Below are positions 1 through 64,000 of a DNA stretch of 64,000 nt, piece by piece. The notes under the pieces are model-generated. The model saw nothing but the letters and a program-made list of their open reading frames with translations. It made no database searches and had not been told where the DNA came from. Source of the DNA: a virus (lineage: Duplodnaviria > Caudoviricetes); the IMG/VR virus record IMGVR_UViG_2786546892_000017; one strand, written 5' to 3'. The position numbers and the translations under genes are program-made. Numbering within the stretch: the first letter of the stretch is position 1; each line of letters opens with the position of its first letter.

Positions 1-122
1 ATGATCTGGTAGGAAATCGTTGCGTTGTTCCCCCAGATCCGGTACGCGAGGTAGTCGTACAGGAGGATCGCGGGGGCCGCGAGGACGATCAGGATTAGGG
101 TCAGAGTTTCGCCGGTGTTCAT
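1..122 (-). CDS. small membrane protein, truncated by window edge (possible holin-like)
   Basis: GAGG RBS then ATG at 122; MNTGETLTLILIVLAAPAILLYDYLAYRIWG... has one hydrophobic helix. Confidence 0.45.
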   Translation of the reverse strand, partial: MNTGETLTLILIVLAAPAILLYDYLAYRIWGNNATISYQI

Positions 123-132
123 GTGATACCTC

Positions 133-660
133 TCATGTCGTCAGGGGATCGCCTGCCCCGGCCGCCAACAGCCCGAGCGTGGTGGTGACGATCGTGGCCT
201 GGTCGAGCCTTGCTCCGCACTGAGCGGCCACGGTCGCGGGGTCGGTCGCACCGGCGATGCCGCCCGGTCCGCGGTTCGCTGCAATTTGGGCGGTGATCGC
301 AGCGGCAGTGGGCATGGCCACGTTGGCCGCCGCCGCGATCAATTGGAGGGTCGCCCAGAGCCCTTCGGCCACGTCGTTCACCCGGTAGTGGAGGGCCGCG
401 TCCCCGGCCCTGGCCCCCGTTGCGGTCGGTGAGACGCCGCCGAGCATGTCCGCCTGGGCCGACTGCGTTAGCCACGTCGTCGTTGCCGCGGTCAAGTCGC
501 CGACCGTGTCCGGCAGCGGTCCGCCGATCTGGGGCGGCGGCCCCGACCAATAAAATACCTGATACCCGGGGTACAAAGCCGGGTTAACGGTGGTGTCATC
601 GTGAGTCGCAAATATGCTCCCCGTAACGCCGTCCGCGTTGATGGACGCGACAATTTGCAT
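133..660 (-). CDS. hypothetical protein downstream of tail fibre
   Basis: ATG at 660 overlaps stop of fibre gene (TGATG coupling); MQIVASINADG... Confidence 0.6.
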   Translation of the reverse strand: MQIVASINADGVTGSIFATHDDTTVNPALYPGYQVFYWSGPPPQIGGPLPDTVGDLTAATTTWLTQSAQADMLGGVSPTATGARAGDAALHYRVNDVAEGLWATLQLIAAAANVAMPTAAAITAQIAANRGPGGIAGATDPATVAAQCGARLDQATIVTTTLGLLAAGAGDPLTT

Positions 661-2360
661 CACAGTGCCCGGAAGTTCGTGAGTTTCGGGTAAGCCGTGT
701 ACGACCCGCTGCCGAGGTAGTACCACCCGCACCCGGCCGACAGCAGCGTGTTCGCGTAGGTCGAGTCAGTGGCTGTTATGATCGTGGTCCCGTCGAGCTG
801 GACCGTGATAGATGAACCCAACATGATCACGGTCAGAGTGTGTGTGGCGCTCGCGGCCCACGAGAAGGTGTAGGCGGTCCCGAGTACCGTCGCCGCGTTG
901 GACACGAACTTTTGTAGGGTGACTTTCCCCGTGTTCGTGTCATAGGCCACCTGATACCCGTTCTGGTTGATCGTGCCGGTCCCGAGGCGAGTCCAGATCT
1001 CGCCGGCCCAACTGCCCGACGCCGGGGCCGTAAAGTCGCATGAAATCGTGTAATCGCCCTTCCCCAGGTTCATGTAGCAGATCGTGTTGCCGCTACTCGC
1101 CCCGGCTTGAATCAGAGCGTTACCACTAATCTGTCCAGTCCCGCCGACGATTGACCACGCCGGCCCCCACGTAGGGGTGTGAGCGGTGATATTCGTACTC
1201 GTGGTGTCGATAAAAGCGTCATACGCCGTCATCCCGTTGAACCCGGGACCAGACACTAAAGCGCCATAGTTACTAACGATACCGAGCGGCGGACTGAACA
1301 GTGCCGTGTTGCCGACATTGACGGCGGTCAATGGGTAGGTACACGCTGCTACGGTGACTTTGGCTCCCTGTTGCGACAATACGACCTGAGAATTCCCGTA
1401 GAACTGGACCGCTTGAAGTAACGCTTCCCCGCCATACGCCGCACTGACCGCGGCCGAGGTGCAGTAGGTAATGAGGCCGCCGAAAAGCTGGACGTGGCCC
1501 ATGCCGGCCGTCAGGTCGATTCCAGCCCCGCAGGCGCTGATACTGAGTCCGGTATTTGATGAAAAAAAGAATCCGGGTCCATACGTCCGGACTCCGATCG
1601 TACACCCGGTGATAGAAATGGTCCCGGAGGTGTTGAGTTCGCCGTCCCCGATTTGGGCGCCGGTCGTGAGGTTTTCAATCGTGCATGCCGTTATTGTCGT
1701 TCGGGACCGTCCCGTCTGGTTGATGCCGGTCTGACCATTGATCGTCGTGCCGTTAATTGTGAGATTGGAAACCGTCAATCTCACGTTGTCGGCCGCCACG
1801 GTGATGCAAGTGGCCGACGCCGCAACAGTCAATATTGTACTGCTGCCATTAATAATCAGACTGCCGCTTTGCGGTCCATTGATCGTGACCGCCGTGTTGG
1901 CGAAAGTCTGACTCGCCAGAGCCAGCGTCACGCTATTCGTCGGCGCGACTTCGCAATCTCGACAGAATAGTAACGCGTTGGCGATCGTCGTGAACCGGGA
2001 CGACGTGCCGACCGCCAGGGATACGTTGGCCGCGACGAACCACAGTTTCCAGTACGTGTAGGCGTCGGTCGTCGGGTCGTTACCCGTGGTCGAGGCGATG
2101 CACTGGTAGTAGTTCCCGTCACTCCCGATGACGACGGCTCCGGCCCCGTAGGTCGTCGTTGACAAGTAAGTTGCTAGACCGTCTTGCAACAGTGCGAACG
2201 TCCCGGCCTTGTCCGGGAGCGTAAATGTGCGAGCAGCCGTCAACCCTGTGGGGTCCACCACAGCGAGCCCGAGTTCCAAAGCATCGGTGCCCGACTGGAA
2301 CTCGTCCGACGCGAGAGTCGACGAGTCTCGGTAGAGCGGGCTGCGAGGGGTGCCGGCCAC
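660..2360 (-). CDS. tail fibre/tailspike: small carbohydrate-binding module, beta-helix region and C-terminal lectin-like beta-sandwich
   Basis: 566 aa T/G/S/A-rich; YGAGAVV..DGNYYQC...W motif; TIANAL followed by repeating beta-helix-like pattern; position at distal end of tail genes. Confidence 0.7.
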   Translation of the reverse strand: MAGTPRSPLYRDSSTLASDEFQSGTDALELGLAVVDPTGLTAARTFTLPDKAGTFALLQDGLATYLSTTTYGAGAVVIGSDGNYYQCIASTTGNDPTTDAYTYWKLWFVAANVSLAVGTSSRFTTIANALLFCRDCEVAPTNSVTLALASQTFANTAVTINGPQSGSLIINGSSTILTVAASATCITVAADNVRLTVSNLTINGTTINGQTGINQTGRSRTTITACTIENLTTGAQIGDGELNTSGTISITGCTIGVRTYGPGFFFSSNTGLSISACGAGIDLTAGMGHVQLFGGLITYCTSAAVSAAYGGEALLQAVQFYGNSQVVLSQQGAKVTVAACTYPLTAVNVGNTALFSPPLGIVSNYGALVSGPGFNGMTAYDAFIDTTSTNITAHTPTWGPAWSIVGGTGQISGNALIQAGASSGNTICYMNLGKGDYTISCDFTAPASGSWAGEIWTRLGTGTINQNGYQVAYDTNTGKVTLQKFVSNAATVLGTAYTFSWAASATHTLTVIMLGSSITVQLDGTTIITATDSTYANTLLSAGCGWYYLGSGSYTAYPKLTNFRAL

Positions 2361-2364
2361 TTAA

Positions 2365-2991
2365 TCACCCCGCCGTCTTGATCGGCGTTTGTGGCTGGAA
2401 CTGGACCTGCGTTGCAGAGAGGGCCACGCCCAACACCTGGGCCGTCTGCCCCGCGGTGTACGTCGGGATCGTGGTGGTCCCCACCCCAGCCGTGGCATTC
2501 GAGAGGACAACCGTGCTCCCGGGCGTCATCCCGGACACGTTCGAGTTGATCCCGCTCATGTAGATCGTGTTGGCGGCCGGCGACGTCGACGCTGTAGTAA
2601 CGTAGCCGTGTGCCCATTTCCCGTTCGTCGTCCCGTCCGCTTTCTGGATTGTCGCGACCCCGGAATTGCTCCAGACATGAACCCACGCCCCGGCCGCCAG
2701 AGTGTCCGACGTGGGCAACGAAATCGTGTCCGGTCCGACGCCAGTCGGGAGGACGGTAACGTCGAGTTGGCCCCCGGAATTCAGTAACGGGATCTTTCCC
2801 GAACTCCCCGCGCCGGCACTGACAATCGTCGTGTTGAGCAGCGACGTGTCGACCTGGGCCGACGAATTTAGGGCGACGGGATTGCCAGCTACGGCCTGGG
2901 TGTCTGTCGACAATTGGGCCGGGCGAATGTCGTCCAAAATCCCGGTCGTCGGGTCTCGCCCGGCGAGCATGGTTGCCGTGGAGCTTGACAT
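2365..2991 (-). CDS. virion structural protein (decoration/cement-like)
   Basis: T/S/A/G-rich, KAD..AHG and Q.LGVALSAT motifs similar to the neighbouring gene. Confidence 0.55.
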   Translation of the reverse strand: MSSSTATMLAGRDPTTGILDDIRPAQLSTDTQAVAGNPVALNSSAQVDTSLLNTTIVSAGAGSSGKIPLLNSGGQLDVTVLPTGVGPDTISLPTSDTLAAGAWVHVWSNSGVATIQKADGTTNGKWAHGYVTTASTSPAANTIYMSGINSNVSGMTPGSTVVLSNATAGVGTTTIPTYTAGQTAQVLGVALSATQVQFQPQTPIKTAG

Positions 2992-2994
2992 TAT

Positions 2995-3555
2995 TTACAC
3001 CGCGAGGGTTATTGGGGGTTGTGGGTCTATGAACACCGTCTGGGCACCGATTGCGTATCCAACAACGAGCGAAAACACGGATGACGGAGCAGTCGGCGGG
3101 CTCTGGGTCAACGCCCCTGCCACACCCAGAAAGACTGGACCTAGAGACCAATTCCAACTCGGCTCCGTGACAGGTCCGTAAGCCGTCACGTTCACGGTTT
3201 CTCCCATGGCCGCCGCACTCGCCGATAACCCGTATGCTTGCGAAAGACTCCCGGTCTGAGTCGCGTCGGCGTAGACCAAGCCGGTGGCAGTAAGCCGAAC
3301 AACTCGTTGCCCCCCGATATCGACGGCCGCAATCGCGGTGTACCCGTTCGATCCACCTTGCGGGCCGACGGGTCCCTGCTTCCCCTGCGGCCCCTGTCTC
3401 CCCGGAGCCAATACATACCTCGGGTCGCTGCGCACCACGACCGCCGGCCCGGCCACAACAATCGCATTCTGCGGGGCAGCCGACTCGATCGACTCTTGCG
3501 CCACGCCCGCGATCACTTGCGGCTGCTCCTCCGCAATCAGTTCGGGGCCGCTCAT
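2995..3555 (-). CDS. virion structural protein with short collagen-like repeat
   Basis: GRQGPQGKQGPVGPQG repeat; C-terminal part parallels 2365..2991. Confidence 0.55.
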   Translation of the reverse strand: MSGPELIAEEQPQVIAGVAQESIESAAPQNAIVVAGPAVVVRSDPRYVLAPGRQGPQGKQGPVGPQGGSNGYTAIAAVDIGGQRVVRLTATGLVYADATQTGSLSQAYGLSASAAAMGETVNVTAYGPVTEPSWNWSLGPVFLGVAGALTQSPPTAPSSVFSLVVGYAIGAQTVFIDPQPPITLAV

Positions 3556-3959
3556 GGGGGTGCGATCCTCCCCCGGAACGCCGTCATGGACCCATACGCC
3601 AACGGGGTCGCCGTCCCTAGCGGGTCAATCGTGTTGAGGGACGGGTTGTAGATGTTGAGTTGGTACGTCAGCACGACGCACGTCTGCCCAGCCGCCAAGA
3701 GCCCACCTGTCTGGATGCCCCACGTCGTGGCTTGCGCGACCGTCCAGTTAATCGCCCCCGTCGATCCGAGGGTCGCGATGGTCGGCGGGTCTGTTTCGGT
3801 CGACAGCGTGAATACGGTGCCACCGCCGCACGGGGCGATCGCCGTGAGGGTCGCCTTCCACCCCGTCAGGTCGATAGCATTGCCGTTCGGGTCGACGTAA
3901 ATAACGCCGTCCTCGTACGTCCCGCCGCAAACGAACGAAGTGTCATACTCGACGGCCAC
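3552..3959 (-). CDS. baseplate/tail-fibre adaptor-like protein (BppU N-terminal-like)
   Basis: GAGG RBS and GTG at 3959; DPNGNAIDLTGW motif; the longer 4670 ORF extension is judged spurious. Confidence 0.55.
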   Translation of the reverse strand: MAVEYDTSFVCGGTYEDGVIYVDPNGNAIDLTGWKATLTAIAPCGGGTVFTLSTETDPPTIATLGSTGAINWTVAQATTWGIQTGGLLAAGQTCVVLTYQLNIYNPSLNTIDPLGTATPLAYGSMTAFRGRIAPP

Positions 3960-3984
3960 GGGCAACACCTCAGTTTGTGCCGGG

Positions 3985-4008
3985 AACGTGCCGCCCGTTC
4001 GGGAACTA
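3985..4008 (-). promoter_or_regulatory. class II promoter (tail fibre operon)
   Basis: TAGTTCCC-N10-CACGTT. Confidence 0.8.
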
Positions 4009-4710
4009 CGCCGCCACCAACCGCCCCTCCTCCTCCACGTCAGCCGTCGAAGACGCGGCGCGACGATACACCAGCGGGGCGATCGGCTCGAATAGCCCCA
4101 GCCGGCGCCACACCGCGTAATGAGCCAATGCCGCTTCCTTGGAAATGAAGAGGCTGCACGGCACCGGCTGGACCGCGCGGGAATACCGCCCGTGCTCCCC
4201 CCGCGGGTGGTCCAACGGCTGATACCCCCGAGAGACGGGCGGCAGTACGACTTGCGGCACCCCCCAGACATGAGCCACCAGCCGGAAGCCCCGCTTCGCC
4301 AGAACCTTCCGGCCCCGCTCATTGCAAACCACAACATCCGGGTTACCCCGCACCCGTTGAATCTCGTAGGTGCAGATCTCCCGGCCCCGATACACGGCCA
4401 CCCAGTTCGGCCCGTAGTGATACCGGCACCAAAGGACGAGGGCATTGACGGCCGCGATAACGCTGGGGTAAGTGCCGAACTTCTTCTTGGTGAAAGGGTC
4501 GGCCACGCGGAAGGTGGTGCCCTCCGGACGCCGGTAGATGTGGTGGTATCCGATGTCCGCAATGGGATCTGAGTTGCGGAACTCGTCCCGCTCGGCCTGC
4601 GTGATGCGTGCGTTGCCTGAGTGAGCCAATGAATACGACGACACGTCCGCACCCCCGTGATAGAATTCACGTGAGGCGGTTGCGTTGGGCCGGGGGAACT
4701 TGTCCGGCAA
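4006..4710 (-). CDS. putative DNA-binding protein, AP2-like N-terminal region
   Basis: HIYRRPEGTTFRV...KKFGTYPSVIAAVNAL resembles the AP2 beta-sheet plus G.y.s..A helix; similar to 56230..56826. Confidence 0.45.
   Translation of the reverse strand: MPDKFPRPNATASREFYHGGADVSSYSLAHSGNARITQAERDEFRNSDPIADIGYHHIYRRPEGTTFRVADPFTKKKFGTYPSVIAAVNALVLWCRYHYGPNWVAVYRGREICTYEIQRVRGNPDVVVCNERGRKVLAKRGFRLVAHVWGVPQVVLPPVSRGYQPLDHPRGEHGRYSRAVQPVPCSLFISKEAALAHYAVWRRLGLFEPIAPLVYRRAASSTADVEEEGRLVAA
4611..4622 (-). promoter_or_regulatory. class I box without -10
   Basis: ACTCAGGCAACG inside gene 4006..4710, no TAnnnT at +8. Confidence 0.5.
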
Positions 4711-4743
4711 AGACTCTCCCCCGGCCTCTCTTCTTGTCCCGTG

Positions 4744-4767
4744 ATTATGTTTGCGAGGTGGGAACTA
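4744..4767 (-). promoter_or_regulatory. class II promoter (AP2-like gene)
   Basis: TAGTTCCC-N10-CATAAT. Confidence 0.65.
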
Positions 4768-5373
4768 CCGCTCCCCGTCGTCCGTCATGTGCTCCCTGAG
4801 CATCCCCACCGCCTCGCCCATCAACTGATCCACTCGCCCCTGCGTCAGTCCCATGATCGTCGCCGTCGTCTTCTTGCTGGCCGGGTCGCCACCGATGCCG
4901 GCCCGCAGTTTCACGACCGTTCGATGCGGCTCCGGGAGATATCGAACTGCCTCGCGCAACTGAACCATCTCCCCCGCCGCGTCCAGCTCCGCTTCGCCGC
5001 TCGCCCGCTGGTCGGCTAGCCCTTCCCACCCGTCGTCGTCGTCCTTCGTCTCGACAAACTGTTTGCCTGTTCGATCGTAGAACCTGACCAGTTCGACGAT
5101 GGCCCCGCGGATAAACTTTGCCGCGTAGGTGTCGACCGTCTCGCCCCACCCCGGCTGCCAAGTCGCCGCCGCCTCGCACACCGCCTGAAGCACCGCCGCA
5201 TTGACTTCGTCCCGCCGAAAGTGCCAGTGCGGGGCGTAGACCATTGCCGCGACCTTGGGTGCCAGCATCTTCAGAATGGCCAGCGGCTCGGGATAGCGGC
5301 GGTAGAAGTCCAAGACGAGCTGTTGCTGGTGCTCGCTGAGGGTCGGCGTGGGGCGTGGCGGGGGCGTGTCCAC
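4765..5373 (-). CDS. phage sigma-70 family RNA polymerase sigma factor (regions 2 and 4)
   Basis: AAATWQPGWG..DTYAAKFIRGAI (region 2) and LPEPHRTVVKLR...MGLTQGRVDQL (region 4). Confidence 0.85.
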   Translation of the reverse strand: MDTPPPRPTPTLSEHQQQLVLDFYRRYPEPLAILKMLAPKVAAMVYAPHWHFRRDEVNAAVLQAVCEAAATWQPGWGETVDTYAAKFIRGAIVELVRFYDRTGKQFVETKDDDDGWEGLADQRASGEAELDAAGEMVQLREAVRYLPEPHRTVVKLRAGIGGDPASKKTTATIMGLTQGRVDQLMGEAVGMLREHMTDDGER

Positions 5374-5417
5374 CAGTGGGTGGGACTCCGGACGGGGATA
5401 GTTTCGCGTGTTGGTGG

Positions 5418-5443
5418 ATTCTAGCGTGGGGCGTTGCCTGAGT
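5418..5443 (-). promoter_or_regulatory. class I promoter (drives sigma 4765..5373)
   Basis: ACTCAGGCAACG-N8-TAGAAT. Confidence 0.8.
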
Positions 5444-5449
5444 GGCTAA

Positions 5450-5833
5450 TCAATCTTTCGTCCATCCTGCAATCTCGGCTTCGAGTCGCCTTGTTATCGC
5501 GTCCCGCTCACTCTCGGGCGTGACCATCTGGATTCGCAAAATCAGGTTCCGCGCGACCCGCTCCTCCAACGTCGCCCCGGGGTAGTAGTTGTAAACCGAG
5601 TCCGGCACGGCCGGCGGGACGGCGTTGAGTAACCGCATTTCGCGGACGCCTTCCGCCAACGTCAGGTGCCCGGCGCGAACATCCTCGATCACTTTCGTCC
5701 GCGCGGGATCTTTGGCCACGAGCGGCGACGGCGGATGAGTGGGCTCTGTGTCGACCCCGTTGCCGCCGGGAGGAGGGCAGGAGTTCACGACCGCTACCAG
5801 AACGACGGCCACCACGATCAGTACGCTGGCCAT
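5450..5833 (-). CDS. secreted/lipoprotein-like hypothetical protein
   Basis: N-terminal hydrophobic run ending VVNSC. Confidence 0.5.
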   Translation of the reverse strand: MASVLIVVAVVLVAVVNSCPPPGGNGVDTEPTHPPSPLVAKDPARTKVIEDVRAGHLTLAEGVREMRLLNAVPPAVPDSVYNYYPGATLEERVARNLILRIQMVTPESERDAITRRLEAEIAGWTKD

Positions 5834-5936
5834 CCTCACGCCGTTGGTAGTCACGTTCGGGCCTGCCGGGGCGAAACTACGGTGCAAACACACCCAGATA
5901 TTCGCCGCCGGTAGGTGGACATTTGGATCTGCCAGT

Positions 5937-8444
5937 TTATGCCTTCCCCCATTTCCCCAGCGGGCAGGCTTCCTGCGGATACCACACCTTTCCCGGCTGG
6001 TCCTCCTTTTGCCCGGGTGCGAACCCCGCCGGCTTCACGTCGAGCGGACACCCGCACTGTGAGCAGCGGTCGTCCTTCCCGCGGGCCGGGCAGATGAGAC
6101 ACAGCGAGTACCGCTCCTTCGCCTTATCCTCGCTGACGAAATGAGAGCCGCCCAACCAGTGCCGCACCTTTGCGGCCCCGAAGTTCGCGATCTGCCGGGC
6201 GACGTTTGGAAGGTCCGGCTTGTCCTCGGGCCGACACCCGAGAACCATCAGCCCGTGATTGTTCTCGTACGATTCGAGGACCGTCCACTCCCGATGACTT
6301 TCCATGAACTTCGCGAGACCGGCCACGACACCAGGACCGCCGTCGTCCCCCTTGACGCCGAACGTGTTGGCGTCCGTACAGTGGACGACGATGTACCGGG
6401 AGACCGCGCCGGCCAGTCGGTCAAGGGTCTGGTGGACGGCCGATGCCGTGTGGTGGGTGTCGAGGAACAGGAGGTCGGTCGGCTCAATCTTTGCCCGGTC
6501 GAGATTCGTCACGTCGACCGTCAGCCCCCGGAATCCCGCCTCCCCGCGTTCGGCTGTGGCACTCTGCCAGTCGGGCTTGACCGCCGTGAAGTAGCTGCAA
6601 AACCGCTTGGCCTTGCTCGCTGCGAGAGCCGCGAACGCAGGGGGCTTGAACCACGCCGATACCTCCGTCACGTGGTCGCACTTGTCGGCCAGTGCCTTCA
6701 GCCGCTCTACATGCTCGTGGAAGTCGCTCGGAGTCGCCTTTGCCACAGCGTACAGGTCCACCAGCGGGGGTGCCTTCGACGTCTGCCCGCACGGGACACA
6801 CCCAGCGGCAGGCTCTGTCGCTTTCGGCTTCACTACCTCGGCCGGGAACCAGTTCGGCGCCGGCCCCCAGAACTTGTGATCCGTGATCGGTCGGCCGCTC
6901 AGTTGCCCGCTCTTGGCCTCGTAGCAGACGGCCGCGTGCCCTGTGAACACCCCGGGGGTGTTGACGTGGATGGATGGGGGGCAATTGGGATCAACGGTCA
7001 GGCGGACCCACTTCGAGCGGTCACCGTCGTGGTCCGGTTCGAGGATGACGGACCGGCCGCCCTCCCCCTCCTTGGCCGCCCGCTCCAGGTTCCGGAGGGC
7101 AACGCCGGTCCGCATCGTCAGTTGGTGCAACGGCTCGTGACGCTCCTTGACCGCGAGCCAACCGGTTTCGTTGAGTCCTTCGTAGTTCAGGTTGCTGATG
7201 ACCGGAGATTCAGGGTTCCTCGCGAGGGCATCCCCGATCCGGTCGAAGTACCCAGGCGGGTAAAGGACATCGTGTTCGAGGAAGACAATGGCGTCGAACT
7301 CAATCGGCCCCTGAACAAGAATGGCCTGTTTGATCTGCTTGACGATGGTAGCGTGGGAGCGGGTTCGATCCTTCACATCCAAGGTCGTGTTGATAAACGG
7401 GTTGCCGGGAATTACCCCCCAATCGCACGTTGAAACAAAAACCTCGTGCCGCCCCCGCTCGTTGGACTCATCGGCCGCCCGCTTGATCGTCGCGAGGGAC
7501 CGCTGAAGCAACGCGACCGGCTTCGTGTTGTCCGAGTACCAGACCCCCAGAAGCCGTTGCTTCTTGATTGGCAACGCCCGTTGGCCGAACGGCTGGATCT
7601 TCTCGGCCTGAACTGCAACTTGCTCGAACTGCAGCCGCGGGAACGCCGAATGATTGCCTGCTAGCAGCGACGGTGAGCCGCTGTTGACGTGCGCCGTCCA
7701 AACCTGCTCCGTCGCCTCGATCCCCAATTCCCGGTGCCCGATCAGGAGGTTCCTGACGGAAACCTGGTGGTGGAACGGGTAGGTCGGTAGGTCGCCGTTG
7801 GCATTGGCCCGGAAGCGGTGCCGCCACTTCAGGCCGGGCAAGCAAAGAGCCTTACCGCCCTTCCGCCGAAAGACTTCATGGATATACCCTTCCTCCATTC
7901 CGAATTGCTGGAAGAGGGGATTGAACCCGGGCCACGCCTCGCACCGGGCCATGAAACAGCCCAGACCCATCGAGTGGATTTCAAACGGCTCGTTCCCGGC
8001 TGCCCGCGGGTCGAGTTTCCAGACCCCCCAATACCCGGGAGGGTGGGTCGGTTCGAGATGCGAGGCCATGAGCCGGCCGTCGTCCGACACGAGAGGGCCG
8101 CTGACAATGTCCCGGCTGTCGGGGTTGACACGCGCGTAATCGATTGCCGCCTGAACTGCCCCGCCGCACAACGGCACATGGTCGTCCACGCACATCAGCC
8201 ACGGCGTCTGCGCGCACTCGAACAATGCCGACCGCGGGGCACTCGTCCCCGTCAGGTCCGGCCGATGAATGTATCGGCCCCCGACCGCCAGGGTCACCGC
8301 CCGGGTCTGCGGGCAGGCACGCGGGGCGTTGTCGAGGACGATGATCGGCGTTCGCGGGTGAAACTCGTGCAGGACTTGCAGGGTCATGTAGACCCCCTTA
8401 AAGTCCTGATACGTCGCCATGCCGATCGTTAACGGTTCGCTCAT
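5937..8444 (-). CDS. multidomain glycosyltransferase (two GT-A-like domains, SAM methyltransferase-like domain, Cys-rich tail)
   Basis: LTIGMATY..IIVLDN..LMCVDDH; VFLEHDVLY; TDLLFLDTHH; C-terminal CLIC...CSQCGC...CPLGKW. Confidence 0.8.
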   Translation of the reverse strand: MSEPLTIGMATYQDFKGVYMTLQVLHEFHPRTPIIVLDNAPRACPQTRAVTLAVGGRYIHRPDLTGTSAPRSALFECAQTPWLMCVDDHVPLCGGAVQAAIDYARVNPDSRDIVSGPLVSDDGRLMASHLEPTHPPGYWGVWKLDPRAAGNEPFEIHSMGLGCFMARCEAWPGFNPLFQQFGMEEGYIHEVFRRKGGKALCLPGLKWRHRFRANANGDLPTYPFHHQVSVRNLLIGHRELGIEATEQVWTAHVNSGSPSLLAGNHSAFPRLQFEQVAVQAEKIQPFGQRALPIKKQRLLGVWYSDNTKPVALLQRSLATIKRAADESNERGRHEVFVSTCDWGVIPGNPFINTTLDVKDRTRSHATIVKQIKQAILVQGPIEFDAIVFLEHDVLYPPGYFDRIGDALARNPESPVISNLNYEGLNETGWLAVKERHEPLHQLTMRTGVALRNLERAAKEGEGGRSVILEPDHDGDRSKWVRLTVDPNCPPSIHVNTPGVFTGHAAVCYEAKSGQLSGRPITDHKFWGPAPNWFPAEVVKPKATEPAAGCVPCGQTSKAPPLVDLYAVAKATPSDFHEHVERLKALADKCDHVTEVSAWFKPPAFAALAASKAKRFCSYFTAVKPDWQSATAERGEAGFRGLTVDVTNLDRAKIEPTDLLFLDTHHTASAVHQTLDRLAGAVSRYIVVHCTDANTFGVKGDDGGPGVVAGLAKFMESHREWTVLESYENNHGLMVLGCRPEDKPDLPNVARQIANFGAAKVRHWLGGSHFVSEDKAKERYSLCLICPARGKDDRCSQCGCPLDVKPAGFAPGQKEDQPGKVWYPQEACPLGKWGKA

Positions 8445-8454
8445 ATATGATTTC

Positions 8455-10458
8455 CTAGCTGCATCCGGTCATCATTTGGCACGCGGTCCGCGTGGGGTAT
8501 ATGCCACCACCCACCGGCTGACAGACCCCCAACACGCAATTCCAGCCGATGCCACCGCTACTCGTGCTGCTCGTTGTTCCGTCCGCGCAGACTGCCTGGC
8601 AATCGAGGCTCGTCGCGTAGGGGCCGCCACCGGGGGTAGCCCCGGTAGGGCACAAACCGCCGACGAGGGTGGCGCAGAAGTCCGGGGACGGGCAGCAGTA
8701 ATACCCCGTCCCCGTGCTGGTACTGGTCGTCGTGGTCGTCGTCGTTGAAGTCGTGGTGCTGGTCGTCGTGCTGGTGGTCGTCGCGGGGGCAGTGCTGGTG
8801 CTGGATGTCGTGCTGGTGGTACTCGTCGTCGTACCGGGCAAGCACGGGGACGCGACGCACAGCGCTACGGTGGAGTAAGTCATCCCGGTGTTGATGTCGA
8901 TTGCGCCCGGGTAGTACATGTAGAGATCGGCCAAGCTGATGTGGCACTCGGCAAACGGACCCGAAACGGCCGACCCGTTGTACAGATAAAACGTGTAGCA
9001 TGTGTACGGCGGTGACGTACTGGTACTCGTCGTCGTGCTGGTCGTCGTCCCGGGCGGCGTACTGGTCGACGGATTCACGCACGGTGTAATAGCCCAGTCG
9101 CACGGGCCGGTAGGAGATCGATCCGGGACGCCGCAGACGCAAACGATGCCGGCGCCACTGCACGTTCCACTCACCACGCCATCGCACGTCGTTACCGGCA
9201 CGGGCAGGCACGAGCCGCTTATCTGGGCCCACCCGCCCAGCCCGTTGGGGCCCATAACACAAGTGCCACAGCAGATACACGGAGCGGGCGGTGGCGGCGG
9301 AACAGGTGTACTCGTACTGATAGGGCCGCAATACGGAGGGGTGTACGATCCGCCGGAGATGCAAGCCGTCGTCACCGCGGTAACGCACCCACCGGGCGAC
9401 ACCGGAGGCGGGCACGGCGGCCACGGGCAATCGCACCCTGTCCCGCACGCGAGTGTCTTTAGGTACTCCCCTGAACCGTTGTCCGTGAAAAGGCAGTAGT
9501 TTGGATTGCACCCGGGCGTACTGGTGCTGGTTGTGGTGGTGGTGGTGGTGTACGGCGGGGCCTGAAACTCCCAATAATACGGCTCGTCCGGCGCCGCAAT
9601 GACCAACGTCGGCGACACGTACCCCGCCCCGCCGGCCCCCAATACCAGAGTGGCCACCTTGCCACCCGCCACGGTTGCGGTGATCACCGCACCGGCACCG
9701 GCTGGGTCCGACACCGTCACCTGCGGGGAGACCGTGTAGCCACCAGTCCCGGGGTCGGTCAGCGTGACGGTCGAAATGCTCCCGCCGGAATTCGCGACCG
9801 TGCCTTGGGCCGTCGTCTGCCGATTCGTCGGGCTGGCCCAGAACCGCGCGTTAACCTTGCCGTGGGTGTCGATTACGGGGATCAGACCTGTCACCGGATC
9901 AGGCACGGGAACAGCGTTCCAGACCTGGACCGGATCGGATGTGTCCTGCCAGGTCGGGGCAGTGGCGGCCGTCACTAATTCTTGCGGCTGCCAACTATAA
10001 AGGAACCCACCGGAAGACGACGTGGAGCCCGTCACCCGCCCCCACATGCTGGCTTGCAGGATACTGAATTCCCACATGCCCGATTGCGTCGGCGACTTCC
10101 AGAACCACCCGTATAAGTTGCCCGGTTTGTCGTCAGTGAGCGTGTCGGTCGGGAACGGATCGCCCTGTACGGGGAACGACGAGTTGACCACCTCGTCCTG
10201 CGAATCGTCATCAATGAACGTGCCGTCCGCCTGCATCACCTGCGGCTGGTAGCTGTACACCTTCTGGGCTCCGGGGCCCGCCGCCTTCCCCGTCAATCTC
10301 CCCCACTGCCCATCGAGCATGTTGGGCAGCTGGATCGACCTCGCCCCGTTCGGACCTGGCACCTCCGAGAACGGCGCGGGGAACCGCAACCCCTCGACGG
10401 CCCGGAGGCGACGGTCGAGGGCGTCCAGGCGGGCACGGTCGGCTGCTGAGTCTGCCAT
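8455..10458 (-). CDS. Cys-rich, Thr-repeat virion (tail tip-like) protein
   Basis: likely start MADSAADR at 10458, 6 nt after a class II -10; poly-Thr/Ser linkers separate Cys-rich modules. Confidence 0.65.
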   Translation of the reverse strand: MADSAADRARLDALDRRLRAVEGLRFPAPFSEVPGPNGARSIQLPNMLDGQWGRLTGKAAGPGAQKVYSYQPQVMQADGTFIDDDSQDEVVNSSFPVQGDPFPTDTLTDDKPGNLYGWFWKSPTQSGMWEFSILQASMWGRVTGSTSSSGGFLYSWQPQELVTAATAPTWQDTSDPVQVWNAVPVPDPVTGLIPVIDTHGKVNARFWASPTNRQTTAQGTVANSGGSISTVTLTDPGTGGYTVSPQVTVSDPAGAGAVITATVAGGKVATLVLGAGGAGYVSPTLVIAAPDEPYYWEFQAPPYTTTTTTTSTSTPGCNPNYCLFTDNGSGEYLKTLACGTGCDCPWPPCPPPVSPGGCVTAVTTACISGGSYTPPYCGPISTSTPVPPPPPAPCICCGTCVMGPNGLGGWAQISGSCLPVPVTTCDGVVSGTCSGAGIVCVCGVPDRSPTGPCDWAITPCVNPSTSTPPGTTTSTTTSTSTSPPYTCYTFYLYNGSAVSGPFAECHISLADLYMYYPGAIDINTGMTYSTVALCVASPCLPGTTTSTTSTTSSTSTAPATTTSTTTSTTTSTTTTTTTSTSTGTGYYCCPSPDFCATLVGGLCPTGATPGGGPYATSLDCQAVCADGTTSSTSSGGIGWNCVLGVCQPVGGGIYPTRTACQMMTGCS

Positions 10459-10464
10459 AGGGGG

Positions 10465-10488
10465 AATGTGGGGTCCGCGGGGGAACAC
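10465..10488 (-). promoter_or_regulatory. class II promoter variant
   Basis: GTGTTCCC-N10-CACATT-N6-ATG. Confidence 0.7.
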
Positions 10489-10495
10489 TGTGAGC

Positions 10496-10521
10496 ATCCT
10501 AACGAGGTCCGTTGCCTGAGT
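10496..10521 (-). promoter_or_regulatory. class I promoter
   Basis: ACTCAGGCAACG-N8-TAGGAT. Confidence 0.75.
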
Positions 10522-10525
10522 GAGA

Positions 10526-10549
10526 TAGTGCCCACGAACCGGCCACATT
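10526..10549 (+). promoter_or_regulatory. class II promoter variant
   Basis: TAGTGCCC-N10-CACATT-N7-ATG. Confidence 0.75.
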
Positions 10550-10556
10550 CGGGGGC

Positions 10557-11780
10557 ATGGCAGAACTGGAAAGCGAAGAAATCGGCGGCGACGACCTGTT
10601 CCCCGGCGTGCCCAGCTCGGGCTCCCCGGCGTCGTACATTTTGCCCGAGCCCGACCCCGCCGATAATTTCGACGCGGATACCAATTGGTCCGAGCAAGTC
10701 ACCGGCAACGAGGCCCCGGGCGGCGGGTCGTCTTTTAGTCGCGACGAGGGGAATGCGGGGTTGTACGGCTATGTACCGTACAACATGGTTCGGACCGCCG
10801 TAAGAGACATGGTCGGGTACTGTTGGGCCGACCAAGGGCCGCCTTGGCAACTCCACCGCGTCAACCCGTGGCAACACCCGGACTTCCCGTGGATGCGGTG
10901 CCAAAGTGTTCACGTGCAACCAGTTAACCCGTGTGGAGGTCCGAGTCAGGCGGACCCGACAACCAACGTGATCTGGACCAATTCGGCGGCCACGACGGCG
11001 CCTCAGTGGTCGAGCGCAGCGACGGCGGCCGTGCGCCCGAAGCGGCAGATCAACTACACGCGGGCCGCGTGTACCCTGAGCTTCAAGCCGTTCCCGTACG
11101 TCTTCTTGGAAGACGCGGATATGCAGGCGTATGGGTTGAAGGAGTATTATCGTAACTGTGATAGATTTTCTAGTATAGACCCGGCCCTCACGACGTTGAT
11201 GGCCTCGGCTACTCCGTTCATGACTTTTTTGGAGGGTCTGGACAACTCCACACCCGGCAAGCCGCTGACCAGTTTTACGCCGCCGCAGATGTTTCAAGGT
11301 GATTTGTACGAGCTGCTATGTCAAACGGATCTGGTCTTGGCATGGTACGGGGTGCCGTTGGATTTTGTCTGCGACCCCTACCTTCCGAGCAAAATCCTTG
11401 CATGTGTAGGCACGGTTAACATTAATGATCAGTGGCTGAACGTGTTTCCCAAAGGCACGTTGTTGCTGAATGCCCCACACATTAGAAAATCAATACAGAA
11501 CGTCTGGACAACACCGAACACGATTGGCTTCACAGTCGACGTGTTTTTCCCGTTCAAATTTTTCAATCCAACAGCTGGCGTTATGCTGGACTACCAGGAC
11601 GGACGAACCTCATCCCTGACTCAACCGGTTTTTAACGGGCACAATTTGTTCCCGCTCGGGACGACTGGCAGATACTATTCGGCCGCCAGAAAGAACAAGA
11701 ATACCCAGCAGGGAGATCCGACAAAGCCACTGATTTCATTCAGCGATTTCGACACGATGTTCGCACATGTGAAATCGTAG
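10557..11780 (+). CDS. putative tail hub/structural protein, inverted relative to other virion genes
   Basis: 407 aa W/P/N-rich; lies between tape measure and tail-tip genes; own class II promoter, leaderless. Confidence 0.55.
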   Translation: MAELESEEIGGDDLFPGVPSSGSPASYILPEPDPADNFDADTNWSEQVTGNEAPGGGSSFSRDEGNAGLYGYVPYNMVRTAVRDMVGYCWADQGPPWQLHRVNPWQHPDFPWMRCQSVHVQPVNPCGGPSQADPTTNVIWTNSAATTAPQWSSAATAAVRPKRQINYTRAACTLSFKPFPYVFLEDADMQAYGLKEYYRNCDRFSSIDPALTTLMASATPFMTFLEGLDNSTPGKPLTSFTPPQMFQGDLYELLCQTDLVLAWYGVPLDFVCDPYLPSKILACVGTVNINDQWLNVFPKGTLLLNAPHIRKSIQNVWTTPNTIGFTVDVFFPFKFFNPTAGVMLDYQDGRTSSLTQPVFNGHNLFPLGTTGRYYSAARKNKNTQQGDPTKPLISFSDFDTMFAHVKS

Positions 11781-11785
11781 CCACT

Positions 11786-11811
11786 ACTCAGGCAACGCCA
11801 CCCGCTACAAT
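11786..11811 (+). promoter_or_regulatory. class I promoter
   Basis: ACTCAGGCAACG-N8-TACAAT. Confidence 0.8.
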
Positions 11812-11816
11812 TCCCT

Positions 11817-11911
11817 TGACGACCAGCGCGGAGTAGCTACCGCGCGTAAACCTTCCGGCCGGCACTGCGGGTTGCGTTCCCCTGTGGTGTCGGCCGGAGG
11901 GCGGGTCGTTA
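11817..11911 (+). ncRNA. conserved structured 5' leader RNA, copy 1
   Basis: near-identical to reverse complement of 17266..17359; three helices; compensatory change CGCGG/CCGCG vs CACGG/CCGTG. Confidence 0.65.
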
Positions 11912-11926
11912 CGAGGGAACGCACGA

Positions 11927-12177
11927 TGAGTGGAGATACTCCTGGCACCGAGACCGATGTCACGTGCCCGCAATGCGACAAGCAATTCATCTGGGTTGTC
12001 CCGTCCCCACCGCCGGTCCCAGAATCCGGACCGTGGCAGTTGCGAAAATCGGGCGACGTGTGGGTCGTCTGCCCAAAATGTAAATACACCTTCCCAGGCA
12101 ACCTGCCTTTAGAAATCAACAAGGGGATCAAGTGGCCGCAACCGAAACTGACGGACAACCCGGGCGAGCAAAGTTGA
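11927..12177 (+). CDS. small zinc-ribbon protein
   Basis: GAGGG RBS; CPQC and CPKC pairs. Confidence 0.55.
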
Positions 12178-12647
12178 TCGCGCGATTACCCGGCCCGGCG
12201 GAAGCCGCATACCACGCCACGGCTATCAAGACCGTCGAGCAAACCGTCCCCACGCTGAACGATTTTTTGGGCAAGATGGTCACGCTCAACGCGGCCCTCC
12301 TCGGCGGCGGCTTCTTGGTGGCCAAAGGCGACGTGCTACCGATTTGGTGGGGTATCCTTGTGATGATCTCGCTTCTGATTTCGCTGAGCGTGGCACTCTG
12401 GGGGTTAATGCCAGAGCGGTCGAACGTAAACTTGGACGCGAGGGGCGGGTTGGAAGCCTACCGAGAATTTGATAACAAGTTGATCGCTAAGAAAGATTGC
12501 GCCATCCAAGGGAGCGCCGCCGCGATAATTGCAGCGTTCGCGATCGGGGTCGTGGGGCTGGCGGTCAAGGCTTGGCCGAGCGAGACAACCGCCACCCAGA
12601 CTACGGCCGAGCGAGTCAAAGCCGACGGCCACCCGACCGGGAAGTGA
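12132..12647 (+). CDS. 3-TM membrane protein (Pycsar-effector/DUF5706-like layout)
   Basis: three hydrophobic segments, WGLMP after TM2, KK before TM3. Confidence 0.55.
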   Translation: MAATETDGQPGRAKLIARLPGPAEAAYHATAIKTVEQTVPTLNDFLGKMVTLNAALLGGGFLVAKGDVLPIWWGILVMISLLISLSVALWGLMPERSNVNLDARGGLEAYREFDNKLIAKKDCAIQGSAAAIIAAFAIGVVGLAVKAWPSETTATQTTAERVKADGHPTGK

Positions 12648-12674
12648 GGGTCGGGCGGCAGAGGCGACCAATTA

Positions 12675-12896
12675 TCAGATAGACCCCGCACCTATCCCCC
12701 GCTGAAACCCTTGGATCGACCGATGCCGGAAGGTCAAAGGCTCGATCTTCGCCCCGCCGTGCTTCGCCCACACGACCGGGGCGATCTCGGCGAGGGCCAA
12801 CGCCACCCCGATCCGGTCGTGGGCCGTAATCGTCTGCTCCATGAAGTCGGCCACCTTCTTCACCCGCTCGTCCAACGTCAGTTCGGGGTCGGGCAC
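12675..12896 (-). CDS. hypothetical protein
   Basis: 73 aa ORF downstream of class I promoter 13013..13038. Confidence 0.5.
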   Translation of the reverse strand: MPDPELTLDERVKKVADFMEQTITAHDRIGVALALAEIAPVVWAKHGGAKIEPLTFRHRSIQGFQRGIGAGSI

Positions 12897-13012
12897 CGCG
12901 GGCAGGTGCCCCGAGTGGCCCTTGGCGCACGGCTGCTGGGGGAGTTAGCATTCGGGGACGAAATTCGTCGTCATGTGTTGCGGCCTCGCGGAATGGGTGT
13001 GGGTACGCGGGC

Positions 13013-13038
13013 ATTGTAACGTGGGGCGTTGCCTGACT
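13013..13038 (-). promoter_or_regulatory. class I promoter
   Basis: AGTCAGGCAACG-N8-TACAAT. Confidence 0.8.
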
Positions 13039-13041
13039 CAG

Positions 13042-13461
13042 CTACCACGCCGGCCATCTACCCCAAATCTCGCGGCCGATCAGATATGTCGCACTCCCGG
13101 CGAGGAAGGCGTGCGGCCAATACCTCGCGGCCGATTCCAACTGGCTCATCCGCGGTTGTTCGTCAATTTCTCGGGGCTTGTAACACTGCTCCAGATCAGC
13201 AGCAAATCCGCCATGGCAAGTAGGGCATTCGACCAACGCGGGCGGGCTAACGCCATCGAGGTGGTAGGCTCTCACGACTAATTTCGCGCGGCACGCTGGG
13301 CAGTCGGCAAGAATCTCCACACCGGCTGCTGGGAAATGCTCGGGTCTGGCTGCCATACTCGCTTCCATCACGCTTTCCCTGACGATTCCGGCGCACGCCA
13401 ACATCCTACCACCCGCCGTTGCCTGAGTGGGACGACGCCGGCCCCCGGGAAACTGAAACAC
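13042..13461 (-). CDS. zinc-ribbon protein (true start probably near 13370)
   Basis: CPAC and CPTC pairs; class I promoter at 13403..13428 implies a later start. Confidence 0.45.
   Translation of the reverse strand: MFQFPGGRRRPTQATAGGRMLACAGIVRESVMEASMAARPEHFPAAGVEILADCPACRAKLVVRAYHLDGVSPPALVECPTCHGGFAADLEQCYKPREIDEQPRMSQLESAARYWPHAFLAGSATYLIGREIWGRWPAW
13403..13428 (-). promoter_or_regulatory. class I promoter
   Basis: ACTCAGGCAACG-N8-TAGGAT. Confidence 0.8.
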
Positions 13462-13478
13462 CCTCCGGGGGCGATTCG

Positions 13479-13757
13479 CTAGATGTCACCCGGGCCTTCA
13501 TATGGGCTCCAGGCCAACACCTTCGGTCGGTCCAATTTCACTTCTGTGGCCACGACGTGAACACAGAGGAATGTCCTCGTTCCCATGAGCGACAACGCCT
13601 CCTCCTCAGTGCGGGCAACCACGAAGACACGGGCCTCACCATCCCAACTGTCGGTCCCGCCTTCGTCACCGTCGGGGTCTTTCGAGCCGATGATGTAAAG
13701 ATTGTAGGTGCCCATGCGATGGGGTCTCCGTGGGTGTGGGGGTAGAAAAGAAGACAA
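13479..13757 (-). CDS. hypothetical phage protein
   Basis: YII...DSWDG..VFVVARTEEEA pattern common in small phage proteins. Confidence 0.5.
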   Translation of the reverse strand: MSSFLPPHPRRPHRMGTYNLYIIGSKDPDGDEGGTDSWDGEARVFVVARTEEEALSLMGTRTFLCVHVVATEVKLDRPKVLAWSPYEGPGDI

Positions 13758-13844
13758 CCGTAGCGATCGCCGTTACGGTTGTGATTGCCTCACGGCCTTT
13801 TTACCGGTATCGGTAAAATGTAGATGCAACTGTATGTCCGCAGA

Positions 13845-14591
13845 CTAGTTCCGCATCCCGGCCAGATCCGAGAACAGGTTCCGTGCGGGTGGCGACTGCC
13901 GTTCGGCCGCGATCACTTCGTCCATGATGCGGTCAATGGCGTCGTCCAGACAGTTCACCTGCGGGCCGTCCCACACGAGCCACCCGCCGACCTTGTCGGG
14001 CACCTCGCCGAACCGCAGCAGCAGGAGGTGACTGGCGAGCCGCGAGATCTTCCCCCGCTGCTTCGTGGTGGTCGTCAGCCGCCGGTGGTGGCAACGCTCG
14101 GCCACGGTGAACCGAGTGATGGAGCGGACCGAACGGCTGTGGTCGATCGCCGCCATGACCTGCTTGACCGTTTCGATGACGATGAGGGCGATTTGCTGGG
14201 CGGTCATCCCGGACGGCGTCGGCTCCTGTTTCGGGCCGAAGAAGTGGGCGTGCAAGACGTCGGCACATTCGTTTTGATACAGCTCGATTTTCTTGACCAG
14301 TTCGGGCTTGTCCTTGGCTACGCGGTTCACGTCCAACGTCGCCAGCCACATGGCCACCCGCTCCCGGGGGATCATCACGGCTTCCTGCTCGTGCCCGCGG
14401 GCGTCTCGTATCAAGATCATCTTGATACGAGCCCACGGCTTCTTCTTCAGCCGCTCCTGTTGCCCCTGCGGTGAAATGCTGAACGACTCGCACACGCGGC
14501 GCACGGAGACGAAGATTTCCCCGTCATCCAGTTTCACGGCGTCGATCACGTCGTCGTGAAACTTCACCGGCACCAACTCATAACCAGCCAT
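13845..14591 (-). CDS. phage antirepressor (P22 Ant N-terminal domain)
   Basis: VPVKFHDD..IFVSVRRVCE...WLATLDVNRV...IELYQNECADVLHAHF. Confidence 0.85.
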   Translation of the reverse strand: MAGYELVPVKFHDDVIDAVKLDDGEIFVSVRRVCESFSISPQGQQERLKKKPWARIKMILIRDARGHEQEAVMIPRERVAMWLATLDVNRVAKDKPELVKKIELYQNECADVLHAHFFGPKQEPTPSGMTAQQIALIVIETVKQVMAAIDHSRSVRSITRFTVAERCHHRRLTTTTKQRGKISRLASHLLLLRFGEVPDKVGGWLVWDGPQVNCLDDAIDRIMDEVIAAERQSPPARNLFSDLAGMRN

Positions 14592-14643
14592 GTTGCCGAT
14601 CCTCAGAAGGTAAGTAATCAAAACCTTCCCACACTCGCAATGC

Positions 14644-14669
14644 ACTCTAGCTACCTGCGTTGCCTGAGT
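14644..14669 (-). promoter_or_regulatory. class I promoter (antirepressor)
   Basis: ACTCAGGCAACG-N8-TAGAGT. Confidence 0.8.
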
Positions 14670-14740
14670 GCTCATCCGGCAGATCGCACCCGATAAACGA
14701 GAAGACCCCGCCGGGCACGCAGCCAAGCGGGGTCGCACTC

Positions 14741-15088
14741 TCACACCATCACCGACCGATACACCTGCGGCCCCTGCCTGCCGCTGCAGCCCAACCCGTC
14801 CGCCATTGTTCGGCGGTCCCGTTCGTGCCAAAGTTCCTCGCGGTTCGCCACTCGCCTCCGCAACTCCTCTACCCTCTCGGCCGATCCTGGATCTGCCTCG
14901 CACGCTCTGGCCGCGGGTTTCGTCTCCCGAATTTTGGCCCCGAAGGTGGTCGGCCGAGTCACGGACCCCGCAGGGTACATCGCACGTACATTCGGTTTCG
15001 CGTGGCATGGATGGCAAAGGCGCCGCGGTCGAGTGATCTTCCGTTTCTTGCAGTGCCGGCAGGGGTCAACGATGGGGGTTGTCACCAC
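14741..15088 (-). CDS. hypothetical protein with CxxC pairs
   Basis: CRHC/CHPC; ADPGSAERVEELRRRVANREELWHERD motif. Confidence 0.55.
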   Translation of the reverse strand: MVTTPIVDPCRHCKKRKITRPRRLCHPCHAKPNVRAMYPAGSVTRPTTFGAKIRETKPAARACEADPGSAERVEELRRRVANREELWHERDRRTMADGLGCSGRQGPQVYRSVMV

Positions 15089-15459
15089 GTCGCACCGGCC
15101 CTCTCGCCGATCTCTTCGGCCATGCGGTCCATCTCGTCAGCCGTCATCGGGTCCGAGTCGGGCATGTCGTCGAGTAGTCCGTCGATCTGCCGGGCCGTCC
15201 GCCACGCGACCACCGATCGACGGATGCGGGCTTCTAAAGCCATTGACAGACCATGCTCGCCGTACTGAAGGCTGGAAGCGGGGGCGGACAGGATTGATTC
15301 CCGAACTACCTGCTGGACTTCCGCGACATCCTCACCGATGGCAACCAGCATGCGGCCGAACCGCTCGACGAAATGCCCGGCGTACTTCAGAAAAGAATGT
15401 GCGCGTGCGGATTCCGACCGCGGATTGCCCCGCGGTAACAAATGCGATACACTTTCCAT
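15082..15459 (-). CDS. hypothetical protein
   Basis: 125 aa ORF overlapping the next gene. Confidence 0.45.
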   Translation of the reverse strand: MESVSHLLPRGNPRSESARAHSFLKYAGHFVERFGRMLVAIGEDVAEVQQVVRESILSAPASSLQYGEHGLSMALEARIRRSVVAWRTARQIDGLLDDMPDSDPMTADEMDRMAEEIGERAGATW

Positions 15460-15565
15460 CGAACAACTCCGTGTAGAGCAGAGGGGTTCACCGGCTCTCG
15501 GGCGTGGACAAGACGCCCGAGAGCCTTGAGAACGATCCGTGTTGCACCACAGACCGTCCGGGAAA

Positions 15566-15587
15566 AGTGTAATTTATAAATTACACT
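15566..15587. promoter_or_regulatory. perfect 22-bp palindromic operator candidate
   Basis: AGTGTAATTTATAAATTACACT is its own reverse complement; lies between divergent genes upstream of an Xre gene. Confidence 0.7.
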
Positions 15588-15613
15588 GATTCAATCCCAG
15601 AAGGTCGATTCCC

Positions 15614-15847
15614 ATGATTTTTGTGGCCAAGAAAAAGAGCAGCGAGGCAACACCGTTCGGCCGCAGGCTTCGCGAAAAGCGTGTGGCGGCAGGACTTTCG
15701 CAGCTCGCATTGGCTGAAAAGATAGGGATGTTGCGGCCCGTGATCGCCAAGTTGGAAACGTCTCCGGACGCCAATCCAACCCTGGACACAATTAAGTCAC
15801 TGGCCGCCGCACTTGATGTGAATCCCGCGGATTTGATCGCGGACTGA
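15614..15847 (+). CDS. Xre-family HTH regulator
   Basis: FGRRLREKRVAAGLSQLALAEKIG...NPTLDTIKSLAAALDV. Confidence 0.9.
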   Translation: MIFVAKKKSSEATPFGRRLREKRVAAGLSQLALAEKIGMLRPVIAKLETSPDANPTLDTIKSLAAALDVNPADLIAD

Positions 15848-15881
15848 TTCTCTCGGGCGGCCCACTCAGGGGACCGCCACC

Positions 15882-16367
15882 ATGCCACGTGATTACGACG
15901 ACGATGACAGCAGCGTTGACTTGCCCCGCCGCAAACCAAAGTCCGCCGGGATACCCGTGTGGCTAATGCTACTCCTCGGCGCCGCCGCCGCGATGGTCCT
16001 TGTCTGTGGGGCGGGGATGCTGCTGTTTGTGATCGGCCTGGGCGGGGCAGCGCGACAGGTTGCAGTGGAACAGAAAGTCCAAGAAGATAATGCGACGGCC
16101 GCTGCCAAGCAAGCCAAACTCGATGCAGACAAGGACAAGGGGACCGCGCCGGCCACAATGACGCGGGAAGAGTTTATGCGAGTCATTGACCGGAAAACTG
16201 AAAAGGAAATTATTGCCCTACTTGGCCGCCCAGAATCAACGGACTTGCATTCTGACGGATCAACATGGCGGTACATGCACCGAACGGTCGACTCGATTTC
16301 TGGGAAAACGGACTACAGTGTCCACATTCGTTTTGTTGACGGTGTGGTAAACAGCGTCACGTTCTAG
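15882..16367 (+). CDS. membrane-anchored protein with SmpA/BamE-like C-terminal domain
   Basis: DDDD..PRRK then TM; EIIALLGRP...WRY...F.DGVV. Confidence 0.65.
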   Translation: MPRDYDDDDSSVDLPRRKPKSAGIPVWLMLLLGAAAAMVLVCGAGMLLFVIGLGGAARQVAVEQKVQEDNATAAAKQAKLDADKDKGTAPATMTREEFMRVIDRKTEKEIIALLGRPESTDLHSDGSTWRYMHRTVDSISGKTDYSVHIRFVDGVVNSVTF

Positions 16368-16405
16368 CCCCCGCATCTCGCCCACCGCCCTCCCCCACCC
16401 GACCC

Positions 16406-17002
16406 TTACTTCCCGGTCGGGTGGCTATCGGCTTTGACCCGCTCGACCGGCCCGACTTCGGGAACCGCCACCGTCTTCACCTTCGCCCGCTGTTCGACGA
16501 TCGCACAAGCCAGCGGAACCGCCAGCAGTCCGACGGAACACGCCGACAGGATGGTCGCCACCATTAGCAACCGGGCCTTGCGGTCGCAGCCGAATAGCGT
16601 TAGGGCGGTGGCCAACACCCATTGGCCGGCGAACGCGACTTCCCCGGTCTCCGTCAGGTCCGCCGCGTACCGCGCGGCCAGCGTAACTGATGGTCTGTAC
16701 ACGGTGCCGACCTGCCGCACGAGTATGCCGTACACGATGGACGCGATGGCGCACGCGAACGCCGGCATGATCCCGATGGCCGTGGCAGGCCCGATCTTCC
16801 CCTCCGCGATGCCGGCGATCGCCCCGACCACGACAAGCCCCGCGCCCCCGCTGAAATAGCCGATCAACGCTGCCGCCTTGACGTCCAGGTCGTCGAACGT
16901 CTTGAGAGCGTAGGCGTGGTCGTCCTTGGCAGCCTGGAGCACCCACTTGTGGTCGACGCCGGGGAGCGGGATATAAGACGCTGCCCATGCCTCCGCGTGC
17001 AT
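16406..17002 (-). CDS. 3-TM membrane protein (Pycsar-effector/DUF5706-like layout)
   Basis: LDVKAAALIGY before TM1, KARLL before last TM; C-terminus shared with 12132..12647. Confidence 0.6.
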   Translation of the reverse strand: MHAEAWAASYIPLPGVDHKWVLQAAKDDHAYALKTFDDLDVKAAALIGYFSGGAGLVVVGAIAGIAEGKIGPATAIGIMPAFACAIASIVYGILVRQVGTVYRPSVTLAARYAADLTETGEVAFAGQWVLATALTLFGCDRKARLLMVATILSACSVGLLAVPLACAIVEQRAKVKTVAVPEVGPVERVKADSHPTGK

Positions 17003-17031
17003 CGCGGGCGACCACTCTCTGAGAATCGAGT

Positions 17032-17175
17032 CTATTTCGGTGGGAACCCCCGGCGGAATGGAACCGGCCGCTGCTCCCGGGGTGGGACCGGCGGGGAGGA
17101 TGGCGGAGGAGGCGGAGGAGGGGGACTGGATGGCGGCGGGGGTGGCGATGACGGGGCTCCCGATGACTGGCTCAT
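17032..17175 (-). CDS. 47-aa proline-rich peptide
   Basis: AGGA RBS; MSQSSGAPSSPPPPPSSPPPPPPPPSSPPVPPREQRPVPFRRGFPPK; below ORF-track cutoff. Confidence 0.5.
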   Translation of the reverse strand: MSQSSGAPSSPPPPPSSPPPPPPPPSSPPVPPREQRPVPFRRGFPPK

Positions 17176-17265
17176 TGGCGTTCCTGAGAAGTAACCACGC
17201 TCAGCACCAGATAGCTAATCCGGTTGTCGTGGCGCCCACCATCATACGCCAAAACGCCCGCATTG

Positions 17266-17359
17266 TAACGACCCGCCCTCCGGCCGACACCACAGGGGAA
17301 CGCAACCCGCAGTGCCGGCCGAAAGGTTTCACACGGTAGCTACTCCGTGTTGGTCGTCA
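17266..17359 (-). ncRNA. conserved structured 5' leader RNA, copy 2
   Basis: inverted near-copy of 11817..11911, directly downstream of class I promoter. Confidence 0.65.
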
Positions 17360-17365
17360 CGGGAG

Positions 17366-17391
17366 ATTGTATCTGGTGGCGTTGCCTGAGT
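17366..17391 (-). promoter_or_regulatory. class I promoter
   Basis: ACTCAGGCAACG-N8-TACAAT. Confidence 0.8.
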
Positions 17392-17437
17392 GGATCAACC
17401 GCTGATCGTCCGGAGGAGGAATTCCCGGGCCACTCTG

Positions 17438-19594
17438 TCACCGCCGCCCCACGATGTGCCTATCAAGCATTTCCCGGGCAGCCACCCCCACAGCACCACC
17501 CGTCGCTGCGGAGACGACGCCACTGACGACCGAGCCGCCTGTACCGCCGATCGCACGGCCCAACGCCGTGGCCAAGGGCTCGATGTATTTGCCTTCGACA
17601 AAATAGTCTCGTAATTCTTTGATCCGTACACCTATTTCCGCGGTGGTGGAAGCTATCTTGACCTCCGGCTTCTCGCCGCCAGCTTGTCCAATCCCGAAAC
17701 TTGACTCTCTGGCCTTGCGAATAACGTCATCGACAGATCCCGTCGAAACATTCCGAACGCCCTTACCCTCACTCGCCCCCTTCGTGTCGGGCGTTTCAAC
17801 ACTCTTGATGCCGAAGAATGCGTTCACGGAGTCGACAAGGTACTTGATGCCGTCTGCCACGGCTTTCACGAATCGCGCGAACGTCGAGGCGGCGCCCAGG
17901 ACGATGTTCTTCAGCAGGTTGAAGGTCGGGGCGAGTGCGTCCCCGATCGAGCTGACCAGCGGGCCGACGGAGTTGGCCAAGGCGCTGAGCGTGTCGCCGA
18001 TCGAGTCGAATGCGTCTCCCAAGGCGACCACCGATGGCTTGATCACGGCAATGATGCCGTCGAACACGCCCTTGACTATGCCGACGATTGACGTAAAGGC
18101 ATTGGCTACGCCGGAAATGATCCGCATCGCGATTCGCAGCGGAGCGGTCAGGGCGTTGACAAAAACCGATTGCATGTACGCGACGACCGGCTGGGCGACC
18201 GACATGATAGTATCGAATGCCGTCTTCATGGGAGACAAGAGGGCGGTGACGACATCCCCGATCGCCGTGACGACTGCCGATAGTACGTCAAAGACCACGG
18301 AAAGAGGGGCGAGGAGCATCGTCACAATTGGGGCCAGTGAAGCCAGAACGGACACAATCGGTTTGATGAGAGAGAGAACCGACAGGCTGAATTTCTGGGC
18401 CGCGACTCCGACCGTGATGAGCGTCGGGAGAATACTGCCGATGGCCGGGGCGATACTCTCGATCACGTTGACGAACAGGCTGATGGCGGTATCCACGTTC
18501 TTCAGGACCGCCCCGGCGCCGGTGGTCGCGATCTGAGTGAGCGTGTCGATGATGGGCGTGATGGCGGTGACGACGCGAGTGAACCCCGCCCCGAGTGCGT
18601 CGAGGACGACTTTCATCACCCCGGACAGTTTGCTGAAGATGGGTTGGAGTTCGGCCAGCGGTTTGGTTGCGGCCGCCATCACTCCCAATCCAACGGCAGC
18701 CCCCGCGATGCCGCCCAACAAAACCGAGAGTCCGCCCGTTGCGGTGCTAACAACTGATGAGAATACGCCAGTTACGGCGACAAGGGCGCCCATCCCCGTG
18801 GCCGCAGCCGCGAGTGCGGCCACCAACGCCTTGCCCTTTGGTGAAAGCGAGGCCAGTGAATCCGCCACGGCGCGCACAAGGGCAGTCGCGGAACCCATCA
18901 CGGGTAGCAACGCCTCGCCTATCGACGCGCGCAGGTCCAGCACAGCGAATTCAAACCCCTTCACGGCGGTCGGCGAAAACGCCGCGACGTAAGACGCGAT
19001 GTTGCTTTGGATGGAGCCAGTTAGCGAGTTGAGCCCGTTCGTGATCCCGCTGAAAAGTTGGGGCGCCCGTCCGAGCCCGGTTGTGAACTTCGAGTATTGG
19101 GTCGATACAACTCCGAGACCTTTTTGGAGCTGCGCCAGGGTGCCGGTTTGGGCTTTCACTTCGGCGTTGGCCTTGGTTCCTCCGGCCGTCAGTTTCTGCG
19201 TGTTGGCGACCAGCATCGCCATTTGTACGTTCGCAGGTTGCAATGCGGCGGCGATCGGCGTGACGTTCGCCAGCAGCTTCGCCACAGGGGGCGGGGACGA
19301 TTGGTTTGCTCCGGACCCAGAGGGAGTCGCACCCGATTGTGTTTGCGACCCGGTGCCCAGGCTCGGCGCCGCCTTGCCGACGTTGGCGAAGAAATTCGAG
19401 ATGGCCGATGTCAATTTGGCCAAAGGGTTCAAATTAGCAGCCGCGGACATGAGTTTGCCTAGCCCGTTGGCGAGCTGGACTATCCGCACATCGAGCGGGG
19501 TGGTGAGTCCCGCTAAAGGGTTCTTTGTCGACGACTGGCTCGGCGCAGGAGACTTCGGCTGGTTCGGTTTCGGTTGGCTTGGCAGCGGGGGCAT
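17438..19594 (-). CDS. tape measure protein
   Basis: 718 aa A/V/L/I-rich amphipathic helical repeats following tail tube and chaperones. Confidence 0.85.
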   Translation of the reverse strand: MPPLPSQPKPNQPKSPAPSQSSTKNPLAGLTTPLDVRIVQLANGLGKLMSAAANLNPLAKLTSAISNFFANVGKAAPSLGTGSQTQSGATPSGSGANQSSPPPVAKLLANVTPIAAALQPANVQMAMLVANTQKLTAGGTKANAEVKAQTGTLAQLQKGLGVVSTQYSKFTTGLGRAPQLFSGITNGLNSLTGSIQSNIASYVAAFSPTAVKGFEFAVLDLRASIGEALLPVMGSATALVRAVADSLASLSPKGKALVAALAAAATGMGALVAVTGVFSSVVSTATGGLSVLLGGIAGAAVGLGVMAAATKPLAELQPIFSKLSGVMKVVLDALGAGFTRVVTAITPIIDTLTQIATTGAGAVLKNVDTAISLFVNVIESIAPAIGSILPTLITVGVAAQKFSLSVLSLIKPIVSVLASLAPIVTMLLAPLSVVFDVLSAVVTAIGDVVTALLSPMKTAFDTIMSVAQPVVAYMQSVFVNALTAPLRIAMRIISGVANAFTSIVGIVKGVFDGIIAVIKPSVVALGDAFDSIGDTLSALANSVGPLVSSIGDALAPTFNLLKNIVLGAASTFARFVKAVADGIKYLVDSVNAFFGIKSVETPDTKGASEGKGVRNVSTGSVDDVIRKARESSFGIGQAGGEKPEVKIASTTAEIGVRIKELRDYFVEGKYIEPLATALGRAIGGTGGSVVSGVVSAATGGAVGVAAREMLDRHIVGRR

Positions 19595-19632
19595 AAACCA
19601 ATCTCCGACACGTTACGCGGTACTACCCGGTG

Positions 19633-19656
19633 AACGTGTCGGAGAAAGGGGAACCG
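19633..19656 (-). promoter_or_regulatory. class II promoter variant (tape measure)
   Basis: CGGTTCCC-N10-CACGTT. Confidence 0.65.
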
Positions 19657-19668
19657 TCTGTATCGCGG

Positions 19669-20241
19669 CTATTCGCTCGCGGGTTCGTCGTAGTTCTTTT
19701 CGGCCGTCTCGATGGCGATGCGAATATCTTCGGGGTCTGCTTTGATGGCGGTGCCCAGTTCGTTGAACAGATGGGGCACGATGGCTTTCATGGCGGAGCG
19801 CAACCCCGGCGGATTGTCGGCCGCCATGCCTACCACGTCTTCGTAGGTCATTTTCGGGTGGTTGGCTTGAAACAGTGACAGGACGTACAGGATGACTCCG
19901 GCCTCGCGATTCTTGCCGTTCCGGTATTCCACCCACAGAGGGCGACCGGGCTTCTGTTCCCCCATCATCATGCGGCGGGAAAGTTGGTCGACCTTCTCGT
20001 CGTATTTAGCCTGGTCGACGAACCCCGCCGCCAATTGGCCTCGGATGGCCCCGATTTCTTGCTTGATGAGCAGATCTTCAAACCGTTTGGAAGCGGCGCC
20101 GCCCGGTTGCCCCATTTGGTAGGTTTCGCCGTTCCACTCGACCGTTGCGAGCGGCGAGACGATTTTTTCGGCGGAACCTGTTAGCGCATGAATCTGGTCG
20201 TCAGCCACAAGATACCCTCGCGTGCTTGCTGTCGGTAACAT
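19669..20241 (-). CDS. tail assembly chaperone (probable GTG start near 20208)
   Basis: position before tape measure; paralogous to N-half of 20267..21094. Confidence 0.6.
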   Translation of the reverse strand: MLPTASTRGYLVADDQIHALTGSAEKIVSPLATVEWNGETYQMGQPGGAASKRFEDLLIKQEIGAIRGQLAAGFVDQAKYDEKVDQLSRRMMMGEQKPGRPLWVEYRNGKNREAGVILYVLSLFQANHPKMTYEDVVGMAADNPPGLRSAMKAIVPHLFNELGTAIKADPEDIRIAIETAEKNYDEPASE

Positions 20242-20245
20242 CTGG

Positions 20246-20269
20246 AAGGTGTCAGTAAACAGGGAACTA
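20246..20269 (-). promoter_or_regulatory. class II promoter
   Basis: TAGTTCCC-N10-CACCTT. Confidence 0.8.
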
Positions 20270-21094
20270 ACTGGTCACAGGAACCGGCCCGTAGGCAGCA
20301 ATCCATTTCTCGGTGTAATCAGCATGACACTTCTCAGCGTCCGCCACCTTCCAGCCATCCTTCATAAGTCCATTGACCATATCCCGCTTGGGAACGTAGG
20401 CTTCGGACTCATCGGGTCGACCAGGTTCCATCAGTGGCGGCAACCCCTTCCGATCTCGCTCAATTTGTTCGGCCCGCTTGCGGTTCGACCGGATGTATTG
20501 ATGTTCGATCTGGTAGTCCGTCAACGTGGCGTATTCGGACGGGTGCCAGGCGTAAGGCTCCAGGCAAAACATTTCGTAGAGATCGAGCGGGTTGAAGCGA
20601 TATGCGCGGGCAACGGCTCCGGGTGGCATCGCGTCTGTTTCGCTACTTTGCTTCGCAACGTCCGAATGAGGGATGAGGCAAGCAATTGCCAGCCGCACGT
20701 CCACCCGACAATCCGCACAGATCTCCACAGCATCAGCGACCGATAAATCCGGATGACGGTCGGTAAGAAGCGACCACACGAACAAAACGTCGCCGACCTG
20801 CGAACAATCCCCGGACGAATATCGTTCCCAAAGCGGACCGCCCGTCCGATGGTCACCAGATTCCACGCGGGCGATACACGCCTCAATCTTTTCGTCGTGT
20901 ATCGCCCGCGAAATCCAGCCGTCCCGAAGCTGTTGTTTAACCAACCGTTTTTCCGCTTCAACAACTGCGATTTCAAATCGTGCTTTTGCCGCTTGGGTCG
21001 GGTGGCCAACGTGGCAGACGACCCCACGCCACTCAATAGTGGGACATGGGCCAGCATTGCCCAAAGACTGGAGGATAGATGGGATACGATTCAT
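20267..21094 (-). CDS. tail assembly chaperone, long (G-T-like) form
   Basis: N-half aligns with 19669..20241; C-half W.P.EYATLTDYQI typical of gpT-like extension. Confidence 0.55.
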   Translation of the reverse strand: MNRIPSILQSLGNAGPCPTIEWRGVVCHVGHPTQAAKARFEIAVVEAEKRLVKQQLRDGWISRAIHDEKIEACIARVESGDHRTGGPLWERYSSGDCSQVGDVLFVWSLLTDRHPDLSVADAVEICADCRVDVRLAIACLIPHSDVAKQSSETDAMPPGAVARAYRFNPLDLYEMFCLEPYAWHPSEYATLTDYQIEHQYIRSNRKRAEQIERDRKGLPPLMEPGRPDESEAYVPKRDMVNGLMKDGWKVADAEKCHADYTEKWIAAYGPVPVTS

Positions 21095-21110
21095 TCGCCA
21101 CCTCGGCTGT

Positions 21111-21599
21111 TCACATGCCGTTGGTCACGTTCGGCAGTGCCCCGGACCCGACCGCCGTGAAGCTGAACGCCCCCGGGTTGCCGGTCGTCCCGTCCACGTC
21201 CTGGCTGCGGTCGGTGATTTTGGCCACGCACCCGTAGCGGCCGAGCGGCGACAGCTTGCTGATGATGAGGTCGAGCACGACGAACGCCCCGTCCGGGAAC
21301 TTACTGTCGGTAGTGCCCGCCGCGTCCGAGTTGTACGTCCCCGACACCTGCACCGACCAACTGGTGATGCCGCCCTGGAGCTGGTACTCGTACACGTTGC
21401 CGTACTCGCCGACCGGGTTCTCGAACCCGATGAACTTGCCACCGTCGGTCTTCGGCGCAACCGACCACTTGTTGATTTCGGCGTTGGGCAATCGGGTGAT
21501 GCTGCTCGGGGTGATGATCGGCAGATCCGTACCCGTTTGATACGCCACCAGCCCGGACGAAAGCCGCCCGCTCGTCCCGGCCCAAATTGTAAATGCCAT
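21111..21599 (-). CDS. major tail (tube) protein
   Basis: 162 aa; INKWSV...GGITSWSVQVSG...FSFTAVGSG. Confidence 0.7.
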   Translation of the reverse strand: MAFTIWAGTSGRLSSGLVAYQTGTDLPIITPSSITRLPNAEINKWSVAPKTDGGKFIGFENPVGEYGNVYEYQLQGGITSWSVQVSGTYNSDAAGTTDSKFPDGAFVVLDLIISKLSPLGRYGCVAKITDRSQDVDGTTGNPGAFSFTAVGSGALPNVTNGM

Positions 21600-21649
21600 G
21601 TCGAATCCTCCCCACCGAAACGATGGGCTTATTTTTCAGGAGGGGATGA

Positions 21650-22165
21650 TTAGTGGACGCCCGCGAACACGACGGTGACGACCGCCGCGTTGGATGAGTC
21701 GTTGTTCGTGATTCGCACGGTGTCCGATGTGCCGCTCGCCACGGTGAACCCGGCCGCACTCCACCCGGAGAGCGGGGGGCCGCCCGAGTTAATGCTCCAG
21801 GTGTTGCCAACGGCCCCGAAGTTCAACGCGATGGGATGGGTGGGGCCGGTGCCGCCGATCGTGATGCTGGACGCCCCGCCGGCCGCGAGGATGATCGTGT
21901 ACCCTTTGACCGTGGACAGCCCGGCGACGGTGGCGCCGAACATGTCCGTCAGCGACCCGCTCAGCGTGATGTCCTGGGTGCCGCTGGCCGCGATCGTGTA
22001 CGTGATCGGGACGATGGTGTTCATCTGCCCGGACGAGGTGCCGAACGCCAGAGTCGAACTGCCCGACTGCGTGTTGGCCGACGTCTGATTCGGGAGAAAC
22101 GCGGTGCCGGCCGCAGTGCCGTTGATGCCGACGCTGCCCGATTGGTTAAATGTCCCGCCGATCAT
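21650..22165 (-). CDS. virion structural protein
   Basis: G/S/T-rich beta protein in tail cluster, class II promoter. Confidence 0.55.
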   Translation of the reverse strand: MIGGTFNQSGSVGINGTAAGTAFLPNQTSANTQSGSSTLAFGTSSGQMNTIVPITYTIAASGTQDITLSGSLTDMFGATVAGLSTVKGYTIILAAGGASSITIGGTGPTHPIALNFGAVGNTWSINSGGPPLSGWSAAGFTVASGTSDTVRITNNDSSNAAVVTVVFAGVH

Positions 22166-22191
22166 TCTTGGGCACCTCTGTGTGTGCCCCG

Positions 22192-22215
22192 AACGTGCCG
22201 CCGAGATGGGAACTA
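22192..22215 (-). promoter_or_regulatory. class II promoter
   Basis: TAGTTCCC-N10-CACGTT. Confidence 0.8.
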
Positions 22216-22692
22216 CGGACCCGTACGAAGTGCCTGCACGGAATAGTCGAGCGTCACCTTGAACACGTACCCAATCGTCTCGGTCCGCGTCGTGTCCGTC
22301 ATTCGCCGCTGCTTCGGTGGGAGAATGGTTTCAATCGTCTGGCCGGTTACGGGGAGGCTGGTACACCAGTCGAACCCTTGGGCCGCGTTGTACGCCCCGG
22401 CCCCGAACCGGATGCCCAAAGCGATGGCATCCGCCGCCGCAAGGCTCAGGGCATAGATTTCGAACGTGAAGTCTGTGGTCTCGATCACCTCGTACTCGAA
22501 GGTCTGGAAGGACGGGGTGGTACCGTTGTCCTTCAGGAGCACGTAGGGCGGCTTGTACGGGTTCCCGCTGCCGTCCTTGGCCGGCACCTCGTCAAAGAGG
22601 ATGGGGACGGGCGGACTCGGCGGTGACGGGGTGGCCACCGGGAGGGACTGGTAGAACTCGACGATGGCGCCGATGATGGAAGTGGATGGCAT
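22213..22692 (-). CDS. tail terminator/completion protein
   Basis: leaderless start MPSTSII; PPYVLL...FTFEIYA.S...A..IA pattern. Confidence 0.65.
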   Translation of the reverse strand: MPSTSIIGAIVEFYQSLPVATPSPPSPPVPILFDEVPAKDGSGNPYKPPYVLLKDNGTTPSFQTFEYEVIETTDFTFEIYALSLAAADAIALGIRFGAGAYNAAQGFDWCTSLPVTGQTIETILPPKQRRMTDTTRTETIGYVFKVTLDYSVQALRTGP

Positions 22693-22699
22693 GCCCCGG

Positions 22700-22723
22700 A
22701 AGGTGACGGGGGGCGGGGAACTA
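22700..22723 (-). promoter_or_regulatory. class II promoter
   Basis: TAGTTCCC-N10-CACCTT-N7-ATG. Confidence 0.8.
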
Positions 22724-22978
22724 GCGGCGGTGGCGACGGGGCTTCTGTGCCCCATGCACCGGCTGACTCCGTCTGTTAACCCCACGGTGCGGACGGTCCA
22801 GCGACACATAAAAGTTCTTCCGGCACACTTCCGCCCAATGTTCGCGGTTGCCACGGCCGGAAGGCGGGATCGGTCCGTCATCGAGATCGGCGTCAGGGTC
22901 GCAGGTGTACGCCTCTTGGCGGTAATCGATGTAGTCTTCCCACTGTGACCAATACCCATAATCGCGGATCATCCCCAT
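22721..22978 (-). CDS. hypothetical protein
   Basis: 85 aa; stop codon is the TAG of a class II box. Confidence 0.45.
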   Translation of the reverse strand: MGMIRDYGYWSQWEDYIDYRQEAYTCDPDADLDDGPIPPSGRGNREHWAEVCRKNFYVSLDRPHRGVNRRSQPVHGAQKPRRHRR

Positions 22979-22981
22979 TCC

Positions 22982-23362
22982 TCAATACACCGTCTGTACC
23001 AGTTTCACCTTCGCATACGGGGCAATATCCGTACTGATCATCGCCCCGTGCAAATCCACCGTCACCACGCGCAAGTACATGTTCTTCGCTTCTACGGGGT
23101 TCCCCCCCTGATTCAGCACGAACAGCCGGTCGCCACGCTGGATGCCCAGATAATTCGTCCACATCACGTGGCTGACCTGCCACCCTTCCGTCGACCCCTC
23201 GACCTGCTGTTCGCTGGTCGACTGCTCGCCGATGTAGCACTTGATCGACGCGATGCGGGTGGTCCACGCGAGTACGTTGCCCCCGTCCGCGTCCTGGGTG
23301 GACGATTCCATTTCGACGCGGGCGCGGTGAACGAGGAGGTCGTCGCCGATGGGGTCTGCCAT
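22982..23362 (-). CDS. head closure/head-tail adaptor protein
   Basis: TQDADGGN..W...IQRGDRL pattern of SPP1 gp16-like proteins. Confidence 0.7.
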   Translation of the reverse strand: MADPIGDDLLVHRARVEMESSTQDADGGNVLAWTTRIASIKCYIGEQSTSEQQVEGSTEGWQVSHVMWTNYLGIQRGDRLFVLNQGGNPVEAKNMYLRVVTVDLHGAMISTDIAPYAKVKLVQTVY

Positions 23363-23369
23363 GACCCGG

Positions 23370-23393
23370 AAAGTGGGGCGGGGGCGGGAACTA
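23370..23393 (-). promoter_or_regulatory. class II promoter
   Basis: TAGTTCCC-N10-CACTTT-N7-ATG. Confidence 0.8.
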
Positions 23394-23635
23394 GACCACT
23401 GGCGACGTCACCCGCGGTTTCGCTGCCACGACTGCTCGCCCGACGATCCCGAATGCTTCGTCAACCGTGTATCCTTTTTGGATGAGAATCTTGACTTGCT
23501 GTAAAGCCGTGTGCGGGCTGCCGATTTCCCACGGTTCGCCCACTTCAGGAATAGCGTACATCGCGGGAATTTCGTTCCCAGACATGGGCAGCCTCACGGG
23601 TATCGGCCCCCAACCTCCGGGAGCCTTACGTGAGC

Positions 23636-23705
23636 ATCCTACCCGCCCCGTTGCCTGAGTCGTAATCCCGGCCGCCGTCACTCAGGCAACGCGCCCAGTT
23701 AGGAT
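23636..23705. promoter_or_regulatory. back-to-back pair of class I promoters
   Basis: - box-N7-TAGGAT (23636..23660) and + box-N8-TAGGAT (23680..23705). Confidence 0.8.
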
Positions 23706-23748
23706 GCTGGTGTTGGCGAAATCACCGACGAAATCAATCGAGGAACAC

Positions 23749-24240
23749 ATGAACGCAGCCGATTTGGAAACTCTGTCGAATGGCCTGTCCGCCCTGAACG
23801 GCGTCATTGTGGGACTGTCCGCCAACGCGACCGATGGAGACGTGATCCGTGAGCGGACTCATGAAACGTGCGAAAAGATGTGCGAGGTACTGAAGAAATA
23901 CAGCCCGGCGTCGGCGGGATGGGTGTGCGAATCGCCCGATAAGGAGCCGGCGACCAAGCCGTCTGCTAATTCACGAACCGTCACGCCCAAGGAAGCCGGA
24001 GAAATCCTGCGAACCGACCGAGACCACCACTTTGCCGGAGCCAGCAGCGACTACGAATCTGAGGCATATCGGCTTGCTGCTGACATGCTCACCGGGAAGT
24101 GGGCGACATGCGACCGTGACCGCGAACCGGTCATCCTTCGTGGTGGCAAGATCATGACCCAAACCAGCCGGATAATCCTCCAGGCGGTTGCGCTGGCCGG
24201 GAAAGGGATAATGCTCCCGGTCGTCACGTTCCCTGCGTAG
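23749..24240 (+). CDS. hypothetical accessory protein
   Basis: GAGGA RBS, ATG 23749, downstream of plus-strand class I promoter. Confidence 0.55.
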   Translation: MNAADLETLSNGLSALNGVIVGLSANATDGDVIRERTHETCEKMCEVLKKYSPASAGWVCESPDKEPATKPSANSRTVTPKEAGEILRTDRDHHFAGASSDYESEAYRLAADMLTGKWATCDRDREPVILRGGKIMTQTSRIILQAVALAGKGIMLPVVTFPA

Positions 24241-24277
24241 CACCCGGCCGAACAAGGGGCCAACGGATTGGCCCCGT

Positions 24278-25195
24278 CTAGCCCATCGCAATCACCCGCC
24301 GCTTCCGCCGAAACAACGCATTCGCCAACTGGTCGGTCAAAAACGGCGTCACCCCCGGCCCATTACTCCCCGTCTGCCGCTGGAACGGCGTAATACTGAA
24401 CGACACGTCCCCCAGGCTCCGGTTCCCCTTGTACCCCAAACCCAGATTCTGTTGAAACTTCCACCGCGCCCCGGCCTCCGCGTACATCGCCTCCACGATG
24501 TCGGGCGGCACGCACGGCCCCACGGTATACGTCACGCGGATGCACCCCCGCGCGGGCTCCAGCGTGTAGGCCAGCCGGTCCGGGGCAACTTGCCACCTGA
24601 AGTCCCAGACGGTCCGAATACGGCGGAGCAGGTTCGGCGGCTGGAAAAAGTAGTCCTGCCCGAGCGTCAGGACGGTAGAGACGCCGCACGGCGAGTCGAT
24701 CGCCACTTGTGGCGCCGCGGCGTAGTTCTCCCCGCCAGCCGTGAGCGTGATGCTCGTGACCACGCCGTTGACGACCGTGGCAGTCGCCGCCGCGTCCGCC
24801 CCGCCCCCGCCGACGAAGATCACATTGGGAATCTGGGTGTACCCACTGCTGCCGCTGACGAGTGTTACGCCCGTGACTACACCGTTGGTGACGGCTGACG
24901 TCGCTGTGGCCGCCGGCAGTCCCTGGAAGCCTTCTGGGGTCGTCCCGGCGTGCCCGTACCAGTCCTGACGCACTTCGAGCACGCTGGATGCGGGTTGCCG
25001 CAGGACGGCCGTATCCGTCCCGTAGCCCGACAGGTATTCCGTCGTGGTGACGGGCGTGGGATCGTACCCGAGATAGTCGACCACCGCAGCCTGCAGGCCA
25101 CGGAGGATCGACACCGCGATTTCGGGCGTGAGACTGGAGTCGAGGGCGACCAGCCGGGCCGGGTCGCACCAGAGGGTCGGGCACGCGGTTGACAT
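24278..25195 (-). CDS. head-tail connector protein with inserted tandem beta-repeat
   Basis: VDYLGY...IRVTYTVG..VPPDI..SLGDVSFS connector motifs; insert of two ATAT.V.NGVVT..TL..G.GY...P.V repeats. Confidence 0.7.
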   Translation of the reverse strand: MSTACPTLWCDPARLVALDSSLTPEIAVSILRGLQAAVVDYLGYDPTPVTTTEYLSGYGTDTAVLRQPASSVLEVRQDWYGHAGTTPEGFQGLPAATATSAVTNGVVTGVTLVSGSSGYTQIPNVIFVGGGGADAAATATVVNGVVTSITLTAGGENYAAAPQVAIDSPCGVSTVLTLGQDYFFQPPNLLRRIRTVWDFRWQVAPDRLAYTLEPARGCIRVTYTVGPCVPPDIVEAMYAEAGARWKFQQNLGLGYKGNRSLGDVSFSITPFQRQTGSNGPGVTPFLTDQLANALFRRKRRVIAMG

Positions 25196-25201
25196 GCTCG
25201 G

Positions 25202-25225
25202 AAAGTGTGACGGAGTAGGGAACTA
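25202..25225 (-). promoter_or_regulatory. class II promoter
   Basis: TAGTTCCC-N10-CACTTT-N6-ATG. Confidence 0.8.
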
Positions 25226-25234
25226 GCGACCACC

Positions 25235-25348
25235 CTACCGGAACCATGCCCCCTCCGAATTAAGTGCCCACCGGAGGAACAGAAGCATGCCAACACAGCC
25301 GACGACGGCGCCGCTAAGACTTGCCCCGATCAGATACACCCAATCCAT
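25235..25348 (-). CDS. 37-aa hydrophobic peptide
   Basis: AAGGAG RBS; MDWVYLIGASLSGAVVGCVGMLLFLRWALNSEGAWFR. Confidence 0.55.
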   Translation of the reverse strand: MDWVYLIGASLSGAVVGCVGMLLFLRWALNSEGAWFR

Positions 25349-25467
25349 GATTCTCCTTCACATAAATAAGGTCTGTTCAGGCCGGCGTTCGGCTTACGGT
25401 GCAGAACAGCATACACCTAGGACTTCCGCCCCTTCGGACGGGACGGGCGGCGGTGGGAAAACCGGAA

Positions 25468-25510
25468 ACACCTGCCGGCTCACCTTAATGAGAACCCGGC
25501 AGGTGTTGTT
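25468..25510. terminator. stem-loop, probable terminator
   Basis: AACACCTGCCGG ... CCGGCAGGTGTT inverted repeat. Confidence 0.55.
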
Positions 25511-25515
25511 TCGCG

Positions 25516-25893
25516 TCAGTCTGATCCGTCGCCCCTAGCGTAAAAATACTGCACGCCCCGCACATTCACCCGCGGGATACAAAGCGTACACCGCAGGTTG
25601 TCGGTGGTCAGGCTCCGGTCCAGGGCGATCGTGATCGCTTCGGCCGTGTCGCGGACCACGAATCCGCACGATTCCATTTCGCTCATGCCGGCCGCCTCAT
25701 CGGGGGTCGCGGGCCAGCCGGTCGTGATCTTGGAGTCGAACCAGCGGACGAAGGCGATCTGCTTGGGGGCGGGCGGTTCTTCGTTCACTGGAACCAACCC
25801 CCTCCTATCGGAAACCACAGGTCCACCACCTTCGTCACCATCTCCCCCGCCACCCCACTCCGCACTACCTCCGTCCCCGCGCCCCGCTTGCAC
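25516..25893 (-). CDS. small phage protein (true start probably near 25788)
   Basis: VRWFDS...ESCGFVV...ITIA...IP motif. Confidence 0.55.
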   Translation of the reverse strand: MQAGRGDGGSAEWGGGGDGDEGGGPVVSDRRGLVPVNEEPPAPKQIAFVRWFDSKITTGWPATPDEAAGMSEMESCGFVVRDTAEAITIALDRSLTTDNLRCTLCIPRVNVRGVQYFYARGDGSD

Positions 25894-26030
25894 GTCAGGA
25901 CGATCTCGCCATACGCCCCGGCCACCGATTCCACCTTGGCGAACTGGCCGTCGATGCGAACGATGTCCCCGACGACGATCGTTTCGAGTAGGACGCGGGC
26001 GGTGGTGTGGGAGGAGTCGGAAGGGGTCAT
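25785..26030 (-). CDS. hypothetical protein
   Basis: ATG 6 nt after class I -10 (leaderless). Confidence 0.55.
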   Translation of the reverse strand: MTPSDSSHTTARVLLETIVVGDIVRIDGQFAKVESVAGAYGEIVLTCKRGAGTEVVRSGVAGEMVTKVVDLWFPIGGGWFQ

Positions 26031-26036
26031 GGGAGG

Positions 26037-26062
26037 ATCATAGCGGGGTGCGTTGCCTGAGT
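26037..26062 (-). promoter_or_regulatory. class I promoter
   Basis: ACTCAGGCAACG-N8-TATGAT. Confidence 0.8.
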
Positions 26063-26559
26063 CAGAACTGGCCAGATGCCGCCGCGATCAAGCCGAGTGT
26101 CAGGAGGTGAAACGTGTTGTCCACAACGATGACGGACCACGGCGACATTCCAACGGGCGGAAGCGATGCGAATACCGTTTGCCCGCTGACGTTCCGCATC
26201 CACCTACCCGCGAGACGGAAACGATCGATAGGCCAGTGAACCGCGAAACACACCAGTAAACCCCACCACGGCATCCACCAGAGGGAGCAGGCGAACACGG
26301 CCAGCGTGTACAGGCAGCAGTGAACGGTGCAGGCGAGGTGCCCACGAAGGCTGGTCGCCCGCTGTCCTGAGTAGGCATCCATTGCTGCGTTTCGGTCTAG
26401 CAATTTTCGTGAATAAGCGGGCAAATCGAACGGGTCCGCATCGACAGCCCAAGTGGGCTTGCGAGGACAGAGCGGGTTCGTCTTGTTCCCCGCCATCCAG
26501 TCATTCTGAAAAATGTAATCACCGAGCATATGCCCAACGATCAACCAGAACCCGACCAT
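26062..26559 (-). CDS. DUF3307-like membrane protein
   Basis: GHMLGDYIFQNDWMA..K; HCCLY; HWPID; VDNTFH. Confidence 0.8.
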   Translation of the reverse strand: MVGFWLIVGHMLGDYIFQNDWMAGNKTNPLCPRKPTWAVDADPFDLPAYSRKLLDRNAAMDAYSGQRATSLRGHLACTVHCCLYTLAVFACSLWWMPWWGLLVCFAVHWPIDRFRLAGRWMRNVSGQTVFASLPPVGMSPWSVIVVDNTFHLLTLGLIAAASGQF

Positions 26560-26598
26560 GAAATGCCCTCGCGTCAGTGATTCTCACGACCCGAGAGC

Positions 26599-26624
26599 AT
26601 CCTACCGCCCCGCGTTGCCTGACT
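26599..26624 (-). promoter_or_regulatory. class I promoter
   Basis: AGTCAGGCAACG-N8-TAGGAT. Confidence 0.8.
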
Positions 26625-26844
26625 CACAACCCGGCTCAACATCCCGTCGATACAGGTGATCTATCAGCGAATCCGCCGCTTCATCCGCGGATTCTTCGGT
26701 GGGCGACAGACCCCACCCTACCACCGTGTCCGCCTGCCTACGGCCAAAAACGGCCCAATAGTACAGGCTCGACGGGTCGCAGTCGTCCATCCGGAAGACA
26801 CGCTTGGAATACGCAGCCACAGCACACCCCTTCAGGATGCGACC

Positions 26845-26870
26845 ATCCTAACACGAAGCGTTGCCTGACT
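26845..26870 (-). promoter_or_regulatory. class I promoter
   Basis: AGTCAGGCAACG-N8-TAGGAT. Confidence 0.8.
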
Positions 26871-27160
26871 CCTACTTCCCATCCTTCCGCCCCACTCGCC
26901 CGGGCTTCGCCACAGGCTCCGGAGCATCCGCAGGGACAGGTGGAACGACAGCGGGCTGGGTATAGATCGTCTTGGCATCTTCTGATGCGACGGCCTTGGA
27001 TTGATTGGCCTTGTCGATCAACGTGGCAAGGTGAGCGAACGCGAATAACGCCGGCATCGGGGGCATCGTCGTTTCTCCATCGGGTAAAAGAAAAACCGCC
27101 GCCCACGGCTGGGGGACCGTAGACGGCGGCCGGGGGATGGATCTCGACCAAAAGGCCGCG

Positions 27161-27916
27161 TTAGCTCGCAGAGCCCTTCTCGATCGCGTAATTGATGACG
27201 ATGGCACCGGTCTCGGCCGTGGACGTCGCCGCGTTGTACACCGTGATCTTGAAGCTACCTGCGGCAACCCCGCTGACGTAGGCGACGGAGTTCCCGGAGT
27301 TCGACCCGCTGGCGATGCTCAGGTTGACCGTGTCAGCCGCCCCCATCGTCGAGTTCGTCACGGTGAATTGCGCGTATGCCGCGGCCGCCAGGCTCGTCGC
27401 GTTCGTCGTGATCTGGCCCGTGACGGTGTTCAGCGTCACGCCGGTCGTCCGACTGGTCGCCTGGGTAACGGTCCCACCAGATCCGGTCGTGTAGCCAACC
27501 CCGGCAGTCGGCGAACTGGATAACAGGGCCCCGGACGAGATCAGGCCGGTTGTAGCGGGGGTACTGACCGGCAAGTCCGAGGTGCCCACGAACGCGCCGG
27601 ACGCACCTGCCAGAACCACGGACCCCGACCCGAGGGCGGACAGGTTTACTTGAATCTGGGTGGCCAGCGGTGCCTTGACCAGCCACGACTTCGGGGACGT
27701 CGACCCAACCGAAATGTTGCCGGTGACGACGTTCCCGGTCGACTGATCGACCACGCCGATCGGCAGATAATTCGTCCCGTCAAGGGATTGGTAAAACGAA
27801 AGGGTGGCCCCGGTGAAGGTGCCACTCGCCTGAACGACGGCAGTGGTATCGGTCGCCTGCTTGGTGAACGTCACCGTGTCGGTGGTCGACAGTGTCTGGG
27901 CAGCAAACGCGGACAT
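27161..27916 (-). CDS. head decoration/fibre protein
   Basis: T/S/A/G-rich, GGTVTQATSRTTGVTLN motif; after capsid. Confidence 0.65.
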   Translation of the reverse strand: MSAFAAQTLSTTDTVTFTKQATDTTAVVQASGTFTGATLSFYQSLDGTNYLPIGVVDQSTGNVVTGNISVGSTSPKSWLVKAPLATQIQVNLSALGSGSVVLAGASGAFVGTSDLPVSTPATTGLISSGALLSSSPTAGVGYTTGSGGTVTQATSRTTGVTLNTVTGQITTNATSLAAAAYAQFTVTNSTMGAADTVNLSIASGSNSGNSVAYVSGVAAGSFKITVYNAATSTAETGAIVINYAIEKGSAS

Positions 27917-27946
27917 GCGGGGGATCTCCTGCGCGGTGGCGTCGGG

Positions 27947-28378
27947 TTAGTTGATGGCCGGCGGCTGGGCCGTCCCGTTCTGGAAGCCGAAGTTCTGGTC
28001 GATCTTCTGCTCAGCCAGCATGACGACCGAGATGAGGCAGCTCGTCCCCACGAGGGTGGCGACGGCTCGGACGTAGTTGTAAGTGCCGGTCGTGTTCTGG
28101 AAGGGCACGATCTGCACGGAATTGGCAGCCGTGATCGCCGTTCCGACCGCGTTGGTGATGTCCGTCCACCCGGTCGACCCATCCGCGGACTGTTGGACCT
28201 TGACGGTGACGCTGGTGAAGGTGTTCACCGCGCCGACGGACACGAGCATGTTCCCCACGTTGGGACCGACGCTCGCCATGTTAACGGCGGTGCCGTTGGT
28301 GTTCCCGCTGATCGACTGCGGGACGATGGTCTGGGCCTGGTACGCAACCAGACTTAAGTCGTTAAACTGCGTGGACAC
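27947..28378 (-). CDS. capsid-associated (cement/decoration) protein
   Basis: directly after capsid; VKVQQSADGSTGWTDI...YVRAV. Confidence 0.65.
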   Translation of the reverse strand: MSTQFNDLSLVAYQAQTIVPQSISGNTNGTAVNMASVGPNVGNMLVSVGAVNTFTSVTVKVQQSADGSTGWTDITNAVGTAITAANSVQIVPFQNTTGTYNYVRAVATLVGTSCLISVVMLAEQKIDQNFGFQNGTAQPPAIN

Positions 28379-28446
28379 TGAGGTATCTCCGGAAGGCGTG
28401 CGGGTATAAGAGGGGGCGGCGCGGTCGCCCCCGGAGGTGTCATTGC

Positions 28447-29910
28447 TTAGATCAGGCCTTGGCTACCGATGACGTTGGTCAGCCAGAGAAAAGCTTCGGG
28501 GTACTCGAACCCGACGTCTCCGTACATCGTTCCTTTGACGATGTACTGACCGTTCAAAAACGTGAACCCGTCGTGGCCTTGGGTGAACATCAGGGCGCCG
28601 TAGGTCGCCATGATGGCGTGGTTCCACATCCCGTAGAAGGCGTCGGAGAGGTTCGTGCCAGACCCCTTGGTCCGCGCCCCGTTGATGTTCGTGGACTGGA
28701 CTACCCGCCGACCCCGCCACTGCTGGGGGCCGCCGTCCGAGAACCGGCGGAGCAGGTCGACCAGCGGCCCGGCGCCGTCCCCGGCGGTCACAGCGTCGGC
28801 CCGGACGCCGAAGGCGGAGGCGAGGGCCGTGGGCCGCATGATCCACGTACCCTTGGTCGCGTCGAGGTTGAACGACCGCTCCTCGATCAGAACGGGGAGC
28901 AAGTCGCCATACTGCGGTAGAAGGGTGTTCCCGTTCGCCCCGATCCCCTTGCCGCTCGGGTAAGCGGTCTCGACGTTGATTACGGCCGCCGCATATTCGG
29001 CCGATGTCAGACCGGCAGGGATACTCGTCCCCCCGGTCCCGTAAAACGCGAATGCGTCGGCCTTCAGCCCGAGGGTGATGCCTAAATCGTTTTGGGCGAT
29101 CGTGTCGATGGTCCCCGAGGTGTAGTTGGTCGCTTCCTCCGAGATGTACATCGCCCCGCTAATCTTCTTCGCCGTCAAGGTCATCTGGCCGGTCCCGACC
29201 GTCGTGGCCGGGGTGGTCACGCCTTCGCCGAGTGCCGAGGCGACGGTCGGCCGGGTCAGACGGGGGCGCACGTACCGCCCTGACGGGGGAAGAGTCATCG
29301 ACTGGGCACCCGCAGCAAGGAAGGCCGCTTGCGGGCGGATCAAGGGAATCACTTCCCCTTGGACCGGCGGGGCCACCAACGACCCGCCGAGATTATCAAT
29401 GAACGCCGATTGGCCGGTCGCTTGGGTCGCGGACTTCCGGATGATGCCGCGGCGGGCCAGCCATTCGGCTTCTTCCGGGTCGTAGCTGCCGCCGGTGCGA
29501 ACGGCCGCGTCCTGTAAGACGGCCTTGGCGAACTTGCCGTCGTCGGTTTCCGCGACGTGGTCAAACCCGTCCCACCGGAGAGGGAGCCACTTCGCCCCGG
29601 CCGGGGCGCCGACCAGCCCTTGCCCGGTGGCGTGGAGGGCCTTGGAGAAACGGTCGATGGTGTCCATCTCGAACTTGGCGGCGGAAACGTCGTTCCGCGC
29701 GAGTCCGTTGATGGCGAAGGACGTCATCGAGAACCGCTTGGAGTCCGGGTTATTGGTCCCTGAGTGCCCCTTGGTGAACCGGGCGTTACCCGGACCGGCG
29801 CCGGGGGCCGGGCGGTCCTCCATCTCGCGGAGTTTCCTCTCGGCGGACTCCGCCTTTTCTTCAGCTTTCTTGACGCGGCTGATCAGTTCCGCCGCAGTGT
29901 ACTCGGCCAT
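28447..29910 (-). CDS. major capsid protein (HK97 fold)
   Basis: GGSLVAP, EG....T....LTAKKI....ISEE, YGTG....PAGL; N-terminal coiled-coil delta-like domain. Confidence 0.92.
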   Translation of the reverse strand: MAEYTAAELISRVKKAEEKAESAERKLREMEDRPAPGAGPGNARFTKGHSGTNNPDSKRFSMTSFAINGLARNDVSAAKFEMDTIDRFSKALHATGQGLVGAPAGAKWLPLRWDGFDHVAETDDGKFAKAVLQDAAVRTGGSYDPEEAEWLARRGIIRKSATQATGQSAFIDNLGGSLVAPPVQGEVIPLIRPQAAFLAAGAQSMTLPPSGRYVRPRLTRPTVASALGEGVTTPATTVGTGQMTLTAKKISGAMYISEEATNYTSGTIDTIAQNDLGITLGLKADAFAFYGTGGTSIPAGLTSAEYAAAVINVETAYPSGKGIGANGNTLLPQYGDLLPVLIEERSFNLDATKGTWIMRPTALASAFGVRADAVTAGDGAGPLVDLLRRFSDGGPQQWRGRRVVQSTNINGARTKGSGTNLSDAFYGMWNHAIMATYGALMFTQGHDGFTFLNGQYIVKGTMYGDVGFEYPEAFLWLTNVIGSQGLI

Positions 29911-29954
29911 TGTCTAAGACCTCGGAGTGAGAGTGTGCCTGGTGCGGCGGATGG

Positions 29955-31262
29955 TTATTTGGTGCGGGATTCGATCTTGCGAGTCTTGCGGTCGACCCGC
30001 TTGAGACCGGCGTTAAGTTCGCGGAGTTCGGCCGGAGTGAGTTCCAGACCCTTACTGACGGTCGCGGCCGGCTTGCGAAGGTCCGACACCTTGAACCGGG
30101 TCGGAAACCCCTTCCTGAACGCCTTGGACATCACGGCGCCGTCGTCCGTCATGGGCATCGTGTCGTCGGGCTCTCCGGTGTCGTTGTCCGGGGCTCCGAA
30201 CCCGCCATCGGGCCACACCTTCTGGGCGTCCACCTTGGCTTCTTTCGCCAACTCCTCGATCTGGTCTGCGACACCAGAGAGAAGTTCCAACCCTTCCTTG
30301 TCTTCCAGGTCCGGGCCGGCGACCGCGTCCTTGATCTGCTTGGCCGTGTCCATCAGTTGTTGGATCAGAGACATGACGGCCATGCCGGTCTTCTTCAGGC
30401 CCGGAGCGGCCTCTGCGTCCGGTTCCGTACTCGTCTCGTCGGGTTCGCCGGTATCCGCCGTGACATCGTCCGGGGTGTCTTCCGGGTCGGGCGCCGGATC
30501 GTTGTAATCGGCCATTGCTTTCCTCACGGGAACAGGGGTTTTGAGGTCGACCCCCGGAACCATCGCCCGGCGGGTAAATTGATCCAAATAAGGCTGGAGC
30601 GACTTCCGAATCAGCGGGCGAAGCGGCTCGCCGTTCAATCGCCCGGTGCCCGCGATCTGGAACGCCTTCTCGACTAACTCGGGGGCCAACACTTGCGCCC
30701 CGGGGTTGATCGGGTGCCGGCAGTGCGCCCATCCGTCGCCTTCCCACTCGTGGATCGCGTAGGCCGGGCCGCCCCGAATCAAGGACCGCCCGCGGACTTC
30801 ACTGTTGAGCGAGTGGGCTTCCAGGCTCACACCAGTCAAAATCCCGTGCTCAACCAATGCGAACGCCTGCGGGGCCACCTGGAGGCTTTCGTTGGGGTCG
30901 TACCGGCCGACCCGCCGGCCCTTCCCGTCGACGATCGCCATGTCCACGCCGTTCAGATCGCTCACCCGTTGGGCAAAGTGGGACAGGCCGATCGGGAGTT
31001 CCCATTCCTTGCCGTCGATCATTGCCATCCGGGTCGTCGGGACACCGTGGCCGATCGGAATGCCGTGCTCGTGGTTCACGCACGGCGTGTCAGCCCACCC
31101 GCGGCACCCGTCGGGGGCCACCAAGTCGCCCTCAAGGTCGACTGTGGGGTACGTCAGGACACTTGTGACCGTCATCCGCGACGGGTCGATCGCAGTCAGT
31201 TCCGGCAGAGCCTTCGTGAAGCGGTCGAAGGTCGCGCGGATCGCCTTGCGGGTGGCAACCAT
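29955..31262 (-). CDS. prohead protease/scaffold
   Basis: TVDLEGDLV, NHEH..PIG, G.LTGVSL, PINPGA; acidic C-terminal scaffold region. Confidence 0.8.
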   Translation of the reverse strand: MVATRKAIRATFDRFTKALPELTAIDPSRMTVTSVLTYPTVDLEGDLVAPDGCRGWADTPCVNHEHGIPIGHGVPTTRMAMIDGKEWELPIGLSHFAQRVSDLNGVDMAIVDGKGRRVGRYDPNESLQVAPQAFALVEHGILTGVSLEAHSLNSEVRGRSLIRGGPAYAIHEWEGDGWAHCRHPINPGAQVLAPELVEKAFQIAGTGRLNGEPLRPLIRKSLQPYLDQFTRRAMVPGVDLKTPVPVRKAMADYNDPAPDPEDTPDDVTADTGEPDETSTEPDAEAAPGLKKTGMAVMSLIQQLMDTAKQIKDAVAGPDLEDKEGLELLSGVADQIEELAKEAKVDAQKVWPDGGFGAPDNDTGEPDDTMPMTDDGAVMSKAFRKGFPTRFKVSDLRKPAATVSKGLELTPAELRELNAGLKRVDRKTRKIESRTK

Positions 31263-31266
31263 CGAG

Positions 31267-31611
31267 TTACCCTCCCGCCGGCCAAGGCCGCATTGCGTCA
31301 TTCGTGTACGACGACTGGCACCCCAGGCACCGGCACTGCCCGCCACCGCAGTCCATGCACTTGTCGCCACACCCGGGGCACTCGTAGGCCCCGCCCAGAA
31401 CCAAGTCCGGGGGCACTTCGGTCGTCCCGGGCGGCAGGGCGTGAGCGTGGTCGGCGATCGTCTGGAGATGCCCCGACTGAGCGATCCCGGCCAAGTGTTC
31501 GGTCGCCTCGTCCGGATCGGCACCGGGCGCAAAGAGCACGTCGAACACGTGGGCGAGCACGCGGCCTTCCGCGGGCGTTAGCGACTCGGCAGTGGGGGCG
31601 TCGATGGACAT
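31267..31611 (-). CDS. hypothetical protein with Cys-rich C-terminus
   Basis: leaderless start MSIDAP after class II promoter; CPGC..CMDC..CRCLGC. Confidence 0.55.
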   Translation of the reverse strand: MSIDAPTAESLTPAEGRVLAHVFDVLFAPGADPDEATEHLAGIAQSGHLQTIADHAHALPPGTTEVPPDLVLGGAYECPGCGDKCMDCGGGQCRCLGCQSSYTNDAMRPWPAGG

Positions 31612-31618
31612 GCCCCGG

Positions 31619-31642
31619 AAGGTGGGGCGGGGGTGGGAACTA
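31619..31642 (-). promoter_or_regulatory. class II promoter (protease-capsid operon)
   Basis: TAGTTCCC-N10-CACCTT-N7-ATG. Confidence 0.8.
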
Positions 31643-31674
31643 TAAACGGGGTGAGATTGGTACGGGAAATAACG

Positions 31675-31705
31675 CGCCCGGGTGTCTACCGTAGACACCC
31701 GGGCG
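31675..31705. repeat. 31-bp palindrome (15-bp arms), probable terminator/operator
   Basis: CGCCCGGGTGTCTAC-C-GTAGACACCCGGGCG between TIGR02996 gene and head promoter. Confidence 0.65.
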
Positions 31706-31741
31706 GTCGGGGAAAAGGTGGGGGATGTGATGGGTGAGGAA

Positions 31742-32656
31742 CTACTCGGCGGATCTTTCTACGGCCTGCGACCACTCGCGGAACGTCGGGGTGCGGACGA
31801 GACGGACACGGCGCCCTTCGATCAGAGTCGCCATTTCGTTGAAGCGATCCATTTGCGCAGTCGCACTGCGGAACGCTTCGGCGAGACGGTCGGCGGCATG
31901 AGTCGCACGCCTAACGGGGTATTCCCGCCCGTCACCGTACCACATAGCGGTCGGCCGCGGCTCCATCTCGAACACGATGCCGGGGAAAGCGTCGCGCAAG
32001 ATCCGCATCAGCACCGTGTCAGTACGACCAGTTCCGCGAACCTCGTCTCGCCGGGAATTAAGGACCATGTGTGTGAAAATTGGTGGGGCGTGTCCCTCGC
32101 CAACGGTGTTTATGCAATAAGTGGTCGTGCCGTCACTGAAGACTTCGCCGTAATACCAGTCTTCCCACGCCATCCGCACCCGCTCCAGGCCGGGGTTCGC
32201 CGCGGCGAACCCGCGGATGTGGGGGAGAAGGAAGGAGGGCAGAACGCCGGAAGCCTCTGAGACGAAACCGCGTCGGAAGCGAATGTCTTCTTGCACATCT
32301 CCAACATGCACCAAATAGCGGCCACAAGCCTGTATCCTCAATGCCTTTCGAAACAGACGGGCCGGGGCCTTCTTCTCCACCCATTGCATTACCAACTCAT
32401 CCGACCGCCGAGCCAAGGGGTTTGTGATCCATTCGCCAATCCGGGTAACAACATCCGCACCCTTCATTTGCTTAATAAAAGGCTCCAATTCTATCTGCAC
32501 ACGGATCGTCTCGGCCTCCGAGTGCCGCCCGTGCTCGTCCAGCCAGTCGGCATAGACAAGTCGTGGCAGGTCGTCGGCCTTGTTCGCCCGGATCGCGGCG
32601 AGGAACCCGGCCTCGTCGGCGGAGATGACCATGTCAAATATCCTCGCGCCGAGCAA
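31742..32656 (-). CDS. TIGR02996 domain protein
   Basis: EAGFLAAIRANKADDLPRLVYADWLDEHG...IRVQIEL...FRRGFV. Confidence 0.85.
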   Translation of the reverse strand: MLGARIFDMVISADEAGFLAAIRANKADDLPRLVYADWLDEHGRHSEAETIRVQIELEPFIKQMKGADVVTRIGEWITNPLARRSDELVMQWVEKKAPARLFRKALRIQACGRYLVHVGDVQEDIRFRRGFVSEASGVLPSFLLPHIRGFAAANPGLERVRMAWEDWYYGEVFSDGTTTYCINTVGEGHAPPIFTHMVLNSRRDEVRGTGRTDTVLMRILRDAFPGIVFEMEPRPTAMWYGDGREYPVRRATHAADRLAEAFRSATAQMDRFNEMATLIEGRRVRLVRTPTFREWSQAVERSAE

Positions 32657-32808
32657 CGTAACACCGCTTGCACCACCAGAGAATCGGGTTGTCTTGATCT
32701 GGATTTACAGACGTCAGGAACGGGTCCGGCGCACATATGCACGGCCGTGTTTCGTCACACTGTTCGCAGCGGAGAACAACGGCATCGCTCGCTGTGGTCC
32801 ATTCTTCG

Positions 32809-33150
32809 TCAGGGGTGGTTGTCACGAGGATGCCTCCCCGTCCAATTCTGGCGGCTTCCAACTCGGTTCGCGAAGCGGGTGCACCAGCCCTCTACCTTGT
32901 CGTGTTCATCGGTCGTTGACGGGTACACGAATCCGCCATTGGCCACATAAACACACCGGATATCGTCCGGAGGCCCAAACCCGCGGATCTCCACAATTTC
33001 TAACTTCGGCTTCGCATTGTTACCCCGGCCGTACAGGTAGCCGTAGAACCACCACCGCGTGCCGGGCATGCGAGGGAAGGCTTTCCGCCACGGGTTCATT
33101 TCGGCCACCGTGGGAAGCGGGCCGAAATCGTGTCCTTTCCAGACGGTCAC
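32809..33150 (-). CDS. hypothetical protein
   Basis: coupled (GTGA overlap) to Xre gene. Confidence 0.5.
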   Translation of the reverse strand: MTVWKGHDFGPLPTVAEMNPWRKAFPRMPGTRWWFYGYLYGRGNNAKPKLEIVEIRGFGPPDDIRCVYVANGGFVYPSTTDEHDKVEGWCTRFANRVGSRQNWTGRHPRDNHP

Positions 33151-33425
33151 TTCTTCTTACCTCCCTTGGGCGTCTCTCCGCCGAACATGAGCCACTGAAA
33201 CGGCACCCCATAGCCCTTCGCGATGTCGAACAAGAACTCTATCGTCGGGATGGCCGTCTTGCCCGTCTCGATCTTGTTCAAGTTGGCAAAAGGCACCCCG
33301 CACCGCTCCCCAGCCTCGCGTGCCGATAGCCCCGCATCCGCGCGGATGCGGCGTATCCGTTCCCTCACCCCTTCTGCCCACGCGAGCAATTCGGGGTTCA
33401 TCTCTTCTGGTCGTTTGCGTCCCAT
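33147..33425 (-). CDS. Xre-family HTH repressor
   Basis: ERIRRIRADAGLSAREAGERCGV...IETGK..PTIEFL..IAKGYGV..WL..G. Confidence 0.9.
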   Translation of the reverse strand: MGRKRPEEMNPELLAWAEGVRERIRRIRADAGLSAREAGERCGVPFANLNKIETGKTAIPTIEFLFDIAKGYGVPFQWLMFGGETPKGGKKK

Positions 33426-33431
33426 GAAAAC

Positions 33432-33493
33432 ATACTACCCAATATTTTTTTCTAGTCAACGATATTGACAACGTTGCCGGTATCGTCTACATT
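33432..33493. promoter_or_regulatory. divergent sigma70-type promoters with palindrome
   Basis: + TTGACA-N17-TACATT (33465..33493); - TTGACT-N16-TAGTAT 6 nt before repressor ATG; GTCAA-N5-TTGAC spans both -35 boxes. Confidence 0.7.
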
Positions 33494-33687
33494 ACTCTTG
33501 TCGACATGACCCCCCCCCCACAAAGGACTCTGAGCCATGCCCGCCCTCCTGCGCTCCGCCGCCTGGACCGTCGCTTACCTCCTGCTCACCTGCGCGTTCG
33601 GGGCGATCGTCGCCGGGACGGTTGGGGCAGTGCTGATGCCGGTGGTGATTGTGATTCTGGCGTTCTGTAACAACCGCTAACCGGGAG

Positions 33688-34119
33688 ATGACCATGTGCC
33701 GAGTCGCCAAACTCAAAGTCGCACCGACCGCCCGTATCGTCGGACCCATCCTTCCCCTGTGGGACATCCTCAGCGACGGCACCATGATTAGCTTCTGCCC
33801 CTCCCGCCGCGTGATGGAACTTCAGGGCCAGCGAGACCGGGCCATCACCTTGTACGCCCTGACGGAATGCACGGCCGTTGGCGGGAAGGGGATCACGTTG
33901 ACGAAGGCGGTGGGTCGCGGGACGGATGCTGAGGCGGACGGCTACACTGTGTTCGTCAGTGACTGTGGGCGGCGGGATAGTTGCGAGTGTCGTGGGTGGT
34001 TGCGACACGGGGGGTCTTGTCGGCATATTCTGGCGTGCCGGAAATTGGTGGGGGCGGGGTGGTTGGCGATGGGGAACCCGATGACGGAGATGCCGGAGAC
34101 GGTGGGGTGCCCGTTCTGA
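33688..34119 (+). CDS. SWIM zinc-finger protein
   Basis: YTV...SCECRGW.....CRHILA. Confidence 0.75.
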   Translation: MTMCRVAKLKVAPTARIVGPILPLWDILSDGTMISFCPSRRVMELQGQRDRAITLYALTECTAVGGKGITLTKAVGRGTDAEADGYTVFVSDCGRRDSCECRGWLRHGGSCRHILACRKLVGAGWLAMGNPMTEMPETVGCPF

Positions 34120-34141
34120 GGCAACTTCTGGGAGATAGGCA

Positions 34142-34408
34142 GTGGCTGACGAATTTATCGCCTTGGATTACTGCGGGTGGAACCAGACCTATGGCCGGTT
34201 CACACACATACCGTCCGGGGACACGTTGTTGTGTCTGCCCGGCATGGGGCAACGGGAATGGGACGAAGCCCAATGGCTGTTCCTCCAACAGTATCCGGGG
34301 CTGAATGTTCACATGTGCCCGGGGGCTTACACGACCGATGCGAAGTTACTCGGCTCGGCGGACGAGATTTGCGAACGGTTGGTTAAACGGCTCCCGGCCC
34401 CAATGTGA
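34142..34408 (+). CDS. hypothetical protein
   Basis: GGAG RBS, 88 aa. Confidence 0.5.
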   Translation: MADEFIALDYCGWNQTYGRFTHIPSGDTLLCLPGMGQREWDEAQWLFLQQYPGLNVHMCPGAYTTDAKLLGSADEICERLVKRLPAPM

Positions 34409-34616
34409 AACAAGAGAAAAAGCCTATGACCACCGAAGTCAACGTGACCCTGACCGAACAGTTCTACCACGCCATCGAGGACCGCCGCCGGGACTGCTGG
34501 CAGCGGTATAACAGGGCACGGCTCAGCGATGCCATCATTGCCCGCTACTGGCAGGATCGCCACGAGCGGTGTCAGGTGGCGTTGGAGTATTTGCAGGGGC
34601 GGTTTGAGCGGTCTCA

Positions 34617-37073
34617 TTAGCCCTTGTACGCCGCCAAATCTTTTCCCTGACTCGGCATCATGAAATTGTACATCCGCCCGTCCTCGTGGATCGCCCCCCG
34701 CTTTAAGTCGTGGTCCTTGGCCATGTGGACCTCGCTCAGCTTGTGCAACTCCAAGTGGCGGTCCTTGTTAAGTTGGTACATGGCATTCTGCACGTCGTTG
34801 ACGGACGGCACGGTCTGCCCGTTGGCCTCCGCGTCCTGTCGAACCTGACTGATGATCCGGTGCAGAGGAATCATGCCGGACCGGTGTTCCTCGAACATAT
34901 GCTGGGTTTCGTAGGCGTCTTTGATGGCTGCCGCGTGCTTCGCGGCCAGTTGCTTCCGGTGGCCCACGTCGGGATTGATCGGGGTGTGGTAGTCGCGGCC
35001 GTGCTTGAACAGGTAGCTGCCCTCTTTGGGGTCGACGTGAACCTGCTCGGCCCCCGCGGGCACGCTACCGGAGGGCAGACCGGCCGACGGCTTGGCAGCC
35101 TCTGGCTTCGGGGCGGCAGGGGGCTTGGCTTCAGGGGTGGCAGACTTCGGCTGTGCCTGAGTCACTGGCTCGCCCTTGGGTGCAGACACCCCTTCGCCGG
35201 TGGCCGCGGCCCGCTTCGCCGCTTGCTCCCGCTGGTGATCCTCGGCCCGGCGCCCCGTGTGGTCCTTGTTCTGCCTTTCGTGGTAGCCGCCCGTCTCCGG
35301 GACGTTGATCAAGTGAAAATGCGTGTTCCCATGTCTGATCTCGGACCGATCTACAAAATCCGGGTGGTGGAGCTGCGGCAAATCGGCGCGAGATAGTTCG
35401 ACCCCTTGCCCGCGGCCACCGATTGATTCGACCAATTTCTTCTTGAACACTTCCGGCGTCAGACTCGGATCCTCCTTGTGGAAGTGGTCATACATGTCCG
35501 AGATAAACACCTTGTTCCCGAACCCGTGCGGGAAGTCCTTGGCCGCCTGGTTCACAGCCGCCGCAAATTCCGCCGTGGGCATTGCTGCCACCCGGCCTGC
35601 CTTGGTCGGTGCAGATTCAGGGGATGGAGCGGCTTCCTCCTGTTTCGCTTGCTCGGATTCGTGGGCGGCGAAAGCGGCCTCCGCCTTGGCCTTCAGTGCC
35701 TTGATGCGAGCGGTCTCGGCCTTGGTCGGCTTGCGCCCTTCGGCGAACGCCTGGTCGTTGATGCGAGACGACTCCCGACCGTGTTCGCGGTCGGCCTTTT
35801 GCCAATCGCCGAAGGTGTCGGTGGGCGTAGCCGGCGCCGGTTCGCCCGGCGGGGGCGCGGCGGCCGGCGTTGGGGCTTCCGCCGCAGGTGTGGGCGGGGG
35901 CTCGGGAGGGGTGGCGGGGGGCGACGCAGATGCGGGGGCTTCCGGCTGTGCCGCTCCCTTCGCCTCGATTTCCTTCGGGACCGGTGCCGCCTGAGCCTTC
36001 GCCCCCACGTGGGCCAACACCGCCCTCGCCGCCAACTTCCTCGCCACCTCCGCCTTCCCTCCACTCGCCCTCAGTCCCAGCCGACGCTTCACCTCGTGCA
36101 GATCCTTCGCCGAAACCCGCGTCGTCAGGGTGTGGGCCAATTCACGCACCGCCTCCGGGTCCGTCGCCAGTCGGGTCGCCAGACCCTTGACGTGTTCGTG
36201 GGCTTCGTCGGCGGTCATCCGCTCGTGGGAGTAGTGCCGCAGGTTGGAACGGGTCGGAGCTGCGATCCGCTCCGCCAACTTGCGGGACACTTCGGCCTTT
36301 GTCCCGGACGCCTTCACCCCGAGTTGCTTCTTGATCTCGGCAAGTTCGGCATGAGTATGCCCGGTGAACGCATCCGCCAACGCCCGCACCGTCTCTGGGG
36401 TCGTTAGACCCTGGTCGGCTTTGAGCTTGTGGACGAGTGCCACGGTCTCGGTCACGGTACGGGGCTTCGACTGCTTGCCTGCCGGCTTCTCCGGACTGGC
36501 CCCGCTTGTCGCTACCTGGCCCGTCTCCTGCGTCTGGTCCCCTACCACCCGCTTCAACGCCCGGTGCCCGCTGGGATGGTCACCCCGGCCCCGTTCTCGA
36601 AACTCACGGGCGCGGTCGTATTCCTCCGCGTCGTGGTCGTCAGGGGAGTAAGGTTGCTCGCGAGACTCGTCGACGGGCTCGCGGGCAGCAGCCTCATCGA
36701 GTCGCCGGTCCTGTTCGACCTTGCGGGCCTTGACCGAGTCGTCATCGCCGTTGCCTTTCGTCTTCCCGGTTGCGTCGTTGGCATGCCCCTGAGCGATCTT
36801 CGCCTTTTCTTCCGGTGTCGCTTTATCTAACACCTCGGATGGGATAAATTGGCCACCAACGTAATCCTTGCCCCCGACCGTTACGCCGCCCTTGGGTGCG
36901 TGCGTTGCGGCTTTCCGGATCAGCATCCCCGCCCCGGGCATGGTGACGGTCGCCAGTACGTCCGCCGACACCCCCGCCGTGACGAGCAGTTCCGTGACCC
37001 GCTTCCGCTCGGACAGGGTGCCCTCGCCGAAGGTTTTGCGGAGGATGCTCTTGGTTAACTTTTGGTCGGTCAC
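34617..37073 (-). CDS. large head-associated (putative internal/ejected) protein
   Basis: 818 aa between portal and protease; HAPKGGVT.GG..Y.GGQFIP motif; two LG.KASG.KAEV.RKLA repeats; class II promoter. Confidence 0.6.
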   Translation of the reverse strand: MTDQKLTKSILRKTFGEGTLSERKRVTELLVTAGVSADVLATVTMPGAGMLIRKAATHAPKGGVTVGGKDYVGGQFIPSEVLDKATPEEKAKIAQGHANDATGKTKGNGDDDSVKARKVEQDRRLDEAAAREPVDESREQPYSPDDHDAEEYDRAREFRERGRGDHPSGHRALKRVVGDQTQETGQVATSGASPEKPAGKQSKPRTVTETVALVHKLKADQGLTTPETVRALADAFTGHTHAELAEIKKQLGVKASGTKAEVSRKLAERIAAPTRSNLRHYSHERMTADEAHEHVKGLATRLATDPEAVRELAHTLTTRVSAKDLHEVKRRLGLRASGGKAEVARKLAARAVLAHVGAKAQAAPVPKEIEAKGAAQPEAPASASPPATPPEPPPTPAAEAPTPAAAPPPGEPAPATPTDTFGDWQKADREHGRESSRINDQAFAEGRKPTKAETARIKALKAKAEAAFAAHESEQAKQEEAAPSPESAPTKAGRVAAMPTAEFAAAVNQAAKDFPHGFGNKVFISDMYDHFHKEDPSLTPEVFKKKLVESIGGRGQGVELSRADLPQLHHPDFVDRSEIRHGNTHFHLINVPETGGYHERQNKDHTGRRAEDHQREQAAKRAAATGEGVSAPKGEPVTQAQPKSATPEAKPPAAPKPEAAKPSAGLPSGSVPAGAEQVHVDPKEGSYLFKHGRDYHTPINPDVGHRKQLAAKHAAAIKDAYETQHMFEEHRSGMIPLHRIISQVRQDAEANGQTVPSVNDVQNAMYQLNKDRHLELHKLSEVHMAKDHDLKRGAIHEDGRMYNFMMPSQGKDLAAYKG

Positions 37074-37102
37074 GGTGGCGGCACTCCGGGGAAGATGCCG
37101 GG

Positions 37103-37126
37103 AAGGTGCCGCGAAAGTGGGAACTA
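37103..37126 (-). promoter_or_regulatory. class II promoter
   Basis: TAGTTCCC-N10-CACCTT. Confidence 0.8.
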
Positions 37127-37131
37127 GGGCT

Positions 37132-38208
<1,077 letters not shown>

Positions 38209-38248
38209 CGTTGGGGTTCTCGTCAGGGGTGCGAAAAGTCCACACCCC

Positions 38249-38274
38249 AGTCTAGCCGACCGCGTTGCCTGACT
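38249..38274 (-). promoter_or_regulatory. class I promoter (Clp-N gene)
   Basis: AGTCAGGCAACG-N8-TAGACT. Confidence 0.8.
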
Positions 38275-41200
38275 CACACCGTGACCACATCGGCCGCCGA
38301 CAACCCCTTGACGAACCTCAACGCGGCCCGCCTTATCCTTCGCCGCTTCGCCTTCATCTTCGGACCTGCCGCCGGAGGCACCAGCGTCCCGCCCACCGCG
38401 TTCAAGTTCGCAGACATGCCCCCGATAGCCTTTTGCATGTGAGCGGCCCCGGAGAGCAAGATGGGCGTCTCCTGGCCGTCCGCGTCCGAGAAGTGCAAAT
38501 GATGGGTCACTGCCTCCTCGTTGATCGTCCCCATCCGGCGGGCGTGTTCCGCCCCCAACCCCGGTTGGACATAGGCGATGGTCGCGTGCGGGACGTACTT
38601 CGCTCGGGTGTTCGTATGGGGGAGCAACTTCCGTAGTTTCCGGTTCAACCGCCTGATCCCGGCACCGTGAACTTCAGCGTACAGAATGTCGTGCTCCGGG
38701 TGGCTAAACACCCGAACTCGCCCGAGCCGGTATTTCACGGGCCTCGAAGTTCCCCCTACGGCCCATCGCACGTCTTCCGGGTCGTCCGTGTGCAGTCCGT
38801 ATAGCGTCGTGATGTGCGGGGAATCCTCCCGGCCGTCATCGAACGCGAGATGGTCGTCAGGGATGGAATCGGCGAGGGCCGTGATGTGGGACGCCAGGTG
38901 CCCCGGGAGTTTCACGTGGGTCGATGACAACGGCCGGTCGTCCGCGTCCATCCCCTTCTTCATGCGGGGCGGCAACGATCCCTTCCCGGCCGGGTTGCTG
39001 GGGCGGGGCGGCCAGTTCGCGGCCCCGGCCGGCTTGCCGTGCTTCGGCACCGGCACCCGCTTCGCCCGCACCGTTACGCCACCCTTGCTCGCCGAAACCG
39101 GACCGCCGGCCTTGATCTGTTGAACCACCTGGCCGGCCAAACTCTGGATCAGATTCGACAACAGAGCATGCGCGTGCGACTCGGAGATCCCGAGTTTCGC
39201 AGCCACCCGCCCCGCGTGCTTCGACGCCTCGCTCGCCGCCCAGACCGCCGGCTTGTGGCTCAAAATCTTGGCGTGCCGCGGGGTCAGCCGCTGGGCGACG
39301 GGCAACGCGCGAGACGCGACGGCCGGGGCCACATGCTTCGCCAAGGGCGCCACGGTCGGCGGGAGCGGGGCTGGCGTAAACTCCTTGGTCGCGTCGGCGT
39401 TGGGGGGCGGCGTTCGGCTGGCGGGTTGCGCAGGCGTCGGGCCGCGGCCAGCAATCAGCGGCGCCGCAGGTGCGGCTGGCGACGGTTTCTTTGTCGGTGT
39501 GTGGTGGAACGCGGCGTCGATGGCCTCCGAGTTATCCCTCACTGGTACCGAAGATTGTCGCGGGGGCGGCGTCGGGGCCGAAGGCGTCGGCTTGGCAGCG
39601 GATTGAGACGCAGGGGCAGGCTGCCCGGCCAACACCCGATGCTTCTCGGCCGCTTCCACGTGGCCCTTGACCGCCCCTTCGGCCCCGCTCACACCGGACT
39701 TCTCTTTAGCCGTCCGCTCGTGAACGGCGGCTGCGTCTTGGTGAATCTTTGGATCGGTCTTAGCCCCGGGCGGAATGAACTCGTACCCTTCTTTCCCCGA
39801 TTTGTCCCACAGGAGAGCCCCAGCCCCCCACTGGTTGCCGTTCTTGTCTCGCCCATCGCTGTTGATTACGACTTTCTTGTGCCCGTCATCGGTGTGGAGG
39901 ACTACCGTGTAGCCCTCCTTCGATTTTTGACGGACCAGATCTTCGACATGCTTCGTCGCCGCCTTCATATCGACGTAGCCGTTGCTGCCCGTGAATTGCT
40001 TCAACAACGAACCTTTGGTGATCGGTGCCTGGTGCGGCGTAGCAGTCGATGGCGACGGCTTGTCACCTTCCTCTGGCTCCACATGACCGGCCTGTGCCCG
40101 TTGCAGCTTCTCCGCAAGGTCGTTGCGATCGGACAATTTTTGAAAGTGTGCCTCACCGTGGGCGCCCCACTCTTCTTTTGGTTTGCGCACCCACCCCTTC
40201 ATTGACTCGTCAATGCCCTTATCGGCTACGGCCAGTTTTGACTTCAGGTCGGCCACGTGCGGCGAGTCTGGCTGAGCCCCGTGGGCCGCGATCGCCGCGT
40301 CCAGTTTCTTCCGTTGGCCTGGGTCTGTCACCTTGGCCCGAAGGGCTGCTGCGGCTTTCGGGTCTTTGGCCGCTGCTGCTACTTCGTCTTTATCGACGAA
40401 CTCCCCATGATCATCTCGCGGATGCTGGTCTTCGAACCCTTTCTGGAACGGATCGCCCGGCTTGATCCCCAACGCCTGCAACACCTCATCGGTGATGAGA
40501 CTGCGGGGGTCGCCAGTATCGGGGAGAGGTTCCTCGCCCTGTGCGTCCAACTCGGGGACACCGTTGGATCGATCGGGGGCCACAACGGGCGGGGCCGGTG
40601 GCGTGGGGGCGGCAGGTTGCCCGGGTGCGGGTTGTGGCTGGGTTGCGGCCTGGGCCTTGGCTTGGAGTCCGGCCACATACACCGACGGGGGGACCTCCCC
40701 TCCTTCCACGGGGTCCAGATCGATCATCCCCCGCAGTTCGTTCGTCATGATATAGCCAGACGACGCACCAGCATTCATTCGAGCCTGCTGGATATCGTGG
40801 TCGTCAATCTGTGGCGGGTCGATTTTTACGACGAGATGGTCTTTCTCCCAAAAACGCTTCGCCAGATGCTTGGTCAGTTGCTCGCCAATGTCCTTCACGA
40901 CCGGCCCGAGCCCGAGCGTGAAGAACTGCTTGAGTTTTGCGTAGAACGCCGCGTAGCTGTCCGCGGGCTTCAGCCCCGCCACGGTTGGGTCGGCGAGCCA
41001 CAGGGCACAGACCATGCCCATCATCCGGTCCCACCCGGACCCGTAGTCCATGTCACGGGCGCCAGGAGTGAGTAAGTTCGTAATCTTCACATCTTCGTCG
41101 CCAGCCAGCCCGATAATCCGATTTCCGCGAGCGCCGCTATACCGCTGCGAGACCTGAGCCAGTGCCGCCTCAACCGCCTCCTGGTTCGCCCCCGGCACAC

Positions 41201-41999
41201 TGATAATCGTGTCAGCCGACAGTCCGTTGTCCATCGACCGCTTCCAACTATCCGCGATCGCGTCGATCGTGTCGATCATCCTCGCCCCGGCTTGCATCTT
41301 GGGCCACGTCGCCCACTGATACAGCGGGTGAATCTCGTGGTCCCAGATGGCATCGCGCCGGTCGATCGTCCACGGACCACCCATCCCGAACGGTCCCACG
41401 ATCCCCGTCACGTAGTTCGTGACGTACCACCCACCGCACGGGTACTGGGTGCCCATCGGGATCTGATTCGTCGTCGGGGCAGGCACGATCCACAGGTCGG
41501 CCGGCGTACCAACCTCGCTCGGTCGCCAGGGCACAATCACTTCGCCCACGAGCTGCTTTTGGAGCGTCCACGACGAGAGAAATTGGCTGATCGTCTCGAC
41601 TTCGTTGGGGTCTTGCATCAGCCGGACGAGTTTGTGCTCGTCCGGGGCCGGCTGGTACTCGTGGTCCTTCGCCCCCGGCGCCCCAAACGCCTTCTTGAAC
41701 GGCACCCTCGAGGCCGTCCCCATCCCCTTCGGCCGCTGCTTCCGCTTCTGCTCCACCCGGACCGTGCAGCTCCCGACCGCGTGCATCAACGCACGGATAC
41801 AGAGGTACTGGACGTCCTTGTATTTGCTGGCCTGGGTGAGCCGATCAGAGAGTGCCGGCCCCGGGATGTCGCGGCTACGAATCTCCAGGACCGTTGACCG
41901 CGCCTGATTCGTGGCGGGTTGAGGAAGTCGTTGCGTCGGGTCGGGCAGCCCGAGAATGCGGGAGCGGCTGGATTCGGCGGACTGCGTAGTAGGTGCCAT
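38274..41999 (-). CDS. portal protein with long extension and C-terminal 2H phosphoesterase (Acb1/T4 gp57B-like)
   Basis: LMQDPN..ETISQF, RDMDY, MTNELRG..DLDPVEGG portal motifs; SPHITTLYGLH and YVPHATIAY 2H motifs. Confidence 0.85.
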   Translation of the reverse strand: MAPTTQSAESSRSRILGLPDPTQRLPQPATNQARSTVLEIRSRDIPGPALSDRLTQASKYKDVQYLCIRALMHAVGSCTVRVEQKRKQRPKGMGTASRVPFKKAFGAPGAKDHEYQPAPDEHKLVRLMQDPNEVETISQFLSSWTLQKQLVGEVIVPWRPSEVGTPADLWIVPAPTTNQIPMGTQYPCGGWYVTNYVTGIVGPFGMGGPWTIDRRDAIWDHEIHPLYQWATWPKMQAGARMIDTIDAIADSWKRSMDNGLSADTIISVPGANQEAVEAALAQVSQRYSGARGNRIIGLAGDEDVKITNLLTPGARDMDYGSGWDRMMGMVCALWLADPTVAGLKPADSYAAFYAKLKQFFTLGLGPVVKDIGEQLTKHLAKRFWEKDHLVVKIDPPQIDDHDIQQARMNAGASSGYIMTNELRGMIDLDPVEGGEVPPSVYVAGLQAKAQAATQPQPAPGQPAAPTPPAPPVVAPDRSNGVPELDAQGEEPLPDTGDPRSLITDEVLQALGIKPGDPFQKGFEDQHPRDDHGEFVDKDEVAAAAKDPKAAAALRAKVTDPGQRKKLDAAIAAHGAQPDSPHVADLKSKLAVADKGIDESMKGWVRKPKEEWGAHGEAHFQKLSDRNDLAEKLQRAQAGHVEPEEGDKPSPSTATPHQAPITKGSLLKQFTGSNGYVDMKAATKHVEDLVRQKSKEGYTVVLHTDDGHKKVVINSDGRDKNGNQWGAGALLWDKSGKEGYEFIPPGAKTDPKIHQDAAAVHERTAKEKSGVSGAEGAVKGHVEAAEKHRVLAGQPAPASQSAAKPTPSAPTPPPRQSSVPVRDNSEAIDAAFHHTPTKKPSPAAPAAPLIAGRGPTPAQPASRTPPPNADATKEFTPAPLPPTVAPLAKHVAPAVASRALPVAQRLTPRHAKILSHKPAVWAASEASKHAGRVAAKLGISESHAHALLSNLIQSLAGQVVQQIKAGGPVSASKGGVTVRAKRVPVPKHGKPAGAANWPPRPSNPAGKGSLPPRMKKGMDADDRPLSSTHVKLPGHLASHITALADSIPDDHLAFDDGREDSPHITTLYGLHTDDPEDVRWAVGGTSRPVKYRLGRVRVFSHPEHDILYAEVHGAGIRRLNRKLRKLLPHTNTRAKYVPHATIAYVQPGLGAEHARRMGTINEEAVTHHLHFSDADGQETPILLSGAAHMQKAIGGMSANLNAVGGTLVPPAAGPKMKAKRRRIRRAALRFVKGLSAADVVTV

Positions 42000-42005
42000 G
42001 CGGCG

Positions 42006-42029
42006 AATGTGCCGCAGAACGGGGAACTA
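42006..42029 (-). promoter_or_regulatory. class II promoter (portal)
   Basis: TAGTTCCC-N10-CACATT-N6-ATG. Confidence 0.8.
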
Positions 42030-42314
42030 GCCGACTCTCACAGGCTCGTCCGCCTCAACGCTTTCCGCCCGCTTCACCAATTGCATCTTGGTTTCCAGAT
42101 GCGACTCTGACGGCAACGCGAACGAAGCAAATGGCAGGACTACCCACCGCGCGACCCACATCTTCATTGTCCCGTCGTCGAGCGTCTTAATGGCCGGGCG
42201 ACGGAGTATCTTCACCCCACTGATCCGTAATTCCACGACCTCCCAACGATACGGCTCACCCGGTTCCATCCAGATATCGCCCACCCGCACGTCAGGTCGC
42301 TCAGCCTCACTCAT
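42027..42314 (-). CDS. hypothetical protein
   Basis: stop is TAG of the portal class II box. Confidence 0.5.
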   Translation of the reverse strand: MSEAERPDVRVGDIWMEPGEPYRWEVVELRISGVKILRRPAIKTLDDGTMKMWVARWVVLPFASFALPSESHLETKMQLVKRAESVEADEPVRVG

Positions 42315-42847
42315 TAGTTTCCCCCAGGAGATACATCGGCACCCGCCCCACCTCCAACCGCCTGATCTTCCCCGCCGCCACCAGTCGAGCGACCACCCGC
42401 TTCACCCGTTCCCGACTCTTCTCGGGGACTGCCGCCGGTCTGCGGACTTGCGCGACTACCGGACACCACGGACACGGGCCATCAGTGTTGAGGAACCGGG
42501 TGACTTGGCTGATCTGAAGGCCGATGCCTCGATGCCGCGAGAAAACGCTGAGCACGTCGGATTCGCGGCGTTTAACCCCGCAATTAAGGCAATAATACAC
42601 CGCAACAGGCTCCGGATCGCTCGCCGGGACAAACTGCCCGCAGCCGCCGTCGCACAACACCACGTGCACCACATTGTTACCAGAAGGCGCAGGCGACCCG
42701 TCTCCGTCCCAGCGACCAATGAACGGCCCCTGGATGTCGCGGTCGATCATCTCGCGCAGCCGGTCGTGATTCACGGTCCCTTCCTCCCCGTCAGAGTTAG
42801 GATATAGTGCTCGGTGAGGAAGCGGTCGAGGCACTGTGCGGTCATAC

Positions 42848-43171
42848 TCAGTCTCCCTCGACTGGAGCCGCTTCCAGCACATCTTCTGGCACGTCAAAGT
42901 GAATCGCCTTCATTAGATCAGCCAACTCGCCCCGCGTGCGGTAGTAGCCCGGGAGCATCACCATGTCGCCCTCTTCCGGGTCAGGATCTTTGAGGAACAC
43001 GTATCCGCGGTTGTCCGGGACCGAGATCGCCCAGACGATCGTGAGCCACGGCTTCTGGCAACCGGGCACGTCGCGCGGCTTCTCGGTGATTCGCATCTCG
43101 TCGCCCTTGCGCGTCCACCCCTGCGTCTCCATCCACTCGGGGGTTAGGAAAGTGTCGCGGTCGTTGCTCAT
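42848..43171 (-). CDS. hypothetical protein
   Basis: LTPEWMETQGW...TRGELADLMKAI, similar to C-half of 60967..61398. Confidence 0.55.
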   Translation of the reverse strand: MSNDRDTFLTPEWMETQGWTRKGDEMRITEKPRDVPGCQKPWLTIVWAISVPDNRGYVFLKDPDPEEGDMVMLPGYYRTRGELADLMKAIHFDVPEDVLEAAPVEGD

Positions 43172-43851
43172 ATCGCCACCTTAAACGGCCTCGCCTTCCC
43201 CTCATCTGCCCACGCAACAAATGACGCGAGCGGCCCGAACGACGCCTCGAACTGCTCGGCCCAGATTCGCCGAATGTTCTCCCGGAACCGTTGGTCGGCA
43301 CAGGGGAAGCACGTGCACTTCGCATCGCCCGTACACGTCGACGGGAGAGGAACGATTTCGAGGGGCGGCTCGGGAACTCCCACGAATATGGTCTTGTTCA
43401 TTCTGTTGCCACCAATCTGACTGTCATCCAGACCGTTCCCACTGCCAGCGAGCCGAAACACGCCCACCCCTGCCACTCGCAAGGTCGCGGGTTGGATGCC
43501 AGACTCGGTGTGTACCACTTCGTCGGCTTCAATTGGTTTAGGACTGGCTGATCGGCAGACAGAGTAATTATCACAGCTTTCTACCTCCGGCTGACGATAA
43601 GCCAATCAACCGAGCACTCCGCGTACGCCCACCCGACTACGATCAAGCCAGACGCACAAAATGCCAGTAACCCAACGGGCGCTGCGAGCAAACAAAACGT
43701 GGCAGTCTGCTGGGCGGAATACGTTTTTGGTGGCACCAGTCTGATGAACATCGCCATCAGCGGGTAGGACACCACCGCGTAGATTGCCAACCACCAATAC
43801 CAGTCCATCACTCCGACCCTCTCAGTGTGTCTGCCACGATCTGTTGCCACC

Positions 43852-44142
43852 TCACCCCATCCTCAGTTTCAACACTGTTACCGCAATTAACTCCGCCTCG
43901 CCCGTAAGATCCCGCGGCACCCCTATGACCCACACCGCGCACAACTCCGCGTCGTACCAGAACTGATTCCCCGATCGCACACAGATACTCTGCCGCCGCT
44001 TCTTCCTGTTAAAGTGCTGCACCTTGGTCGGCGACACGCGGACGGCGCCGGCCAACGATGCGACCAGATCCCCCGCCGGGAATCGCTTGAGGAAGCGGTC
44101 GAGGCAGTGGTTGGAGACGGCGACGGTTGGTAAGGTGGTCAC
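43852..44142 (-). CDS. hypothetical protein (RelE-like fold possible)
   Basis: VSNHCLDRFLKR...IAVTVL pattern. Confidence 0.45.
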   Translation of the reverse strand: MTTLPTVAVSNHCLDRFLKRFPAGDLVASLAGAVRVSPTKVQHFNRKKRRQSICVRSGNQFWYDAELCAVWVIGVPRDLTGEAELIAVTVLKLRMG

Positions 44143-44412
44143 GCTATTTACTCCGTCTCCCCCACAATTTCTTCTTCACCGGCACAACCCCCGGCTCCTC
44201 CACCTTTACCCCGTTCAAACCCTCCGCCGCGTCCATCCCCAAGCCGCCCAGCGAACAATGCGGGTTCGGACACCCGCCCCCATTCCCAATGGGTGAAGTG
44301 GCACTTCGGGCAGTCGATCACCACGCCGGACTGGTCCTTGGGCTGGTAGGCGGCCATTGGCGGACTCCGTGGCGTGTGGGGTACGTCAGGGATGGTGGGG
44401 TCGGGCGGGGAA

Positions 44413-44853
44413 TCAAGCAGTCGATTCGACCACCTGCCGCGCCACAGACGAAGGCGGCTCCGGCAGACACGCCAGCGTCCAACGGTTCTCTGGAAAGTGG
44501 TCGGCCGGGACCGCGCGGGCGCCCACCACTTGGAATACGCTCGTCCTGTCGGCGAACTGTACACTTCGCAATTCCAGAAAACCGCTCTTTCGGTGATACC
44601 ACCACAGACCAGATTGCGATGGGTTTTCGAGCCACACCGCCTCTTCCGGTTCCTCATTCGCCCCGGACTGCTTCCCGCCGCCGATCTGTTCCGCCACCTC
44701 GCACGGAAGTCTCGACAGCATCTCATGCCGCAGACACTTGGTCGCCAAGTGGTACAGTGTCTCCGCCGACATGTCGACGTACTGCCCGCTCGGGAACGAG
44801 TGCTTGGCGTAGTGCTCCAGAACCCGGAACGCCAGGTCGATCGCAGCCGACAT
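44413..44853 (-). CDS. hypothetical protein
   Basis: GAGG RBS; W..NPSQSGLWWY motif. Confidence 0.5.
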   Translation of the reverse strand: MSAAIDLAFRVLEHYAKHSFPSGQYVDMSAETLYHLATKCLRHEMLSRLPCEVAEQIGGGKQSGANEEPEEAVWLENPSQSGLWWYHRKSGFLELRSVQFADRTSVFQVVGARAVPADHFPENRWTLACLPEPPSSVARQVVESTA

Positions 44854-44958
44854 GTCGCACCCTCGGATAAAGAAAACGCGCGCGGGATTGCTGTTACGCT
44901 AAAGACGACTGTGGCTCACGCGATTATGCCACGCCCGGTCACTGTTCGTTCCGGCCCC

Positions 44959-44982
44959 TAGTTCCCCGAGTCCGCCTACTCC
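44959..44982 (+). promoter_or_regulatory. class II box with degenerate -10, antisense to candidate ncRNA
   Basis: TAGTTCCC-N10-TACTCC. Confidence 0.35.
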
Positions 44983-44984
44983 GT

Positions 44985-45116
44985 GGCCCGCGTGCGTTAC
45001 AGCGGGATTGCGCCGCGGAGGTCTGCGTCATGCCGTTTCGTGTCGGCGTCACATTCACCCGGTTCAGGCGTCACTTATTATGGATGGCTGCCTTCAGGCC
45101 CACCACCCGCGCACGT
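44985..45116 (-). ncRNA. candidate RNA resembling 23S rRNA GTPase-associated (L11-binding) centre with insertion
   Basis: GGUGGUGGGCCUGAAGGCAGCCAUCCAUAAUAAGUG...CUGUAACGCAC vs rRNA GGAUGUUGGCUUAGAAGCAGCCAUCAUUUAAAG..GCGUAAUAGCUCAC. Confidence 0.45.
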
Positions 45117-45127
45117 GTCTCCAACGG

Positions 45128-45412
45128 TTACAGGATGCCGACCACTTCCCCCGCCCGCATCACCAGATAATCCTCCCCGTCCAGTTCTATCTCGCTCGCC
45201 GAGTGTTCACTGAACAGCACCCGGTCCCCCACGGCGACATCCATCGCACACCGGACCCCGCTGTCCGTAATCCGACCCGGGCCGGCGGCGGCCACCACGC
45301 CCCGTTTGGGCTTGCCCTTGGCGCGGTCCGGAATGAGGATACCGCCTGGGGTCTTGGTCGCCGGTTCATCAGGGGTGATGAGGATGATGTCGCCGGTCGG
45401 CCGGAAAGTCAC
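45128..45412 (-). CDS. groES: co-chaperonin GroES
   Basis: FRPTGD..L...TKTPGGILIPD.AK.KP.RG.V.A.GPG...V.VGDRVLF. Confidence 0.92.
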   Translation of the reverse strand: MTFRPTGDIILITPDEPATKTPGGILIPDRAKGKPKRGVVAAAGPGRITDSGVRCAMDVAVGDRVLFSEHSASEIELDGEDYLVMRAGEVVGIL

Positions 45413-45487
45413 AGCGCATTTCTTGGCACAGGTGGTCTTGGTCACAGTCGTCAGCCTCAAAGGTGTTGGATAAAAAAACGCTTCGTG

Positions 45488-46204
45488 TTACGTCTTCGAC
45501 AGATTCACATTGACTTGCACCGCCGGCTGAGCCGGATCTGGCGATACTGACGATACTGACGATAGCAGTTGCGCGGCCGACTGGTTACCATCCAGCTTCC
45601 ACGACCGGACCAAGCCACTCGTCGCTTGATAAGCCGCCTGCGTGCCCCGAGCGTCAGCCGCAAAGCTCATTGCCCCCTTCGCGGCTATGCCGTACTTGGC
45701 CGCCTCTTGGATCGCGTCTTGGTTCGCACCCAGGAACAGGAATTGCCAGCCATATTTGGTCGTCTGGTGTGCCACCCGCTCGTTCAATTGGACACGCGTG
45801 AACAGCCGAGACTGGTTTTCTTCGCCGTCGGTCATGATGACGACGACCACCTTGTCTGGGCGGTCCGCATCGCTCATGCGGGCGAGCCGGGTGCCGGTGC
45901 GGTCGATGGCGATGCATACCGCGTCGATCAAAGCCGTGCCGCCCCGCGGTTTGAACGTTTCGGCCGACAACCGAGGGGCATCGGTCTGTGGCTTGGCTTC
46001 GAACACGACGAGCGGGAACTCCTCGCCCGCACCCCGGGCCGACGCCGTGTCATCGAATTGGATCATTGTCCAACACCCTTCGCCGGGCACCCGCGTCTGT
46101 TCCTCGACAAACGTGTTGAACCCGGCGATCGTTGCTTCCTTGATGGACGACATCGAGCCCGATCGGTCCAGGATCATCGTGATGTCCGTGAAATCTCTCG
46201 GCAT
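45488..46204 (-). CDS. von Willebrand factor A domain protein
   Basis: ILDRSGSM MIDAS, PRGGTALIDA, IMTDGEENQS. Confidence 0.9.
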   Translation of the reverse strand: MPRDFTDITMILDRSGSMSSIKEATIAGFNTFVEEQTRVPGEGCWTMIQFDDTASARGAGEEFPLVVFEAKPQTDAPRLSAETFKPRGGTALIDAVCIAIDRTGTRLARMSDADRPDKVVVVIMTDGEENQSRLFTRVQLNERVAHQTTKYGWQFLFLGANQDAIQEAAKYGIAAKGAMSFAADARGTQAAYQATSGLVRSWKLDGNQSAAQLLSSVSSVSPDPAQPAVQVNVNLSKT

Positions 46205-46254
46205 ACCGTCAACCCTCGTGTCGTTGTGTAAAAGTTCGTACCCACCCCACCCCT

Positions 46255-46280
46255 ACTTTACCCGCCCGCGTTGCCTGAGT
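46255..46280 (-). promoter_or_regulatory. class I promoter (vWA-groES)
   Basis: ACTCAGGCAACG-N8-TAAAGT. Confidence 0.8.
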
Positions 46281-46291
46281 CGGCCACCGGC

Positions 46292-46660
46292 TCACCCGTA
46301 CCCCTTGTCGAGCGGGTCCGGCCCAGTCGCCGGGTCGAAGTCGGGTCCGTAAGGGTCGACCGGCTTGGGATCTACCAGCCTCGCTTTTATCGCCTCGCCC
46401 CCCGTTACAGGCTCAAACCGCTCGCGAAATGTCTCGTCGCCCGCCACCTCAACCGCGATCCCATCCCTGAGAATGAGCCAGTCGCCCGGGTGGACGTCTT
46501 GTCCCGTGGCCACCAACTGCCAGGCCGATGCGTACTTCAGGCGGGCGGGGTCGGGGCGGTGTCGCAGCCCCATTGCCACCACCAGGCGAGGATCAGAATG
46601 AGTTGTCTCGGGCCACTGGACAGCCTCGACGGTGACAGGTTTGGTGCGGAACGTCGGCAT
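46292..46660 (-). CDS. small phage protein (KPVxVEAxQ family)
   Basis: FRTKPVTVEAVQW...GDWLI...FRERFE. Confidence 0.65.
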   Translation of the reverse strand: MPTFRTKPVTVEAVQWPETTHSDPRLVVAMGLRHRPDPARLKYASAWQLVATGQDVHPGDWLILRDGIAVEVAGDETFRERFEPVTGGEAIKARLVDPKPVDPYGPDFDPATGPDPLDKGYG

Positions 46661-46956
46661 TACTCATACTCCGCCACAGTCTGGAACATCGCCCCAAATT
46701 CGCCGCCCGTGTACACCACCCTGGCTGTCGCTCCGTACCACGCCTCGAAGTCTACGAGCCAGTCCCCCGCCGTCAGGGCCCGGTCCGCGAACGGGCACAC
46801 GTAGACAACCTGCCCCTCGTGGGGAGCGGCGAGGATCTTGTAACGTGCGGCTTGGTCTATGTCGCCGGGGCGGAATTGCTCGGCCTCGACGGGCACGGTC
46901 CGGCCCACGATCGTGGACGGGACGTGTGGTTGCAGGACGAATCGCGGCATGGTCAC
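46660..46956 (-). CDS. small phage protein, paralog of 46292..46660
   Basis: VEAEQF...GDWLV...F..F. Confidence 0.55.
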   Translation of the reverse strand: MTMPRFVLQPHVPSTIVGRTVPVEAEQFRPGDIDQAARYKILAAPHEGQVVYVCPFADRALTAGDWLVDFEAWYGATARVVYTGGEFGAMFQTVAEYE

Positions 46957-47190
46957 TTGTCCCCTTTCTTCTTCTTTGCATCCCGTCCGATCTTTGCCAT
47001 TTCCTTCGCTAGAGACGCGATGGCGCCAGATGACATCAGTGTAATGGTGAACGAATCCCTAGCGGTGTAGATGGTCAGTTGAAAGAGGTCGTCGAAATCA
47101 TCGCCCCTGCTGTTCTTTTGGGGCGCAGCCTCTACAGTGGGGCAATCGGCGTTCACGGATACAATGTGCGCCACAACTCAACCCTCTGGC

Positions 47191-47568
47191 CTACCCGATC
47201 CTCACCGACCCGCCCGCCGAAATACTCCCGCCCAGCCGACCCGCTGCCCTGACGCTGCCGCCCGCCGTAACATCCCCGGCGACGGAGCCACACGTTACCG
47301 ACCCGCCAGCCGACACGTCATTCGCATTTCCGGTGACAGTTGCATCCCCGTCGGCCGTCAGGTTGCCGACATCGCCCGTGATGTTCACGACCACGCTACC
47401 GGACTGCGAATAGGTCGTCGCCTTCCGGCCGCCGATCGTGACGATACCGTTGACGATCGAGATGTTGGCGCCCGCGGGCATGTCGATGGCGACGCCGTTG
47501 ATGGTCATTTGGCCCATGTTTCCGCCTCTGATGTTGATGCTCACGGTGTCACATCCCCGACGAATCAA
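47191..47568 (-). CDS. glycine-rich beta-helix repeat protein
   Basis: repeats of G.V.AGGSV. Confidence 0.6.
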   Translation of the reverse strand: MIRRGCDTVSINIRGGNMGQMTINGVAIDMPAGANISIVNGIVTIGGRKATTYSQSGSVVVNITGDVGNLTADGDATVTGNANDVSAGGSVTCGSVAGDVTAGGSVRAAGRLGGSISAGGSVRIG

Positions 47569-47869
47569 ACGACGAACCGCCGCAATCGAAATTACCGCCC
47601 CCGCCCCCGAAGTCCATCGGGCTGGAGTCTGCCGGCGGCGAGATAGACGGCGCGGACGTATCGGGGCACAAAGGCGGCGACGAATGGTGCGACAAAGTGT
47701 CGCTATAGATCCCGTACGGGCACAGGGGACTGAGGATGTTCAGCGGCGACAGGATGTTCGTCGGGTTGGTCAAATCGTCGGAAGGTGTGGGCGGCGGCAA
47801 TGCCCCACCCACGAACGACTTCGATTTCTCGCCCTTCTTCTCTTTTGGCTTGCGGTTCCACGGCCACAT
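47549..47869 (-). CDS. low-complexity S/P/G-rich protein
   Basis: MWPWNRK..., ends DFGGGGGNFDCGGSS; follows class I promoter. Confidence 0.5.
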   Translation of the reverse strand: MWPWNRKPKEKKGEKSKSFVGGALPPPTPSDDLTNPTNILSPLNILSPLCPYGIYSDTLSHHSSPPLCPDTSAPSISPPADSSPMDFGGGGGNFDCGGSSFDSSGM

Positions 47870-47908
47870 GAGTCGGTCTCCGTCGGGTGAAGTTAGTCGC
47901 CCGTGATC

Positions 47909-47978
47909 ATCCTACCCGCTCGCGTTGCCTGAGTGATTTCGGGAGCCGCACGAGTCAGGCAACGGGAGGCGGTAGAGT
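47909..47978. promoter_or_regulatory. back-to-back pair of class I promoters
   Basis: - box-N8-TAGGAT (47909..47934) and + box-N8-TAGAGT (47953..47978). Confidence 0.8.
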
Positions 47979-48442
47979 AGATGGCGAGGGCGAATCATCC
48001 ACCGGGGTCACGAAATGACAGCACGGGGCATCGAGAATCTGAATTGGTCGTCAGGCGTTGTCGGCGTGACTTTCGGCGTCTTGGGAGTCACTGGTGGGGT
48101 TCTGAATTGGTGGTCCGACCCAGTGATTGCTTCATTGCTTACCGTCGGCCTTCTTTCGCCGTTCAACCTCATGATGGCGTACAGGCTTCGCACGCAACGT
48201 CTGCAAACTCACGGGGATCATAAATGACCTACCACGCCGCCACACTCGGCCAGATCCGGCAAGCCGTCAACGCCTTCATCGAACGGCTCGGGCCGGATGC
48301 CCCGATCCGCCACCGAGTCGACCACGACTTCCTCACCCTGTGGTGGGTGCAGGTGGACTTTGCGACGGGGCAGGTTGTGACCGAGGGGCCGACGCCGAGT
48401 CAGGCGAATGCCGTGCTGGTCGACTGAACAGGAGAATCCACT

Positions 48443-48913
48443 GTGTCTCGTTCCACATCTGATCTTTACCAGAGGGTCAGAGAAAGCGTCCCTTGTCATC
48501 TTGAGGAGGCCATCCCTGTGAGCTTCGGAAAATACATCTATCTCGGACCCTATGTTGTCTGCCAACGTCCGGCGACAATGGGTCAGGACGACTACATGGC
48601 CATGAAGCGGGAATTCCACGACGATAAGGATCGCCTCATCTGCATGCGGCGAGACACTCGTAACGATGACCGCGTGGCCACTAGGCACGTCTGGACGTCC
48701 AACCGCCGCGACGCCGAACCGTCCGGCCGGTCGTGGCACCTACCCTGGAACGATGCGACGGTCGCGGCTTACGACGCCGCTGACGTGCAAACCGACACCG
48801 CCATCTTCAATTCCTTCTACAAAGTCGAGCTGCACATGCTGAGGAAGTTCTACGGGACCGACAACGTAGCCGTGCGGTGGGGCTTGCTGCACTTTTGGAT
48901 GGGCGACGAATGA
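48443..48913 (+). CDS. hypothetical protein in plus-strand accessory operon (48015..50104)
   Basis: GGAG RBS; chain of overlapping ORFs after class I promoter 47953. Confidence 0.5.
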   Translation: MSRSTSDLYQRVRESVPCHLEEAIPVSFGKYIYLGPYVVCQRPATMGQDDYMAMKREFHDDKDRLICMRRDTRNDDRVATRHVWTSNRRDAEPSGRSWHLPWNDATVAAYDAADVQTDTAIFNSFYKVELHMLRKFYGTDNVAVRWGLLHFWMGDE

Positions 48914-49372
48914 TCCCCCGCATCCCCCGCTCCTTCACCCACCTAATGCGACTCGAATGCTACGCCTTCAACCGCTGGCGGCGGACGCTCTCGCCGCTCT
49001 GGTTAAGACTTGGGGCGGCGTGCAATCGGGCGGTCAAAGATCACCCCGAGTACCGAGGAGTCTGATGACGAACGAACAGATCGTGGAAGCCCTTGAGACA
49101 TTCGTTGACGAAGCCGACGTCAACGTCGAGGGGGACGGTCGTGTTGTCTTCGCTACAAAGCTCCGGCCGGGCGAAGGGGAAACGTACGGCGACGTGGCGG
49201 GCGACGAGATGTGGCAGATCAAATGGGAACTCGACCATCTCGGGTTAGAATCCCCCGACATCGCCCATGAGGGGAAATGGGTCTGTGGGTCGGTCCGTGA
49301 GAAATCACCGCCGCCTTTCCCGCCCGACTTGTTCGCCCCCGTCACCACCCCCGCCTACTCCGGGTACATCGT

Positions 49373-50104
49373 ATGACCGAGAGGGACGCCCTGCTGCGGG
49401 CGGTACTGGAGAACCCAGACGACGACTTGCCGCGTCTGGTGATGGCGGACTGGCTGGAAGAACACGGCCAAGAGAGCGAGGCGGTGAAAATTAGATATGG
49501 CGTGGCCAATCCGCATGAAACAGAGGGGAAATATTTGGCCCAAGCCATGTCGTTCGCATCTATTCGTCGCGGCTTCATCGAACAAGTTGCGTGCCCGTGC
49601 GAAGTGTTTATGGCCAAGGCGGGGGAGTGGTTCGGAGTGCAGCCAATTACGCGGGTGGTACTAAGCGACAAGCGGCCACATCTTCCGCACGTCGGGAGAC
49701 CGGGCGAGACAAGGCATCTGGACTACAGCCCCTGGAAAGCTTTCTATTGGAACTCACCCTACCACTGGAGCGAGCGGTTCATGGACTGGCGAGGCGATAA
49801 TTCGGTCCCCCATGTCCTGCCCGCACAATTGCTTTCTCGGTTCCCTCCGGAATACGTAAAAGCTGTATACGAACAAGAAAACGGCCAGCGGGGTATGCAC
49901 CGCCGCGGCTACGAATTCCCTGCACACAAAACGATAACGTCGTTGCACTGGGATAACCAAATTTCATACCGACTTATCTACAGTCCACAGAGTTTTAATT
50001 TGTCCTTTGACCCCGAGCGATACTCCGAGATTTGCCTGTCCGCTGCCTGCGTCTCCTACGGCCGCACCCTCGCCGGATTGTCCCCGTACACGCCGGGAGT
50101 TTAG
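49373..50104 (+). CDS. TIGR02996 domain protein
   Basis: ERDALLRAVLENPDDDLPRLVMADWLEEHG...IRRGFIEQV. Confidence 0.85.
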   Translation: MTERDALLRAVLENPDDDLPRLVMADWLEEHGQESEAVKIRYGVANPHETEGKYLAQAMSFASIRRGFIEQVACPCEVFMAKAGEWFGVQPITRVVLSDKRPHLPHVGRPGETRHLDYSPWKAFYWNSPYHWSERFMDWRGDNSVPHVLPAQLLSRFPPEYVKAVYEQENGQRGMHRRGYEFPAHKTITSLHWDNQISYRLIYSPQSFNLSFDPERYSEICLSAACVSYGRTLAGLSPYTPGV

Positions 50105-51750
50105 CGGCCCCCGCCCGCCACGGCGACGACGAGGCCGCCGCTCCTGCCCTCGTAGTACGCCAAGTTCATCGCGTCCATTCCATCTGGGGATCGGCCAATT
50201 TTCTTCTTGGTGTCATCTTTCGGCTCGACGCTTCGCCGGCCCTTTGAGTCGGGCCACCAGATCGGCGCCAACGCCTGCGATTCGAGACGAGCCACGACCC
50301 CCGACTTCCGGGCGTTCAACGCGGCGAGACTTAGCCGCCCACTTTTCGCCCGCTCGACCGTCGAGAACCACAGCTCGTGCCTCACCTTCTCGTACTTATC
50401 AGAATCCTTAGCCGTCTCGGAGCTGTTAACCGGAATCACGTTGTATTTATCGGCCCGGAGGATGCTGACAACGCCGCCCCCGCACCCGGTATCATCGACC
50501 TTCATCTTGATCTGCTTTGCTGTGACCGCTGGTAGCGTCTTCGGTCTATCCTTGTTAGCTAATGCCGCTAATTCGGCCACCACATCCTTCAGCCGTGTGG
50601 CCACGCGGACTTCATCCCACCCATTCACAGCCTCGTGGTCCAAGCTCACGTTACCCCACCGGGAATGCGTCTCGGTCCAGTCGTCGCCGAAGCGGGCCAC
50701 GTCGCAACCCAACTCCGGAAACTCGTTCATCCGGTGCGGAGACCGATCATCATTTTTTACCGCCATCGACCACAACGCCTCGGACCATACCCCGTAAGTT
50801 CCGGCCGAGGGTCGCCGGCCGAGAACCCTGGCTTCGCCCAGTGGCCCGGGTCGCCACCACTGTCCGCTGCCGGGCGGGAATTCAATGTCCGTCGCCGCAT
50901 GAGAGTCCGCCGCGATTCGTTCGAACCAATCTCCCAGCCACGTCCTGACCTGTTCGACAGACACCGCGTTCGGGATCGGTACGGGCAGCGGTAACTCGCC
51001 CCGTGCGATCCGCCCCTCGTTCTCCAGGCCGACGGCTATGTTCGGGTGGCTGAGGCTACTGACCGTGAACACCTGCCACTTACGAAGCCCGTCAGCGCCC
51101 ACCGCTCGCTCTTCGATGAAACTCTGACTGGTCGTCGTCGTGGGGTTCAGAATCGCGAAGAAAGCGTGGTCGCCGTTGGGGTGGAACATCGTCTCCGCCG
51201 TCTGCCAGTAGTTCGCACTGACGCCCTCGGCCTCATCGAATACGAACAACATCCGGGCGCGGTGCCGCCCCTGGAAACTCTCACCTTTGCTGGCCGTGTA
51301 CCCTTTGGCGTAGTGGTCGTCGCCCGTGCGCATCTCGGGCGCCGCGGGACCGATGAAGTCGAACGGGAGAGGTAGTTTCGCACGCTGCCGTTGCAGCCTC
51401 ACTTCAGTCCAAAGGAGATCCACCACGTCCCGCTTTGTGGGCGCCGTGGTAATGGCCACCCCGGGCTTCCGGGTGTCGTACCACCAGTTGACGAGCCACG
51501 CCGCAAGAAACGTCTTTCCGATCGAATGGCCCGACTTCACGAGCACTCGGTACGGTGGGCAGAGAATGGCCGGTGCGATTTGGGATTGATCTGGCGTGGG
51601 TAGAATACCAAGCACGTCACGCGCGTAACCGAGAGGATCATTCAAGTAGGCAGAGAAATCCCGATCGATGCTGGCTGAATCGTCACCCATCTCTTCTTCG
51701 ATCTGACGGGCGAGGCGGTCGATGGCGTTGCTCGTTGCGAACGACTTCAC
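50101..51750 (-). CDS. terminase large subunit
   Basis: KSGHSIGKT Walker A, FVFDEA Walker B, GCDVARFGDD nuclease, SPDGMDA. Confidence 0.93.
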   Translation of the reverse strand: MKSFATSNAIDRLARQIEEEMGDDSASIDRDFSAYLNDPLGYARDVLGILPTPDQSQIAPAILCPPYRVLVKSGHSIGKTFLAAWLVNWWYDTRKPGVAITTAPTKRDVVDLLWTEVRLQRQRAKLPLPFDFIGPAAPEMRTGDDHYAKGYTASKGESFQGRHRARMLFVFDEAEGVSANYWQTAETMFHPNGDHAFFAILNPTTTTSQSFIEERAVGADGLRKWQVFTVSSLSHPNIAVGLENEGRIARGELPLPVPIPNAVSVEQVRTWLGDWFERIAADSHAATDIEFPPGSGQWWRPGPLGEARVLGRRPSAGTYGVWSEALWSMAVKNDDRSPHRMNEFPELGCDVARFGDDWTETHSRWGNVSLDHEAVNGWDEVRVATRLKDVVAELAALANKDRPKTLPAVTAKQIKMKVDDTGCGGGVVSILRADKYNVIPVNSSETAKDSDKYEKVRHELWFSTVERAKSGRLSLAALNARKSGVVARLESQALAPIWWPDSKGRRSVEPKDDTKKKIGRSPDGMDAMNLAYYEGRSGGLVVAVAGGGR

Positions 51751-52316
51751 TTCTTGCCCGCCCGCTTCGCCGTGAGCTCCGCCAGTTTCTCCGATAATTC
51801 TTTCACCTTGTCCGCCATGCCCAGTAACCCGACGAGTTCGACCCGCTTCTCAACACAGTAGCCCACGATGCGAAGAAATTCGGCCGACCCGTCCCGCCCA
51901 GCTTTCTTCACCTTCCGGCTAATCGGTGTGCCGGGCAGAGGCGGGGCGTTGTCACCTGCCACAGCCGGAACATCTTCAACGTCAATCGTCACCGCATCAG
52001 CCTGGCTCCGCTCCCACGCCCGCCACGCCTCTGCCTCGACGCGGTCCAGTTTCGCCATCTCTTGGGCCACTCGCCGCCCGTAAGCAGTCCGGGCTTCCTT
52101 CACCCACTCCGCGCGGATCGCCTTCAGGTCTTCGCTGATGACCGACTGGGTAACCCCGACATCGGGCGAGTTGGCAATGTCCCATTGGGTATGCCCGGTC
52201 AGATACAACCGAGCCACGATCGCTCGTCGGGCGGTAATTGCAGTGTCGACGGCTGTGGAGCGGCGGCTCACTCGGTATTGCCTTAAACGTATTGGGCCAC
52301 GGCCGCTCCGCCACAC
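51747..52316 (-). CDS. terminase small subunit
   Basis: HTH RRAIVARLYLTG.TQ.DIA...GV....IS.DL; coupled to large subunit. Confidence 0.75.
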   Translation of the reverse strand: MWRSGRGPIRLRQYRVSRRSTAVDTAITARRAIVARLYLTGHTQWDIANSPDVGVTQSVISEDLKAIRAEWVKEARTAYGRRVAQEMAKLDRVEAEAWRAWERSQADAVTIDVEDVPAVAGDNAPPLPGTPISRKVKKAGRDGSAEFLRIVGYCVEKRVELVGLLGMADKVKELSEKLAELTAKRAGKK

Positions 52317-52366
52317 AGGGTTACTGAGCGGGAAACGGCGGGTTGAGCGGTGGCCATGATACCCTG

Positions 52367-52390
52367 ATAGTGCGGGGCGGGCGGGAACTA
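52367..52390 (-). promoter_or_regulatory. class II promoter (terminase)
   Basis: TAGTTCCC-N10-CACTAT. Confidence 0.75.
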
Positions 52391-52906
52391 CGCTGGAGGG
52401 GTGACATTGGCATCGTGGAGCCGCCCCTTAGCCCACGCGATGGACGCGGGCATGTTCTCGACGGTGTCAACCACCACCTCGTGCGTATCGCTTCCGCATG
52501 TTTCCAATCGCTCGATTTGTCCAAACTCCTTGTCAAGAACGAGAATGTCAAAGCGTGGCTTCTCGGATGACAACTGGTCTAGCTTGTATCCGAGTTCGGT
52601 CAGATTTTTCAGCGACGGCGGGCGCTTCGGGCATCCCTGATCGAGATCGTGTTCACGGGGGCGGGAGTAGTGGTCAGTCACCTCGGCCGAGATGCCCATA
52701 ACCACCATCTCTTCTTCCCATGTGGTCTGGGTGTCCTTGTCCCAAAACACTTTGACGACCCGGATATTGGTCGGTGCCGGGGAAACAGTAACCGCCCGCG
52801 GACGGAAAAAGTACACTCGCGGGTCCGGCTTGTATCGCCGGGGTTCACGGGTCGCAGAGGGTTGTTCAGCGGACATAATCGGCTCCCCATTGGTAATGGA
52901 AATCAC
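52388..52906 (-). CDS. hypothetical protein
   Basis: stop is TAG of the terminase class II box. Confidence 0.5.
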   Translation of the reverse strand: MISITNGEPIMSAEQPSATREPRRYKPDPRVYFFRPRAVTVSPAPTNIRVVKVFWDKDTQTTWEEEMVVMGISAEVTDHYSRPREHDLDQGCPKRPPSLKNLTELGYKLDQLSSEKPRFDILVLDKEFGQIERLETCGSDTHEVVVDTVENMPASIAWAKGRLHDANVTPPA

Positions 52907-53934
52907 TCGCCGTCGACCTGAATCACACCGCCCGGCGGGTTCTGGCCCGTCCCGAATAGGACCCGGGCTTCTTCGTCACTCATCCCGTCAAGGGGGAGGG
53001 TTTGTATCGCTTTCCTGAACGCCGCCCAACGGCTCCCGGGTCCGCTACGTGGGGAAAGTCGAACAGGAACTGGTGGCGGTTCAGGATCGATGACCCGCCC
53101 CGACATCGTGCGGTTCCCGTTCGCTATCGGAGGCATGTTGTAAAACCTCCGCAGCTCGTTCACGGTGATGGCGTCAATGCGAAATCCGAGTTGGATGCTG
53201 TCGTCCCAGCCACCAGGGTTGCCTGGTGGCCCCCACCGCTCGACCTCCACCGTCACCCCCAAATCCGCTGTCAGTAACGCGGCGGCGTGATCCTGATAAT
53301 ATTGGAAGGTGTTTGCGAACGGCACAGCGGGCCATCCAGCAAAATCTTGCGGCCAAGAGCCCCGGTAAATGGTTCTCGCACCATCCCGCATCTCGAACCC
53401 CATCGCCTTGTCGTTGCCGTCCATAAACAGCCACAGATTCTCGGCCGCCAGCCCGATCCGCTCCAGCCCCGGGCACGCCCGCACGAATTCCCGGGCGTGG
53501 GGGAGGAATCGGGAGGGGGTCACACGGTCGATACCCCGGACGAGCCCGCGGTCGAATTGGAGCCAGAAACTGTCGCCGTTCCGCTCAACCACGCGGATCA
53601 TTCCGCACCGCGGATCGACAGTGGCACCGGGGTCGCCATCGACCCACGGGAGCGGTGGCAGCCACTCCCAGACGTGATCGCGGAGCAACTTGTGGGCAGT
53701 CGCCATCAGCTGCTTTTGGCGGTCTAGATTGGGCCCGGACCACCCGATATCGACCACCCACCCGGGGATACGCTGCATCTCGCACTGTGCCCGGATAAAC
53801 CACGCCCGCTCCGGTTGCCCGCCCCTCTCCTCGTACCAGTCAGCCAGCACGAGTCGGGGCAGGTCGTCGGCGGGGGCCGCGCGGACGGCTTCGAGGAGGG
53901 CGAGTTCGTCAAACGATGCGATTGCCGTCATCAT
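52903..53934 (-). CDS. TIGR02996 domain protein
   Basis: ELALLEAVRAAPADDLPRLVLADWYEERG...FIRAQC...FDRGLV. Confidence 0.85.
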   Translation of the reverse strand: MMTAIASFDELALLEAVRAAPADDLPRLVLADWYEERGGQPERAWFIRAQCEMQRIPGWVVDIGWSGPNLDRQKQLMATAHKLLRDHVWEWLPPLPWVDGDPGATVDPRCGMIRVVERNGDSFWLQFDRGLVRGIDRVTPSRFLPHAREFVRACPGLERIGLAAENLWLFMDGNDKAMGFEMRDGARTIYRGSWPQDFAGWPAVPFANTFQYYQDHAAALLTADLGVTVEVERWGPPGNPGGWDDSIQLGFRIDAITVNELRRFYNMPPIANGNRTMSGRVIDPEPPPVPVRLSPRSGPGSRWAAFRKAIQTLPLDGMSDEEARVLFGTGQNPPGGVIQVDGE

Positions 53935-54128
53935 ACTCTCATGTTGGCGATGTTGATAAGCATATCAGCGATCTGACTAATAGTTTCCCTCACCGCGAAC
54001 GCTTCCTTTTCGACTGACGTTGAAATCACGGTGTACTTATCATTCGCTTCAGCCGAAACGAAGTGGTCCAGGTTGACCAAAATCTCTCGCCCCGACACAG
54101 CACCCGTCAGTTTAAGCCAAGCGTTCAT
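53931..54128 (-). CDS. small FlbD-like phage protein
   Basis: WLKLT...ILVNLDHF...VRET..QI. Confidence 0.55.
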   Translation of the reverse strand: MNAWLKLTGAVSGREILVNLDHFVSAEANDKYTVISTSVEKEAFAVRETISQIADMLINIANMRV

Positions 54129-54805
54129 TTATGTCCCTCCGAAGCGAATACGGTCCCGATGAACTTCCACTTCCACCCCGCACACTCGTCAATAATCCGT
54201 GCCGTCTGGCACCCAGTCTTCCCTACCCCGCATACCGTGGGGATCGTCACACGCTCAAGCCACGTCGTCTCCAGATTGGCGGCCCCGCTGACGTACCCGA
54301 CGACGACTTCCGGCCAGTCGACTCGGCCGGTCTTAATGAGGTACGCCCCGATTTGGGTTGGGGCGTCTTGCCACGGTTGGTCCGCGTTCGGTGCTACAGG
54401 GTCTACCGGCCGCGATAATGCAATCGGCCATTCGCATCGATACACAGTAAAGCTGACACAATCATCGGGGTCGATTTTGCGCACCAAGTCAGTTGGGGCC
54501 GGGTCACTGAGACCGGTGTCACCGCTGAAGGTCGGACGTTTCCAGGCGATCGGGCGTGGATTAGAGGAGACCCCGTTAGTGAACGAAAGTGGGGGCTGAA
54601 TCCCTCCCAGACTGCTCCGCCCATCGGATGGTTCGACACGGTATAACCTTACCTCCCCATCGGCGCAATGGCACCACCAGTGCCCCCGTTCGGTCGGATG
54701 ACTGCGCCACTCGTTGGTTAATCCCTTGTGCATGGTCGGCCCCGCTGTGATGAATTGCCCACGGGAATCATAGCGGGGCGCGTTGCCTGACTCGCTACGC
54801 CGCAC
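54125..54805 (-). CDS. hypothetical protein (start probably near 54733)
   Basis: two W...PT..G.W/Y repeats; class I promoter at 54767..54792. Confidence 0.5.
   Translation of the reverse strand: MRRSESGNAPRYDSRGQFITAGPTMHKGLTNEWRSHPTERGHWWCHCADGEVRLYRVEPSDGRSSLGGIQPPLSFTNGVSSNPRPIAWKRPTFSGDTGLSDPAPTDLVRKIDPDDCVSFTVYRCEWPIALSRPVDPVAPNADQPWQDAPTQIGAYLIKTGRVDWPEVVVGYVSGAANLETTWLERVTIPTVCGVGKTGCQTARIIDECAGWKWKFIGTVFASEGHK
54767..54792 (-). promoter_or_regulatory. class I promoter
   Basis: AGTCAGGCAACG-N8-TATGAT. Confidence 0.8.
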
Positions 54806-55559
54806 CCGTCACGCCGCCCACGCGGGCCGCCAACCGAAGCACCTCGGACTCGTCCACCTTCATCGCCTTGGCCTTGGCCTCAATCGCCTTAAACTCCTCT
54901 GGATACAGCCGGACGACCACCGTCTTAAATGCCGATGCGGGGGACGTGGGCGGCGGGGAGTTTTGGTTAACCGTAGCCCAGATCGCCTTGCACACGGCGG
55001 CCAGCGGCGCTTCGGAGTTACTGATCGCCACCACCCCCTTGTTGGGGTCGACCTTGACTGTCCGGTTGGGCTTCCGGTCCGCCATCGGTTCCGGCTTGCC
55101 GGGCTGCTTCGGCTCCCCGTGGATGACCGCCTTCTGAGCCTCCGGGGTCCGGATGGTGCTCTTGTTGAATACCTGGATGATCTCCCGCAGGCTCAATTCG
55201 TCGAGGTCCACGTCGCGGGAGAACTCGTCGCCCCCGACGAACACCGCGACCGCCTTCGTCTTGGCGAGCCGCTTCTGGTCCTTCATGTTCATCTCGGACA
55301 TCGCCGTCAGGAGCCGATACCGCCCCGCGTATTGGGCCACCAGCCCGGGGTGCAGGCGGCCGGTCCCAACCATCGGGAGCCACTTGGCGAACGAGCACTT
55401 GAATTTCGCCATGGGCACGCCGCGGTCTTCCAGTTCGCACCAGATGGCGGCCAACCGCGAGATCGACAGGGCGGACATTCTCATCAGCCGATCGAATTCA
55501 TCGACCAGTTGGCCCGTCGTCATTTGGGCCACGTTCGCCTTAGTGGTCTCGTCGTTCAT
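54795..55559 (-). CDS. hypothetical protein with C-terminal ribbon-helix-helix-like segment
   Basis: GGAG RBS; VVVRLYPEEFKAIEAKAK....SEVLR. Confidence 0.55.
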   Translation of the reverse strand: MNDETTKANVAQMTTGQLVDEFDRLMRMSALSISRLAAIWCELEDRGVPMAKFKCSFAKWLPMVGTGRLHPGLVAQYAGRYRLLTAMSEMNMKDQKRLAKTKAVAVFVGGDEFSRDVDLDELSLREIIQVFNKSTIRTPEAQKAVIHGEPKQPGKPEPMADRKPNRTVKVDPNKGVVAISNSEAPLAAVCKAIWATVNQNSPPPTSPASAFKTVVVRLYPEEFKAIEAKAKAMKVDESEVLRLAARVGGVTGAA

Positions 55560-56242
55560 TTGCAGTCTCCTTGGAGGGAATCGAGGGCTTGGGTCAGTTT
55601 GGAACGGATGTCGTGAAATTGCATGCCGACGTCCAATTGCTTTGCATTCACGTACCTTGCGCGACCGCGGCTCCGCTCGCGTTTTTGCTTGCAATTCGCC
55701 GAGCATTTAGACTGCGTGTAGTGCCCTATGAATCGTTTGCCGCACACGCTACACAGTCTGCTGTAGCCACAAGACAAACAAGAAGGCTGTCGGTCGCGGC
55801 GCGATGCCGACAACAAATGTTTAGCGGTCCTTACGACTCGTTTTCCGCAGTCGCACAAGCATTGCCATTTTTGGCTAGATGTTAAATTTTTATAGCCGTA
55901 AGTGCTCACGGGTTGCAAAACCGTGAGCAACCCAAATCGATGCGACATCAGATCTCGCCACTGCCTTCGCAGAGCACTTGCAGTCAACGCAACCTTTTTG
56001 GCCGCGCACGGTCGACATGAACAAGCATGACCGTAAGACGAATACAACAAATATTGCCGGGTTACAGTTCTGTACTTCCCGCACTCACACTTGCACACCC
56101 AAACACGATCTTTAGGAGATATTCGTTGGTGGCCACAAATGCGATCCACGCCCAACACCGTCAGCTTCCCGTACTCCCTCCCCGACAGTTCCCCCTTCCT
56201 GTACGGCGGCGCCTTCTCCCGTTTGGCCTTCACTTCTCCCAT
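55556..56242 (-). CDS. Zn-ribbon repeat protein of homing-endonuclease-associated type
   Basis: two G.LTV...W.C.C.CG repeats; visibly lower GC than flanks. Confidence 0.6.
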   Translation of the reverse strand: MGEVKAKREKAPPYRKGELSGREYGKLTVLGVDRICGHQRISPKDRVWVCKCECGKYRTVTRQYLLYSSYGHACSCRPCAAKKVALTASALRRQWRDLMSHRFGLLTVLQPVSTYGYKNLTSSQKWQCLCDCGKRVVRTAKHLLSASRRDRQPSCLSCGYSRLCSVCGKRFIGHYTQSKCSANCKQKRERSRGRARYVNAKQLDVGMQFHDIRSKLTQALDSLQGDCK

Positions 56243-56826
56243 TGCCACCCCTCCCCGAACATCACCTGCTGCGTACTCGCCGCCCGCCCCCGCCGCGACC
56301 ACCACGGGCGAATCCGCACCCCGCGGCACCTGGCCACCGTGACGCCAACCCGGTCGCCCCACCCTTCCGGGACCGCCAGATACCCGGGCGCCCACGCCAC
56401 GTCCGGCAGCGGGTCATAACCGCCGTGTCGCAGTCTCCGCATTATCATTTCGTGGGCCAGCTCCGGGCTGTCCACCGGGCCGACCAAATACGTCACCTGC
56501 CCCAACCGGACAGTCGCAACGAACTTACCCCGATGCCGCCGCACGTACTTCGGGAGAATGTGCGGGCGAATCACCCCGGCCGCAACGCCTCCCTTGATTG
56601 CGGCCCACACGTCAAGGGTTGTCGTCAGGGGCGTGGATCGGCTGACGAACTTCACCGCAGCCCACGCCAGCCCTTCTGACGGGTAAAGCCCGAGATTGAT
56701 ACTTCCGCCTGCCGACTCGGGCAACCAGAGTCGGGCCTGGAACAGCCCCGGTTTGATTTGCCGCACGTACTTATGGCGGCACCTGTGAGACGTATCCCGT
56801 TCGATTTCGCGCACATCCCCCAACAT
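56230..56826 (-). CDS. AP2-like DNA-binding protein
   Basis: KYVRQ...FQARL...INLGLYPSE.LA; second LPKYVRR..GKFVATV...S.ELAH repeat. Confidence 0.6.
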   Translation of the reverse strand: MLGDVREIERDTSHRCRHKYVRQIKPGLFQARLWLPESAGGSINLGLYPSEGLAWAAVKFVSRSTPLTTTLDVWAAIKGGVAAGVIRPHILPKYVRRHRGKFVATVRLGQVTYLVGPVDSPELAHEMIMRRLRHGGYDPLPDVAWAPGYLAVPEGWGDRVGVTVARCRGVRIRPWWSRRGRAASTQQVMFGEGWQWEK

Positions 56827-56847
56827 GCGAGAAGCCTCCGGTGAGAG

Positions 56848-57540
56848 TTAGTCGACGAGTTTCCGCAATAACGGCCTCAGCCGCTCCGTCGCCAGGTTAC
56901 ACAGTTGCCGGACCCGTTCCCGGCTGATCCCCTCAATCACCCCGATTTGACGCAGGGTCAATTGGTCGTACCCGAGCAGCCCGTACCAGTGGCAGAAAAT
57001 CCGCCGCTGCCGGATCGGGACTGCCAGCAGGGCCTGCTGGATGTCTCGACGGAGGTGGGTCCGCCACACCTCCCGCTCTCCGTCTTCCTTGGACGACACC
57101 CCGAGCGAGTCCCAGCCGGCCGTGGTCCCGCCGTCCAAGTCGCGGACCGCGTCCACGGGGATGAGGGAGTCGGGCTCGCCGGCCCTCCGCATGTTCGTTC
57201 GCTGGCACTTCGCCCGAATGTGTGCGGCCGCATAGGTCACAAACTTGACCCCGCGCCGCGGGTCGAACTTCGTCGCCGCGATCGTCGCACCCAAGTAGGC
57301 CGCGAGTTTACACTCCTCAAAGTGATCGTCTCCACGGGCAACGATCTGATTCCACGTCCCCCGGTAGGCCGTCGAGAGTACGAGGATCGGCTCCGGGTAC
57401 AGGTCGATAAACTCTTTGAGAATCCGCTGCCCCGACTCCCGGAGTACGGGCTGCCATTCCCCCCGCTTCTCGTCCCACACGAGGCGGGCGAGCGGGCCGA
57501 TTTTGGGCTTGAGCGGGCGGTCGAATAGTGTCGGCTGCAT
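56848..57540 (-). CDS. phage sigma-70 family RNA polymerase sigma factor
   Basis: AATKFDPRRGVKFVTYA..HIR (region 2); TLRQIG..EGISRERVRQL (region 4). Confidence 0.92.
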   Translation of the reverse strand: MQPTLFDRPLKPKIGPLARLVWDEKRGEWQPVLRESGQRILKEFIDLYPEPILVLSTAYRGTWNQIVARGDDHFEECKLAAYLGATIAATKFDPRRGVKFVTYAAAHIRAKCQRTNMRRAGEPDSLIPVDAVRDLDGGTTAGWDSLGVSSKEDGEREVWRTHLRRDIQQALLAVPIRQRRIFCHWYGLLGYDQLTLRQIGVIEGISRERVRQLCNLATERLRPLLRKLVD

Positions 57541-57603
57541 GTACGCTCTCCTGATTTATTTGTCATCGATTTCGTGCGGGGAGGAATGCGTCCGGCGTCT
57601 CAA

Positions 57604-58422
57604 TCACGGCGCAACCCGCCCGTTGAGTACGAAGGCGGCGTGTGTGATCGGCCAGCCCTGCTTGAACATCTCTTCGCAGGCCAAGGCACCGAGTTCGATC
57701 TCGTGGAGTGGGTAACTGCGGAACGTCGCCTCTTCGCTGCCGACTCGCAACGATAGGAACGACATCAGCGACCGCGGGTTGCACGTCACCCAGCAGGATG
57801 AGTAGATGCCGACCGGCAGACAGTCACGGGCCAAGCCGGGGTCCAATTGCCTGGACAATTGACGCTCATACCGAGCGTATTCGTCCTTGTAGCCTTGCTT
57901 CATATCGCTAACGATCTCGTCGTATTTCTGGTCGGCCGCCGCTTCAGCAATATCTCCGAAATGTTCCATGTCGGTCACCAAAGCCATCGACTGATCCAGG
58001 GTTAGGAACTTCGGTCGACCGGGTTTCCAGCCATCCACTTTTACCATTGGCCTGTCTCTCGCTGGAATGTAGAAGACCGGGTCGAGTTGCTTATACCTTG
58101 CACTCTCTTCATTGTACGAAAATCCGATCCTGTGCCGGTGCCACTCCCTCCACACGAAGATCGGGGCCTTCACGCAGAAGGTCATTGCCGAATGCTCGAA
58201 CGGTGTACCGTGCCGGTGTTTGATCAGGTAGTTGATCACCCCGCGTACGTCGTCCGGGTTCTCGACGGCTCGCCTGAGTCCTTGCTGGGCACTGGTGGAC
58301 ACCCATGCGGCCGACGCGAGCATGGCGTCAGAGCCCATCGATTGAATCAGGGTGACATCGACCGATGATTTAAATTCCACGTTAAACCTCACGAACAGTT
58401 TGGATTGTTGGGACGGGGTCAT
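57604..58422 (-). CDS. thyX: FAD-dependent thymidylate synthase
   Basis: HGTPFEH, REWHRHR..SYNEESARY, NPRSL..FL.LR. Confidence 0.95.
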   Translation of the reverse strand: MTPSQQSKLFVRFNVEFKSSVDVTLIQSMGSDAMLASAAWVSTSAQQGLRRAVENPDDVRGVINYLIKHRHGTPFEHSAMTFCVKAPIFVWREWHRHRIGFSYNEESARYKQLDPVFYIPARDRPMVKVDGWKPGRPKFLTLDQSMALVTDMEHFGDIAEAAADQKYDEIVSDMKQGYKDEYARYERQLSRQLDPGLARDCLPVGIYSSCWVTCNPRSLMSFLSLRVGSEEATFRSYPLHEIELGALACEEMFKQGWPITHAAFVLNGRVAP

Positions 58423-58793
58423 ATGCGGCGAGCCTCCGCCGCCGGCGGCTTGTTGAACCCGTGCCGCCCGTACCTGTGCATCGTCGACCGGCCCCCGTAC
58501 TTCGGCCCCGCCAACTCCTCGTCCGCCGGCCGCGGGACGTTCTCCATCACCTTTTCCAGAGGCACTTTGTACAAGCAACAGAGGGTAAGGATCTCGCAGA
58601 CTTTGAACTGAATCTCGCCGGCCTCTCTCCGGTAAAGCTCGTTCGATCCGAGGTGTAGCAGTTTGCACACCTCGTCCTGCGTGTACCCGGCGTTCTCGCG
58701 GGCGACCGCGATGTTGGCCGCGATCTGGGGCATCATGCGGCGAATGAACACCGGGAGTCCCTTTTTACTCGGCACCGGCCACCCCCTCCACAA
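58419..58793 (-). CDS. Xre-family HTH protein
   Basis: [19 protein letters not shown]...EAG. Confidence 0.75.
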
Positions 58794-59457
58794 TGGGTAA
58801 CGTCAACCCCATTTGCCCCTGATATTTCCCACCCTTATCCGCATAACTCACCCGGCACTCCGCCTCGCCCTTGAGGAACAGCATCTGGGCGATCCCCTCG
58901 CCGGCGTAGATCTTGGCCGGCAGCGGGGTCGTGTTGCTGATCTCGATCGTCACCCGGCCGCGCCATTCGGGTTCAATGGGCGTAGTATTGATTATGATGC
59001 CACAACGTGCGTACGTGCTTCGTCCGACGCAGATGGCGAGCACGTCCCGCGGCATCTCGATCCACTCGACGGTCTCGGCGAGGGCGAAGGAATTGGGCGG
59101 GATGAGGACGTGATCCGGCCTGTCCGAGACAGGGCAGACCGCGTCAGCCTTTTCTTTCGTTTGGTAACACCGCGCGCACCCCTGACCGCTTTGGTTTGGA
59201 GACTTGATCCACATCTGCCAGAATCTGTGTTCGCCGCTCGGCGTCAGGTCCACATCCACGAACGCCTTCGCATCAAAGCTCTTGGGATCTACCACCCCGC
59301 GATGGGCGTTGGTAAAGATCTTGAACTTGTACCCGGCCCGCACGTCCAATCCATAGGACGAGAGCCCCCAGCTAATCCGCCCGGGGGTCTTGTCCCAGGT
59401 CGGGGGCGGGTCGATTTTGACCCTCGCCGCGATCATCCAGTCGGGTAAGACGCCCAT
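58765..59457 (-). CDS. dcd: dCTP deaminase
   Basis: [49 protein letters not shown]. Confidence 0.93.
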
Positions 59458-59814
59458 CTCAGTTGTTCCCTCCAATGCTCACCAGCCACGCACACAGCCG
59501 GTAGGTTCCGGCGACCATAATCGCCATGAGACACAAATAAAACACGGCCACGATGCACCCCGTAGCAACGTCGCCTTGGTCGTTAGGCTTATCCGCCACG
59601 CCCGTCCTCCGGGGTAAAAGGAAGAACTACGCAGCACTTGCCCCGAAATTCTTCTCGCTCGGAACGGGGCGGCTCTGCCCCGTTCAGCCGCCCCGCCATC
59701 TCCCGGTATGAGTTCATGCACACCCGGCACAAGTCCCACATGCTCGCTGTGTTCGGGCACGCCCCGTTCTGGCACCGCTTGGGCTTCCGTTTCTTTGAGG
59801 TGCGGTCGGCGGCT

Positions 59815-60929
59815 TTAGTCTTGGGCATCGGTCGGCACCTCGTCGAACAGGGAGGGGGCGGCCGGGGTCGCAATCGCCTCGACCTTCGCCCCCGTCACCC
59901 GCTTGTAACTATTCCACCCGCTCTCCACGTCCCGCAGTCGGTTCCGGGCAATCTCGACCTGACTCTCGCGGATGTCGCATCCGATGAAATTCCGCCCATG
60001 AATAATGGCGGCATGGGCTGTTGTTCCGCTCCCCGTGAAACAGTCGGCGACCGTGCCCCCGGGCGGGCAGCAGGACAGGACGAACCGCTCGACCAGTTCC
60101 AAGGGGTAGGGAGCTTCGTTATCGTGGGCCGCGTCGTGGCCCATTTTGCCGCCGCCGACAACGCAGTCGACGATGTCGCCGTGTTCGTAGCGGGCGAGTA
60201 TCTTGGTGACCTCTTCGGCCGTGTAGGTGCGATTGATAATGATGCCGGGGTTCGCCTTCACAGGTGGTTGGTAAGCGTTGCCGTTCTGAATGTCCCCGTT
60301 TTTCGCCCCGCAGGTAGCTCGGCCGATAGGAGCCACGACATGCGAAGGTCTGTGGCCATCGAGGGACACTGCTTTGGTTCCCGGCGCCTTCGACCCGCGT
60401 CGCGTTTTTGCCCCCGTCTTGCCCCATTGATTGACCCGCGATCCGCTGCTCACCCGATGGCTCATTTCTCCGCCCGGTCCCCACTTCGGGGTATGCCCAC
60501 ACGCCGTGTTGTCGCTCCACGGCAACCGCCCCGGGCGAGCGACGCAGATGATCGGCTCGGAGTCCCCACGGAACCAGTCTGGGCCACCACTACCGGGGAT
60601 ACCAACACGCCGGTAGATACACGGTTTCCGCAACGTGAACCCCAGACGGATCAGGTCCGCCATAAGCAGATACGGTGTTGCGGAGTAGCTGTAATCTTCC
60701 GTTCGCCCCTCACACACGATCGCAATCAACCCCGTCACCTTGGGGACGCGGCCTGGATGATCGTGACCATCCAGTCGACCCACGCCTGACCCGTCAGGTT
60801 GAACCCGATCCCGTATGACCTTTGGGCTTCGTAAGGCGGGGAACCCATGAACAGATCGACGCTGTCATTGGGCTGGCGGTTCCACCAGTCGATCGCATCG
60901 CCCTGTTCCACCGCCCACGTCCCGCCCAT
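59815..60929 (-). pseudogene. N4-C/N6-A DNA methyltransferase split by a frameshift near 60745
   Basis: SVDLFMGSPPY in ORF 60735..60929; PYP.EL.ERF...DCFTGSGTT...GCD in ORF 59815..60783, different frame. Confidence 0.8.
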
Positions 60930-60966
60930 CACCCCACCCCCTTCGTCAGCCGCCGCCCGCAGTTCT

Positions 60967-61398
60967 TCATCCGCCATTGGTCGTTACCCCCAGAGCCGCC
61001 ATGAGATTCCGAAAGTGCCCCCGCGTTTTCGGCCACAGGCGATCCGGTAGCCTTTGGTCATCCACTCGCCAGTAATTGCTCACATCGTTGGGGTTGTCGC
61101 CGGCCGGATACACCACAACGGAAATACTGCCCCGCCGCAGTATGGCATTGTCCTCGCCGTGAGGCGCAAAGCCCTGTTGGATGAGCCACGTCTCCGTCAC
61201 GGGCTCGTCCGCGTCCTCCGTCGGCAACAGGCCCAGCACCGCGCGGGCCACACCCATCGCGTCGTCGCGAATCTGGTTCGCCGGCTCCGGCTCCAGGCTT
61301 TCGTCAAAGGGCGACGGTTCGTCCTCGTGGAACCACTCCATGAGAATCCGTTCGGCCGCCGCCCGCAGTTGGTCCGCCGCCGGTGTCTCGCTGCTCAT
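60967..61398 (-). CDS. hypothetical protein
   Basis: DEPVTETWL...GF...TRGHFRNL.AALG. Confidence 0.55.
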   Translation of the reverse strand: MSSETPAADQLRAAAERILMEWFHEDEPSPFDESLEPEPANQIRDDAMGVARAVLGLLPTEDADEPVTETWLIQQGFAPHGEDNAILRRGSISVVVYPAGDNPNDVSNYWRVDDQRLPDRLWPKTRGHFRNLMAALGVTTNGG

Positions 61399-61399
61399 G

Positions 61400-61948
61400 T
61401 CAGGTGCCCTCCGGGGTGTCGTTAGTGGGTGCCGGTCGCTGCGGCACGTAAGCCGTCCGCGAAAAACAATCGTGGTGCATCACCCCTCGCTCCGACCGGA
61501 ACCACTCGAACCACCGCGGACGGGGCTCGTCCCAATGCAGGCCGACGGGCGTTTCCTTGCCGATCCCCCTGCCACACTTTTGGCAGCGGGAAAACAGACG
61601 TCGCCGCAGAGTTTGAAGTGGGTGGATCTGGAGCCGCCAGTGCCAGAAGTGGTAGCGGGGATGCTTCCACCATGCCCGCGGCCGCGGGTCTTGCCGGTCC
61701 TCGGCCTTCCCCTTGTTGAACCAGTCGCACGAGTCGTCGCTCCCGTCCCTCTCCGGGTCGACGTGCCAGACCGTTACCAGGGCCGGACGGTAGCCGTGGA
61801 TGGAGCGCACGAACGGGTTCTTGATTTCGAACGCTACTGTCATTGGGTCATGCATTGGATGCTCCTTGTTTCCTCTCCGCCGCCCGACCCAGACACTCCG
61901 CCTGGGCCACGATCCGAAATCGCCCAGATCGCTCAACCGTTGGCCCAC
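61400..61948 (-). CDS. hypothetical protein (start probably MHDPMTVAF)
   Basis: MHDP.TVAF.I..P...VWHVDPERDGSDDSC.W; CQKC. Confidence 0.55.
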   Translation of the reverse strand: MGQRLSDLGDFGSWPRRSVWVGRRRGNKEHPMHDPMTVAFEIKNPFVRSIHGYRPALVTVWHVDPERDGSDDSCDWFNKGKAEDRQDPRPRAWWKHPRYHFWHWRLQIHPLQTLRRRLFSRCQKCGRGIGKETPVGLHWDEPRPRWFEWFRSERGVMHHDCFSRTAYVPQRPAPTNDTPEGT

Positions 61949-62322
61949 GCGATCACGTCCGCCACTGAATGAAACACCGGGATGCCACGACCCATCGCCT
62001 CTGCCGTCTCCAAATCGGCCCCCGTCGACAGTCCAGGCAACCGGAGAACCGCGTCAGACACGGCCACCCACGGCAGATCAACCCCCATCCAATCCTCATG
62101 CGTCGTGTCGCCCGGTAACACGCTCGCGATCGACGCCACAACGCCCTCCGGGTGACGGCTGCTAATGGCTTCATACGTCGACCCGTGGTACACGCTCCAG
62201 TGCGGACACCACGGGGCCAACCCCGCACGCAGGAGGGCGGCAAACGCCGCGTCTGCCTGTCGGATGTTGTGGGCCAGACAACCCTTGCTAATGGGGCCAG
62301 CTATGTAGACTCGTTTTTTCAT
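61933..62322 (-). CDS. nucleoside 2-deoxyribosyltransferase-like protein
   Basis: VYIAGP, D....SDAVLRLPG.STGADLE...A...GIPVF. Confidence 0.8.
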   Translation of the reverse strand: MKKRVYIAGPISKGCLAHNIRQADAAFAALLRAGLAPWCPHWSVYHGSTYEAISSRHPEGVVASIASVLPGDTTHEDWMGVDLPWVAVSDAVLRLPGLSTGADLETAEAMGRGIPVFHSVADVIAWANG

Positions 62323-62874
62323 CGTTCACCCTCGTTAAGGTTTCGCCCCGCACACAATGCACTTCCCGCAATTCAGCGGCTCCGGGTGCGGGCAGTCCCG
62401 CCGCAGGAGCGCGAGATCGTCGCGCAGCGTTTCCATCCGGTTCTCAATCTGCATCGTCGCCGCCTGCCGGGCGGCGAACTCGTTCCACATCTCCGCCGCC
62501 CGCTTGTCGTCGTTCCCGCACCGGTGGCGGATGTGGGCCATGATGCCCTCGGTCGCTCGCATGTAAGTTGTCTCGTTCGTGTTAGATAGTCGCCCCACAC
62601 ACCAAACACTCGTCCCAACTATCCGAGCCGCCCGCCGGGTCCGCATGCCACTTCGTCGTCGGGTGCCGGCAGTCGCGATGTACGGCCGCCAGCTCCGCGT
62701 CCATCGCCGTAATCGCGAGCCTGTGAGCCCGCTCCGCAGCGGCCTTCCTGTCGCGAATCTCAGCCACCTTCCGCGCCGTGCACTCCAGGTTGTGCAGGTA
62801 GCCCGCCAACTGGACGTCCGACTGATCCGGGTGGTTTCGCCCATGGTGGTGGGCGATGAGTTCGGGGGTAATCT

Positions 62875-63330
62875 TCATGTGGCCTGCCTCCGTTTGGATT
62901 CCAACACCGCCACCAGACTCGCGGCCGCCGTCCCGTCCGCCAGCGTCTTCGCTGTCGCTCTGACCAACGTCCAGCCGAGCACGGCCGCCGCGTTGTACTT
63001 GGCCATGTCCTCGTCGTACCCGTTCCCGATCGCGTGCCGACTCATCAACAGCCGCCGCGGGTGCCGGCACTTCTTGCACGGGAGGGGTACCCAAATTCTT
63101 CCTTCCCGCTCAAACGCCGTCATTTGCTCGGGCCAGCACAGGTCGAACCGCCATTCCCGCCCCATCGCCTCTTTCGCGAACCGATGCTCGCGGGTCGGCT
63201 CCGGGAACCCCGCCGCCCGCACCGCCGCCAGCAACGGCCCCAGGTCGTCAACTGCCGGCAGGTTGGTCTTGGCCCCGGCCACGATCGCCGCGGGGTAGTT
63301 GGACATGGCCTGGAGTTGTTCCAGGGTCAT
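62875..63330 (-). CDS. PD-(D/E)XK endonuclease
   Basis: EHRF....WRFDL.WP...A.E.EG...D..KYN.A...GW..R. Confidence 0.8.
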   Translation of the reverse strand: MTLEQLQAMSNYPAAIVAGAKTNLPAVDDLGPLLAAVRAAGFPEPTREHRFAKEAMGREWRFDLCWPEQMTAFEREGRIWVPLPCKKCRHPRRLLMSRHAIGNGYDEDMAKYNAAAVLGWTLVRATAKTLADGTAAASLVAVLESKRRQAT

Positions 63331-63344
63331 GCGGACGCGGCGGG

Positions 63345-63695
63345 TCAAGATGTCGCCTCCGTAGCCCTGATCGCCGCCCGGCAAATCGCCTCCGGGAACC
63401 GGTCCCTGAGAACCACCAACACGTCCGGCCACGCGGCTATCATCTGGCCGTCACTGAAAGTCGCCTGCCCTTGGATGGCTTGCAGGTACGCGTGCCGGCG
63501 AGAGAGGATCCACCCGCACGCCACCTGATGGACCTTCCACGCCAACGCGATCTCCGTCGAGTACGCCGGTACGTCCATCGTCATCCATTCGTCCCGCGCC
63601 GGGTCCGGCTGCCAGATCGCCACCCCGTGGGCGTTGATCGCGCCGCCCATGATGCGGGTGTGGACCGCCGCGTCCAATTCACGAAGACTGCTCAT
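63345..63695 (-). CDS. phage ABA-sandwich-like protein
   Basis: ELDAAV...MG...PAYST.IA.AW.V...PEAICRAA. Confidence 0.65.
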   Translation of the reverse strand: MSSLRELDAAVHTRIMGGAINAHGVAIWQPDPARDEWMTMDVPAYSTEIALAWKVHQVACGWILSRRHAYLQAIQGQATFSDGQMIAAWPDVLVVLRDRFPEAICRAAIRATEATS

Positions 63696-64000
63696 GCCCA
63701 TATCCCCCGCTTGACCCCCACCCGCGCCCACGCCGCCTGAACCTTCGCCCAATCGACCACGGCCGCCGTCCTCACCGCCGCCCGGCACAACATGTCAACG
63801 CCGTGGTCGGAGACATCGGGGTTACCGACCGCTTGCATGATCACGTCCTCTGTGTCGCGGATGTACTGCTCCGGGTCGTGCGTCAGGGTACCAACGAAGC
63901 CGGCTGGCAGGAGGGTTCGGAATCGAGCGGGTTGCGTCTCGTTCACTTCGGCCCCTCCCCCGTGTACTCCCGCCCGTCCAACACCCGGCCCGAGACCGCG

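Follow-up and report, generated by a model that had tools for sequence, protein, structure and literature searches.

A predicted RNA hairpin that joins a promoter-like motif to the ribosome-binding site of a prophage tape-measure gene

In a prophage of a planctomycete-like genome, the ribosome-binding site of the tape-measure gene lies in one arm of a perfect inverted repeat, and the other arm contains a promoter-like hexamer. What is this repeat for? The reading placed first here, to which we give slightly less than an even chance, is that the repeat folds as RNA into a hairpin, built into a phage-specific late promoter, (TA)GTTCCC-N10-CACGTT, which conceals the ribosome-binding site.

The window, which is the whole stretch of 64,000 nucleotides that was analysed, corresponds to C20:163704-227703 of a 12.36-Mb genome in 20 contigs. 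Most of it is a siphovirus-like prophage with its genes on the minus strand. To judge from a TIGR02996 domain and from the relatives at family level, the host is likely to be a planctomycete of the Gemmataceae. The following genes were identified.

17438..19594, minus strand: tape-measure protein gene, 718 aa, ATG at 19594; 13 PHROG families, 9/13 of them named tail length tape measure protein
28447..29910: capsid gene
38274..41999, minus strand: portal gene, 1241 aa
56848..57540, minus strand: sigma-70-family factor, 230 aa (Sigma70_r4, E 2.7e-8; TIGR02937, 53.3 bits against a cutoff of 42.9)

The sigma-70-family factor is a candidate recogniser of one of two phage promoter classes, called class I and class II below. 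The prophage also encodes ThyX, a dCTP-deaminase-like protein and a DNA methylase. The portal protein has at its C-terminus a domain of the 2'-5' RNA ligase superfamily (PF13563, E 5.8e-10), and the product of the gene next to it has two Clp_N repeats. A 343-aa phage protein (52903..53934, minus strand) has the TIGR02996 domain at its N-terminus (E 3.2e-14), and similar N-termini match two places in a prophage region of another genome, G202. A PDB sequence search gave nothing informative on the identity of the genes with hairpins described below, and the AlphaFold model of a 171-aa protein had a pLDDT of 44.3, too low for use. No Rfam families and no tRNA were matched.

The tape-measure leader and its promoter-like motif

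Reading along the minus strand, the tape-measure leader runs from the stop codon of the upstream gene through 14 nt, GTTCCC, CCT, TCTCCGACACGTT, the loop, AACGTGTCGGAGA and TTGGTTT to the ATG at 19594.

19671..19669, minus strand: stop codon of the upstream gene
19654..19649, minus strand: upstream promoter element GTTCCC, preceded by CG where TA is usual
19645..19633, minus strand: hairpin 5' arm TCTCCGACACGTT; the hexamer CACGTT is 19638..19633, and TCTCC belongs to the promoter spacer
19632..19615, minus strand: hairpin loop of 18 nt, containing a small inner helix
19614..19602, minus strand: hairpin 3' arm AACGTGTCGGAGA, with the Shine-Dalgarno (SD) sequence GGAGA at 19606..19602

The SD sequence lies 7 nt ahead of the ATG. 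The arms form 13 perfect Watson-Crick pairs with no G-U pair; if the inner pairs are counted the stem reaches about 18 bp and the loop shrinks to 6 nt. The isolated hairpin has a predicted energy of -28.5 kcal/mol. A 101-nt region around it folds at -41.0 kcal/mol, compared with -26.07 +/- 2.82 for shuffled sequences (z -5.29; 0/200 as stable). An earlier note on this DNA had described a 13-bp inverted repeat at 19602..19645 that joins GGAGA to the spacer and the -10 hexamer, and its coordinates proved exact.

One candidate explanation of the region was rejected. ORF 19613..19936 lies in the -1 frame relative to the upstream gene and ends within the hairpin. It was considered as the product of a G/GT tail-chaperone frameshift; a slippery heptamer in the proper register is missing, and the frame translates into Arg-rich sequence without the look of a real protein. 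A second inverted repeat nearby (20866..20910), with perfect arms of 15 bp and a loop of 15 nt, falls within ORF 20267..21094. This ORF is a rough gene call whose upstream half codes poorly. The gene may be shorter than drawn, and the repeat would then be an intergenic hairpin.

The motif in the tape-measure leader, termed class II, has the form (TA)GTTCCC-N10-CAYNWT. There are 14 copies in the prophage, all on the minus strand, and the spacing of N10 is constant at 14/14 sites aligned on GTTCCC. The hexamer is mostly CACNTT, with C as the next base. In relaxed form the motif has 45 matches across the 12.4-Mb genome; between 120 and 280 kb of the contig, 14/14 matches fall at 163031-216091 on the minus strand, one of them 672 nt ahead of the window start. 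In strict form it occurs 10 times in this genome and as a single match in 2/251 other genomes of the family. The upstream block TAGTTCCC occurs 13 times in the window (11 on the minus strand) where 1.02 are expected. At the 11 minus-strand sites found by this block alone, positions 2 and 6 of the hexamer are A and T in 11/11. The motif is real, phage-specific and promoter-like, as the earlier note had taken it to be.

We infer from these properties that class II is a promoter. At 6 sites the ATG of a long ORF lies 6-7 nt past the CAYNWT hexamer with no SD-like motif, and the hexamer followed by a 5'-terminal ATG looks like a -10 element of the sigma-70 family with a leaderless mRNA. The other 7 genes are leadered, and an SD-like motif lies 6-10 nt before the start in 7/7. 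Site 52388 was left out of these counts: its ATG opens an ORF of only 24 aa, and the start of the next gene is uncertain. A -35 hexamer about 17 bp from the -10 is absent. GTTCCC ends 10 bp before the hexamer at 14/14 sites, so the geometry is atypical for sigma-70; taking TAGTTC as the hexamer gives a spacer of 12 bp. At 9/12 TAGTTCCC sites the TAG of this block doubles as the in-frame stop of the preceding ORF (at least 86 open codons); the sites examined include 4006, 4765, 20267, 22213, 22721, 23391, 42027 and 52388.

Late genes of Thermus phages are leaderless, and the 6 class II genes with an SD-less ATG 6-7 nt past the hexamer resemble such leaderless late mRNAs. Class II differs in adding a rigid upstream element 10 bp from the hexamer, and in that leaderless and hairpin-bearing genes are mixed in one module. 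Brock et al. in 2008 reportedly described the recognition of a 5'-terminal AUG by ribosomes. For Deinococcus-Thermus, PMC12340547 speaks of a '-10 region adjacent to ORFs'.

Relatives of the phage were sought in several collections. Megablast of the phage returned no close relative. A homologue of the tape-measure protein was found in 1/200 family genomes, with 35% identity over part of its length. Matches to it in IMG/VR were at 21-29% identity only, and the portal had none there. A 275-aa tail protein had no match in genome contigs or IMG/VR. The motif-plus-ATG pattern gave single matches (4 in IMG/VR, 25 in genome contigs and 52 in metagenomes) and no clustered locus. A close relative carrying the tape-measure leader was not found in these searches. 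The prophage on contig C5 of G202 shows partial synteny; there the tape-measure homologue abuts the upstream ORF, leaving no space for a hairpin.

A distant relative of the phage is present in G234, a fragmented metagenome-assembled genome. Its portal is 31% and its sigma factor 33% identical, and no homologue of the tape-measure protein or of the 171-aa protein was detectable. This phage has the motif CAGGTTCCC-N10-CAYRAT, separated from the ATG by 6 nt at 4 contigs and by 8 nt at 1. The pattern count was 11, against 1 in a reversed control, and 5/5 clear sites are leaderless.

G234 leaderless sites: L004:786; L119:2377; L120:4933, minus strand; L121:549; L122:1001

Elsewhere the G234-type pattern gave 70 + 5 single matches; only four of these loci (L144, L167, L169, L196) come from one record set, and there was no other cluster. 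The class II architecture, with its leaderless ATGs, is kept in the distant phage of G234. As the sole evidence from comparison, this supports the promoter and leaderless readings and says nothing on hairpins.

Opening of the ribosome-binding site in read-through and promoter-initiated RNAs

At the leaderless sites the ATG lies 6-7 nt past the hexamer. By the same geometry, transcription from the tape-measure copy is predicted to start at about 19626-19625, within the hairpin loop. RNA from upstream promoters on the same strand would hold both arms, the -10-like hexamer with part of the spacer forming the 5' arm and the tape-measure SD sequence lying in the 3' arm, and its ribosome site would be locked. 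RNA begun at the embedded promoter would start in the loop, lack the 5' arm and be translatable. Synthesis of the tape-measure protein would thereby be coupled to the firing of its own promoter. We infer both the read-through RNA across the leader and the effect of the hairpin on translation.

The energy needed to open the initiation region (-15 to +4) was computed for three RNAs at each leadered site. These were the read-through RNA, the RNA starting 7 nt past the hexamer, and the read-through RNA with its upstream part dinucleotide-shuffled (200 shuffles). Values are given below in kcal/mol, followed by the number of shuffles that reach the read-through value.

19594 (tape measure): read-through 23.7, promoter-initiated 10.2; shuffled 11.4 +/- 1.9; 0/200
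22165: read-through 17.5, promoter-initiated 5.0; shuffled 8.8 +/- 2.5; 1/200
37073: read-through 17.9, promoter-initiated 4.3; shuffled 9.6 +/- 2.5; 1/200
3959: read-through 12.6, promoter-initiated 9.4; shuffled 11.6 +/- 2.6; 64/200
4710: read-through 20.5, promoter-initiated 25.3; shuffled 19.2 +/- 2.8; 72/200
20208: read-through 9.1, promoter-initiated 10.3; shuffled 11.6 +/- 1.9; 196/200
Class II site outside the window: read-through 12.5, promoter-initiated 8.1; shuffled 12.0 +/- 2.5; 74/200

The hairpin and its stability, its overlap with the motif and the difference in occlusion between the read-through and promoter-initiated RNAs are computed results. The read-through RNA exceeds the promoter-initiated RNA by at least 12 kcal/mol at 3/6 leadered class II genes in the window, compared with 0/60 other gene starts and 4/300 random positions. 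For the tape-measure gene the release holds wherever the start is placed within -12 to +4 of the predicted one. At 22165 it requires that the start lie at most 2 nt upstream of the predicted one, or beyond that in the downstream direction. In silico, then, a class II start does free the tape-measure ribosome-binding site, as had been proposed, and any start past the hexamer removes the 5' arm; the start itself is deduced from geometry. The earlier note's interpretation is thus supported in part; as a general rule for leadered class II genes it is not borne out, with promoter-dependent occlusion at only 3/7 of them and none at the other 4.

The hairpins at the other leadered genes are as follows.

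37078..37112, minus strand: second hairpin, GCGGCAC/GTGCCGC plus TCC/GGA, beside the SD sequence GGAG of the 37073 gene
22170..22189, minus strand: third hairpin, GGGCAC/GTGCCC, overlapping the SD sequence GAGGTG; gene ATG at 22165
3958..3998, minus strand: helix ACGGGCGGCAC/GUGUUGCCCGU before the GTG at 3959, 11 bp with 2 G-U pairs

Five sites in all had been listed as sharing the layout, and 3/5 hold up, one of them very strongly. At the 37073 gene (818 aa, GTG start), GCGGCAC is made of spacer and the beginning of the hexamer CACCTT (37108..37103). The pairing listed at 37079..37112 is present, the fold has a z of -2.42 (2/200 shuffles as stable), and the occlusion stands above the shuffled-upstream controls. 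The layout listed at 22166..22207 is present, and the site is occluded beyond its controls; its 5' arm is not the -10. In the minimum-free-energy structure that arm, GGGCAC, is 22189..22184, between the hexamer CACGTT (22197..22192) and the predicted start at about 22185. The helix at 3958..4000 does form in the minimum-free-energy structure; it is no more stable than shuffled sequence (z +0.42, 127/200), and its occlusion is matched by 64/200 controls. The fifth site, 20211..20253, fails, with 196/200 shuffles occluding equally or more. The 4710 gene, which has a TTG start, presents a separate case. Here the SD sequence GGGGGAG pairs with part of the gene's coding region in a strong hairpin (4672-4730, minus strand, GGCCGGGGGAGAG...TTCCCCCGGCC), which locks it wherever transcription starts.

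Chimeras were made in which the upstream part of the tape-measure RNA was replaced by those of the other 13 motif sites. These gave a mean of 10.8 and a maximum of 16.7 kcal/mol, against the native 23.7. The pairing is therefore site-specific and not a by-product of the motif. At 22165 the chimeras reached at most 15.5 against the native 17.5 kcal/mol, and at 37073 two promoters sharing GGCGGCAC occlude too. An automatic complementarity between -10 and SD was considered, as CACCTTCC resembles an anti-SD sequence, and was rejected: the CACCTTCC chimeras fail to occlude the tape-measure, 22165 and 37073 sites.

The precedent for such an arrangement is phage T4. According to section 29 of PMC3014915, long transcripts of e, soc, 49 and I-TevI have the SD sequence and/or start codon in base pairs, and a late promoter lies within the DNA encoding the 5' strand, so that late transcripts lack this strand and are translated. 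The earlier note's appeal to e and soc agrees with that section. In silico, the geometry of the tape-measure, 37073 and 22165 sites is like that of the four T4 genes, and it is plausible that the tape-measure hairpin is a new example of the e/soc type of gate. The differences are several. The present case is in an unrelated siphovirus-like prophage of a planctomycete. Its promoter is the two-block GTTCCC-N10-CAYNWT, not the TATAAATA of T4, and its factor is probably an ordinary sigma-70-family protein rather than gp55/gp33/gp45. Its targets are structural genes, the tape-measure gene included, and at least one promoter of the other class, class I, has the same layout. The gate is here a prediction from sequence and folding.

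Other readings of the tape-measure hairpin

The hairpin could instead be mainly an intrinsic terminator or insulator that ends the tail-gene transcripts. The embedded promoter would then re-initiate transcription, and the overlap with the SD sequence would reflect tight packing. The structure has a GC-rich 13-bp stem (about 18 bp with the inner pairs) followed by UUGGUUUAU, which has 5 T in its first 8 nt. It also resembles two probable terminators, strong gene-end hairpins upstream of class II promoters with similar tails.

31675-31705: probable terminator, tail CGUUAUUUCCC
25467-25507: probable terminator, 12-bp stem, 17-nt loop, tail UCCGGUUUUCCC

The GC-rich stem and partly U-rich tail are those of rho-independent terminators between phage late units. 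In contrast to these, the tape-measure stem overlaps a promoter and the SD sequence of the next gene, its loop is 18 nt long and its tail is broken by GG. A simple terminator scan, which has a loop limit of 8, did not pick it. The SD sequence pairs with TCTCC in the unconstrained spacer, which is needless for a pure terminator. Moreover, the 22165 and 37073 hairpins occlude likewise without a U tract, which makes a common role in RNA occlusion more economical. We regard the terminator as a serious rival, though rather unlikely to be the main role. Termination and occlusion are compatible, and the hairpin may stop read-through besides hiding the SD sequence, or in place of hiding it.

The remaining readings are less likely than occlusion or termination. 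In the first, the hairpin lowers translation on all transcripts to suit a low copy number of the protein, and the promoter copy is weak or inactive. The tape-measure copy has CGGTTCCC in place of TAGTTCCC, that is, it is without the TA, and it may for this reason be weak or dead. The 4710 gene is pertinent too; its lock by its own coding region is independent of the promoter, and the phage therefore does use constitutive occlusion of a ribosome-binding site. Against this, the tape-measure copy keeps GTTCCC, the N10 spacing and the hexamer whole. A structure of -28.5 kcal/mol over the SD sequence would almost silence an essential gene unless some transcript lacks the 5' arm. A ribosome terminating at the upstream stop (19669) would be too distant, 23 nt ahead of the stem, to open it. 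A permanent brake on translation is thus an unlikely function.

In the second, the repeat works as DNA, as an operator whose regulator covers the -10 and the first transcribed bases, or else it is a place where read-through RNA is processed by an enzyme of the RNase III type. The arms are perfectly Watson-Crick paired without G-U, so DNA and RNA readings fit them equally, and the extended stem of about 18 bp nears the size of an RNase III substrate. The tape-measure arm has no other mismatch-free copy in the window, however, and the Rfam search gave no family. The analogous repeats elsewhere differ in sequence and have in common only the pairing with the SD region, which favours RNA pairing over a single DNA-binding protein. 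The helix at 3958..3998 includes two G-U pairs, possible on the sense RNA only. We consider an operator or processing site quite improbable. A functionless repeat, arisen by chance or by a recent local duplication-inversion, is the least probable of all and hardly credible; it fits with the lack of conservation evidence, and is opposed by the stability of the fold against its 200 shuffles and by the enrichment of promoter-dependent occlusion over other gene starts and random positions.

Class I promoters and a possible wider design

Silencing of read-through RNA by the tape-measure hairpin presupposes promoters upstream. A second motif, class I, has the form TCAGGCAAC-N8-9-TAnn[A/G]T. It occurs 18 times in the window where 1.8 are expected, and 17/18 matches genome-wide lie inside this prophage. 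In both promoter classes the upstream element is only 9-10 bp from the -10 hexamer (8-9 bp in class I, whose hexamer is near-consensus).

Class I sites on the minus strand, examples: 54790, 47932, 38272, 26622, 23658, 17389, 10519
Class I sites on the plus strand, examples: 11788, 23682, 47955

Class I sites are interspersed with class II on the same strand; the one at 38272 precedes the 37073 gene, and the one at 23658 precedes the tail module. Read-through from another promoter class into the genes with hairpins is therefore plausible. The scans for repeats and terminators showed no terminator-like hairpin from 23658 to 19645. It may be that most RNA arriving from upstream is made by other class II promoters, and a temporal reading of the gate would then be weaker.

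The occlusion layout is not a class II speciality, as it appears at one class I promoter at least.

26559..26622, minus strand: class I promoter TCAGGCAAC-N9-TAGGAT, whose -10 and discriminator pair with the SD/start region of the 26559 gene

Here the occlusion is 19.4, compared with 9.7 +/- 2.3 for shuffled sequence (0/200). A second class I site, 26868, occludes the gene at 26820 beyond most controls (2/200); the start codon of that gene is uncertain. At four further class I sites the occlusion was not significant.

Class I sites show two other arrangements. In the inverted repeats 47912-47975 (21-nt arms at 47912/47955) and 23649-23691, class I motifs face each other; these regions resemble divergent promoter/operator regions and are possibly a genetic switch. 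At 10458-10522 on the minus strand a class I promoter immediately precedes one of class II. RNA from the class I promoter is predicted to begin at an in-frame GTG (10488) that lies 10 codons ahead of the leaderless class II ATG at 10458. With leaderless mRNAs starting at both positions, a single protein could be made in versions of 677 aa and 667 aa.

The two classes together suggest a wider design, which we put forward as doubtful. The first cistron behind each phage promoter would be translated only from RNA started at that promoter, by one of two routes. The first would be a leaderless mRNA (6 class II sites, with leaderless-like starts at 3 class I sites). In the second the core promoter would double as the arm that pairs with the ribosome-binding site (3 class II and 1-2 class I sites). 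At least one of the promoter classes would be read with the phage sigma factor. If this is true, read-through RNA from about 30 closely spaced promoters on the same strand would be largely silent for promoter-proximal genes, and protein dosage would be uncoupled from transcript overlap.

The literature searched has little on how genes are regulated in phages of Planctomycetota, and nothing turned up on their promoters or translational control. The value of this locus lies in its unusual host, in its two phage-specific promoter classes and in the possible generality of the design. The 14 class II and 18 class I phage-specific promoters, together with the candidate sigma factor, are possible genetic tools for a phylum that is without them. 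Should the occlusion reading of the tape-measure hairpin be correct, a promoter within a hairpin that hides the next ribosome site would have arisen independently of T4. It would have done so in a temperate siphovirus unrelated to T4, whose promoter and sigma factor are of another kind, and before the tape-measure gene, the dosage of which is important.
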